Shown here piece by piece: positions 1 through 48,744 of a DNA stretch of 48,744 bases. The notes under the pieces are model-generated. The model was not told where the DNA came from. It worked only from the letters and a program-made list of their open reading frames with translations, and did no database searches. The position numbers and the translations under genes are program-made. This DNA is from Patescibacteria group bacterium (GTDB lineage Bacteria > Patescibacteriota > Saccharimonadia > UBA4664): positions 1 to 48,744 of the forward strand of contig JAQGHG010000021.1 in the NCBI GenBank assembly GCA_028288925.1. Direction: 5' to 3'. Each line of letters begins with the position of its first letter. The first letter of the stretch is position 1.

Positions 1-9413: not shown

Positions 9414-10251
9414 AACGTCTCCTTGCGCTCCGGCGCCAAATGAGCGCCAAGAGGTAGCCGGCGAAGGCGAAGGTAGTAATGAAGAACCCTAGCGGATATG
9501 GGGAATAAAAAGCCACAATCAAACTGAGCCAGGTGACAGCCAGGCCGATGGCGACGGCAAGGGTGATGCTCAAGACTGGATTGGGCGTTAATAATTGGGC
9601 GGTAGCAGGCGGTAGTACCAGCAGGGCGAATGCCAATAACGCGCCGGTTATCTGGCTGACCTCGGCCGCCGCCAGCCCCAGTAAGACGAGGAAGGCTACC
9701 GATAGCATTCTTACAGGAACCCGGCGGGCTAGGGCGACGTCAGGGTCGGTGGCGGCGAAGAGGAGCGGCCGGCCCATCACGGCCAATGCGGCCAAGGAGA
9801 TAAGACCAACGATCAGCAGTGTCACAACTTGGCTGTCATTAATGCCCAGAAAACTACCAAAGAGCAACGAATTGACACCGTTTAGCGCGCCGTGATAGAG
9901 GCTCACGAAGAGAAAACCGGCCGCCAAGGCAAAGGCTTGTACCGTCCCAATAACCGCGGACTCTTCGCTGAGGGCGGCGCCGGGCTGACCGCCGCGTTTG
10001 GACGCGATGGCTATAATGAGCGCCGCCGAGATACTAAAGGCAAAGAAGCCAAAGGTGGCGCTCACCCCCAGCAGTGTGGCGGCGGCGGCCCCCGGAAAAG
10101 CCACGACAGCCAAAGTGTGTCCGCCAAAGCTTTGGCGGCGCAGCACCATGAACCAGCCAATGATGCCGGCGGCAATGGCGACGATTGTCCCGGCGCGGAA
10201 CGCGTTGACCATAAAATGGTAGGTAAATATTTGGTTTAGGCTATCGAACAT
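9400..10251 (-). CDS. Zn/Mn ABC transporter permease
   Basis: ABC-3 motifs (GHTLAVVAFPGAA, LFGSFLG); start at ATG 10251 coupled to the ATPase stop. Confidence 0.9.
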   Translation of the reverse strand: MFDSLNQIFTYHFMVNAFRAGTIVAIAAGIIGWFMVLRRQSFGGHTLAVVAFPGAAAATLLGVSATFGFFAFSISAALIIAIASKRGGQPGAALSEESAVIGTVQAFALAAGFLFVSLYHGALNGVNSLLFGSFLGINDSQVVTLLIVGLISLAALAVMGRPLLFAATDPDVALARRVPVRMLSVAFLVLLGLAAAEVSQITGALLAFALLVLPPATAQLLTPNPVLSITLAVAIGLAVTWLSLIVAFYSPYPLGFFITTFAFAGYLLALIWRRSARRRYVAQ

Positions 10252-11080
10252 GGCGGTTCCCATGGGCCGCTGGGGCTTCGGGCTCCCCCACCACGACCAA
10301 CCGTCCATTGGCCGCCTTCAGGACTTCGATCGGCACGCCATAGAGGCGCGTGAGCATTTCGCTGGTGATGATATCACGCGGTTTGCCCGCCACGATACCG
10401 CCGTGAGCGATATACACCACTTTGTCGAGATAGCCGAGAATGGGGTTTACGTCGTGAGCCACCATTATGACCGTCACGCCCTCGTCACGGCAGATCTGCC
10501 GGATGAGCGCCGCGACCGAACTTTGATTGGTGAGGTCGAGGCTATCGAGCGGCTCGTCCAGGAGGAGGAGTTGGGGGCGGGGGGCGAGCGCCTGGGCGAT
10601 TAAGAGCCGCTGCTGCTCCCCTCCGGAGAGCTCGCCGATGGGCCGCTCGGCGTAGCTACCGGCGCCGACCAGCTCGACTACCTCCGCGACGCGGGCTTCG
10701 GCCTGGCGCTGGCGCGGGCCGCCGAAGATACCCAGCAGCGGCACGCCCCAACGGTGGCCGTCCAACCCCAGCCTCACCACATCGACGCCGCGAATGCGCA
10801 TACTGGCATCGAAGCTGCGGCGCTGGGGCAAGTAGCCGATTTGACCGTTGGCCCGGCCCGGTGCGGCGCCTATCACCCGTATCTGGCCGGCACTCAGAGG
10901 CTGGAGCCCCAGAGCAGCCTTGATGAGCGTGGACTTGCCGGCACCGTTGGGGCCCAACACCGCCACAAACTCCCCTTGCCCAATGCGAACGTTGGCATCG
11001 CTCCAGATGGTCCGCCGACCGATACGAGCTTCGGCACGGAGGAGTTCGAGGGCGGGGGGCTGCTGGGCGGTTTGAGGCAT
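10241..11080 (-). CDS. Metal ABC transporter ATP-binding protein
   Basis: GPNGAGKS, LSGGEQQR, LLLLDEP, H-loop VAHD. Confidence 0.95.
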   Translation of the reverse strand: MPQTAQQPPALELLRAEARIGRRTIWSDANVRIGQGEFVAVLGPNGAGKSTLIKAALGLQPLSAGQIRVIGAAPGRANGQIGYLPQRRSFDASMRIRGVDVVRLGLDGHRWGVPLLGIFGGPRQRQAEARVAEVVELVGAGSYAERPIGELSGGEQQRLLIAQALAPRPQLLLLDEPLDSLDLTNQSSVAALIRQICRDEGVTVIMVAHDVNPILGYLDKVVYIAHGGIVAGKPRDIITSEMLTRLYGVPIEVLKAANGRLVVVGEPEAPAAHGNRHVR

Positions 11081-11081
11081 A

Positions 11082-12041
11082 TTATCTTCCGGTAGCTTTG
11101 GCTAGATTATCACGTAAGCGCCGCAATTGGTCCACTTGCCAGTCTTGGAAGCTGCTATTGGCCGGCACGGGTGTTTCGGTGATGGTGACCACGGGAATAC
11201 CGGCGGTCTTGGCCTCATCAACCTGACGCGTGACATCGGGGGAGGAATTTTGACTGTTGTAGACGTACACTTTGATCTGCTTTCCGGTAATTTGCTGGTC
11301 GGTGGCGGCTTTGTCGGCCGCGGTCGGGTCGGTGCCTTCGCTCATGGCGGTGAGGAAACTTTCCGGTGTGATGAGATTGAGGCCGAGCGATTTCGCTAAA
11401 GGCGTAAAAATGCTTTCCGAAGCGCCGACTGAAACCCCTGCGTACTTGGACTTTATTTCGCTAATAAGCGCATTATACTGCTTGAGGCCGTTATTTTCAT
11501 AGGCGGTCCGCTGTTGGTCGAAGTAGGCGGCATCGGCGGGGCGCAGGACCTTATAGCTCTCGGTGATGTGGGCGATGACGGCACGCACGCTCTCGGGCGA
11601 ATACCACTGGTGAGGGTTTCCGCCGGGTGCGATACCAACCAGATCACCTACCTTGAGCGTCTTGGCCGAGGTTTTACTGGCGGATAGGAGTTTGTCCATC
11701 CATGGGTCGTAGCCAATCCCGTTGATGATGACGTACCGCGCATCGGCCACTGTCCGGCTGTCGGCGGCGGTCGGCTCGTACGAGTGCGGGTCAGTGTCGG
11801 GGTTGTTAATGATGTTTGTGACTTTTACACGGTCGCCGCCAAGCTGGGCCGCGATGGAACCCCAAAAGTTCTCGGCGGCCACTACTCTGATGGCTCCACT
11901 CTGGCTACTGCTTTGGCTGCCGGGCTTGGCGGCCAAAGCTAAGCCGACAACCACCGCGATAATGATTATAACGGCGATGAGGGTAGGGATATTTGATCTT
12001 AACGACGAAGCATTATCTGGGCTCGGCCCTTGGGATTTCAT
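11082..12041 (-). CDS. Zn/Mn ABC transporter substrate-binding protein (ZnuA/TroA family)
   Basis: N-terminal TM, DPHSYEPT, NPHQW motifs. Confidence 0.92.
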   Translation of the reverse strand: MKSQGPSPDNASSLRSNIPTLIAVIIIIAVVVGLALAAKPGSQSSSQSGAIRVVAAENFWGSIAAQLGGDRVKVTNIINNPDTDPHSYEPTAADSRTVADARYVIINGIGYDPWMDKLLSASKTSAKTLKVGDLVGIAPGGNPHQWYSPESVRAVIAHITESYKVLRPADAAYFDQQRTAYENNGLKQYNALISEIKSKYAGVSVGASESIFTPLAKSLGLNLITPESFLTAMSEGTDPTAADKAATDQQITGKQIKVYVYNSQNSSPDVTRQVDEAKTAGIPVVTITETPVPANSSFQDWQVDQLRRLRDNLAKATGR

Positions 12042-12095
12042 GGAGACTCCTTTTGTGATGGTGTTTAAGTCTGTAGGGTACGGGAATTGAACTTT

Positions 12096-12126
12096 AATTG
12101 CAAATTTGTCGCAATTGGGTTATGAT
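12096..12126. promoter_or_regulatory. Putative Fur/Zur operator overlapping the regulator's promoter
   Basis: Palindrome AATTGC-N9-GCAATT (12096-12116); TTGCAA-N17-TATGAT ends 7 nt before ATG 12134. Confidence 0.55.
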
Positions 12127-12133
12127 TCTGCAA

Positions 12134-12544
12134 ATGATTGATAAATTTAAGCAACATCTCAAGCACGCCGGCCAAAAGGTTACCCAGCCGCGACTGGCGG
12201 CTTTCGCCTTTCTACAGGAACACGACCCCACTACGGCGGCGGCGATGATTGAGTATTTGGCGCCGGCGATTGACCGGGCAAGTGTCTACCGGGCCTTGGC
12301 GCTATTTCGCAACCTGGATATTGTTCACGACATTGTGGCAGGCGGTCACCGAATGATTGAGTTGACCGATAGTTTTGACAGCCACCACCATCATCTTTCT
12401 TGCACGCGGTGCGGACAGCATGAAAGCATCGAAGACGATGAGATCGAGCGGCAGCTTTCGGCGGTCGCGCGGGCACGAGGCTTCGCGCCGACGAGCCACC
12501 AGATCCAGATCAGCGGGCTATGCCGGATGTGCCGGCAAGCATAA
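12134..12544 (+). CDS. Fur family regulator (Zur-like)
   Basis: TQPR..SVYRAL, HHHHLSCTRCG, C-terminal CRMC; divergent from the metal ABC operon. Confidence 0.9.
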   Translation: MIDKFKQHLKHAGQKVTQPRLAAFAFLQEHDPTTAAAMIEYLAPAIDRASVYRALALFRNLDIVHDIVAGGHRMIELTDSFDSHHHHLSCTRCGQHESIEDDEIERQLSAVARARGFAPTSHQIQISGLCRMCRQA

Positions 12545-12601
12545 GGGTCTTTAGCCTTTTTGCATTTTTGGTACAATACTCGCATAAGTAGAGGAACAAC
12601 A

Positions 12602-12781
12602 ATGGCCAAACATACTGAGGTAACGAAGGATTACGGCGCCGGCGGAGTGGCGTTGGCGGGTTGTTTTATCGGCGGCGTGGGTGTTGGCTTGGCGATCAAC
12701 CCTCAATCTATCCTTCCGGGAGCAATTATTGGCTTGGGCGTGGGCCTGGTCGTGATGGCGGTGATGGCACGTTCGCACTAA
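12602..12781 (+). CDS. Small two-TM membrane protein
   Basis: GAGGA RBS, 59 aa with two Gly-rich hydrophobic helices. Confidence 0.6.
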   Translation: MAKHTEVTKDYGAGGVALAGCFIGGVGVGLAINPQSILPGAIIGLGVGLVVMAVMARSH

Positions 12782-12811
12782 TCGTACGGATACACCGGAG
12801 CGGGGGTAGAA

Positions 12812-13468
12812 GTGCAGCGTATTAAGTATTTCTTTGGATTCTTCCCGTCGGAGCTGTTTTATAGGCTCTCGGCGGTTTCGGTGTGTTTTTGGGCGCCTAT
12901 CGCATTGTTTGTAGTGCTGGCCAACGAGGTAAAAGAGCACGAGCTCTTATACGGGGATTACGCGATCTTGCAGGCTATCCATAGCATGGCGTCGCCGGCC
13001 CTGGACGGGCTGGCCATGGTCATAACCAATGCCGGCGGCCCAGGATTTATTTTGGCCGCCACGCTCATGCTGACGCTGGTACTCGCCCGGCGCCGACAGC
13101 GGCGGCTAGCGAGCTTCGCAATGTTCGCCGTGGGCAGCGCGGTGGTGATGAACACAGTTCTGAAACTGATCTTCCAGCGCAGCCGGCCGTCGCTTTGGCA
13201 GACGCTCGTGACCGAGAAGAGCTACTCGTTTCCGAGCGGTCACGCCATGGCCAGCAGCGCCTTGGCCTTTGCGGTGATCGCTTTGTGTTGGCATACCAAG
13301 TGGCGCTGGTACGTAGTCGCGGGCGCCACGGCATACTTTGTCGCGGTGGGGCTGAGCCGGGTGTATCTGGGAGTGCACTATCCGTCCGATGTGCTAGGAG
13401 CGTGGTGTATTAGCCTGGCGTGGGTGGTTACGATTTATGCGGTGGCGCGGAAATACGGCAACCGGTAG
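12812..13468 (+). CDS. PAP2 family phosphatase
   Basis: K..F.R.RP, SFPSGHA, SRVYLGVHYPSDV motifs. Confidence 0.93.
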   Translation: MQRIKYFFGFFPSELFYRLSAVSVCFWAPIALFVVLANEVKEHELLYGDYAILQAIHSMASPALDGLAMVITNAGGPGFILAATLMLTLVLARRRQRRLASFAMFAVGSAVVMNTVLKLIFQRSRPSLWQTLVTEKSYSFPSGHAMASSALAFAVIALCWHTKWRWYVVAGATAYFVAVGLSRVYLGVHYPSDVLGAWCISLAWVVTIYAVARKYGNR

Positions 13469-13498
13469 CCGGCTACTGGCTCGACGCGAGTGGGATAG

Positions 13499-16279
13499 TT
13501 ACGCATCGGCGGCCGGCCGGCTATCGTTGTCATCGAGTTTCTCTCTAAAGGCCGGCTTTTTGGCGGAGGGCTTATTTTTGGTTTTTGGCGCGCCGGCAGG
13601 CTCATCCGTGGGCTGGAAGATGACATTGTCTTCGTGATCGTCGTAGGTGACCCGGATGGTGGAACCTTCTGTGATATGGCCGCTTAATATTTCTTTGGCG
13701 AGCCGGTTTTCGAGTTCGCTTTTGATGACGCGGCGCAGTTGGCGGGCGCCGTACTCCGGTATGTAGCCGGCCTCGGCCAGGTGGTTGACGAACGAATCGT
13801 CGAACATAAGCTCAATGCCTTGTCCGCGGGCCAGGCGTTTTACCCGCTCCAGCTGCAGGCCGGCGATTGATTTGATCTGATCTCTGGTAAGGGCGTGGAA
13901 GACGATGATCTCATCGACGCGATTGATAAACTCGGGGCGGAAGTGAATCCGCAGTTCTTCCATGAGTTGGCTTTTGAGCTGGTCATAGGACTGCTTGCCT
14001 GCTTTCTGGCGAGTGAGGTTGTCCTGGATGATATGGGCGCCGAGGTTTGAAGTGGCAATGATGATGGTGTTGGAGAAATCAACCACCCGCCCCTTGCCGT
14101 CGGTGAGCCGGCCGTCATCGAAGACTTGCAGGAGAATGTTGTGAACGTCGGGGTGAGCTTTTTCGATCTCGTCGAGCAGCAGCACGCTGTAAGGCCGGCG
14201 CCGGATGCGCTCGGTGAGCTGGCCGCCTTCGTCGTAGCCGACATAGCCGGGCGGAGCGCCGATGAGGCGCGAGACGGTGTGACGCTCCATGTACTCGCTC
14301 ATGTCGATGCGGGTAACGGCCTCTTCATCGCCGAAGACGATCCAGGCCAGCGTCTTGGCCAGTTCGGTTTTGCCGACGCCGGTGGGGCCGAGGAATATAA
14401 AGGTGGCGACGGGCCGGTGGCCTTCGGTGAGGCCGGCGCGAGAGGCACGGATGGCGTCGGAGACGGCACTTATGGCCTCGTCCTGGCCGATGACGCGCTC
14501 GTGTAGGCGCTCTTCGAGCTTCAGCAAGCGGTCTTTTTCGGCTTGCGTAAGCTCGGTAACGGGAATGCCGGTGATGCGCGAGACCACCTGGGCCACGTGC
14601 GCCGCCAGTACTTCTTGGGAGGTCACGCCTTTTTGGCCGCGCCATTGTTCTCGCAGCCGTTCCTTTCGCGTGGAGAGGTCGGATATCTCGCGGTCTAGGT
14701 ATTTGGCTTTGTCGAATTGTTTGTGATTGGTGGCGTATTCTTGCTCGCGGCGCTGATGGGCGATCTGGTCGTCCAGACCGGAGATCTCGCGAGAAAACGT
14801 GTCGGCGCCGATGCGCACGCGGGAGGCGGCCTGGTCGATGAGATCGATGGCCTTGTCGGGCAGATAGCGATTGGCGATGTAGCGGTCGGACAGCTCGGCG
14901 GCAGCCACGATGGCTTCATCGGTGATTTTGACTTTGTGATGGGCCTCGTAGCGATCGCGCAGGCCACGCAGGATCTCGATGGTTTGCTCGGGCGTGGGCT
15001 CGCCGACGAAGACCGGCTGGAACCGACGCTCCAGGGCGGCGTCCTTCTCGATGTGTTTCTGGTATTCGTCGAGCGTGGTGGCGCCGATGAGGTGGAGTTC
15101 GCCGCGGGCGAGGGAGGGCTTGATGACGTTTGAGACGTCGAGGCCGCCTTCGCCGCCGCCTTGGCCGGAGCCCACGATGGTATGGAGTTCGTCGATAAAG
15201 ATTACCAGCTCGTCCTGGTGCGCTACGATTTCGTCCAGCACGGCCTTGAGGCGCTCCTCGAACTCGCCGCGGTATTTGGCGCCGGCCACAATGGCGTTAA
15301 GGTTCACCTCGACGACGCGCTTATCTTGCAGGGTTTGAGGGACGTTGCCGCTCAGAATGCGCTGGGCGAGCCCCTCCACGATGGCTGTCTTGCCGACACC
15401 CGGCTCGCCGATGAGCGCCGGGTTGTTTTTGGTGCGGCGCGATAGAATCTCGATGGTGGCCGCGATCTCCTCGGCCCGGCCGATGACCGGATCGAGCTTG
15501 CCTTGTTTGGCGAGGCCGCTGAGGTCGCGTGAGTATTTGTCGAGCTGCGGCGTGGTGGTCCGCGCCTCCACGCGGCCTTCGCGGGCGCCCTGGCCGACGA
15601 CTTTGACGGCTTTTTGGCGGAGCGATTCGGCGGCGAGGCCATATTTGCGTAACACGTCCCCCGCCAGGCTTTCGTCTTCGCCCGCGAGAGCAATCAACAA
15701 ATGCTCCGGCCCGATATAGCTATGGCCCATTTCCCGCGATATACCGAAAGCGTGCTCCAGTACGCTTTTGACGCGGGGCGAGACTGAGATTTCGAGCGTG
15801 CCCTCCGGTGGCGCCTGGCGGTCGCCTTTGGGCGCGTTGGCCTGAATGTACTCCTTGAGGTCACCGGCGCCGACCCTGAATTGCCGCAAGATCTCGGCCA
15901 CTACATCGCTATCGGCGAGGGCGTAGAGCAGGTGTTCGGTGTCGATCTCGGCGCGGCCAAATTCTACCGCTTTTTCGGCCGCCCGCTGGAGAAGTTCTTT
16001 GGTGTGCTCCGAGATAAATTCTTCGATATTGGTAGCCTCGCGGTCCCGTGGCACGGGGTAGCCCAGCTGCGAGGAGAAGGCCGGAAAGTCATCCGAGAGC
16101 ATGTCAAACATACCGCCGGAAAACAGCGAATTGAAAGGCGACCCCATGGCTTGTTGTTGCCTAAGCCGCGCGTAATCAATATTACATAATTCTAACGTCA
16201 TCTCGCGTCCGTCACGGCTTACCTTGGCCGCGTGAGTAGACGGCCGCCGCTTGCAGATGTCACATATGCCATTTGCCAT
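13499..16279 (-). CDS. Hsp100/Clp AAA+ ATPase of ClpG/ClpK type
   Basis: N-terminal CxxC..C module, Clp-N repeats (EFGRAEIDTEHLL, VSPRVK), GEPGVGKT and GPTGVGKT, GQGGGEGGLDV; no IGF loop recognised. Confidence 0.85.
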   Translation of the reverse strand: MANGICDICKRRPSTHAAKVSRDGREMTLELCNIDYARLRQQQAMGSPFNSLFSGGMFDMLSDDFPAFSSQLGYPVPRDREATNIEEFISEHTKELLQRAAEKAVEFGRAEIDTEHLLYALADSDVVAEILRQFRVGAGDLKEYIQANAPKGDRQAPPEGTLEISVSPRVKSVLEHAFGISREMGHSYIGPEHLLIALAGEDESLAGDVLRKYGLAAESLRQKAVKVVGQGAREGRVEARTTTPQLDKYSRDLSGLAKQGKLDPVIGRAEEIAATIEILSRRTKNNPALIGEPGVGKTAIVEGLAQRILSGNVPQTLQDKRVVEVNLNAIVAGAKYRGEFEERLKAVLDEIVAHQDELVIFIDELHTIVGSGQGGGEGGLDVSNVIKPSLARGELHLIGATTLDEYQKHIEKDAALERRFQPVFVGEPTPEQTIEILRGLRDRYEAHHKVKITDEAIVAAAELSDRYIANRYLPDKAIDLIDQAASRVRIGADTFSREISGLDDQIAHQRREQEYATNHKQFDKAKYLDREISDLSTRKERLREQWRGQKGVTSQEVLAAHVAQVVSRITGIPVTELTQAEKDRLLKLEERLHERVIGQDEAISAVSDAIRASRAGLTEGHRPVATFIFLGPTGVGKTELAKTLAWIVFGDEEAVTRIDMSEYMERHTVSRLIGAPPGYVGYDEGGQLTERIRRRPYSVLLLDEIEKAHPDVHNILLQVFDDGRLTDGKGRVVDFSNTIIIATSNLGAHIIQDNLTRQKAGKQSYDQLKSQLMEELRIHFRPEFINRVDEIIVFHALTRDQIKSIAGLQLERVKRLARGQGIELMFDDSFVNHLAEAGYIPEYGARQLRRVIKSELENRLAKEILSGHITEGSTIRVTYDDHEDNVIFQPTDEPAGAPKTKNKPSAKKPAFREKLDDNDSRPAADA

Positions 16280-16652
16280 AGTGCCCCTCCTTCCCGAGTC
16301 TGTCCGTTTTTATCATCCCTGAGCGACCCAGATAATTCACTGGCGATAGTTACATAATATTCTCCACCCCGCGCGGTCGGCGGCCTTGGATGATCGGCTG
16401 TCACTCCGGCGAAACACTTATGGTATGCCCGAAAAACGAGTGTCTCTCCCACTAGCGATTATCGAGGTTAATTTCCGGCTTAATTTGTTTCTTCCGGCAC
16501 ACGGCGGATAGAGGTGAGACAATGCCCTCAGCTAGAACCATAGTGGTATTTTGCCTGCGCTGTGTCGATTAGACCTCGCTGCTTGGAGCCGCCGTGTGAC
16601 CTAATCCCTATTCAGCGGGCATTAAGCGCTCCAGCCAAGAAGGTGGGGACGA

Positions 16653-17000
16653 ATGACACGTCATCAGCACGAGATATTAAAGACCAGCACCGAGAAGCGC
16701 ATTCTCAACGAATTTGGGTCTAAGATACTTAACGAGGAGCGGCTAGACAACGTGATCCTGCTGAGGAAGAGCGGACACTTAACCGACCATTCGGATATGC
16801 CCTTTTATTGCGAATGCGATGACTCAGAATGTGTCGAAACTATCGCGATGTCTACCGACGAATACCAGCGGATGCACCTCAGGAGCAAATACTTTACTGT
16901 GGCGCCCAGCCATGTCCGTCTCGATTTGGAGGAGATTGTAGATTCCTTCAGCACCTACTCCCTCGTGAGGAAGTTTTTTCCTCGGCCTAAGGTGCATTAG
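16653..17000 (+). CDS. Hypothetical protein with F-x-CEC-x4-C...H putative metal site
   Basis: 115 aa ORF with purine-rich RBS; FYCECDDSEC..EY..F.VAPSH. Confidence 0.6.
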   Translation: MTRHQHEILKTSTEKRILNEFGSKILNEERLDNVILLRKSGHLTDHSDMPFYCECDDSECVETIAMSTDEYQRMHLRSKYFTVAPSHVRLDLEEIVDSFSTYSLVRKFFPRPKVH

Positions 17001-17023
17001 GAATGTCAGCATCTCGAGTTCGC

Positions 17024-17500
17024 CTACGCGTCGAGCTGTGTTTCCATGTGCTTAAGAAGCCGCCCGTTCAGTTCCTCCAGCTTCATCAGGGCAGTTTTAA
17101 ATTCGGTAATATCTATTGCTACAGTATAGATGCCAACGACTTGGCCTTTTTCTCTAATCGGCTCCACTCTAATGTCGTTATAATATATGTCACCCTCCTG
17201 TCCGCCGTTGAGTGTACTCTTAAACATCTCTCGTACGCCTTTTTTGCCTTCGAGCGCCCGTTTTTTGATAGCGGTGAGTTTTACCGCTTCACTAGCGGGG
17301 AGCCAATCAGCCTCGGTCTTGCCGATTAATTCCTCGCCTGCCATGCCAGGATGAGTGTTGAAGAAATGGGTATAGCGGAGGTTCAAATCTTGTTGCGATA
17401 TCGCGACTCCTGAGTTTCGCAAGGCGTTATCGAGGGTTGCCCGACTAGCCTTAATTTCTGATATAAGTTTTTTATGCCTATTCACATCTAGCTTCTCCAA
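17024..17500 (-). CDS. Stand-alone PAS-domain protein
   Basis: QDLNLRY..N....EELIGKT..D, PIRE.GQVVG....DITE followed by a coiled coil. Confidence 0.7.
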   Translation of the reverse strand: MEKLDVNRHKKLISEIKASRATLDNALRNSGVAISQQDLNLRYTHFFNTHPGMAGEELIGKTEADWLPASEAVKLTAIKKRALEGKKGVREMFKSTLNGGQEGDIYYNDIRVEPIREKGQVVGIYTVAIDITEFKTALMKLEELNGRLLKHMETQLDA

Positions 17501-17756
17501 TCCGGGCTTCGTAAAGGGAGGTGTCTTGTCGCAACCTTATGCTTCTAAATTTATGCCGTTAAATAGCTGCAATCATTGTGCAACATAACAAAGCGGCGAG
17601 CTTTAATTTGTGATTCCGCTTCATTATGACAAAAATGACAAGTTCGTTCAGGAAGCTGTAGTGGAAGAATTGCCGAGGCAGGTAGGTCACATGGGCCAAA
17701 GATTTACTTGCCCATCCATGTTGTGTTGTCTGAGCTCCTTGTGCTTACTGTGAGCG

Positions 17757-17894
17757 TCATACACCGCTCCGACTGCCAATCTGAGCGAGCACCCTGCTAA
17801 GGGCGATGGACGCGGCAGAGCATTGGCCGGTCGAGACAGGCTTATACCGATAGGACTTGAGTGCGGTTTGGATTGCTGAATCGTTGAATGACAT
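17757..17894 (-). CDS. Putative 45-aa small protein (absent from the ORF track)
   Basis: GGAGG RBS before ATG 17894; MSFNDSAIQTALKSYRYKPVSTGQCSAASIALSRVLAQIGSRSGV*; downstream of a consensus promoter. Confidence 0.4.
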   Translation of the reverse strand: MSFNDSAIQTALKSYRYKPVSTGQCSAASIALSRVLAQIGSRSGV

Positions 17895-18076
17895 TTACGA
17901 CCTCCATTTCCAGTCGCCTAGTTGAAATAGGCTTAGTACTACAAATTGTTGGGTTCTTATGGCGGCGGTTCGCGCGCGCCCTGAAGAACGGTTGGTAATT
18001 ACTTATAGCAACTAGACGTTTGGAAAGGGATGTCTACTATCGAGAGAGCCGGGTGAGTTCCCGGGTAGGTGTATTA

Positions 18077-18105
18077 AATATAGCACAAGTGTTTCATTCT
18101 GTCAA
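18077..18105 (-). promoter_or_regulatory. Near-consensus sigma70 promoter with extended -10
   Basis: Minus strand TTGACA-N17-TATATT, with TGn directly before the -10. Confidence 0.7.
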
Positions 18106-18125
18106 GCTGTCGGGCCGCATAACTA

Positions 18126-18155
18126 AATTAAGAGGCACCTATGTGCCTCTTAATT
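18126..18155. terminator. Perfect 13-bp hairpin at the distal edge of the cassette array
   Basis: AATTAAGAGGCAC-CTAT-GTGCCTCTTAATT. Confidence 0.7.
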
Positions 18156-18435
18156 GCGGACTCGTGGAAGACGTCGCGGTGATGTGGCTTACTAACTAAC
18201 AAAAACGGGACTGGGACTTGGGGCTCGAACAGATTCTTAACTCGATCAGCTACATCTAGGAGCTTATTTATATCCTCCAATGTCTTCCACTTTTGATAAT
18301 ACAAAACGTAAATTATGAAATCAAGAGTCTTTTCGTATTAGTAGCCCGAACTGGGGGGGAACAGCTTCTCCTGAACGACGGCTTCCCGCTTGGCCGCCGA
18401 TGATGGTACTTCAGCCCGCTGTTGATATCGTGAGT

Positions 18436-18780
18436 CTATGCTGACTGAATGAGTCCGATGCTGTTGCCGTCAGCGTCCTTTACGTAGGCTACCAACATGC
18501 CTCCGCCCACATCTCTGGGCTCTTGCTGGCTCTCCGCCCCAGCCTCCAGCAGTGTTTGGAGGCTTGCTTTAATATCCGCGACATTGAAAAAGCCGACCGG
18601 GCCGGTCATGCCCAGCTGGTGGGCGTTGGGGTCCAGACCAAACTCTCGGTCACCGATCCTATAGCCGACATAATAAGCCTCGTCCACGTAAGGCTCGACT
18701 CCCAAAAGCGGGCCGTATAGTTTCTTGGCCGCCTCTAGGTCTTTGACGGGATAGTTAACGTGTTTGGTACCTTCGCTCAT
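18436..18780 (-). CDS. VOC/glyoxalase family protein
   Basis: PVKDLEAAKKLY..LLG, DVGGG...AYVKDADGNSIGL; GGAG RBS. Confidence 0.88.
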   Translation of the reverse strand: MSEGTKHVNYPVKDLEAAKKLYGPLLGVEPYVDEAYYVGYRIGDREFGLDPNAHQLGMTGPVGFFNVADIKASLQTLLEAGAESQQEPRDVGGGMLVAYVKDADGNSIGLIQSA

Positions 18781-18868
18781 GTAAGCACTCCCTAGCTAAT
18801 TGGGCTTAATTATACAGCAGGGCCACTAATTGATGTCATGACTAAGTCCAATTAGCCGAGCTCTAAGC

Positions 18869-19180
18869 CTAATAATACTTCTGCACCCACTCCAGCATCG
18901 TATTAATAGCGGGCAACAGCGCGGCGCCACGGTCAGTCATGGAGTACATCGTGCGAGGAGGGAACTCGTTGACGACTTCCTTGGTAACCATCCCGGCTTC
19001 TTCTATCGTTATGAGCCGCTGCGAGAGCGTCTTCGTGTTGATACCGCACAGCCCCTGCAGATCCGTGAACCGCTTCGGCCCGTCCCTCAGCTGCCACATA
19101 ATGAGCGCCGTCCATCTGTCGCCGACGAGGTCGAGCGCTTGTCTCAACGCGGCATCTTTTCTTCCGATATCTTCTTTCAT
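18869..19180 (-). CDS. HxlR family winged-helix regulator
   Basis: ALDLVGDRWT..GPKRF..INTKTLSQRL..PPRT.YSMT; ATG 19180 lies 6 nt after TATAAT. Confidence 0.9.
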   Translation of the reverse strand: MKEDIGRKDAALRQALDLVGDRWTALIMWQLRDGPKRFTDLQGLCGINTKTLSQRLITIEEAGMVTKEVVNEFPPRTMYSMTDRGAALLPAINTMLEWVQKYY

Positions 19181-19250
19181 GCTCAAATTATACATTACTT
19201 GACAATGTAAAGTCAAATACTTTACTATCTAAAGCTATAACGAGAACACT

Positions 19251-19820
19251 ATGAAGATCCAAATTATTATTGGCAGTACACGACCAAACCGCCTAGGGCC
19301 ACAGATCGCCGGCTGGATGATCGGGCACATGCCGCACGATCCGTCGGTCGAGTACGAGCTGATCGACCTCATCGACTTTAACCTCCCTCTCTTCAATGAG
19401 CCGGTCCACCCGGTCCACAACAATTACACCCATGACCACACGAAGAACTGGAGCCAGAAGATACACCAGGGCGACGCCTTCATCTTTCTAACGCCGGAAT
19501 ATAACGCTGGTTATCCAGCCGCGTTGAAGAATGCGATCGATTACCTCTTTCACGAATGGCGGAATAAACCCGTCATGATAGCAAGTTATGGGGTGAAAGG
19601 CGGCCCCTCGGCTTCTTCCCAGCTGCGCGCCGTCGCCGAACGGCTTACTATGCGCCCGACTCCGACTAGTCCCGCGTTCACTGTCCTGCGAGAATCCGGC
19701 GAGAGTGGTCATATTAAGGGTATTGAGGCCTCATTCGCGCCATATGAGGCGGACGTAAAGACAGCTGGCCGGGAGCTAATCGAGTTGGTCGTGACGACGC
19801 CGCAAGTGCAGACAGTATAG
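19251..19820 (+). CDS. NADPH-dependent FMN reductase
   Basis: IIGSTRPNR, TPEYNAGYPAALKNAIDYL..EW..KP. Confidence 0.92.
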   Translation: MKIQIIIGSTRPNRLGPQIAGWMIGHMPHDPSVEYELIDLIDFNLPLFNEPVHPVHNNYTHDHTKNWSQKIHQGDAFIFLTPEYNAGYPAALKNAIDYLFHEWRNKPVMIASYGVKGGPSASSQLRAVAERLTMRPTPTSPAFTVLRESGESGHIKGIEASFAPYEADVKTAGRELIELVVTTPQVQTV

Positions 19821-19931
19821 CAAATAATTTCTGGGGTGGAGCCACCCCGCATGTTTCGAACCGAGTGCTTTAAGGATGTAACGCACATAGTACAAGACCT
19901 CAAGTTTCGCTCGGTTACCATCATGCGTTAA
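19821..19931 (+). repeat. Junction repeat J6 (degenerate, hairpin arm lost)
   Basis: AATAATTTC-TGGGGTGG, then a frame (shifted +1) reading MFRTECFKDVTHIVQDLKFRSVTIMR*, homologous to the J1-J3 tails. Confidence 0.7.
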
Positions 19932-19940
19932 AATTATTTC

Positions 19941-20456
19941 ATGAATAGACTTATCTTCGTAACTGGTGCATCCGGTTCGGGAAAAACAACGGCCCTCAAA
20001 CAACTTGAACAAACTATTGGTGACTCATATACGTTCTTCTACTTCGATAGCGTTGGTGTGCCAACGCCTAAAGAAATGGAGAAGCAATACGGTTCGGGCG
20101 AAGAGTGGCAGAGACAGACGACAATTTTCTGGACGAAGAAAATGATGGAAAGAGCCGGTGATACAGTTCCTGTTTTGGACGGACAAATGCGATTGGCGTT
20201 CATTACTGATGCCTGCACCGCTAACGGTGTCAGCGACTACACCATCATATTGGTAGATTGTGACGATGCAGCCCGGCGTGCACGACTGGTCGGAAGGGCA
20301 CAAGAAGAACTGGCAAATGAGCAGATGATGAACTGGGCACGCTATTTGCGGGATGAAGCAAACTCGTCACAGCACGCGGTCATCATAGATAATTCGGCGA
20401 TGACGGTTGACCAAACGTGTTCTGCTTTACTAGAGATTATTGAAAAAACAAAATAA
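19941..20456 (+). CDS. P-loop NTPase / nucleoside-kinase-like protein
   Basis: IFVTGASGSGKTT Walker A, VLDG, R..RL..R lid. Confidence 0.8.
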   Translation: MNRLIFVTGASGSGKTTALKQLEQTIGDSYTFFYFDSVGVPTPKEMEKQYGSGEEWQRQTTIFWTKKMMERAGDTVPVLDGQMRLAFITDACTANGVSDYTIILVDCDDAARRARLVGRAQEELANEQMMNWARYLRDEANSSQHAVIIDNSAMTVDQTCSALLEIIEKTK

Positions 20457-20530
20457 TGCTCTGCTAAGCCGTTATTCGTGAATTAAGACTGGGGCCGGAT
20501 AGTGGACGTTAGAACCGCCCACATCCGACT
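20446..20530 (+). repeat. Junction repeat J5
   Basis: AACAAAATAATGC..AAGCCGTTATT arm, core TGGGGCCGG at 20490, tail WGRIVDVRTA (same type as J4). Confidence 0.75.
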
Positions 20531-20537
20531 CCTCCTT

Positions 20538-21668
20538 TTACGTAGTGAACAGATCGAGGTAGCGCCGGTATTCATAAACGCGTCCATAGGTCTTTTCTTT
20601 GTTGCGTGGGACCAGGACATCAAGTTTAACCAGCCGATCTATAACCTGCTGGGACCCAGCTCTGGTAAATCCAGTCCATCCCATCACCATGGCACTTGAT
20701 ACTACCGGCTGAGAGTAAAGTTTGTTCAAAACTTTCATACTGCTCTCGGACTCACGCTTTGCTAAAACTTGAATTTTTCGCATATCTTCATCGCGAATCT
20801 TGGCTATTTGATGGCATATACCGATGGCTTCTGTAGCCGTTTGGGCGACTCCTTCGGAGAAGAAATCAAGCCAGGCTTCTACTTTGCCCGCATGATATCC
20901 ATCAAGGCGGTTATAGTAGGTCTTTTGATGTCGCTTGAAGAAGCTTGAGAGGAACAATACAGGCTGCTCCAGCAGTCCATGGCGATACAGCTGTAGTGTT
21001 ATGAGTAGCCTTCCGGTTCGGCCGTTGCCATCTAGAAACGGGTAGATTGTTTCAAACTGTGCATGCATGAGCGCCGTCTGCACGAGAGGCAACGCGGCGG
21101 TTTCGTCGTGCAAGAAGTTTTCCAAATCTCCTAAGGCCCGCTTCATTTCGGCTACCGGCGGCGGCACGTACTTGGCGTCACTCGGCTTCGTCCCATCAAT
21201 CCAGTTTTGAGTTTGTCGAAAATGTCCTGGATCTGCGAAGTGGGTTGCTCTAGCTCCGAGCATCAGCTCGCGATGAAGCTCCTCAACCAGTCTCAGCGAC
21301 ATCGGCAAATCTGACAGACGGTTTATTCCATAGTGAAGCGCTTTCGTATAATGCAAAATATCATTGGCATCTGTTTCACCCTCGGCGATACCCGCCTCCA
21401 TCTCAATGGCGTCCACCATAGTAGCCTTAGTGCCCTCGATCTGGGCGGATGATGTAGCATCTTTCAGTACGAACATTTGCAAAAAGAAATCCACGTCCGG
21501 CAATTGATGGGTTGCGCCGTCTAATTTACCAACAAGTCCACGCGCCTGGTCGTACTTTTGCAAAAGTGGCAACGACAAGTTTAAGATGCCTTTTGGCGGA
21601 AAGGGGTCAGGAACAAAGGCCTTAAATCCCTCTGGCTGGGCAGTATTTGTGCCGATTGATGTATTCAT
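20538..21668 (-). CDS. Fic family protein (N-terminal inhibitory motif, C-terminal HTH) with catalytic His replaced by Tyr
   Basis: SSAQIEG inhibitory motif; FETIYPFLDGNGRTGR versus canonical HPFxDGNGR. Confidence 0.9.
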   Translation of the reverse strand: MNTSIGTNTAQPEGFKAFVPDPFPPKGILNLSLPLLQKYDQARGLVGKLDGATHQLPDVDFFLQMFVLKDATSSAQIEGTKATMVDAIEMEAGIAEGETDANDILHYTKALHYGINRLSDLPMSLRLVEELHRELMLGARATHFADPGHFRQTQNWIDGTKPSDAKYVPPPVAEMKRALGDLENFLHDETAALPLVQTALMHAQFETIYPFLDGNGRTGRLLITLQLYRHGLLEQPVLFLSSFFKRHQKTYYNRLDGYHAGKVEAWLDFFSEGVAQTATEAIGICHQIAKIRDEDMRKIQVLAKRESESSMKVLNKLYSQPVVSSAMVMGWTGFTRAGSQQVIDRLVKLDVLVPRNKEKTYGRVYEYRRYLDLFTT

Positions 21669-21764
21669 AGTTAGTATCTTTCTTAATCCGTATGTATACT
21701 AGAACATGATTTAGTATACATTACATTTTGAAAATATACTAAGTTTTCATTATTTTTTATACCA

Positions 21765-21868
21765 ATACAAAAAATAATGGCTATATGAAGCTATTATTTC
21801 GTAATAATTCCTGGAGCCGGATAGTGGACGATGTCGGAACCGCCACCCTCATGCATAAAGCGGCTTAA
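21765..21868 (+). repeat. Junction repeat J4
   Basis: ACAAAAAATAATGGC..AAGCTATTATTT..AATAATTCC arm, core TGGAGCCGG at 21812, tail WSRIVDDVGTATLMHKAA*. Confidence 0.8.
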
Positions 21869-22277
21869 GAGTGTCATCAACGATAGTTTGGGGCGTAATA
21901 AATCCCTGCCTCATATCTATTCCGAGCACACTCGCGCCCTCCTCGCAGAAGTTCACGTAGCTCTGCAACACAGGCAGCTCTGCCACATAATCAGCCGGCC
22001 AGATGAAAGCAAAGAAGCCCGGCTTTACCTCGACCAGCTCGGATCCGGCTTCACGTTCCCCGAAGTTGGCGATTTCTGCCGGCTTAAGCTCAAAATATGC
22101 TGCTTCAATATACGCGTCGACCGCGAATTGCAAGTTCAAAAAGGCGTAGTTATCAAACGGCGCATTAAAGACGCGGTTATAACCGGGAACGGTAACCTTA
22201 GTCAGCACTGCGGTCCGTCCTAGCGTAGCTTCAAGGCTGGCTTGTTTCATTAATGAACCATAAACAATGATATTCAC
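21849..22277 (-). CDS. Gamma-glutamylcyclotransferase family protein
   Basis: N-terminal IIVYGSLM, GY.RVF, ERE motif; AGGAG RBS. Confidence 0.75.
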   Translation of the reverse strand: MNIIVYGSLMKQASLEATLGRTAVLTKVTVPGYNRVFNAPFDNYAFLNLQFAVDAYIEAAYFELKPAEIANFGEREAGSELVEVKPGFFAFIWPADYVAELPVLQSYVNFCEEGASVLGIDMRQGFITPQTIVDDTLKPLYA

Positions 22278-22307
22278 GGAGAGTCTCCTTTTTATAAATT
22301 GGTTGTG

Positions 22308-22331
22308 GGGGCCCTGTCGAAACAGGGCCCC
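22308..22331. terminator. GC-rich hairpin between ligase and cyclotransferase genes
   Basis: GGGGCCCTGT-CGAA-ACAGGGCCCC; no U-run on the coding (minus) strand, so possibly stabilising rather than terminating. Confidence 0.5.
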
Positions 22332-22343
22332 TTTGTGAGTAAC

Positions 22344-23195
22344 CTAGCAACCGACTATCGGCGCAATGCTTTGCCAGTATGCTTCCAGGCAGCCATCACC
22401 ACGCCGACCCAACGGACGAATCTCCACCGTCAGCACATCGCCGTAGCGGCGCAGGCGGTAGTGCCACCAGATACTACGGAGAAACAGGTCAATGTCCAGA
22501 TTGGATACCGCCAACGGATTCAGGCGAACCGGCTGCCCCTGGTGCATCACGACATCATGCCGCGCCAACTGATTAGCGTAATCGGCCAAACTATCGAAAC
22601 CCTGGGGACCTGCGTACCGATCGGGCCGGTAGCTAGCGTTAGAGGCGGCAATGTAAGCCTGCCACCGCCGGTGGTTGGCCATGTAGTCGAGTCGCTGGAT
22701 CTCGGCTATCCACAGGGCGTTGACAACTCCGATGGCCTCCCACGGGTTGACATCAACCGTGAATTGAACCGACGAGCAACGGCATAGTTCCTCGAGCGCT
22801 GTCTGGCCATCCAGCTGGACCCACACTTGGTCACGTGGGTCACTGGACACATCGAGCAGACTATCAGCCCACAGAATTTCCGGGGCAAAGACAGGCCGCG
22901 CGTTGTAACGGGCTGCCACTCCGTAAAGCCAATTCAGCGCCTCGTGGGCCGCCCCTAGAAGCCCGTCAAAACTGCGGCATGGCCGAATGGCCAGCTCAAT
23001 CTTTTGACGACCCAGCTCCAGCGTTACCTCGCAGCCGAGCGGCCGGTTGTTGCTGGAGGCCAAGATGGCCCGGCTCACTGCCTGCGTGATGGGCTCTCCG
23101 CTCGTGGCGTCCACGAAATCGGTCTCAATTTCGCAGCCGATCTGCGCACCAGTCGTGGTCCGACCCGTTCCGTTGGTGAAGTGCTCCAGCAACAT
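22344..23195 (-). CDS. Glutamate-cysteine ligase (GCS2)/carboxylate-amine ligase fold protein
   Basis: IGCEIE, LELG..KIEL, SSVQFTVD, VEIRP motifs. Confidence 0.65.
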   Translation of the reverse strand: MLLEHFTNGTGRTTTGAQIGCEIETDFVDATSGEPITQAVSRAILASSNNRPLGCEVTLELGRQKIELAIRPCRSFDGLLGAAHEALNWLYGVAARYNARPVFAPEILWADSLLDVSSDPRDQVWVQLDGQTALEELCRCSSVQFTVDVNPWEAIGVVNALWIAEIQRLDYMANHRRWQAYIAASNASYRPDRYAGPQGFDSLADYANQLARHDVVMHQGQPVRLNPLAVSNLDIDLFLRSIWWHYRLRRYGDVLTVEIRPLGRRGDGCLEAYWQSIAPIVGC

Positions 23196-23231
23196 GACTT
23201 GCCTCTCTGGTTGCTCTCAACTCTCGTCCGC

Positions 23232-23261
23232 AAACGAAAGCCCCTCCCGGTTGGGAGGGGC
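23232..23261 (-). terminator. Attenuator terminator upstream of the ligase gene
   Basis: Minus strand GCCCCTCCC-AACC-GGGAGGGGC-TTTCGTTT. Confidence 0.75.
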
Positions 23262-23288
23262 CTAACTTTGTCTTATGACAGCATCAAA

Positions 23289-23348
23289 TCAGGCCGCTCC
23301 CCAGCGGTTATAAGAGATTAGATGAAGATGATGCTGACGTGGACTCAT
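23289..23348 (-). CDS. Putative leader peptide MSPRQHHLHLISYNRWGAA
   Basis: AAGGA RBS; its 3' end TGGGGAGCGGCCTGA is complementary to the terminator 5' arm TTAGGCCCCTCCCA. Confidence 0.6.
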   Translation of the reverse strand: MSPRQHHLHLISYNRWGAA

Positions 23349-23608
23349 AACTTTTCCTTAAAAACAAAGACCTTGAACGCATGGCACGGAAGTGCCCATG
23401 TATCCAAGGAACGAGAGGTAAATAAAAAGGACCTCCCGCGGTCCCATCCTTGTTCCTAAACCATCTCTGGCTTAGGCGCTCAGGCCGGCTCCGCTACTGC
23501 GACATCGGCTGCTTTATTTTACGGTTTGGCTTCCGTAGTGCATTTTGGCACTCAGCTCGCGGATCGTGACTCCGCTCAGACGCTTTATACATATTTAGCT
23601 GTTGACTC

Positions 23609-23637
23609 AACGTAACAGGCATAGGCCACTCTGTCAA
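23609..23637 (-). promoter_or_regulatory. Putative sigma70 promoter for the long leader
   Basis: TTGACA-N17-TACGTT with TGn extension. Confidence 0.5.
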
Positions 23638-23675
23638 TAGGAGTGACTCGAGCCCCATGATGGATTCGTATTTTA

Positions 23676-23817
23676 AACAAAAAATAACGGCTCCGTGAAG
23701 CCATTATTCCATAATAATTCCTGGGGCGAGCTAGGATTCAAGTTTCGAACAAGTTGCTTCGCCGAGATTTGCGCGATGGTGAACGATATTAGGCTTAAGT
23801 CGGTTCTTAATGCTTGA
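23676..23817 (+). repeat. Junction repeat J3
   Basis: Hairpin arm, TGGGGCGAG at 23722, tail WGELGFKFRTSCFAEICAMVNDIRLKSVLNA*. Confidence 0.9.
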
Positions 23818-24613
23818 GCCTTAGATTAACATTCTGGAAGCTTAGACCATCCTCGTCTTGGTAGCTTTGGCCGTCTTCGGTAAAGCCTGCATTTTTGAGG
23901 AGTTTGGCCGAGCCAGCGTTTTCCGTAAGGTAACGGGAGTACAAATATTCGTACTGACTACCGTTTTTCAGCCGTTCAACGAGAGTTTTAATGACAGCTC
24001 CCCCAATGCCTTGGCCGCGCACGCTAGGGTCGCCTAGCATGATGTGAATGGATGGCGCGAGGAGATACTGAGTGGCGTCTAAGCTGAGCCAAACCGCGCC
24101 AACAACCTTATCTTGGAACCGAATCATCCAAGTCTCTTGGTTGGTAGCTGTGATGAACTCTCTCATCCGCACCTGTTCTTCTTCCAGGGTTGAGGGTTTA
24201 TTATGCTCGTCGGTGTTGCCCATGAGTCGGAGGGTTTCGCGACCAGCTGGTCCTGCCAGCCACTTAACTGCCAACGGAGCATCTTGCTCGATATTTGGGC
24301 GCACCAGGGAAAGGTCGGCCAAGCGTGTTGATAGCTCTTTTAAGCGATAATTGGAGCCATTGGGATTACGGTCCAAGAAGCCCTGGCCAAATAGTTCACG
24401 CCTTAGCAGGGGCCAATCATTAAAGGTATGCCATCGCTTTAATATGTCGTTTACCTCTGCCTCGGTATAGGAGGTACTATATTCAGATTTGGTTGCTAAA
24501 TAAGCCAGTACCAGTAGCTGGTCCTTGTGCTTTGTAGGCCATTGCCTGACGCGACCTTTGTCATCTAAAAACTTGTGCTCATGTTGTTTATTCATGGCTT
24601 GCGGCTTGTTCAT
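23807..24613 (-). CDS. DUF2087 + GNAT acetyltransferase fusion
   Basis: N-terminal WP.K..YTEAEVN..L...DW..LRREL (DUF2087); C-terminal RGQGIG and N..S.KLL...GF (GNAT). Confidence 0.8.
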   Translation of the reverse strand: MNKPQAMNKQHEHKFLDDKGRVRQWPTKHKDQLLVLAYLATKSEYSTSYTEAEVNDILKRWHTFNDWPLLRRELFGQGFLDRNPNGSNYRLKELSTRLADLSLVRPNIEQDAPLAVKWLAGPAGRETLRLMGNTDEHNKPSTLEEEQVRMREFITATNQETWMIRFQDKVVGAVWLSLDATQYLLAPSIHIMLGDPSVRGQGIGGAVIKTLVERLKNGSQYEYLYSRYLTENAGSAKLLKNAGFTEDGQSYQDEDGLSFQNVNLRLKH

Positions 24614-24692
24614 GGATAAGGGCCATCTTCATAGATAGATTGTACCTTACTGGAGCCATTTGGGTTCGAAACCCATGAGGGTTGTTGACTTA

Positions 24693-24837
24693 AACAAAAA
24701 ATAATGGCTGTACAAAGCCATTATTTTACAATAATTCCTGGGGCGAGCTAGGGTTCAAGTTTCGAACAGAGTGCTACGCCGCAGTTTGTGCGATCGTGAA
24801 TGATATTAGGTTTCGTTCAGTATTAAGCTCATCCTAA
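24693..24837 (+). repeat. Junction repeat J2
   Basis: AAAATAATGGCT..AGCCATTATTTT hairpin, TGGGGCGAG at 24739, tail WGELGFKFRTECYAAVCAIVNDIRFRSVLSSS*. Confidence 0.9.
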
Positions 24838-24926
24838 AACTTCAAATCAGGTTGAAATCTTGGGGAGGGCCTCATCCCGCGATCGAACACGGGATGAGAT
24901 GTTACTTGCCCTCGCTTGCCGTGGGA

Positions 24927-25574
24927 TTAGGCGAGTAGCGGCCGACCCATCTTGACAGCGAACGCCTGTGCCACGGTGGGCGCTTCCAGAGCCCGGTGTA
25001 CGACCATGATCGGGCCTTGAGTCGGCACAACACCGTCGCGCAGAACTCGGAGGTACCAACCGCAGAGACCGTTGGCCGCCATGCGCTTGATCATCCGGTA
25101 GCGCCCGCCGCCGTAGTAGGTTTCGAGGGTCTCACATGGGGTACGCACCTTCGACACCTCGACGAGTGCCTCGCCCCACTCCCAGCGGTCACCGATGCGG
25201 ACATCGGCTTCAGAAGCACCTGCGACGCGAAGGTTTTCTCCGAGCGATCGGTTTTCCAAGCCTTCCTCGCCGAGCTCGTCGAGCCAGTGTGGGAGATGAA
25301 GTCCCCAGGGGTAGACGTAGACGGCCTTGTCGTTGCCGCCGTGGATCTGGCCGGGGTTGCCACCCTCAGTTTCCTTGGCGGTCTTGGGCCGAGTCTCGGT
25401 CGGCTGGTCGCCAGCCAGCCCGGTGAAGGTGAGGTAGAGCTCTCCCGCACCCGTGGGCTGCCGATCGATGCTTGACCAGAAAGGCTGGCCCTTCTTAGGG
25501 CCGCTGCGGTGAACGCCGATGGGTCGGGGCTGGCCGAGGCGAGTTTCGAGTAGGGTGATGGCCGGCGGCGACAT
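24927..25574 (-). CDS. MOSC domain protein (YiiM-like)
   Basis: GLAGD..HGG.DKAVY.Y, GENL, IGD..WGEA.VEVS..R.PC, GWYLRVL. Confidence 0.88.
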   Translation of the reverse strand: MSPPAITLLETRLGQPRPIGVHRSGPKKGQPFWSSIDRQPTGAGELYLTFTGLAGDQPTETRPKTAKETEGGNPGQIHGGNDKAVYVYPWGLHLPHWLDELGEEGLENRSLGENLRVAGASEADVRIGDRWEWGEALVEVSKVRTPCETLETYYGGGRYRMIKRMAANGLCGWYLRVLRDGVVPTQGPIMVVHRALEAPTVAQAFAVKMGRPLLA

Positions 25575-25685
25575 GTGTGCCTTCCAATCCAGGTTGTAGA
25601 GAACAGTAACTGCCGAATTTTATATTCTATACGATTAGTGGTCAAATAATTGTTTGGAAGAGATTATTGGGTCTTAAGTGTTGAG

Positions 25686-25822
25686 AACAAAATAATGGCT
25701 CTGAAAAGCCATTATTTTAGATAATTACTTGGGGCGAGCTAGGGTTCAAGTTTCGAACAGAATGCTACACCGCTGTTTGTGCGATGGTGAGTGATATTAG
25801 GTTCAAGTCGGTCATATCCTAA
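25686..25822 (+). repeat. Junction repeat J1
   Basis: AAAATAATGGCT..AGCCATTATTTT hairpin, TGGGGCGAG at 25730, tail WGELGFKFRTECYTAVCAMVSDIRFKSVIS*. Confidence 0.9.
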
Positions 25823-25830
25823 ACGCTGTG

Positions 25831-26907
25831 TCATTCTACGGTTTTTCGGCCGTTCCAAGTGCTTTCTTTAATAGCGGGCTGAGTAATTTCGACGATTTCG
25901 CGGGGGTTGATCTTGCCAAAAACATAACTTTCAATGTCGTCACCCCATTTATGCTCCACCGTTTGCCCGTCAATGTCCACCTTAACACCGGCATCAGGGC
26001 TGCGATCCTGCAGCTGCTGAAGCCACGATGGGGTCCGAACGGCGTGCTCGCGATAGGACACAATGTCTATTTTTGGAACTTCAAGCTTCAAAAGATAAAA
26101 CTTACGTTCTTCACCGCGCTTGCCATACTGCCGCCCTACGGCGGTCGCAATATCCTCATGCCCACTCACGGACAAAAATGGTGTAGCCGGATGCTCGCCG
26201 TGGAAGTGCCGCTCAACGGCCTCACCCGTCCAAGCTGATAGAGCCACGGCTTCGAAGTCTTCCTGTGGCTGATCGGAATCCGCGATAATGGTACTGAGAG
26301 GCGAAAGAAGACCATTCTCCCGTACGGACTGGAGTTCTTCGTCGGTGAGCCGAGTGCCGCGATACAAGATTTTCGTGCCCAACTCAGCTTTGAACTGTTC
26401 GCGAGCGCCTTGGTAATCTGGCGCGGTAATTCCGCCTGATTCGACCAGGGCCATGAACTCGGGAAGATGGGTCATAAAACCTGGGTCAAGGCTCAGCTGG
26501 CCGTATTGAGGATATTTTTCTCGGAGTTCGCCATAGGCTGTTTGCTCTTCTGGGCTCCCCCAGCCGCCCGTAGTTTTCCGCCATTGGTTGTCTCCGTAGG
26601 CTTCGCCGGAATAGTCCGCCATTACGGCACTCAGAAGCTCGTCTCGAGTGTGATGGGCTGGGTCCTCAAGCACGTCGAGTAACTGTTTTTGCTCTTCCGG
26701 GCCGCCCGTTTCGACTACGGCCTCATCTCTGCCGCGCAGACCGCGTCGTCGTCGCTCAAGGTTGCGAGGCGGCTTCGGGGTGCGCTCAGGCTGATCCGGT
26801 TCCTCGCGGGTTTGTTCTTGCTGCGCTAACGACAGTAAGGCGGTGTAATCCACGGACGGACCGCTTGGCTGATTTGGCTGGTTATTTTCGGTTTCTGCGT
26901 TTGCCAT
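25831..26907 (-). CDS. Hypothetical protein with putative C-terminal ADP-ribosyltransferase (R-S-E) domain
   Basis: Start ATG 26907 with AAGGGA RBS; LYRG, PFLSVS and DIESYVFGKI motifs in ART order. Confidence 0.55.
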   Translation of the reverse strand: MANAETENNQPNQPSGPSVDYTALLSLAQQEQTREEPDQPERTPKPPRNLERRRRGLRGRDEAVVETGGPEEQKQLLDVLEDPAHHTRDELLSAVMADYSGEAYGDNQWRKTTGGWGSPEEQTAYGELREKYPQYGQLSLDPGFMTHLPEFMALVESGGITAPDYQGAREQFKAELGTKILYRGTRLTDEELQSVRENGLLSPLSTIIADSDQPQEDFEAVALSAWTGEAVERHFHGEHPATPFLSVSGHEDIATAVGRQYGKRGEERKFYLLKLEVPKIDIVSYREHAVRTPSWLQQLQDRSPDAGVKVDIDGQTVEHKWGDDIESYVFGKINPREIVEITQPAIKESTWNGRKTVE

Positions 26908-26993
26908 GCTTTTGTCCCTTTGCTTTAGATATAGACTAGCATAAGCTCGTAAGATTACCGTTCGTGACCTATTTGTGTTTTTGTTCGATAAAT

Positions 26994-27036
26994 AACAAAA
27001 AACGGCTTTATAAAGCCGTTTTAAGCATAAGTGCAT
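26994..27036 (-). terminator. tRNA-His terminator, homologous to the hairpin arm of the junction repeats (J0)
   Basis: AAAACGGCTTT-AT-AAAGCCGTTTT; GGC-to-core distance 33 nt, as in J1-J5. Confidence 0.75.
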
Positions 27037-27114
27037 TGGGGCGAGAAATGGGGCTTGAACCCACGACCTCCTGGACCACAACCAGGCGCTCTAACCAACT
27101 GAGCTACTCCCGCC
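27037..27114 (-). tRNA. tRNA-His(GUG)
   Basis: Cloverleaf with G-1, anticodon GTG, C73 discriminator and encoded CCA. Confidence 0.96.
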
Positions 27115-27241
27115 ACATAGATATTTGACTTTTGGACTTTGGTATTTTAACCTATTTTACCCGATGAATCCAGCTCTTCGTAGGGACGCGAGTGGTGGCG
27201 ATTGCCGAATGGGCGGATTCCACCTATAATCACTTAGATTA

Positions 27242-27317
27242 CGGGGTGTGGCGCAGCTGGTAGCGCGCGTGCTTTGGGAGCATGAGGTCGAAGGTTCGAG
27301 TCCTTTCACCCCGACCA
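27242..27317 (+). tRNA. tRNA-Pro(UGG)
   Basis: CGGGGTG acceptor, anticodon TGG, GGTTCGAGTCC, CCA. Confidence 0.96.
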
Positions 27318-27323
27318 GGAATT

Positions 27324-28022
27324 ATGATGCAGACCTATTTGATTTTCGATTTTGACAGCACGTTTGTGAGCCTGGAAGGGCTCGATGAGCTGGCGCGGAT
27401 TACCCTGCGCGACGTGCCGGACCGGGCGGAACGTTTGGCGCGGATCGAGGAACTGACGAGGGACAGCATGGAGGGGCGGCTGGGCTTCGAGACGTCGCTA
27501 CAGAGGCGGCTGGCGCTGTTTGTTCCCCGCGACGAGCATATCGCGGAGACGGTGGCGCTTTTGAAAGACCGGGTGACGCCGTCATTTACGCGAAACCGCG
27601 CGCTCCTGGAGAGCCGGGCGGAGTCGGTTTATATTATCTCGGGCGGGTTCCGGGAGCTTATTATTCCGGTGGTAAACAGCTTTGGCATCGCGCCGGAGCG
27701 GGTGCTAGCCAATACGTTTGTCCGCGACGCTCAGGGTACGGTAACGGGCTGCGATATGGACAACTTTTGCGCTCAAAATGAGGGTAAGGTAAAGCAGCTT
27801 CGGGCTCTGGGCCTGGATGGGCGCGTGGTAATGGTGGGCGATGGCCATACGGACTACCAGGCGCGGGCGGCCGGGGTGGCCGACATGTTTGTGGCCTTCA
27901 CCGAGAACGTTGAGCGGCCGGGGATCGTGGAGCGGGCCGACGCGGTGGCGCGGAGCTTAAGCGAGGTATTAGCGGCCGTAGGCTTAACGGACGGGCTGGA
28001 AGCTGGTATAGTAGCGAAATAA
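27324..28022 (+). CDS. HAD-IB phosphatase (phosphoserine phosphatase-like)
   Basis: FDFDST, ISGGF, K, MVGDG.TD motifs; start at ATG 27324 just after tRNA-Pro. Confidence 0.88.
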   Translation: MMQTYLIFDFDSTFVSLEGLDELARITLRDVPDRAERLARIEELTRDSMEGRLGFETSLQRRLALFVPRDEHIAETVALLKDRVTPSFTRNRALLESRAESVYIISGGFRELIIPVVNSFGIAPERVLANTFVRDAQGTVTGCDMDNFCAQNEGKVKQLRALGLDGRVVMVGDGHTDYQARAAGVADMFVAFTENVERPGIVERADAVARSLSEVLAAVGLTDGLEAGIVAK

Positions 28023-28027
28023 ACCGT

Positions 28028-28102
28028 GCGGGTGTAGCACAGTGGTTAGTGTTCCTGCCTTCCAAGCAGGCTACAGGGGTTCGACTCCCCTCACCCGCTC
28101 CA
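28028..28102 (+). tRNA. tRNA-Gly(UCC)
   Basis: GCGGGTG acceptor, anticodon TCC, TCCA end. Confidence 0.95.
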
Positions 28103-28122
28103 AGGATTTATGTTTACGATTC

Positions 28123-28199
28123 GCCCCTGTAGCTCAGCTGGATAGAGCAGTGGACTTCTAAGCCAATGGTCGCAGGTTCGAATCCTGCCGGGGGCACCA
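28123..28199 (+). tRNA. tRNA-Arg(UCU)
   Basis: D arm with GGATA, anticodon TCT, GGTTCGAATCC, CCA; anticodon stem has two mismatches. Confidence 0.9.
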
Positions 28200-28212
28200 G
28201 AACTAATAGCCC

Positions 28213-28248
28213 ATCAAAAAGCCCCCTAACGCAGGGGGCTTTTTTGAT
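28213..28248. terminator. Bidirectional intrinsic terminator
   Basis: ATCAAAAAGCCCCCT...AGGGGGCTTTTTTGAT between convergent tRNA-Arg and hup. Confidence 0.9.
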
Positions 28249-28262
28249 CGAGAGATACGGAT

Positions 28263-28535
28263 CTATCGAATGGTTTCTTTGAGGCGTTTGCCGGCGCGGA
28301 AACGGGGCATGGCCATTTCGGGGATTTGGATCTCTTCCCCGGTTTGAGGATTTACACCCCGGCGTGCGGCACGCTTGCCTAAGTCAAAGGTCCCAAACCC
28401 GGTGATTGACACTTTCTCACCTTTCGCTACGGTCCGCTCTACGATATTCACGAAGGCGGATAGCGTTTTTTCAATCTGACGCTTGGTGGTATTCGTTTCG
28501 GCGGCAAGCGTTTCGATTAATTGTTGCTTAGTCAT
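28263..28535 (-). CDS. hup: DNA-binding protein HU
   Basis: 90 aa, GFGTF..R.ARRGVNPQTG..P.F.AGK.LK. Confidence 0.95.
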   Translation of the reverse strand: MTKQQLIETLAAETNTTKRQIEKTLSAFVNIVERTVAKGEKVSITGFGTFDLGKRAARRGVNPQTGEEIQIPEMAMPRFRAGKRLKETIR

Positions 28536-28595
28536 ATTCTGACACTCCCAGAGTTACATCTTCTACTCTACCGAGAGGCTCCCTAAGGGTAAAGG

Positions 28596-29396
28596 CTAAT
28601 TTTCCACAAATTGGATGATTTGCTCTAGGTGAGTGGCTTGGCCGGTCGTTGGATTAATGTCTATTAACAAAGCGCAAAATTGCATGGTACCCTGAGTTTC
28701 CAGTTCGTTGCGACTGCGTTCGTCGGTGAGCCAGCGCTGAATGATAATGTCGGTTTTGACGCCCAGGCAAGAATCGCGGCTGCCCACCATGCCGACGTCG
28801 GTGATATGCGCGGTACCCTTGGGCAGGAGACGGGCGTCAGCGGTGGGCACGTGCCAGTGGTCCCCGATAACGGCGGAGACACGGCCGTCCAGGTATTGGC
28901 CGATCACCAGCTTTTCGCTCGAAAAGTCGCCGTGGAAGTTTACAATGCGGGCCACTAGCGGCTCGTTTTTGGTTTCTTCGAGAATGGCGTCGATGGCATG
29001 GAGTGGGTTGGACTCACCGGGATCGAGGTAGCCGACGATTTGCCCCATGAGGCTCACTATGAGTACGCGCCCAAACGGCGTCTCGGCGATCTTGTAGCGG
29101 CGGCCGGGCGTGCCCTCGGGATAGTTGGCGGGACGCACCACGGGACCTTTGGGGTCCTCGAGGATGGGGTAAACTTCCTCGCGCTTGGTGGTCCAGTTGC
29201 CGCCGGAAAAGAAGTCTACGCCGGCTTCGCGCATCTCGTCGATGGCCTTGGGGCGCATGCCCTTGCCGTCGGAGAGGTTTTCGCCCTGCGCCACGACAAA
29301 GTCAATTCCCCGTTCCTGGATGAGGCCGGGGAGGACTTTTTTGATGGTTTGACGGCCGGGCCGGCCCATAATATCGCCCACGTAAAGGATTTTCAT
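28596..29396 (-). CDS. ymdB: YmdB-like metallophosphoesterase
   Basis: GDIMGRPGR, GEN, RPANYP, HVPTAD, ITDVGMVG; near rny. Confidence 0.88.
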   Translation of the reverse strand: MKILYVGDIMGRPGRQTIKKVLPGLIQERGIDFVVAQGENLSDGKGMRPKAIDEMREAGVDFFSGGNWTTKREEVYPILEDPKGPVVRPANYPEGTPGRRYKIAETPFGRVLIVSLMGQIVGYLDPGESNPLHAIDAILEETKNEPLVARIVNFHGDFSSEKLVIGQYLDGRVSAVIGDHWHVPTADARLLPKGTAHITDVGMVGSRDSCLGVKTDIIIQRWLTDERSRNELETQGTMQFCALLIDINPTTGQATHLEQIIQFVEN

Positions 29397-29439
29397 AGCG
29401 TATTCCTGCTAGAGAGTATCGGCTATCGGGCGCGAATGG

Positions 29440-29637
29440 TCAAATGCCGGGGTCGGGCGCGGTAGTATCGGGCTCAGGAGCGGTGCCGGCCTCTTCCTGG
29501 ACTTGCTGCTGGAAGCCGGGCTCCTGGGAGGCGTCTTGGACGGGGCGGTGCTGATAGGCCCATACGCCTCCCCAGAATGCTACAACGAGGGTGAGGGCGG
29601 CGAGCTCCATCCAGTATTTGCGTATTGTTTTCTTCAT
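29440..29637 (-). CDS. Small single-TM hypothetical protein
   Basis: Basic N-terminus plus TM; directly follows the CHAP gene. Confidence 0.55.
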   Translation of the reverse strand: MKKTIRKYWMELAALTLVVAFWGGVWAYQHRPVQDASQEPGFQQQVQEEAGTAPEPDTTAPDPGI

Positions 29638-29639
29638 GT

Positions 29640-30245
29640 CTACATCCTCCCCCAGCCGACGACGGTGCTGTCGTGGTGGTAATTGGTGTGAGCGCGGCGG
29701 TGGACGCCATTGGATGTGTTGCCTTCGATTGTGTAAACCGTGCTGCCCGAAACGTGATCGACGATACCGACATGCTCGGTGACGGGGGGCTTACTGCTCC
29801 AGTCAAAGAATATGGCGTCGCCGGGACGGGGCGTGTCACTGCTGCCGCGAGCGTGCCAGCCCTTGTGGCGGATGAACCAGCTCCTCATACTAATGGTGCT
29901 GGCGATGCGCCAGCCCGGCGTGAAAGAGTGCCCGGTCTTGTGGTAGACATAAGAGACGAAATCCGCGCACCAGAGCTCGTGGTGGCCGGCTGTGAAGCTA
30001 TTGATGACCCCGCCGCAGTTGCAGCCGTTGGGTTTTTCTTGTACGCCGACGTATTTTTTGGCGGCTGCAACGATATCGGGCCGGCCGGTGGCAGCGGAAG
30101 CGTTGTAGACGGCATACACCCCCAGGGTCGAGGCGAGCACCAGAATGCCGAGAATGACAGGCTTACTGAGACCGGTAATCGGCCGGAGAAGATAGCTTTT
30201 GGTGGAACGTTTGCGAGAGGTCTTTGATCTTTTGGCGATAGGCAT
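29640..30245 (-). CDS. CHAP-domain peptidoglycan amidase/peptidase, N-terminally anchored
   Basis: WCADFVSYVY, P.PGD.IFF, HVGIV, TIEGN. Confidence 0.88.
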   Translation of the reverse strand: MPIAKRSKTSRKRSTKSYLLRPITGLSKPVILGILVLASTLGVYAVYNASAATGRPDIVAAAKKYVGVQEKPNGCNCGGVINSFTAGHHELWCADFVSYVYHKTGHSFTPGWRIASTISMRSWFIRHKGWHARGSSDTPRPGDAIFFDWSSKPPVTEHVGIVDHVSGSTVYTIEGNTSNGVHRRAHTNYHHDSTVVGWGRM

Positions 30246-30333
30246 GTTTGGCCCTTTTTAGCTTGCTAGTGCAACTATACTACTTATGTTTAAATAGCGC
30301 TACTTTTTTGGGCGGCAGCAGGCTTGAGCAGCC

Positions 30334-31851
30334 CTACTTGGCAAACTCGATGGCGCGGGTTTCGCGGATGACGTTGACCTTGATGACGCCCGGATATTTG
30401 AGGGTGGCTTCGACTTTGGTGGCGATGTCCCGGGCCATCTTGATGGCCGAGAGGTCGTCGACGTGCTCGGGCTGGACGATGATGCGCAGCTCGCGGCCGG
30501 CCGATATGGCGTAGGATTTGTGGACGCCGGGGAAGGCGTTGGCGAGGTTTTCGAGCTCGGTCATGCGTTTGGCATAGTTCTCCAAGGTGTCGCCGCGGGC
30601 GCCGGGGCGGCCGGCGCTCAGGGCATCACACACGCGGACGATGAGAGCCTCGGGAGTGGTGGCTTCGACGTCGTCGTGGTGGGCGTTGATGGCGTGAACG
30701 ATGGCCTCTTCCATGCCATACTTTTGGGCCAGGTCGGCGCCGATGTGGTGGTGGCCGCCCTCGATCTCGTGGGTGACGGCTTTGCCGATGTCATGGAGCA
30801 GGGTGGCGGTCTTAGCTATGCGGACGTCGGCGCCGATGTCCCCGGCGATCATACCGGCAAGGTTAGCCATTTCGATCGAGTGTTTGAGGACGTTTTGCGA
30901 GTAGGAGGTGCGGAATTTGAGCTGGCCGAGCAGACGTACGAGCTCGAGCGGTACGCCGACCACACCGGTCTCTTTGAGGGCCTTCTCGCCGGCTTCTTTG
31001 ACGGTGCGGTCTATCTCGGATTTGGCTTTGGCGACGACTTCTTCGATGCGGGCGGGGTGGATGCGGCCGTCGGATAGCAGCTTCTCCAGGGCCACGCGGG
31101 CGACCTGGCGGCGCATCGGATCGAAGCTGGAGAGCACGATGGCGCCGGGGGTTTCGTCGATGATGACGTCGACGCCGGTGGCGCGCTCGAGGGTCTGGAT
31201 GTTGCGGCCTTCCTTGCCGATGACGCGGCCCTTGAGCTCGTCGGAGGGTAGCGGCACGGTGGTGATGGTGCGTTCGGCGGTCTGGTCAGAGGCGATGCGC
31301 TCCATGGATGAAACGATGATGAGCTTGGCGCGGTCTTCGGCTTCTTCTTTGGCCTCGTTTTGCAGTTTCTCGACGAGCTTCACGAGATCGGCGCGGATGT
31401 CGCGTTCGGTCATTTTGAGGAGCTTGGCCTTGGCGTCTTCTTTGTTGAGGCCGGCGATCTTCTCGAGGTTTTCCTGCTGCTTGTTGCGGATGGCGCGCAG
31501 GTCTTCCTTGAGCAGATCGAGGTCGGCTTCGTGCTTGCGGAGCTTTTCTTGGCGCTTGTCGAGGTCTTCGAGCTTTTGATCGACGCTGGCTTGGCGCTGC
31601 AGAATCTGTTGCTCGGTCTTTTCGATGACGTTGCGGCGCTGGCGTTCTTCTTGTTTGGCAGCCTCGGCGAGCTTAAGGGATTCGCTTTTGGCTTCGAGCG
31701 TGGCTTCTTTGGCCTTGGCATTGGCATCATCAAGGATTTTACTGGCTTGGTCGGTAGCCAGGCGGGTGCGGCGGCGGGTCATAACTGTGTTGTAAGAGAA
31801 CCCGGCCGCGCCTCCGAAGAGAGCAGCGCCGATAAGATAGAGAAAGATCAT
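30334..31851 (-). CDS. rny: Ribonuclease Y
   Basis: N-terminal TM, coiled coil, KH (KGRVIGKEGRNI), HD (LLHDIGK). Confidence 0.97.
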   Translation of the reverse strand: MIFLYLIGAALFGGAAGFSYNTVMTRRRTRLATDQASKILDDANAKAKEATLEAKSESLKLAEAAKQEERQRRNVIEKTEQQILQRQASVDQKLEDLDKRQEKLRKHEADLDLLKEDLRAIRNKQQENLEKIAGLNKEDAKAKLLKMTERDIRADLVKLVEKLQNEAKEEAEDRAKLIIVSSMERIASDQTAERTITTVPLPSDELKGRVIGKEGRNIQTLERATGVDVIIDETPGAIVLSSFDPMRRQVARVALEKLLSDGRIHPARIEEVVAKAKSEIDRTVKEAGEKALKETGVVGVPLELVRLLGQLKFRTSYSQNVLKHSIEMANLAGMIAGDIGADVRIAKTATLLHDIGKAVTHEIEGGHHHIGADLAQKYGMEEAIVHAINAHHDDVEATTPEALIVRVCDALSAGRPGARGDTLENYAKRMTELENLANAFPGVHKSYAISAGRELRIIVQPEHVDDLSAIKMARDIATKVEATLKYPGVIKVNVIRETRAIEFAK

Positions 31852-31935
31852 AGGTAATAGCCTCGGATAATCAGATAGAAATAGAGTATGCAGTAGTAAG
31901 GGACAATCTAATTAAACGGGAGATTTAGCCAAGGG

Positions 31936-32334
31936 TCAAGTTTTGGGACGGGTAATGTGCGCGTCGGCTCCATAATGCGGTAATGCCGGACGGCCTGGTT
32001 TGGCTTGGCGCAGCTCAGTTTTGCCGTCATCGAGCCACCGCGAGCCTTGCGCACCCACGACGGGCACTCCCAGGCTGTCGGCCAAGGCGTTGGCGACCGT
32101 GTGCCCGATACGCAAGGAGGTAAACGATCCGGGCCCGCTAAATACCGCGATGCCCGTAAGGTCGGTGAGTTTGTGGTTGTGGGATTCCAGGAAGCTGGTG
32201 AGATGACCCAATAGTTGAAGTGAGAGATCGCGGCCGCTTTCCCACTTGAGCTGAGCGCTAGGTGCGGAGGCGTCCAAGTCGGCAAAGAGCCACATCTCGG
32301 TGACCGGGCTATCGGTTTTGAGTGCCAGAATCAT
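31936..32334 (-). CDS. tsaB: t6A biosynthesis protein TsaB, short form
   Basis: MILAL.TD, GPGSFTSLRIG, P.Y; 132 aa; coupled to tsaE. Confidence 0.85.
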   Translation of the reverse strand: MILALKTDSPVTEMWLFADLDASAPSAQLKWESGRDLSLQLLGHLTSFLESHNHKLTDLTGIAVFSGPGSFTSLRIGHTVANALADSLGVPVVGAQGSRWLDDGKTELRQAKPGRPALPHYGADAHITRPKT

Positions 32335-32795
32335 GATTGTAGCCTTTCGATGATTTGATTTGAGCGTGGGCCGTGAGCGGTAAAGCTAAGCTGCCGCCTA
32401 GTGTCTCCGGTGACGGTGAATTCGATCCGTAGACGGTCGGCGGGGAGTTCGTGCTCCACCACACCGGCCCACTCAATGACGGTAATGATCGCTGGATCGC
32501 TCATATCTTCGGCCAGCTCCTCGCCGACGATGCCACCCTCGCCCAGTCGATAGAGGTCGTAATGGTGGAGTTCCAGTGAGGAATTAAGCCGGTAGATCTG
32601 ACTAAGCGTGAAGGTAGGGCTCGTGACCTCACCACTGTAGCCGAGGCCTCGGGCGAGCCCCTGGACGAAGGTCGTCTTGCCCCCTCCCAGGTCGCTCACT
32701 AGCTCGATCACCTCCCCGCCCTTCAGTAACGGGGCGAGGCGTTGCGCCACGGCCTGGGTAGCCTCGGAGCCGGTGGTAGAAATCGCGTAGGTCAT
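32331..32795 (-). CDS. tsaE: t6A biosynthesis ATPase TsaE
   Basis: DLGGGKTTF, VTSPTF, HYDLYRL, IEWA; start at ATG 32795. Confidence 0.93.
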   Translation of the reverse strand: MTYAISTTGSEATQAVAQRLAPLLKGGEVIELVSDLGGGKTTFVQGLARGLGYSGEVTSPTFTLSQIYRLNSSLELHHYDLYRLGEGGIVGEELAEDMSDPAIITVIEWAGVVEHELPADRLRIEFTVTGDTRRQLSFTAHGPRSNQIIERLQS

Positions 32796-34536
32796 AGCGG
32801 AACTCGTAAATGATATACGCAATGGTAAGGCCGGCAAGCACAAAGAGCAACCAGTGCCCGGCCGGCGTCGTGGCGGCAGCCACCAATGGACTATTGGTTT
32901 TCTTGGCCGGCTTGGTTTTGACGGCTTTGGTTTTGGCGGCAGCGGCTTTTTTGGTGGGGGCAACCTTAGACTTGGCCGCGGCGGATTTGGCGGTAGCCTT
33001 GGCCTTGGCCGTGGTGACGGTGGCGGTGGCGGCGCCGGCTACGGTCGGCTGGGTGAGCACGTTGGGCGCCGCGGGGGTGGGCGTAGTGGTCCAACTCCAG
33101 CCTCCGCCGAATTTAGCCCAAGCTTGGCCGCTTTTGGCCGGCTCGTAGCTAATTTTGGCACCGATTTGGCGGCCGTCCGGCCCGTACAGCGCCACCGAAC
33201 TGCCGCTGTTGGCCAGTGCTACGTGGCTATCGGACGATTTGAAGGCAATGTAGCCATTGGCGTCGAGCGTCCCAGCCGGCAATGTGTAGCTATCCGAGAG
33301 GCTGCTGCCCGTCTTGAGCACATATCCCGCTAGGTCGGCCGGGCCGGCGCCGGCATTGTGGATCTCGATAAACTCATCTTCGGCGTCAGTGGCCGGAGAG
33401 GCTGGATCGGGCAGTAGCTCGGTAATCTCCAGGGCTGATTCGGCGGCCGGTCCTTCGCCTTGGCCGGCCGGACCGGTGGCGGGTGGTGCTGGGGCGGGTT
33501 CCGGCAGGGCAACGAATTCGTTGGGCGCCGCGGGGGTAGGTCTGGCGGTCCAAACCCAGCCATTCTCGGCCCAAATACGACTAGCGCCGGCCGGAGCCAC
33601 GGGCCAGCTAGCCCCGTCGACGGTATTGCCAAAGGCATCAATCAAGCTAGCCACACCCCCGTTCGTGTCGAGGCTGAGGGGGAAGGTTTCGGACTGAACG
33701 ATGGCGTAGGCGTCCGGCAGTAGCACTCGCTGGGGCAGATAGTAGCCTACCACTCCGAGCTTGATCAGGTAAGAGCTGAGGACAAGGGCGCTCGTGCCGG
33801 TATTGTGGAATTCCAGAAAGGGACCGGCGGAGCTACCGGGCGCAGGATTTACCGATACTTCGGACAGTTCGAGCTGAGCCGTCGAATCATGCGCGATATT
33901 AGTAAACTGCAGGGGGAGTTCGGCCGGCACAGTACTCTTTTGTGGCTCAGGTGCTTGCCGTACCAAGAAGTCGTTGGCGTTGTCGCCGGTGTCATAGGCG
34001 TTTCCGCCTTGAGGCGCTTGGGCGCCAGGCAGCCGCTCCAGGCTTTGACCGGCGCCTATCGAGGCGGGCCGGCCAAAGCCGCACCCCGGGTCGTCACCCC
34101 AAGCCAGCGCATCGGCGGTCTTGCCGGCAGCGTCGAGGATACGAACGGCGCCGGCGGTGCCGGAGATTGACCAGTTGGCAAAACTCATATCGGCGTCAAG
34201 CGGATAGTTACTATCTTTGATTAGGAGGAATTTGTGTGACTTGATAGTAGCGGCATCAAGCGCGAGGCTTTTGCTCCAACCCTTGGTGCAGTCGGCGCCG
34301 TAGGTTGAGCTGACAGGGCGGTACTCGAGTTTCCAGCCTTTGAGCGCGACATCATTGGCCGTAGCATTGTAGAGTTCGATGAACTCATCATTGGTGTGAC
34401 CAGTGGCGGCGCCGCCGGTTTGGAGTTCGCTAATATAGATTCCGCCACTCGCCGCGAGCGCTTGACGAGGCAATAATAAGAGTCCGAACGTGTGACCGAG
34501 CAATAGACCGATGAGAACCGCAAACCGCAAGCGCAT
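32629..34536 (-). CDS. Secreted multi-lamin-tail-domain membrane protein
   Basis: Signal peptide; three LTD-like repeats (ISE..EFIELYN, LSEV..FLEFHN, ITE..EFIEIHN) ending in P-P/TP motifs; K/A-rich linker; TM. Confidence 0.82.
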   Translation of the reverse strand: MRLRFAVLIGLLLGHTFGLLLLPRQALAASGGIYISELQTGGAATGHTNDEFIELYNATANDVALKGWKLEYRPVSSTYGADCTKGWSKSLALDAATIKSHKFLLIKDSNYPLDADMSFANWSISGTAGAVRILDAAGKTADALAWGDDPGCGFGRPASIGAGQSLERLPGAQAPQGGNAYDTGDNANDFLVRQAPEPQKSTVPAELPLQFTNIAHDSTAQLELSEVSVNPAPGSSAGPFLEFHNTGTSALVLSSYLIKLGVVGYYLPQRVLLPDAYAIVQSETFPLSLDTNGGVASLIDAFGNTVDGASWPVAPAGASRIWAENGWVWTARPTPAAPNEFVALPEPAPAPPATGPAGQGEGPAAESALEITELLPDPASPATDAEDEFIEIHNAGAGPADLAGYVLKTGSSLSDSYTLPAGTLDANGYIAFKSSDSHVALANSGSSVALYGPDGRQIGAKISYEPAKSGQAWAKFGGGWSWTTTPTPAAPNVLTQPTVAGAATATVTTAKAKATAKSAAAKSKVAPTKKAAAAKTKAVKTKPAKKTNSPLVAAATTPAGHWLLFVLAGLTIAYIIYEFRYDLRDFYHRLRGYPGRGATPRPVTEGRGGDRASERPGRGQDDLRPGARPRPRLQW

Positions 34537-34644
34537 GGTGAGACCTCCTGGTTAGTCTTCGCCACCCTCGCGAATACTTCCAGACTAAACGAACAAAAAC
34601 CGAAGGGCAAGCAAGAGCGAATTCAACCGCTTAGGAGAGGCATT

Positions 34645-34781
34645 TAGGGCTACGGGTCCTGTCAGCTTCGGAATATTCCTTCTCTGGCCGGCGAACGCTA
34701 CCCTTCTCTTCGGTGGGCGCGATATCTGTACCCGCACCGGCTTTACGAGAAGGTATATTCCTGTGCCGCCACCCGTACCTA
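34645..34781 (-). ncRNA. Unassigned structured RNA element, copy 2 (paralogue at 4966-5134)
   Basis: Nested stems TACGGGT/ACCCGTA, GGAATAT.CCTTCTC/GAGAAGG.ATATTCC, GCCGG/CCGGC, plus blocks shared with copy 1. Confidence 0.65.
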
Positions 34782-34825
34782 CACGACTACTTGGCGTCGG
34801 GGGTTCGCAGCTAAAAGCAGGGCGG

Positions 34826-36124
34826 CTAATCGGTCGCTGAGGTCTCGGGCAGGGGCCGGCTCAGGAGGTCGATGGTGAGGGCGGCGCTCCAGGAGAAGTG
34901 ATTGGCGCCGAGGCCTTCGCCGGAAATGGGGTTGTAGTACTCGCGGAAGCCGAATTGGTCGGTGAGGCCGAGCGTGCGTAGGCGCAGCCAGTCGGCCTCC
35001 TCGGTGAAACCGTAGCGCTCGAGACCGACGATGACGAACCAGTTCATATTGATCCAGATGGGTCCGCGCCAGTAGCGTTTTTCCTCGAAGAACCGGCTGG
35101 TGGTGGGCACGGACGGCAACGGATGAGGGGTATTGAAGCCGCTCGCCACTAGCTGGTCGCGCAGCTGCCCGGCGCGGGCGAGTGAGGCGGTGCCGGCAAA
35201 GAGCGGCATGAACGTGGCTATGGTGGGCACTCGCAGGAGCTCGCCGGAACGGTAGTCGCGGCTGTAGTACTGCTGGGTTTGAGGGTCCCACAGCTGCTCC
35301 AGAGCCCGGCGCGTGGGGGCAAAGTGCCGGCGAAGATCCGGGGGGACTTCGCTGCCGGCCGCTTCGGCCAGGCGGTCGAGCGATTCGTTGGCGGCGGCCA
35401 ACACGCTGCAGAAGACCAGATCCTGCACTATCACGGCGGCGTGCTCCATGATGGCCCGGCTGTCGTATTGGTGCGCCTTCATGGTATACGCCAAGGTGAG
35501 CATGTGCTGGAGATCCCGGGAGGTGGCACGTTCCTCGGAGTGCACGCGCCGGTACTCCCGCAGCCAGCGCCATTTGAGTGGTGGCTTGGACAGTTGGTTC
35601 ATGGCCTCGGTCCAGTAGGGCGTGTCGTCCATGCCTGATTCCCAGGAGTGCAGGCTGACGGGCAGCCCGGTCTGCCGGGGATCGCGCTCGCGGTAGACCC
35701 ACTCGTGGAAGTGAAGGATGACCGGCAGCATGCGCCGGATGAAGATTTGCCGCTCCTTGGGCTCCAGGGCGTGCGCCACTTTCTCGACCGCGATGGCGAG
35801 CATGGGCGGCTGGGTGATGCCCGACGTGCGAGTGCCGGGCGGGGCCTGCCGGCCGGCACCCCAAGGTATGGCCTCTAGCCGGTATGGCCAGCGGGAGTTG
35901 TAGATCATGTGCGGCAGCATGCCGTTTTTCCACTGGCCGCGAGCCAGACTGGTGAGCTCTTTGGCGGCGCGGCGGGGATCGGTATAGGCCAGGCCGATGG
36001 CGATAAAGCAAGAATCCCAGAGCCACTGGTGCGGGTAGAGGTGGGGAGCCGGGCGGGTCCAGCCGCCAAGATCATTGCCGGCAAGGACGGCGGCGGCGCG
36101 GGTTTTGAGCGCTTGAGCGTCGAT
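34826..36124 (-). CDS. GH63/mannosylglycerate hydrolase-like (alpha/alpha)6 glycoside hydrolase; start uncertain
   Basis: YPHQWLWDSCF, GITQPP, HSWESGMDD, YWRGPIWIN.NW, FREYYNP..G.G...FSWSAA; the conserved N-terminus is in frame upstream of ATG 35920. Confidence 0.82.
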   Translation of the reverse strand: MDAQALKTRAAAVLAGNDLGGWTRPAPHLYPHQWLWDSCFIAIGLAYTDPRRAAKELTSLARGQWKNGMLPHMIYNSRWPYRLEAIPWGAGRQAPPGTRTSGITQPPMLAIAVEKVAHALEPKERQIFIRRMLPVILHFHEWVYRERDPRQTGLPVSLHSWESGMDDTPYWTEAMNQLSKPPLKWRWLREYRRVHSEERATSRDLQHMLTLAYTMKAHQYDSRAIMEHAAVIVQDLVFCSVLAAANESLDRLAEAAGSEVPPDLRRHFAPTRRALEQLWDPQTQQYYSRDYRSGELLRVPTIATFMPLFAGTASLARAGQLRDQLVASGFNTPHPLPSVPTTSRFFEEKRYWRGPIWINMNWFVIVGLERYGFTEEADWLRLRTLGLTDQFGFREYYNPISGEGLGANHFSWSAALTIDLLSRPLPETSATD

Positions 36125-36216
36125 GGTGAAATGTTTCCTGTTGTGCTTATTAGAGTAGCTTAAGCAGGAGCTTTATCACAATGGACTATCACGGTTATGC
36201 TACAATGTTAGTAACT

Positions 36217-38247
36217 ATGCGCATATCTGATGGTGAGCTCAAGAAGCTGTTGCTTGATTCGGGGTCGGTCAAAGAAGATGCCCTCAATGAAGCAGTGCCC
36301 AAAGAGGGGGTGAAAGAACCGCTGCAGACGATTGTGCTCAAGAAGAAGCTCATATCGGACAAAGATCTGGTGAAGCTGTACGCCAAGAGCATCGATGTGC
36401 CGTTCGCGGAGCTGGGCGATATCAAGATTCCGCGCGAGATTTTGCTGAAGATTCCGGAGCGGATCGCGCGCAAGTACCAGGTGGTGTTATTTGGGATCGC
36501 GGAAGACCAGCTGCAGCTGGCGATGGCCGATCCGGAGGATTTCCAGGCCGCGGACTTCATCACTAAACAGGTGGGCGGAAAGCTGCGGATTTATATCGCG
36601 ACGGCAACCGACATTTTGGCGGCGATCGACCAATATAAAGGCAATATTTCCAGCGAGATTACCAAGGCCATCAAGGACAGCAGCGAGGACGCGGCGACCG
36701 AGGAGAAAGTGTCGGCTAAGGATCTGGCCGAAGACGCGCCGATCGCCAAGACGGTGAATGTAATCCTGGAATACGCCGTGAAATCGCGGGCCTCCGACAT
36801 TCACATCGAGCCGCGCGAAAACATCGTGCAGGTGCGCTACCGGGTGGATGGCGTGCTGCGCGAGACTATGACCCTGCCTAAGCCAATCTTGGCCGCCGTG
36901 GTGAGCCGTATTAAGATTTTGTCGAACCTGAAGATTGATGAGCACCGGGTGCCGCAGGACGGGCGGTTTAAGTTTAGTCTGGGCTCGAAGCAGGTGGCGT
37001 TGCGCGTCTCGACCTTGCCGATTATGGACGGCGAGAAGGTGGTAATGCGCATCTTGGACGAGTCCACCCGGGCGCTCACTCTGGACGAGCTGGGCTTTAC
37101 CGGTCACGCGCTAGAGACGATCGTGCGCAACTTGCACAAACCGCACGGCATGACGCTCGTGACGGGACCGACCGGCTCGGGTAAATCCACTACGCTGTAC
37201 TCGGTATTAAGCATGCTCAATACGGCCGGCGTAAACATCTCGACGGTCGAGGACCCGGTAGAATACCGCGTGACAGGCGTGAACCAGACGCAAGTAAACC
37301 CCAAGGCCGGCATGACGTTTGCCAGTGGTTTGCGCGCGCTGCTGCGGCAGGACCCCAACATCATCATGGTAGGAGAGGTCCGCGACGGCGAGACGGCCGA
37401 CCTGGCGGTGCAGGCCGCGCTGACCGGGCACGTGGTGCTTTCGACCTTGCACACCAATAATGCCGCGACCACACTCCCCCGTCTGCTCGACATGGGCATC
37501 GAGCCATTTTTGATCGCCAGCACCGTGAACACCGTGATCGGCCAGCGCCTGGTGCGGCGACTATGTCCGACCTGCCGCCTGAGCTACGTTCCGGAGGGCG
37601 TGGAGCTCACCAATGTGAAGCGCGACTTCCAGCTCGACGCGGCGCTCAAGCGGTTTAACGCGCTCAAGGATTCGCCCCAGGCCGAGCTACCCAAGCTCGC
37701 GCCGGCGCCGGCCGCGGCTCCGCCACCCCCGCCGGTGGAGTTGATCGTGCCAACCGAGCACAAGAAAGGGCGGATTATTAATCCCGACCATGACATAGAG
37801 AGCGCCAAGAGTATTCTGGATAAGATCGCGGCCGACCCCAACATCATCAACCGCAGCGCGGCCGATGCCGGCAAGAAGCCCGCGGCTGGAGCTCCGGCGG
37901 TAGTGGCGTCGGTGGCGCCCGCGGCCCCCTCGTCGGCGCCCTCGCCCACCCCTCCTCAGCCGGCGCCTGATCCGAAGAGCTTGAAGACCGGCCAGTTTAT
38001 TCTCTACAAAGCAGGGCCGGGCTGCGACAACTGCGGCGGCGTGGGCTACCAGGGTCGCATGGGCATCTATGAGGTGCTTGAGGTCGACGACCCGGTCCAG
38101 AAAATGATTGTGGGCCATGCCACGGCCGATGATATCCAGATGGCGGCGGTCCGAAGCGGCATGCTTACGATGCAGCAGGACGGCTTTGTAAAAGCCTTGA
38201 TGGGCAAAACAACGATTGAAGAAATTTTAAGGGTAACGAGAGAATAG
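36217..38247 (+). CDS. pilB: Type IV pilus assembly ATPase (GspE/PilB)
   Basis: ASDIHIEP, GPTGSGKSTT, TVEDPVE, LRQDPNIIMVGEVRD, LTGH.V.STLH. Confidence 0.93.
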   Translation: MRISDGELKKLLLDSGSVKEDALNEAVPKEGVKEPLQTIVLKKKLISDKDLVKLYAKSIDVPFAELGDIKIPREILLKIPERIARKYQVVLFGIAEDQLQLAMADPEDFQAADFITKQVGGKLRIYIATATDILAAIDQYKGNISSEITKAIKDSSEDAATEEKVSAKDLAEDAPIAKTVNVILEYAVKSRASDIHIEPRENIVQVRYRVDGVLRETMTLPKPILAAVVSRIKILSNLKIDEHRVPQDGRFKFSLGSKQVALRVSTLPIMDGEKVVMRILDESTRALTLDELGFTGHALETIVRNLHKPHGMTLVTGPTGSGKSTTLYSVLSMLNTAGVNISTVEDPVEYRVTGVNQTQVNPKAGMTFASGLRALLRQDPNIIMVGEVRDGETADLAVQAALTGHVVLSTLHTNNAATTLPRLLDMGIEPFLIASTVNTVIGQRLVRRLCPTCRLSYVPEGVELTNVKRDFQLDAALKRFNALKDSPQAELPKLAPAPAAAPPPPPVELIVPTEHKKGRIINPDHDIESAKSILDKIAADPNIINRSAADAGKKPAAGAPAVVASVAPAAPSSAPSPTPPQPAPDPKSLKTGQFILYKAGPGCDNCGGVGYQGRMGIYEVLEVDDPVQKMIVGHATADDIQMAAVRSGMLTMQQDGFVKALMGKTTIEEILRVTRE

Positions 38248-38248
38248 T

Positions 38249-39469
38249 ATGGGCCAGTTTAGCTATAGTGCGCGCGACAAGTCCGGCAAGATCCAGAAAG
38301 GCAATTTGTTTGCCGGCGACCGGGCGGCGGCTTCGGCCAGCCTGACCGAGAAGGGGCTGACTCCTATCTTGGTGAAGGAAGCGGCTGGAAGCGCCAAGGG
38401 CGGCATCAGTACCATAGACAAGCTCATGGGCAACGGGCGAGTGAGCTTGCAGGACAAGGTAATCTTCAGCCGCCAGTTTGCCACCATGATCAATGCCGGC
38501 GTGCCGATTGTGCAATCGCTTAACATTTTGCGCGAGCAATCAGAGTCGAAGAAGCTCAAAATGGTAGTGTCGGATGTATCCAAGCAGGTCGAAGGCGGCT
38601 CCACCCTCGCCAACGCGCTGGCTTCGCACCCCGAGGTGTTTAACGCGATTTATGTAAACATGGTGAAGGCCGGGGAAGTCGGCGGTATTTTGGACCAAGT
38701 ACTCGACCGGTTGGCGACGCAGCAAGAGAAAGACGCCGAGATTATTTCGAAGGTGCGCAGCGCCATGATTTATCCGGGCGTCATTACCACCGCCACGGTG
38801 GGCGCCTTCTTTTTCCTGATGACCGTGATCGTGCCAAAGCTTTCGAGTATTTTTGAGGACGCCGGCGCCACGCTACCGATTTATACCAAGATTATGTTGG
38901 CTATCTCGCACTTCTTGGTACACGATTGGTTCTTTGTGATCGGCGGGACGGTGGCGCTCGTGGTTGGGTTTGTTCAGTGGCACAAGACCGAGAAGGGGCG
39001 CCGCACGATGGACCGGGCCATGCTGAAGGCGCCGGTCTTTGGGCCGATCTTGGTAAAGGTGAATATCGCGCGCTTTGCCCGTACTTTTGGCTCGCTGATG
39101 GCTTCGGGGATCTCGGTGCTGGACGCGATTAATTCTACAAGAACAGCACTGGGCAACTCGGTGTACCGCGACGAGCTGGCGGAGGTGGCGCAGAAGGTCA
39201 AGAACGGCCATCCGATGAGCGAGCATTTGCGCCAATCCAAGAATTTCCCGGCCATCGTGGGCCAAATGCTGGCGGTGGGCGAAGAGACCGGCCAGATGGA
39301 CGCGATTTTGCTGAAACTGGCCGAGTTTTACGAAAAAGAGGTCGATACGGTGGTAGCGGGCATCACCTCCATCATTGAGCCGATTTTGATTATTGTGCTC
39401 GGTGGCATGGTCGGGTTTATCGTGATCTCGGTGTTTGGCCCAATCTCGAGTATCGGCAACTCGGTTTAG
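38249..39469 (+). CDS. pilC: Type IV pilus platform protein (GspF/PilC)
   Basis: FSRQFATMINAGVP, AGEVGG.L, YP, GEETG, IEP. Confidence 0.93.
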   Translation: MGQFSYSARDKSGKIQKGNLFAGDRAAASASLTEKGLTPILVKEAAGSAKGGISTIDKLMGNGRVSLQDKVIFSRQFATMINAGVPIVQSLNILREQSESKKLKMVVSDVSKQVEGGSTLANALASHPEVFNAIYVNMVKAGEVGGILDQVLDRLATQQEKDAEIISKVRSAMIYPGVITTATVGAFFFLMTVIVPKLSSIFEDAGATLPIYTKIMLAISHFLVHDWFFVIGGTVALVVGFVQWHKTEKGRRTMDRAMLKAPVFGPILVKVNIARFARTFGSLMASGISVLDAINSTRTALGNSVYRDELAEVAQKVKNGHPMSEHLRQSKNFPAIVGQMLAVGEETGQMDAILLKLAEFYEKEVDTVVAGITSIIEPILIIVLGGMVGFIVISVFGPISSIGNSV

Positions 39470-39586
39470 AGATAAATGCTGCTGTTTTGGGGCGGAATGA
39501 TTGACACCTAACCGTAAGCACTTTATGATTTGAGCTAAGTAGAGCTCCAACGCTTTATCTATCAAATTTTAAGGAGGTGAGCACTC

Positions 39587-40024
39587 GTGTCCATTAAAAC
39601 ACTTAGGAAGCAAGGCGGATTTACGCTGCTGGAGCTCCTGATCGTGATCGTCATTATTGGTATTTTGGCGCTCTTGATCATCCCGAACATTACGTCCGCG
39701 CCCAAGAAGGCCCGTGACACCAAGCGCAAGACCGACATCACGACGGTTCGCAAGGGTCTGGAAGAGTACTTCGTAAACAATAACGTTTACCCAGCCGCTC
39801 TGACCGACTTGCAGACCGGCACGGCGCCGATTATTAAGGTTTTGCCGGCCGACCCGAAGAACACCGGCGTGTACGTCTACACCTACACCCCCGCTAGCGC
39901 GAACTCCACCTACACTCTCAAGGCGTGTCTGGAGAACGACCAGGACAGCGGCGCGAACACAGCTACCGACAGCACTTGTGGCAGCGCGACCGCGAAGAAG
40001 TTCGAAGTAGTCAACGGCAACTAG
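39587..40024 (+). CDS. Type IV major pilin, copy 1
   Basis: G|FTLLELLIVIVIIGILA prepilin motif; AGGAGG RBS; own terminator. Confidence 0.9.
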   Translation: MSIKTLRKQGGFTLLELLIVIVIIGILALLIIPNITSAPKKARDTKRKTDITTVRKGLEEYFVNNNVYPAALTDLQTGTAPIIKVLPADPKNTGVYVYTYTPASANSTYTLKACLENDQDSGANTATDSTCGSATAKKFEVVNGN

Positions 40025-40042
40025 TCCGCTCGCCTTCTTTTC

Positions 40043-40070
40043 AAAAAACGGCCCTCACGGGCCGTTTTTT
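40043..40070 (+). terminator. Intrinsic terminator
   Basis: AAAAAACGGCCC-TCAC-GGGCCGTTTTTT. Confidence 0.88.
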
Positions 40071-40133
40071 AAGTATTTGCAAAAAGAAGCATTAGCGTTA
40101 TAGTTATGCTAATTAAACAAATGGTGAGCACTC

Positions 40134-40577
40134 ATGTCTAAGGCAATATTAAGGAAACAAGGCGGCTTTACATTGCTCGAGCTGCTGATCGTGATCGTGA
40201 TTATTGGCATCTTGGCCCTGTTGATTATTCCGAACATCACCAGCGCGCCCAAGAAGGCCCGCGACACCAAGCGCAAGACCGACATCACGACGGTCCGTAA
40301 GGGCTTGGAAGAGTACTTTGTGAACAATAATGTATATCCGGCCGCCCTGACCGATTTGCAGGCCGGCACGGCGCCGATTATTAAGGCCATTCCGGCCGAT
40401 CCGAAGGGCGCCGCTCCGTACGTGTATACCTACACTCCGGCTAGTTCAAACACGACGTACACCCTATCGGCCTGCCTGGAGAACGACCAGGACAACGGAG
40501 ATAGTGTGATCGCGGCCTCGGGCAGCAACAACACCAGTTGCCCCGCCAAGGTCTTCCAATTGGTCAACGGTAACTAG
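40134..40577 (+). CDS. Type IV major pilin, copy 2
   Basis: Same prepilin motif; N-terminal half near-identical to copy 1. Confidence 0.9.
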   Translation: MSKAILRKQGGFTLLELLIVIVIIGILALLIIPNITSAPKKARDTKRKTDITTVRKGLEEYFVNNNVYPAALTDLQAGTAPIIKAIPADPKGAAPYVYTYTPASSNTTYTLSACLENDQDNGDSVIAASGSNNTSCPAKVFQLVNGN

Positions 40578-40597
40578 ATTCCGCCCGATACCTACCG

Positions 40598-40620
40598 ACG
40601 GAGCCCCCGGGCTCCGTTTT
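40598..40620 (+). terminator. Intrinsic terminator
   Basis: ACGGAGCC-CCCG-GGCTCCGTTTT. Confidence 0.75.
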
Positions 40621-40658
40621 AGGTTTGAGCGGTCAACCGTAAGCGGTATAATGCAACT

Positions 40659-42044
40659 ATGACTGATAATAATCGAGACGAGGGTGGGTTCACCCTTGTG
40701 GAGTTGGTGTTCGGAGCGGTGATCATGGCGCTGATGGTCGCGTCGATCGGCCAACTCTACCTTTCGAATATCAATACGGTCGTCCTGGGCAAGTCCCGGG
40801 CGATCGGTGTGGCGTTGGTAAACGAGAAGATGGAGAGCTTGCGCGACTTGCCTTACGACTCGGTAGCTACGCAGGGCGGTACAATCTATCCCCCCGGTAA
40901 CGTCCTTGATGACGAGATAGTGGTAAAGGATAACTTTAAGTTTAAGGTTCATACGGACATCAACTATGTAGACGATCCCTATGACGGCTACATCAGCTGC
41001 CCTTGCACCGGCGGGCCGGCGAACGGCAAACCGAAAGATTTGTATCCTTATGACTATAAGAAGGCCCAGATTACCGTGAGGCTGGTGTCTAGCGGAGCGG
41101 TAGTAGCCAGCGCTACGACCGACATCGCCGGCAAAGCGGCGGAGACGTCGTCGAATACGGGGATTTTGCAAGTAAAAGTGACGGATTCCAACGGCCAGCC
41201 CGTGATTAACGCCAACGTGACGATCGTAAACACAAATCCCACCCCGAACGTAAATATCACGACTACGACGGATAATCTGGGGATTGTGATGATCCCGAAA
41301 CTGCCGGCGGACTCGACCAATGGGTACCAAGTGACGGCGAGTCTGCCGGGTTATTCTACCGAAGGCACCATCCCGGATCCGGCAGGCGCGCAAACAGCCG
41401 TAAAGCAGAATATGAATGTCTTAGTCCAACAGGTGAATTCGATAACGTTGGCGATCGACCGGCTATCCACGTTGTACGTGCACGTGACCGATACGAGCGG
41501 TAGTCCGATAAATAGTTTAAACATTACGACCTTCGGGACTAAGCAGATAAAACAGAACCCAGTGGTTTATAAGTATTCGCAGGCCTCTTCTACGAACGCC
41601 ACAGGAGATATTACTCTACCGGCCATGGAATGGGATTCCTACAGCTTTACGGTGCCAAGCGGATATTATTTGGTGTCTAGCTCGCCATACGCGCCGGCGG
41701 CCCTTAGCGCTAATTCATCGGCTACGGTAAATTTGGTGGTGTCTACAAGCTCGGCGTGGCCAATAATTACGGCCGCTACGCCGCTTAGCCAGCAAACAGG
41801 CACAAACTCATTCACCATTAAGCTTACGGGCAGTAATATGCCGTCGAGCGCCGCGGTAAAACTCAAGAAGTCCGGCCAAAGCGACGTTACCGGCACCAGC
41901 TGTACGAGTACTGGCTCGAACCCCACTCAAACGCATACTTGTACTTTCAATCTCAGCGGGGCCGCGACGGGCGTGTGGGATATCGCCGTAACAAATGCGA
42001 CCGGTACGACTACTCAGACGGGAGGCTTTAATGTCACACCGTAA
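40659..42044 (+). CDS. Large minor pilin (PilV-like) with Ig/carboxypeptidase-regulatory-like domains
   Basis: G|FTLVEL motif followed by Thr/Ser-rich beta-sandwich repeats. Confidence 0.8.
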   Translation: MTDNNRDEGGFTLVELVFGAVIMALMVASIGQLYLSNINTVVLGKSRAIGVALVNEKMESLRDLPYDSVATQGGTIYPPGNVLDDEIVVKDNFKFKVHTDINYVDDPYDGYISCPCTGGPANGKPKDLYPYDYKKAQITVRLVSSGAVVASATTDIAGKAAETSSNTGILQVKVTDSNGQPVINANVTIVNTNPTPNVNITTTTDNLGIVMIPKLPADSTNGYQVTASLPGYSTEGTIPDPAGAQTAVKQNMNVLVQQVNSITLAIDRLSTLYVHVTDTSGSPINSLNITTFGTKQIKQNPVVYKYSQASSTNATGDITLPAMEWDSYSFTVPSGYYLVSSSPYAPAALSANSSATVNLVVSTSSAWPIITAATPLSQQTGTNSFTIKLTGSNMPSSAAVKLKKSGQSDVTGTSCTSTGSNPTQTHTCTFNLSGAATGVWDIAVTNATGTTTQTGGFNVTP

Positions 42045-42624
42045 GTATGCGAATCAAGGCGGCTACAGCCTCGTGGAACTATTGGTAGTAATAACACTCA
42101 CCATGGTTATTGCCGTCCCGCTCGTGATCTTCAGCTATAAGGGTCTGACTTCATACGAGTTTTTGCAGGCTCAGTCCAACACTTCGACCGAATTGAGTAC
42201 GCTGTCGCAGCGGATGGGTAAGGTAATCCGAGGAGCGACGACCGTATTAGACGCCCAGGCCAATACGCTTACAATTTACGGCTATTTTTCACCGCAAGAT
42301 ACGACGGTGAAGAAGATCCGATATTTTATTTCCGGCACCAACCTAAATATTGGCGTGACTCCCCCAACAGGGACCGCTCCAAACTACACTTACCCCGCGG
42401 CTGACGAGGTGGTCACTACCACGCGGGTCGACTTGGCCATGGGCTCGACGCCAATGTTTACCTATTATGATGATAGCGGGACCCAGCTACCTAATGGTTT
42501 TGCCGTCAGTCAGATTAAAGAAATTGGACTTTATGTGGCAGCTAATCCGCGAGTGAAGCAACTTTCGGTGCCGCTCTCGTTGACCACCCGGATAACATTG
42601 CGTAATTTTAAGACAAACCTATGA
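42031..42624 (+). CDS. Minor pilin (PilW-like)
   Basis: G|YSLVELLVV; GGAGG RBS before ATG 42031; C-terminal LRN. Confidence 0.8.
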   Translation: MSHRKYANQGGYSLVELLVVITLTMVIAVPLVIFSYKGLTSYEFLQAQSNTSTELSTLSQRMGKVIRGATTVLDAQANTLTIYGYFSPQDTTVKKIRYFISGTNLNIGVTPPTGTAPNYTYPAADEVVTTTRVDLAMGSTPMFTYYDDSGTQLPNGFAVSQIKEIGLYVAANPRVKQLSVPLSLTTRITLRNFKTNL

Positions 42625-43979
42625 GTCAGAAGACTATTACCTCACACCCCGCAGGCTTCATTATGCTGACGGTTTTGATCATGGCGGTTTTGCTGTCATC
42701 CTTGGGCATGATTGGCGCGCAGTTACTCATAAGTAACGCCCGCTTCAACCAATACGAAGCACGCAGCGTACAGGCGTTGAATGTGGCGGAAGCCGGTGTG
42801 AATTACTACCTTTGGCACTTAGCTCACAATTCGGCCGACTACAAAGATGGCGGCAGCACGCCAAACACCGCGCCGTACGGACCCTACGTACACAACTACT
42901 ACGATACGGACGGCAATTTATTGGGCACTTACACCCTCTATATTACTCCGCCCTCGAGCGGGTCGACGGTCGTGACGGTGAAGTCGATTGGGCAGGTCCC
43001 CCATTTTTCGGGAACACGCACAATCTTGGCCCAAGTGGGGCAGCCGTCGTTTGCCAGCTATTCATTTTTGACCGGTACAGAGGTATGGTTTGGCGCTAAT
43101 GAGACCACGATAGGGCCGGTATTCTCGAATGTGGGAGTGCATTTTGATGGTGTTAATAAGGGGCCGGTGTACTCCGCGCAGTCTACTTATAAACCAACTC
43201 CATCGTTCGGTGGAGACGGGAGCATACACAACGGCGTGTGGGGTAGCGGCGGCCCCAGTAGTCAATGGCAATATCCGGTGCCTAGCATCGATTTCTCTCA
43301 GGTGACGACCGACTTGCAAGCTATGGCCACACTGGCGGCCGCGGGCGGGGTGTCGCTGCCCAACTCGAACGGTCAGGGTTATTATTTGCTACTCAAGACC
43401 GACGGCACAGTGGACGTATACAAAGTAACAAACGAGACAAGCGCCGGCCTTACAAAATCATTCTTGTACAACAAAGCGGCACCCGGTAACGGTGTGTTCT
43501 ATGTAGCAGATAATGTATGGGTGGAAGGAACGAACTGGCCGGGCCGGATGACAATCGCAACGGCCCGCTTCCCCACCAATTCTTCGACGAATACGAGTAT
43601 TAATATTACGGGCAATATTACTTACCATGCTAAAGATGGCTCTAACGCATTGGGGCTGATCGCGCAAAAAGATATACATGTGGCTGACTACGCCCCGAAT
43701 ACCCTAGAGATTGACGCGGCGATGTTGGCCGAGAAGGGCCACGTCTGGGTAGACAGCAACGCGCCGGTGAAAACAGGGACAATTACCACGTATGGAGCAA
43801 TCGCGAGCTATGACTACTGGACATGGACCTGGGTGAACGGTTCAGGCGCCACGACGGCGGGATACCCGATAACGGTGACGAGTTTTGACTCAAACTTGAT
43901 TTATGCTCCCCCGCCGCAATATCCAACTACGGGGAATTACTCGGTGCTAAATTGGCGGGAGCAGCTGTATAATCCTTAG
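42621..43979 (+). CDS. PilX-like minor pilin with large C-terminal domain
   Basis: G|FIML lacking E5, ALNVAEAG motif, C-terminal WRE. Confidence 0.8.
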   Translation: MSQKTITSHPAGFIMLTVLIMAVLLSSLGMIGAQLLISNARFNQYEARSVQALNVAEAGVNYYLWHLAHNSADYKDGGSTPNTAPYGPYVHNYYDTDGNLLGTYTLYITPPSSGSTVVTVKSIGQVPHFSGTRTILAQVGQPSFASYSFLTGTEVWFGANETTIGPVFSNVGVHFDGVNKGPVYSAQSTYKPTPSFGGDGSIHNGVWGSGGPSSQWQYPVPSIDFSQVTTDLQAMATLAAAGGVSLPNSNGQGYYLLLKTDGTVDVYKVTNETSAGLTKSFLYNKAAPGNGVFYVADNVWVEGTNWPGRMTIATARFPTNSSTNTSINITGNITYHAKDGSNALGLIAQKDIHVADYAPNTLEIDAAMLAEKGHVWVDSNAPVKTGTITTYGAIASYDYWTWTWVNGSGATTAGYPITVTSFDSNLIYAPPPQYPTTGNYSVLNWREQLYNP

Positions 43980-44045
43980 CCCAGTTGTCAAAAACCCTGG
44001 GTTGCATGGTACAATTTTTATAATGGCTATGGTTATATTTAAGTA

Positions 44046-48744: not shown

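What the first reader, a model, noticed from the sequence alone, without database searches (positions are those of the whole stretch)
18126..27114. Integron-like cassette array built on repeated copies of the tRNA-His 3' end
Seen: the last 9 nt of tRNA-His (plus strand TGGGGCGAG, 27037) recur exactly at 25730, 24739 and 23722, and in degenerate form at 21812, 20490 and 19832. In J0-J5 the core is preceded by the same terminator-like arm (ACAAAA..GGC-N6-AAGCC.TT.TT), with exactly 33 nt from the GGC position to the core. Junctions tend to decay with distance from the tRNA. Each interval holds 1-3 unrelated cargo genes: ART-like; MOSC; DUF2087-GNAT; ligase plus cyclotransferase; Fic; kinase; VOC/HxlR/FMN reductase. 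This is the kind of cargo typical of integron cassettes, yet there are no attC sites and no integrase in the window. Inference: 0.7-1.9 kb non-autonomous cassettes are inserted one after another at the tRNA end by a recombinase acting in trans. Each brings a new terminator and pushes older cassettes outward, giving a chronological gene-capture system.
Basis: partly seen in the sequence, partly recalled or inferred. Interest (0 to 1): 0.92.

Follow-up and report, generated by a model that had tools for sequence, protein, structure and literature searches.

The report
Recombinase-less gene cassettes stacked at tRNA-His
Downstream of a tRNA-His gene in a small-genome soil bacterium lies a stack of one- or two-gene inserts, each ending in the cut-off tail of a serine recombinase gene, which marks repeated site-specific insertions at the tRNA end and resembles known tandem genomic islands in miniature.

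Summary
The repeats are real and longer than reported: 3 copies of 124 nt and 5 of 58 nt. Each junction, in tRNA orientation, is a conserved ~85-nt arm, the core CTCGCCCCA, a ~14-nt spacer and a terminator hairpin.

The arm is not an attC-like site. On the opposite strand it is an open frame (WGELGFKFRTEC..MVNDIRFRSVL*) homologous to the C-terminal tail of a large serine recombinase (LSR) family. It carries a frame-specific excess of synonymous change.

In relative G004 such an LSR sits beside tRNA-His and reads through the core in the same frame. So attP lies inside the LSR gene, and integration leaves the tail at the far end. The junctions are attR scars.

Arrays occur at tRNA-His in related genomes with almost wholly different cargo. 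Of 26 core-to-core intervals, 25 are 0.6-3.2 kb; the only LSR body found lies in the 10.1-kb one. A metagenome contig joins tRNA-His to the second junction, skipping cassette 1 core-to-core.

Verdict: serial LSR-mediated accretion of recombinase-less mini-cassettes. This is a miniature variant of known tandem-island/CIME systems such as the Dehalococcoides ssrA islands. No cognate LSR was found in this genome, and cis versus trans mobilisation is unresolved.

The parts
27037..27113 (-). tRNA-His (GTG) with encoded CCA. Its last 9-10 nt (27037-27046) are the shared core and crossover region (attB left half).
   Evidence: ARAGORN; Rfam tRNA 62.3 bits; core contexts
26985..27036 (-). J0 right arm: 14-nt spacer plus terminator hairpin (26999-27022). 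It belongs to cassette 1.
   Evidence: terminator scan; absent from the X3 contig that joins 25728 to 27036
25739..27036 (-). Cassette 1 (core-to-core 1307 nt): one 358-aa ORF (25831-26907) with no family match.
   Evidence: skipped precisely in a metagenome contig
25730..25822 (+). J1: core plus orphan LSR tail WGELGFKFRTECYTAVCAMVSDIRFKSVIS*. Its right-arm hairpin lies at 25689-25718.
   Evidence: (E 2.2e-21)
24748..25729 (-). Cassette 2 (991 nt): MOSC-domain protein, 24927-25574.
   Evidence: Pfam; NCBIfam
24739..24837 (+). J2: core plus orphan LSR tail WGELGFKFRTECYAAVCAIVNDIRFRSVLSSS*. Hairpin at 24698-24727.
   Evidence: E 3.2e-22; P0054 tail, E 3e-5
23731..24738 (-). Cassette 3 (1017 nt): DUF2087-GNAT protein, 23807-24613.
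   Evidence: Pfam
23722..23817 (+). J3: core plus orphan LSR tail WGELGFKFRTSCFAEICAMVNDIRLKSVLNA*. Hairpin at 23681-23710.
   Evidence: (E 9.1e-21)
21821..23721 (-). Cassette 4 (1910 nt): T-box-like leader (23404-23589), a 283-aa carboxylate-amine-ligase-like ORF (22344-23195) and a 142-aa ORF (21849-22277).
   Evidence: (T-box 36.1 bits, below the gathering score of 93)
21812..21868 (+). J4: variant core TGGAGCCGG plus a second type of tail (WSRIVDDVGTATLMHKAA*). Hairpin at about 21771-21799.
   Evidence: Likeness to the tails of other family members (e.g. P0012 ..WLSVVSEVRTAIRT..) was judged by eye and not scored.
20499..21811 (-). Cassette 5 (1322 nt): Fic protein, 20538-21668, matching the SoFic defence model.
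   Evidence: Pfam; PADLOC SoFic 342.6 bits
20490..20560 (+). J5: variant core TGGGGCCGG plus a second-type tail (WGRIVDVRTAHIRLL..). Hairpin at about 20449-20478.
19841..20489 (+). Cassette 6 (658 nt): 171-aa P-loop kinase-like ORF, 19941-20456, on the opposite strand.
   Evidence: Pfam; replaced by 34 other letters in one low-depth contig of run X4
19832..19931 (+). J6: decayed first-type tail (..FRTECFKDVTHIVQDLKFRSVTIMR*) with a disrupted, frameshifted core.
   Evidence: E 1.7e-6, profile positions 8-28
18126..19831 (.). Distal block: FMN reductase 19251-19820 (+), HxlR 18869-19216 (-), VOC 18436-18780 (-). No junction was found, so membership in the array is unproven.
   Evidence: Pfam; no arm or core hits. 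The first gene shared with relatives at about 83% identity is 17024-17500.

Best explanation
The stretch 19832-27045 is a tandem stack of at least six small cassettes (0.66-1.9 kb, one or two genes each, no recombinase). They were added one after another by site-specific recombination at the CCA end of tRNA-His.

The enzyme is a large serine recombinase (LSR) of a family whose gene runs across its own attP. The crossover falls just after a conserved Trp codon: TGG GGC GAG is the antisense of the tRNA end CTCGCCCCA. Integration therefore cuts off the last ~30 codons of the recombinase gene and leaves them at the far end of the insert (attR).

The ~85-nt arm conserved at each junction is that orphaned tail. 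The spacer plus hairpin on the other side of the core is the tRNA-trailer/terminator half of the site. Each new insert lands next to the tRNA, brings its own hairpin and pushes older inserts outward.

The cassettes carry no recombinase, so they depend on an LSR-bearing element. This could work in cis: the element lands at the tRNA, later excises using a more distal attR, carries neighbouring cassettes along, and drops them in another genome. Or it could work in trans.

Shown: the repeat anatomy, the tail homology and its coding-type divergence, an LSR in exactly this position and frame in a relative, cargo turnover, and a core-to-core presence/absence of cassette 1.

Inferred: catalysis by this LSR, the time order of the inserts, and cis versus trans movement.
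For: (1) Anatomy. There are 3 copies of 124 nt and 5 of 58 nt. The element occurs at this locus only in the own genome.

(2) The arm is coding-like.
- Of 43 distinct arms picked by a DNA profile, 38 are open over 28 codons in the WGE frame, against 1 and 3 in the other two frames.
- Synonymous changes make up 58% of single-change codon pairs (codons 10-28), against 19% and 15% in the shifted frames.
- In the subset found by DNA search only, 13 of 16 arms are open and the synonymous share is 54%, against 22% and 12%.
- About 23% is expected for random single changes.

(3) Homology to LSR tails.
- Among the best 120 relatives of the G004 LSR, unsplit members end W..L...FRTEC(R/Y).EI..L..D..FRSLV (P0014, P0016, P0018, P0024, P0048, P0054, P0058, P0079, P0085).
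- Nine members (P0002-6, P0013, P0023, P0031, P0040) stop at ..SWGE or ..NWGE. Many others read on as antisense tRNA.
- tblastn aligns the P0054 tail (residues 489-523) to the J2 arm at E 3e-5.

(4) Relative G004. A 545-aa protein with Resolvase, Recombinase and Zn_ribbon_recom domains lies directly beside tRNA-His on the opposite strand. It reads ..AKKMNAWGE and then on into antisense tRNA. A matching tail lies 10.1 kb away, and older cassettes follow it.

(5) Distribution.
- The junction DNA was found in 20 of 101 related genomes including the own one: 15 of 25 in the same family and 4 of 10 in family f8.
- tRNA-His is on 10 of the 12 fetched loci, and the junction copies on these lie downstream of it.
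- The tail profile hit 26 places in 13 of 401 genomes of the class, all in families f1 and f8.

(6) Turnover. Nearly all ORFs between junctions are singletons across the 12 loci. Window cargo has only 50-66% partial relatives elsewhere, while the flank gene is about 83% identical.

(7) Size class. Of 26 core-to-core or tRNA-to-core intervals, 25 are 622-3180 nt and one is 10130 nt. An LSR body was found only in that one, among 30 loci searched by tblastn.

(8) Presence/absence. A contig of run X3 (depth 31.6) joins 25728 to 27036. It skips 1307 nt, and 10 letters are shared at the joint.

(9) Composition. GC in the array is 45-62% and patchy, against 58-65% in the flanks.
Against: - No LSR of this family was found in the own genome: 0 matches at E<=1e-10. 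Its only serine recombinase (contig C9) ends in antisense-tRNA-like sequence beside tRNA-Met genes. The genome is 92% complete, so a cognate gene could be missing from the assembly.
- None of the 26 genomic tails or the 15 metagenomic tails is joined to a recombinase body. The unsplit form of this exact tail type has not been seen.
- Each cassette has a trailer-type left end and a tail-type right end. A cassette circle would carry an attR-like site. LSRs as characterised do not recombine such a site with attB (abstract of 10.1101/2025.05.02.651858 and general knowledge). Trans movement would need non-canonical activity.
- The read evidence rests on assembled contigs laid at 90% likeness. At that setting the tool warns that joints may come from other organisms. 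The X3 contig may therefore be a relative rather than the same strain.
- The 'goes back 991' joint shares 32 letters, about one assembly word, and has depth 5.5.
Confidence: 0.68

Rival explanations
1. Decayed tandem islands. Each unit was once a full ~10-kb LSR-bearing island, as in G004 and G030. Later deletions removed the recombinase and most of the cargo. What remains are one or two genes between the att scars, and the cassettes were never mobile as small units.
For: - Full-size islands of about 10.1 kb with an LSR at the tRNA-His end exist in G004 and G030.
- The standard account of such tandems is integration, then decay to a CIME, then further accretion (PMC5704250, passage read).
- Coding-type divergence of the tails shows that each came from a working recombinase gene.
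- The genome is small (1.2 Mb), so deletion pressure is plausible.
Against: - 25 of 26 intervals are 0.6-3.2 kb, and there are no LSR pseudogene remnants in 30 loci.
- Sequence to the right of the cores is not recombinase-derived.
- Random deletions would have to end repeatedly at the same place, keeping a homologous hairpin exactly 33 nt from the core in J0-J4.
- Cassette 1 (1.3 kb, no recombinase) is present or absent as a precise core-to-core unit between close relatives.
Confidence: 0.2
2. The repeats are a structured RNA or regulatory module: a tRNA-like acceptor/T-arm minihelix ending in CCA, followed by a terminator at the 3' end of each transcript. The module was duplicated and spread by homologous recombination, not by a site-specific recombinase.
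For: - A minihelix-like fold (GGCG.AGC...GUUCGAAACUUGAAC...GCUCGCC-CCA) is predicted for J1-J3, and a neater one for J5.
- Each arm lies in the 3' untranslated region of the cassette gene, ahead of a terminator.
Against: - Fold energies are not better than shuffles for J1-J5 (z from -1.27 to +1.16). Only J6 stands out, at z -3.33.
- Only 1 of 29 predicted pairs shows a compensatory change.
- No Rfam family matches any junction.
- Variation is concentrated at third codon positions of the opposite strand, and serine codons switch between TCN and AGY. That fits protein coding, not RNA pairing.
Confidence: 0.05
3. A true integron-like platform run by a tyrosine recombinase (IntI-like or Xer-like). 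It would recognise folded single-stranded sites at the junctions.
For: Cassette size, single-gene content, uniform orientation of most cassettes and insertion at one fixed end all resemble integrons.
Against: - The only two PF00589 genes of the genome are on other contigs.
- The recombinase found at the same site in a relative is a serine recombinase.
- The junction arm is homologous to serine recombinase tails.
- There is no attC-like folded site with support.
Confidence: 0.03

Closest known systems
Dehalococcoides ssrA-specific genomic islands (McMurdie et al. 2011, PMC3146451; passages read, supplements not seen)
   Same: - Tandem islands lie downstream of a t(m)RNA gene, each bounded by a direct repeat of its 3' end, with extra conserved sequence upstream of the repeat.
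- A ~540-aa serine recombinase lies on the reverse strand next to attL, and its reading frame overlaps the RNA gene and attP.
- The authors themselves suggest the gene may be complete only on the circle or next to a neighbour's '3' gene fragment'.
- 15 islands lack the integration module and are read as cis-mobilizable elements.
   Different: - The target here is tRNA-His, in an unrelated small-genome soil lineage.
- Units are far smaller (0.6-3 kb, one or two genes), and recombinase-less units are the rule: 25 of 26 intervals.
- The cut-off tail is shown here to be homologous to the native C-terminus of unsplit family members and to diverge like coding sequence.
- No second small recombinase (DsiA-like) was looked for.
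CIME/ICE accretion in streptococci (ICESt1/ICESt3). Pavlovic 2004 and Bellanger 2011 are cited in review PMC5704250; the review passage was read, the primary papers were not.
   Same: Elements that lost integration genes but kept their att sites sit in tandem with incoming elements at the 3' end of a target gene. They can be moved in cis when the composite excises.
   Different: Those systems use tyrosine integrases and conjugative elements. Arrays have two or three large units, not stacks of single-gene units.
SCC elements at rlmH/orfX in staphylococci (CcrAB/CcrC serine recombinases). Named as homologues of DsiB in PMC3146451 (passage read); the rest is recalled.
   Same: 'Cassettes' are inserted serially by large serine recombinases at the 3' end of one conserved gene. 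Composite arrays include ccr-less pseudo-SCC units.
   Different: - The target is a protein gene.
- Cassettes are tens of kb.
- The recombinase gene does not span the attachment site (recalled).
- The relationship of this LSR family to Ccr was not tested here.
Integrons (IntI, attI, attC); recalled
   Same: Short, mostly single-gene, promoter-poor cassettes are stacked at one fixed insertion point, with the newest next to the site. Cargo is of adaptive or defence type.
   Different: Integrons have a tyrosine recombinase encoded beside the site and folded single-stranded attC sites. None of this is present.
Integrase genes that contain their own attP: Myxococcus phage Mx8 intP, and SSV-type archaeal integrases. 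Recalled; review PMC8371274 was seen only in a search listing.
   Same: Integration changes or splits the integrase reading frame, so the integrated and free forms encode different proteins.
   Different: Those are tyrosine recombinases. SSV-type integration splits the gene in the middle, not at the last ~30 codons.

Membership tests
Tandem site-specific islands at t(m)RNA genes with cis-mobilizable members | Each unit is bounded by a direct repeat of the 3' end of the target RNA gene | tested here: met
   Exact 9-mer at J0-J3 and variants at J4-J6. The same is seen in relatives.
Tandem site-specific islands at t(m)RNA genes with cis-mobilizable members | Units lie head to tail downstream of the intact RNA gene and differ between strains | tested here: met
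   tRNA-His is on 10 of 12 fetched relatives' loci, with junction copies downstream of it. Cargo ORFs are nearly all singletons. The X3 contig lacks cassette 1.
Tandem site-specific islands at t(m)RNA genes with cis-mobilizable members | Autonomous members carry the recombinase next to attL | tested here: met
   Met in relatives G004 and G030. Not met in the window or its genome.
Tandem site-specific islands at t(m)RNA genes with cis-mobilizable members | Excision and integration demonstrated | not testable with these tools
   Only a core-to-core absence in an assembled contig and one ambiguous circle-like joint.
Large serine recombinase attachment system | Recombinase with Resolvase catalytic domain, Recombinase domain and zinc ribbon | tested here: met
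   G004 protein: PF00239, PF07508 and PF13408. Its family relatives carry the same domains.
Large serine recombinase attachment system | The junction arm derives from the recombinase gene (attP inside the gene) | tested here: met
   Same frame through the core. Tail homology. Frame-specific synonymous excess.
Large serine recombinase attachment system | Short att sites with a 2-bp crossover; attP x attB only, excision needing a directionality factor | not testable with these tools
   The crossover can only be bracketed to the last bases of the tRNA (..CCCA) by comparing first-type and second-type cores.
Integron | IntI-type tyrosine recombinase beside the insertion site | tested here: not met
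   PF00589 hits only on contigs C11 and C9, none in the window.
Integron | attC sites: imperfect inverted repeats that fold as single strands | tested here: not met
   Folds of J1-J5 are no better than shuffles. The conserved arm is coding-derived.

The most novel reading that the evidence does not exclude
A serine-recombinase counterpart of the integron. In this lineage tRNA-His would serve as a dedicated gene-capture platform on which single-gene, recombinase-less cassettes are routinely gained and lost.

The recombinase gene is completed by whichever cassette tail lies at the attR used for excision. Every excision would then give the enzyme a new C-terminal 30 residues ('tail swapping'). 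That would keep the orphan tails under protein-level selection and tie cassette mobility to recombinase function.

The tail-less integrated form and the tailed free form could also differ in activity, giving a built-in directionality switch.
Probability: 0.25. Interest if true: 0.8.

Novelty: new variant of a known kind. Interest (0 to 1): 0.6.

Why it matters
- It shows how very small genomes can keep a flexible shelf of accessory genes at one tRNA gene without carrying the recombinase. Here the shelf holds a SoFic-type defence gene, acetyltransferase, MOSC, kinase-like and ligase-like genes.
- It gives a clean natural example of a serine recombinase whose gene spans its own attachment site, so that integration edits the enzyme's C-terminus.
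- It supplies a simple sequence signature for mapping such arrays: an orphan tail ORF in the frame W-G-E next to a tRNA-end repeat.
- If cassette-level movement is confirmed, it would be a second, mechanistically unrelated route to integron-like gene stacking.
- It would also be a source of tRNA-targeting serine integrases with defined attB and attP sites.

Tried and rejected
- RNA reading of the arms. Rfam at E<=1 found nothing at any junction. Single-sequence folds were not better than shuffles except J6. The alignment fold gave almost no covariation. This reading was rejected in favour of coding origin.
- LSR remnants to the right of the cores. tblastn hits there are driven by the antisense-tRNA part of the G004 protein. 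The rest has stops and no real likeness.
- Search for an unsplit recombinase carrying this exact tail. None was found in 401 genomes of the class, in 15 metagenome loci or in viral contigs with the tail profile. The LSR profile also found nothing in viral contigs.
- Nearest relatives of an unsplit member (P0016). In the plasmid collection there are 2 records at 29-30% identity, and in the phage collection 2 records at 26-28%. These are not informative.
- Pattern scans of genome contigs. The first pattern was mis-spaced and found nothing. The second found only the G004 contig.
- Organism name. The cluster look-up gave no names. The taxon is left unnamed.
- Reads, reported here only, as the tool asks. 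Run X2 has depth 0 over 25832-26983, and run X3 has low or no depth over 22760-23527, without a bridging contig.
- The X1 contig that 'goes back 991' (25729 to 24739) would be the junction of a cassette-2 circle or tandem duplicate. It shares 32 letters at depth 5.5, so an assembly chimera through the repeat cannot be excluded. It is not counted as evidence.
- The X4 contig that replaces 19825-20490 with 34 letters has depth 2.4. It is treated as a hint only.
- Supplements of PMC3146451 (figures on the dsiB overlap and repeat alignments) could not be seen and may bear on the comparison.
- The claim that this tRNA-His mini-cassette array is not in print rests only on searches of the held library.

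Full report
OBSERVATION

The window is a whole 48.7-kb contig of a 1.22-Mb, 26-contig genome, 92% complete. tRNA-His lies at 27037-27113 on the minus strand.

That is 4 against about 0.49 expected per strand. With one mismatch allowed it is not above chance: 19 matches against 19.65 expected.

The flanks carry the real signal. There are three copies of 124 nt and five of 58 nt. The hairpin sits exactly 33 nt from the core in J0-J4. Three of the hairpins pass a terminator scan on the tRNA strand. In the own genome the element occurs only at this locus.

ANATOMY

In the orientation of the tRNA, each junction reads: a conserved ~85-nt arm, the core CTCGCCCCA, a ~14-nt spacer and a terminator hairpin.

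The other side is the more telling one. On the opposite strand, in the frame TGG GGC GAG, J1-J3 read as follows, each followed by a stop:
- J1: WGELGFKFRTECYTAVCAMVSDIRFKSVIS
- J2: WGELGFKFRTECYAAVCAIVNDIRFRSVLSSS
- J3: WGELGFKFRTSCFAEICAMVNDIRLKSVLNA

J6 is the same tail with a disrupted core. J4 and J5 carry a second kind of tail after variant cores.

An RNA reading was tested and dropped. No Rfam family matches any junction. Fold energies are ordinary for J1-J5. The alignment fold shows almost no covariation.

THE ARM IS A RECOMBINASE GENE TAIL

In relative G004, a 545-aa protein with Resolvase, Recombinase and zinc-ribbon domains lies directly beside tRNA-His on the opposite strand. It reads ..AKKMNAWGE and then on into antisense tRNA. 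That is the same frame through the core as the orphan tails.

A database search with this protein gave 407 relatives at E<=1e-20, of which the best 120 were listed. Their C-termini fall into three kinds:
- Nine stop at ..SWGE or ..NWGE, as expected beside tRNA-His.
- Many read W and then antisense-tRNA-like sequence such as WLRRPDSNR.
- A minority are unsplit and end W..L...FRTEC(R/Y).EI..L..D..FRSLV. This group includes proteins named as from Streptomyces, Kitasatospora and Frankia.

That native tail aligns to the window arms (P0054 residues 489-523 against J2, E 3e-5).

The arms also diverge like coding sequence.
- Of 43 distinct arms collected with a DNA profile, 38 are open over 28 codons in this frame, against 1 and 3 in the other frames.
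- Synonymous changes are 58% of single-change codon pairs, against 19% and 15% in shifted frames. About 23% is expected at random.
- Some loci had been found with a peptide pattern. I therefore repeated the count on loci found by DNA only: 13 of 16 arms are open, and the synonymous share is 54% against 22% and 12%.
- The sequence pairs are related, so these figures describe the data and are not tests.

Conclusion: attP lies inside the 3' end of the recombinase gene. Integration removes the last ~30 codons and leaves them at the far end of the insert. The junctions are attR scars.

The same habit is general in this order. 22 of 28 serine recombinase loci fetched hold a tRNA gene within about 4 kb, and many of the proteins end in antisense-tRNA-like residues.

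COMPARISON ACROSS GENOMES

- The junction DNA was found in 20 of 101 related genomes including the own one: 15 of 25 in the same family and 4 of 10 in family f8.
- tRNA-His is on 10 of the 12 loci fetched, and the junction copies on these lie downstream of it.
- The tail profile found 26 places in 13 of 401 genomes of the class. All open frames were 32-80 aa.
- 15 of 15 metagenome loci were likewise orphan tails.
- ORFs between junctions are nearly all singletons. Window cargo has only partial 50-66% relatives elsewhere, while the distal flank gene is about 83% identical. Content and order are therefore not fixed.
- Of 26 intervals between successive cores, or between tRNA and first core, 25 measure 622-3180 nt. 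One measures 10130 nt, the G004 island.
- A recombinase body was found only there, among 30 loci searched.
- A second full island of about 10.1 kb, with a different serine recombinase, sits at tRNA-His in G030. Its last 15 codons contain a terminator-like hairpin.

READS

Four soil-metagenome runs of one study hold parts of the array, as assembled contigs.
- One contig of run X3 (depth 31.6) joins 25728 to 27036. It skips the 1307 nt of cassette 1, with 10 shared letters, which is the core. In that genome tRNA-His is followed directly by the J1 hairpin arm. Cassette 1 therefore carries the J0 hairpin and sits in front of the older junction.
- The laying was at 90% likeness, so this may be a close relative rather than the same strain.
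- One X1 contig runs from 25729 back to 24739. That is the junction expected of a cassette-2 circle or tandem copy. It shares 32 letters at depth 5.5, so I do not count it.
- One X4 contig (depth 2.4) replaces 19825-20490, the kinase cassette, with 34 letters. I treat this as a hint only.

MECHANISM

Serial site-specific accretion by a large serine recombinase explains several features together:
- the repeated tRNA end;
- the orphan tails and their coding-type divergence;
- the new hairpin with each insert;
- the decay with distance from the tRNA;
- the G004 state, in which a recombinase-bearing island sits next to the tRNA with small cassettes behind it.

It does not by itself explain why the small units have a trailer-type left end and a tail-type right end.

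The route that needs only canonical reactions is hitch-hiking:
1. An island integrates at the tRNA.
2. It later excises by pairing its attL with a more distal attR, and carries the cassettes in between.
3. It integrates elsewhere.
4. It leaves by its own attR, and the cassettes stay behind.

This route also puts foreign tails back onto the recombinase gene, which would account for their continued protein-like conservation. Movement in trans of cassette circles is the alternative. It needs recombination between an attR-like site and attB, which is not known for these enzymes.

The pure decay rival is weakened by four findings:
- the tight size class of the intervals;
- the absence of recombinase remnants;
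- the fixed hairpin position;
- the precise 1.3-kb polymorphism.

No cognate recombinase was found in the own genome.

COMPARISON WITH WHAT IS KNOWN

The closest described system is the set of tandem ssrA islands of Dehalococcoides (PMC3146451, passages read). It shares these features:
- direct repeats of the RNA gene end;
- a ~540-aa serine recombinase next to attL whose frame overlaps the RNA gene and attP;
- islands without an integration module, read as cis-mobilizable elements.

Accretion and cis-mobilisation are established for streptococcal elements (PMC5704250, passage read). SCC arrays and integrons are functional analogues; this comparison is partly recalled. The integron membership features tested here are not met.

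What is new here is the degree and the detail:
- the target is tRNA-His, in a small-genome soil lineage;
- the units are miniature, and recombinase-less units dominate;
- the demonstrated origin and evolution of the tail.

Searches of the held library found no description of this array.

VERDICT

Interest is 0.6.

Noticed in passing
window 23404-23589 (-), terminator 23428-23445: A T-box-like leader (36.1 bits, below the gathering score of 93). It has the conserved AGGAUGGGACCGCG box overlapping a terminator and a very short stem I. It lies upstream of the 283-aa carboxylate-amine-ligase-like gene of cassette 4.
   Followed up: partly
own genome contig C19, tRNA-Ala(CGC) 134580-134656 and +569 / +6549 downstream: The last 10 nt of tRNA-Ala recur twice downstream. 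The first repeat comes with 29 further identical nt of trailer, and the second is followed by a hairpin. This is possibly a second small array of the same kind.
   Followed up: partly
own genome contig C9, 90906-92531 (-) and 93548-94048 (-): A 541-aa serine recombinase whose frame ends ..TGRFELPTKSL, which looks like antisense tRNA. It lies beside two tRNA-Met genes, with a tyrosine recombinase gene next door. This looks like a separate integrated element.
   Followed up: partly
L037-L062 (relatives of the same order): Serine recombinase genes abut tRNA genes of many kinds (Asn, Gln, Ala, Leu, Val, Pro, Arg, Trp). Their C-termini read like antisense tRNA, so gene-spanning attP at tRNA ends looks like a general habit in this order.
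   Followed up: partly
L030 7252-8508 (+), relative G017: The first cassette beside tRNA-His encodes a 418-aa class-II aminoacyl-tRNA synthetase-like protein (tRNA-synt_2b plus HGTP_anticodon domains).
   Followed up: no
L050 / L103 (relative G030): A different serine recombinase at tRNA-His ends ..KKTANLNREMAVLINNWGE. A terminator-like hairpin is encoded within its last 15 codons, so the inserted element would supply a terminator for the tRNA. Its attR lies about 10.1 kb away.
   Followed up: partly
window 20538-21668 (-): The Fic protein of cassette 5 matches the SoFic anti-phage defence model strongly (342.6 bits). Relatives' islands carry Mrr, HNH, DUF3644 and Schlafen/AlbA_2 proteins, so the cargo leans toward defence.
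   Followed up: partly
L107 (relative G011, contig C20): Orphan tails occur on a second contig with no tRNA gene within the 15 kb fetched. This is either a displaced array fragment or an assembly break.
   Followed up: no

Follow-up and report, generated by a model that had tools for sequence, protein, structure and literature searches.

Start-less reading frames at the junctions of a Saccharimonadia tRNA-His cassette array are very probably detached 3' ends of large serine recombinase genes

The window, a stretch of 48,744 nucleotides from a Saccharimonadia genome, contains six cassettes arrayed to the left of a tRNA-His gene, and the junctions of this array raise a question: what are the start-less frames of about 30 codons that J1-J3 and J6 add to a hairpin arm and a core identical to the tRNA 3' end? 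The common core is the 3' end of tRNA-His, CTCGCCCCA, whose reverse complement TGGGGCGAG lies at 27037-27045 and is common to J0-J3 (attB and junctions); its TGG is the encoded CCA end of the tRNA. Each unit of the array comprises a tail, cargo of one or two genes and a hairpin arm whose end, ATAATTCC, resembles that of large serine recombinases (LSRs), and the array terminates in the tRNA bearing an attB-like arm. From the tRNA outwards, the features are:

27037..27113, minus strand: tRNA-His(GTG) (ARAGORN; Rfam tRNA, 62.3 bits)
26999..27036, strand not assigned: J0 left arm, a hairpin at 26999-27022 (self-inverted BLAST match) plus spacer aagcataagtgcat
25831..26907, minus strand: cassette 1 cargo, a 358-aa protein (counted from the first ATG)
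25685..25822, plus strand: J1, hairpin arm 25685-25729, core 25730-25738, tail frame 25730-25822 (30 codons and stop)
24927..25574, minus strand: cassette 2 cargo, a MOSC-domain protein (PF03473, 1.8e-25)
24694..24837, plus strand: J2, hairpin arm 24694-24738, core 24739-24747, tail frame 24739-24837 (32 codons and stop)
23807..24613, minus strand: cassette 3 cargo, DUF2087 plus GNAT acetyltransferase
23677..23817, plus strand: J3, hairpin arm 23677-23721, core 23722-23730, tail frame 23722-23817 (31 codons and stop)
21849..23195, minus strand: cassette 4 cargo, two ORFs (21849-22277 and 22344-23195)
21767..21868, plus strand: J4, hairpin arm 21767-21811, core variant TGGAGCCGG, second-family tail WSRIVDDVGTATLMHKAA and stop
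20538..21668, minus strand: cassette 5 cargo, a Fic-family protein (SoFic-like; PADLOC SoFic, 8e-103)
20445..20550, plus strand: J5, hairpin arm 20445-20489, core TGGGGCCGG, Lys-type tail WGRIVDVRTAH..., its stop lost and one codon shorter
19941..20456, plus strand: cassette 6 cargo, a small P-loop kinase-like protein
19832..19931, plus strand: J6, TGGGG, a small GC hairpin, then a tail remnant at 19851-19931 (E 2.4e-6)

The 358-aa protein of cassette 1 had zero matches in Pfam, PADLOC and NCBIfam; in cassette 4, no family match was found for the ORF at 21849-22277, and that at 22344-23195 weakly matched a glutamate-cysteine-ligase-like family. The J0 left arm plus the tRNA looks like an unoccupied attB; in the relative G004, an arm of the J0 type flanks an integrated LSR element on its far side.

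The initial annotation had proposed that the frames are conserved C-terminal tails generated by an att site inside a recombinase gene. The peptides it quoted were reproduced exactly on re-translation: WGELGFKFRTECYTAVCAMVSDIRFKSVIS for J1 (25730-25822), WGELGFKFRTECYAAVCAIVNDIRFRSVLSSS for J2 (24739-24837), WGELGFKFRTSCFAEICAMVNDIRLKSVLNA for J3 (23722-23817) and MFRTECFKDVTHIVQDLKFRSVTIMR for J6 (19851-19931), with WGEKWGLNPRPPGPQPGALTN obtained when the core is read onward into tRNA-His, each followed by a stop. The tails are indeed start-less: going upstream, an in-frame stop is reached after 3-15 codons in the window, and after no more than 39 codons in 19/19 instances from the window and relatives. 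The frame TKNNG..KPLF.NNS-W, said to extend into the hairpin arm, is readable in J2 and J3; however, it is mostly hairpin, and homology to recombinase 3' ends is confined to its NNS-W part (compare ...KNNSWGE in P0003 and P0006). The J2 arm ends in AATAATTCC, which corresponds to the N-N-S codons found at LSR 3' ends. Although the J6 translation is exact, its FRT frame is one base off the register of its own TGG, indicating that the core of J6, the distal and most decayed junction of the array, has itself decayed.

Conservation of the tails at the protein level, beyond chance, was borne out. In the tail frame (codons 4-30 of 16 intact tails from this genome and relatives), NG86 dN/dS was 0.34, well below 1, with 0 stops, this value being derived from pairwise counts among related sequences and not from a tree. 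The other five frames of the same 16 tails gave dN/dS values of 0.45-1.46 and 13-42 stops. Codons 19-30 alone, the best conserved part, had a dN/dS of 0.20, and the conserved tails come from genomes of two families, f1 and f8. Column entropies at codon positions 1, 2 and 3 were 0.76, 0.66 and 1.01, respectively; variation is thus concentrated at third positions, and includes AGG/CGG and AAG/CGT exchanges. Decay affects six of the 19 instances (two by frameshift and one each by W-to-stop change, truncation, loss of the stop and internal stop), which is compatible with scars and with parts in use alike.

Where do such peptides occur as part of a protein? A profile (HMM) of the tails matched the extreme C-terminus of 8 of 25 LSR homologues (E 1e-8 to 1.6e-3), as the initial annotation had anticipated; the matches lie about 30 residues or less from the protein end, except in P0020, where further sequence follows. 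Three database LSRs (P0013, P0020 and P0091) have WGE and then the FRT tail, and Streptomyces and Kitasatospora proteins end in W.AL..KFRTEC..EI.AL..D..FR.L. The AlphaFold2 model of P0021 (mean pLDDT 94.8) predicts three helices for the tail, after W516, at pLDDT 90-96. Solved LSR structures match the fold of this model (Z 14-17, PDB) over residues 13-511 only, so a tail-less enzyme would retain all canonical domains.

The predicted recombinase ORF running through att was found in G004, where an LSR (P0002; L056:2757-4391, minus strand; PF00239, PF07508, PF13408) adjoins tRNA-His, crosses the same W-G-E core and ends in ...AKKMNAWGERWGSNPRPTGPQPVALTN and a stop, the very tRNA antisense derived earlier from the window. 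Its element belongs to an array of the same type as that in the window and also carries DUF5659, Mrr, HNH, DUF5677 and DUF3644. P0026, an LSR with 35% identity, has a near-identical tRNA-antisense peptide at its end (WGERWGLNPRPTGPQPVALTN), P0003-9 and P0012 terminate exactly at ...WGE, and in G006, G011 and G012 a stop follows WGE immediately in the tRNA-His antisense. Across the family, 15 of 30 PF07508 LSR frames (from 16/26 genomes) end inside a convergent tRNA gene (Leu x4; Arg, Ala and Glu x2 each; Val, His, Met, Asn and Gly). The conserved W is present in 110 of 135 homologues of 450-620 aa; it is followed by a tRNA-antisense-like W+5+SN in 62, a label given by peptide pattern and not from DNA, by a stop within fewer than 6 residues in 24, by a tail (W+6+hydrophobic-R-[TKNH]) in 22 and by something else in 2.

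No LSR gene (resolvase catalytic, recombinase and zinc ribbon/coiled coil domains) lies in the window between 19.8 and 27.1 kb, in contrast to G004, where this domain set is present at the same tRNA. The sole LSR of G000, on contig C9, targets tRNA-Met in another frame, and none for tRNA-His was found anywhere in the assembly. Searching 53 genomes of the order gave 26 tail matches, none of them within an open frame of more than 80 aa, and 0/13 metagenome tails were fused to a long ORF; in all, 0/39 tails searched in genomes and metagenomes were fused to an LSR. Together with the lack of an LSR in the array, this indicates that the tails are orphans. An LSR joined to a Saccharimonadia-type tail (..AMVNDIRFRSVL) was thus never seen; the LSR-tail fusions observed belong to more distant homologues.

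The explanation we favor, with considerable confidence, is that each tail represents the final ~30 codons, now detached, of an LSR gene whose crossover lies inside its own ORF, left in an LSR-less cassette and combining an attP half-site with a three-helix module. In this LSR clade, the crossover falls at codons W-G-E, the reverse complement of the tRNA-His 3' end (TGG = CCA). On the circular element, the ORF would read ...NNS-WGE-L.FKFRTEC....AMVNDIRFRSVL.. to its stop. Upon integration, the gene body comes to adjoin the tRNA and either reads into its antisense (WGE[KR]WG.NPRP... and stop) or stops right after WGE; the true tail stays at the opposite extremity of the element, following a foreign arm. 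With the crossover inside the recombinase frame at the tRNA-His end, the end of the enzyme would change at each entry or exit of the element. The cassettes in the window, presumably LSR-less, may have been left behind or mobilized in trans.

The first ~29 nt of the tail would double as the P' half-site of attP, because its CGAAC sits 5 bp farther out than the GAAC of the tRNA T-loop arm. GAAC occupies nt 21-24 in 7/7 tRNA-His arms, and CGAAC nt 25-29 (GAAC nt 26-29) in 14/16 tails; a profile match of tail against tRNA arm peaked only modestly at +5 (0.400), with a close second at -3 (0.378). This placement may correspond to the outward displacement, by 5 bp, of the zinc-ribbon motif of attP compared with that of attB, as described in the available part of PMC3783163. 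The distal 60 nt would be conserved because they encode the three-helix C-terminal module, which would be confined to the enzyme made from the circle or to an LSR situated just before another tail. The module may serve integration competence, directionality or stability, the last two being roles for which the initial annotation had suggested regulation by tail switching.

Could the whole ~90 nt instead be an extended recombination arm, with sites for recombinase and accessory factors, that is never translated? The attP-like first ~29 nt fit such an arm, as does the distal DNA motif kept in frameshifted copies such as L004. However, LSR half-sites span about 25 bp according to the portion of PMC3783163 available, and conservation here peaks 55-90 nt from the core; the third-position variation, with its AGG/CGG and AAG/CGT exchanges, the homologous peptides that terminate real LSR proteins and the confidently predicted helical fold also argue against it, making this reading very improbable. 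Still less credible is that the tails are independent micro-genes for 30-aa peptides expressed per junction: 13/19 frames are intact, with ends at comparable lengths, but most copies lack a start codon (ATG, GTG or TTG) at the W or ahead of it, have an in-frame stop 0-59 codons upstream, and encode a peptide homologous to LSR C-termini. We give least credence of all to a structured RNA, such as one that would close the minus-strand cassette transcripts with a tRNA-like 3' element. The position downstream of minus-strand cargo genes, with a mimic of the tRNA 3' end followed by a terminator-like hairpin, would suit this role; against it, no tail matched Rfam at E<=1, and for 14 tails RNAalifold predicted a plus-strand fold of -2.2 kcal/mol containing 0 compensatory pairs and left the minus strand unpaired.

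The most serious competitor accepts the same identity and denies any present role: the tails could be dead attL scars of long-gone LSR elements, their conservation inherited from working genes. We consider this possible, though on balance doubtful. The missing LSR, in the array and for tRNA-His in the assembly, the decay of 6/19 instances, the out-of-register J6 and the 0/39 fusions are all what scars would show. On the other hand, codons 19-30, the most distal, are the best conserved across both f1 and f8, an LSR element does occupy the same kind of array in G004, and cassette presence at the cores differs between samples. In an assembled contig of run X3 (depth 31.6), the whole of cassette 1 (25730-27036) is precisely absent between two cores, 25728 being joined to 27036 across the common 10 nt, and a low-depth contig of run X4 has 34 other letters in place of 19825-20490. 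The presence or absence of cassette 1 between samples suggests, indirectly, that the array junctions are probably still recombination substrates.

Beyond identity, the tail might act as an integration-state sensor that replaces a directionality factor, the full-length LSR of the circle integrating and the tail-less chromosomal LSR excising, with orphan tails as exchangeable 3' gene ends. We regard this as unlikely. Were it true, an LSR element excising with a distal junction would gain the intervening LSR-less cassettes and the tail of that junction; tRNA genes of Saccharimonadia would be integron-like gene-capture platforms run by serine recombinases, as they would in other lineages carrying this LSR clade. 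That the tails act as degradation tags is only a guess; in mycobacteriophage BPs, integration reportedly removes an ssrA-like C-terminal degradation tag.

The closest precedent is DsiB, the serine recombinase of the Dehalococcoides ssrA-specific islands (McMurdie et al. 2011, PMC3146451, as far as the accessible text goes). Those islands likewise lie in tandem downstream of a gene for a small RNA, with direct repeats of that gene's 3' end as borders, and the 3' end of the recombinase gene runs into the att repeat so that its stop codon falls beyond the island, as in the G004 LSR and the frames ending in tRNA genes. According to its authors, DsiB is perhaps fully functional only on the circle or beside an island supplying a 3' fragment (PMC3146451, same portion). 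The target there, however, is tmRNA (ssrA) rather than tRNA genes, and the overlap is divergent in length and sequence, its function being doubted by the authors (PMC3146451, same portion), whereas the tail here is conserved at the protein level and homologous to the true C-terminus of distant LSRs. The arrays here also differ in their LSR-less single-gene cassettes, and the six-gene integration module of Dehalococcoides was not seen in the G004 element.

SSV1-type ('suicidal') archaeal integrases share an attP in their own gene, a tRNA target and a product altered by integration, but these are tyrosine recombinases whose gene is split and enzyme disrupted, an arrangement that the review, in the part available, calls exclusive to archaea (PMC8371274). 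The enzymes here are bacterial serine recombinases whose loss would be limited to a C-terminal module of ~30 residues, with every canonical domain retained. In mycobacteriophage BPs, attP also lies inside a coding region and the integrated and free forms differ in C-terminus, but there the gene affected is that of the repressor, and recombination is by a tyrosine integrase (PMC4557955, from the text available). The canonical phage large serine integrases (LI/A118, Bxb1, phiC31, SPbeta) have the same domain set and fold, a short core and an outer motif 5 bp farther out in the attP arm, a shift that may also apply here; in the accessible portion of PMC3783163, however, attP is not reported inside a gene, targets are mostly protein-coding genes and a separate RDF is needed for directionality. 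Use of tRNA genes by serine integrases is described as not known or only rarely seen (PMC4383910; PMC3218068).

The array does not fit an integron, with the tyrosine recombinase IntI beside attI and cassettes ending in attC hairpins: no PF00589 gene lies in or beside the array, matches occurring on contigs C11 and C9 only, and the junctions consist of tRNA-end cores and LSR tails. Accretion of integrase-less elements is known from CIMEs. CIME and tycheposon islands resemble this array in stacking elements at a tRNA gene, with partial tRNA repeats between them and many lacking a recombinase; however, 910/937 tycheposons and cryptic elements have tyrosine recombinases, and a recombinase gene fragment at the junctions, as found in this window, is not described for tycheposons in the available part of that report (bioRxiv 10.1101/2020.12.28.424599).

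A second tail family, W[SG]RIVD.V(R/G)TA of the tRNA-Lys type, is found in J4 (21812) and J5 (20490), and is also present in a second array, at tRNA-Lys on contig C19. A few tails end in -LAA or -IAA.

The genome (1.22 Mb in 26 contigs), of which the window makes up the whole of one 48.7-kb contig (C25), has a stretch of lower G+C content to the left of tRNA-His, containing seven junctions, J0 to J6. Each has a left arm composed of a hairpin and about 14 nt, followed by a core. At J0 to J3 this core is TGGGGCGAG, the reverse complement of the last nine bases of the tRNA, its TGG corresponding to the encoded CCA. The tRNA body continues from the core at J0; the tRNA, the remaining junctions and the best-matched gene between them are as follows:

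27037-27113, minus strand: tRNA-His(GTG)
25730: J1, core, then a frame of ~93-99 nt
24739: J2, core, then a frame of ~93-99 nt
23722: J3, core, then a frame of ~93-99 nt
21812: J4, right arm different from that of J1-J3
20538-21668, minus strand: SoFic-like cassette gene, full-length match to the PADLOC SoFic model (8e-103)
20490: J5, right arm different from that of J1-J3
19851-19931: J6, diverged copy of the frame (the tail), one base out of register with its own TGG

Each interval between junctions holds one or two genes, six of the seven genes being on the minus strand. The cargo consists of a 358-aa protein of unknown function, a MOSC protein, a DUF2087-GNAT protein, two further unknowns, the SoFic-like Fic protein and a small P-loop kinase-like protein. 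Apart from SoFic and some weak matches, the unknown cargo proteins fell into no PADLOC or NCBIfam family, and the SoFic-like product itself scored under the NCBIfam equivalog cut-off (137.6 vs. 550 bits). The gene at 25831-26907 was considered as a conserved flank of tRNA-His, but none of the tRNA-His loci in six relatives encodes a homologue, and it is therefore counted as cargo. The gene and domain content of the array includes no recombinase gene, and every internal junction has a hairpin arm to its left without a gene for a large serine recombinase (LSR). An integron or tyrosine integrase was rejected as the source of the array, PF00589 matches being confined to two other contigs (C11 and C9), with none near it.

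Two other features of the region were noted. At 23404-23589 (minus strand), directly upstream of the ORF at 22344-23195 with its faint glutamate-cysteine-ligase-like match, there is a weak T-box-leader-like match (E 3.7e-5; 36 bits, the gathering score being 93), which is either noise or a possible riboswitch-type leader of the cassette gene. To the left of J6, G+C content remains low, at 0.48-0.52, between 16300 and 19800 (about 0.58-0.60 elsewhere), in a segment encoding HxlR, a glyoxalase-like protein and an FMN reductase. This segment, in which no junctions are recognisable, may belong to an older part of the island.

The initial annotation had proposed that the frames following the cores are start-less, conserved C-terminal tails of a recombinase gene that runs through the att site. 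The translations it gave at J1 to J3 are exact, and an in-frame stop occurs no more than 39 codons upstream of the frame in 19 instances. Across codons 4-30 of 16 intact tails, the proposed frame contains no stops and has a dN/dS of 0.34 (pairwise Nei-Gojobori counts), indicative of protein-type conservation, compared to 0.45-1.46 and 13-42 stops in the other five frames. The ratio was 0.20 in the distal part (codons 19-30), and entropy by codon position was 0.76, 0.66 and 1.01. The tails are thus conserved in the manner of coding sequence. A structured RNA was considered as an alternative source of conservation and rejected, since RNAalifold found no supported structure on either strand in 14 tails. 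A search of 18000-29000 against Rfam (E<=1) returned four tRNAs, the weak T-box-like match and noise, with nothing in the tails.

By DNA search, the junction repeat was found next to tRNA-His in 23 of 61 related genomes, with the tRNA-Arg/Gly/Pro/His neighbourhood kept. A protein profile of the tail gave 26 matches in 13 of 53 genomes of the order, all in open frames of 32-80 aa. The longest upstream run among 13 metagenome tails (11 loci) was 59 codons, in a set where intact copies are over-represented, both conserved motifs having been required by the search pattern. No long ORF entered the tail in any of the 19 instances, the 26 matches in the 53 genomes or the 13 metagenome tails, and six of the 19 instances were decayed in some way. 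A pattern scan of contigs yielded nine loci, only three of which were real tails, apparently those of three related genomes (G011, G004 and G008); the other six were set aside as chance matches in unrelated bacteria.

The origin of the tails is indicated by one of these relatives, G004, where an LSR with resolvase, recombinase and zinc-ribbon domains directly adjoins tRNA-His in convergent orientation. Its ORF crosses the core and ends ...AKKMNA-WGERWGSNPRPTGPQPVALTN, which is tRNA antisense. Homologues of this protein show three kinds of ending after a conserved Trp. The first is tRNA antisense, e.g., WGERWG.NPRP (P0002, P0026) or WLRRSGSNRRP, the latter belonging to an LSR that overlaps tRNA-Asn in G008. 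In the second (P0003-9, P0012), a stop directly follows WGE, matching genomes that have a stop at this position in the tRNA-His antisense. The third is a tail of 20-35 residues, W......[FILV]R[TKNH]....; proteins labelled Streptomyces, Kitasatospora and Frankia end W.AL..KFRTEC..EI.AL..D..FR.L or WGELLDEFRTQYY.... As the initial annotation anticipated, the tail motif occurs at the extreme C-terminus of LSRs: a profile built from the orphan tails matched eight of 25 homologues (E 1e-8 to 1.6e-3), no more than about 30 residues from the end except in P0020, which has about 80 further residues.

The split of endings extends across the clade. A HMMER scan with the G004 protein returned 8756 relatives at E<=1e-3, and the conserved Trp was present in 110 of 135 aligned homologues of 450-620 aa. 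It was followed by a tRNA-antisense-like sequence in 62 cases (assigned by peptide pattern rather than from DNA), a stop within five residues in 24, a tail in 22 and something else in two. Within the window's family, 15 of 30 LSR frames terminate within a convergent tRNA gene, representing 13 different anticodons, and the left-arm sequence AATAATTCC corresponds to the N-N-S codons before the Trp in many LSR genes of the clade. These comparisons show that the tails are homologous to LSR C-termini and that LSR ORFs run across the core into tRNA genes. The endings after the Trp, together with the LSR frames that end in tRNAs, place the crossover site of this clade inside the recombinase's own gene, about 30 codons before its stop; the tails are the parts of that gene left at the other end of the element. 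The circular form would then encode the full-length LSR; no circle carrying a Saccharimonadia-type tail was seen. One may speculate that gain and loss of the tail control directionality, activity or stability.

An AlphaFold2 model of the Kitasatospora homologue P0021 (135-row alignment) had a mean pLDDT of 94.8, and the 31 residues after W516 were modelled as three short helices (pLDDT 90-96). Solved LSR structures that align to it (SPbeta-type 9dxh, Z 16.9; LI 4kis, Z 14.0; Bxb1 9iu2, Z 14.1; phiC31) cover residues 13-511 and do not extend further. As they stop at residue 511, the tail is an extra module, and the tail-less product of the integrated form keeps every canonical domain. McMurdie et al. 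make the same length argument for DsiB (PMC3146451).

The proximal tail may also act as DNA. Counted from the TGG, GAAC occupies nt 21-24 in all seven tRNA-His arms (the T-loop), and in 14 of 16 tails it occupies nt 26-29. This 5-bp outward displacement resembles that described by Rutherford et al., in which the zinc-ribbon motif lies 5 bp further out in attP than in attB (PMC3783163). In a profile comparison the 5-bp offset also scored best, although narrowly (0.400 vs. 0.378). From the GAAC shift, we read codons 1-10 as doubly constrained, as att half-site and as coding sequence, and codons 11-30 as coding only. The proximal tail would thus be a P' half-site, and the DNA motif may be the reason why the R-T of the tail is invariant.

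Across genomes, arms of two types adjoin the tRNA: GGAATTAT-hairpin and A[AT]G[CT]ACTTATGCTTA-hairpin (in tRNA orientation). The second occurs in G004 on the far side of an integrated 10-kb LSR element at tRNA-His (L056:2819-12941), which suggests that this arm plus the tRNA, as at J0, is the site that such an element used. The cargo of the G004 element is defence-like (Mrr-like and HNH nucleases, DUF5659, DUF5677, DUF3644), with no obvious phage or conjugation genes in the element, which looks like a small defence-type island.

Change at the cores was seen in metagenome contigs carrying the window sequence, all from soil and from one study. Run X3 has a contig (depth 31.6) in which 25728 is followed directly by 27036, the joint falling within a shared 10 nt, and the skipped cassette has almost no depth in this run. 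Depth was absent over roughly 25975-26978 in both X2 and X3, the bridging contig being present in X3 only; the X2 gap alone shows nothing and was discarded as evidence of loss. A joint in X4 (19824 to 20491; depth 2.4) was too thin to use. In X1, a contig joins 25729 back to 24739 (a step back of 991), the joint that a circular MOSC cassette, or one duplicated in tandem, would produce. Since 32 nt are identical between the two junctions and the contigs presumably derive from a 31-mer graph, this may be an assembly artefact and was not counted as evidence of a circle. We infer past or present mobilisation of the cassettes by an LSR. Recombination of an attL-like site with attB would go against the canonical rules. 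The recombinase-less units could have been left behind upon excision of an LSR element from a composite; mobilisation in trans is another route.

The nearest precedent is that of the Dehalococcoides ssrA islands, where dsiB overlaps attL; for full function of its product, the authors raised the same two possibilities, on the circle or beside an island providing the 3' fragment, but found the overlap to be divergent (PMC3146451). SSV1-type archaeal integrases (PMC8371274) and BPs-type immunity share the logic, but differ in enzyme and outcome. In the literature on serine recombinases at tRNA genes in Saccharibacteria or Patescibacteria, on serine integrases with tDNA and on attP sites overlapping the 3' end of the serine integrase's own gene, neither the conserved switchable tail of this clade nor tRNA-linked arrays of LSR-less cassettes was found described. 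Serine integrases are said not to specify, or not to be known to use, tRNA genes (PMC4383910), or to do so only rarely (PMC3218068), and self-overlapping att sites have been called an archaeal speciality (PMC8371274). Since LSR-type units occur here at tRNAs with self-overlapping att sites, the statements in PMC4383910 and PMC8371274 both need qualification.

Genome engineering makes wide use of large serine integrases, and the way in which they discriminate between integration and excision is an active structural question, with cryo-EM entries released in 2026. Compared to canonical LSRs, this clade has its crossover about 30 codons before its own stop and is directed to the CCA end in a wide variety of tRNA genes; given the position of the crossover, its conserved three-helix C-terminal module would be present only in the free form. 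The tRNA-linked variable islands of the ultra-small Saccharimonadia genomes are built from LSR-type units, and include stacked single-gene cassettes without a recombinase, carrying Fic, GNAT, MOSC, kinase and unknown genes.

Related features were observed at other tRNA loci. Contig C19 (6580-15420) carries a second cassette array, downstream of tRNA-Lys(CTT). Its tails form a family of their own (WRAIV.AVRTA...), and its arms are of the GGAATTAT-hairpin type also present in the tRNA-His array. J4 (21812) and J5 (20490) bear this Lys-type tail, so two target types are mixed within one array. The only LSR of the genome (C9:90906-92531, minus strand) ends ...KSKMVATGRFELPTKSL inside a convergent tRNA-Met (90875-90949), with the CCA in another reading frame (A TGG TGG = M-V), and there is a tyrosine recombinase gene at a distance of 1 kb. 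The assembly contains no convincing copy of the tRNA-Met 3' end as a second att site, and the element may run off the contig end.

Of the six relatives examined, at least five are syntenic for the tRNA-His/Pro/Gly/Arg cluster (27037-28199 in the window; L056-L061 in relatives); in G012, whose contig ends within the locus, only Pro and His are seen. tRNA-His forms the variable edge in all of them. Extra DNA is also found between other tRNAs in G006, G011 and G015, and an LSR reads into tRNA-Pro in G006. Several tRNA genes are directly followed by G[GAT]AATTAT and a hairpin (C19:6657-6700 and C9:90790-90840 in the genome studied here). In the cassette arms, this short motif stands ahead of the core. 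It matches the NNS codons at LSR 3' ends and may serve as a recognition element common to these sites, on their terminator side.
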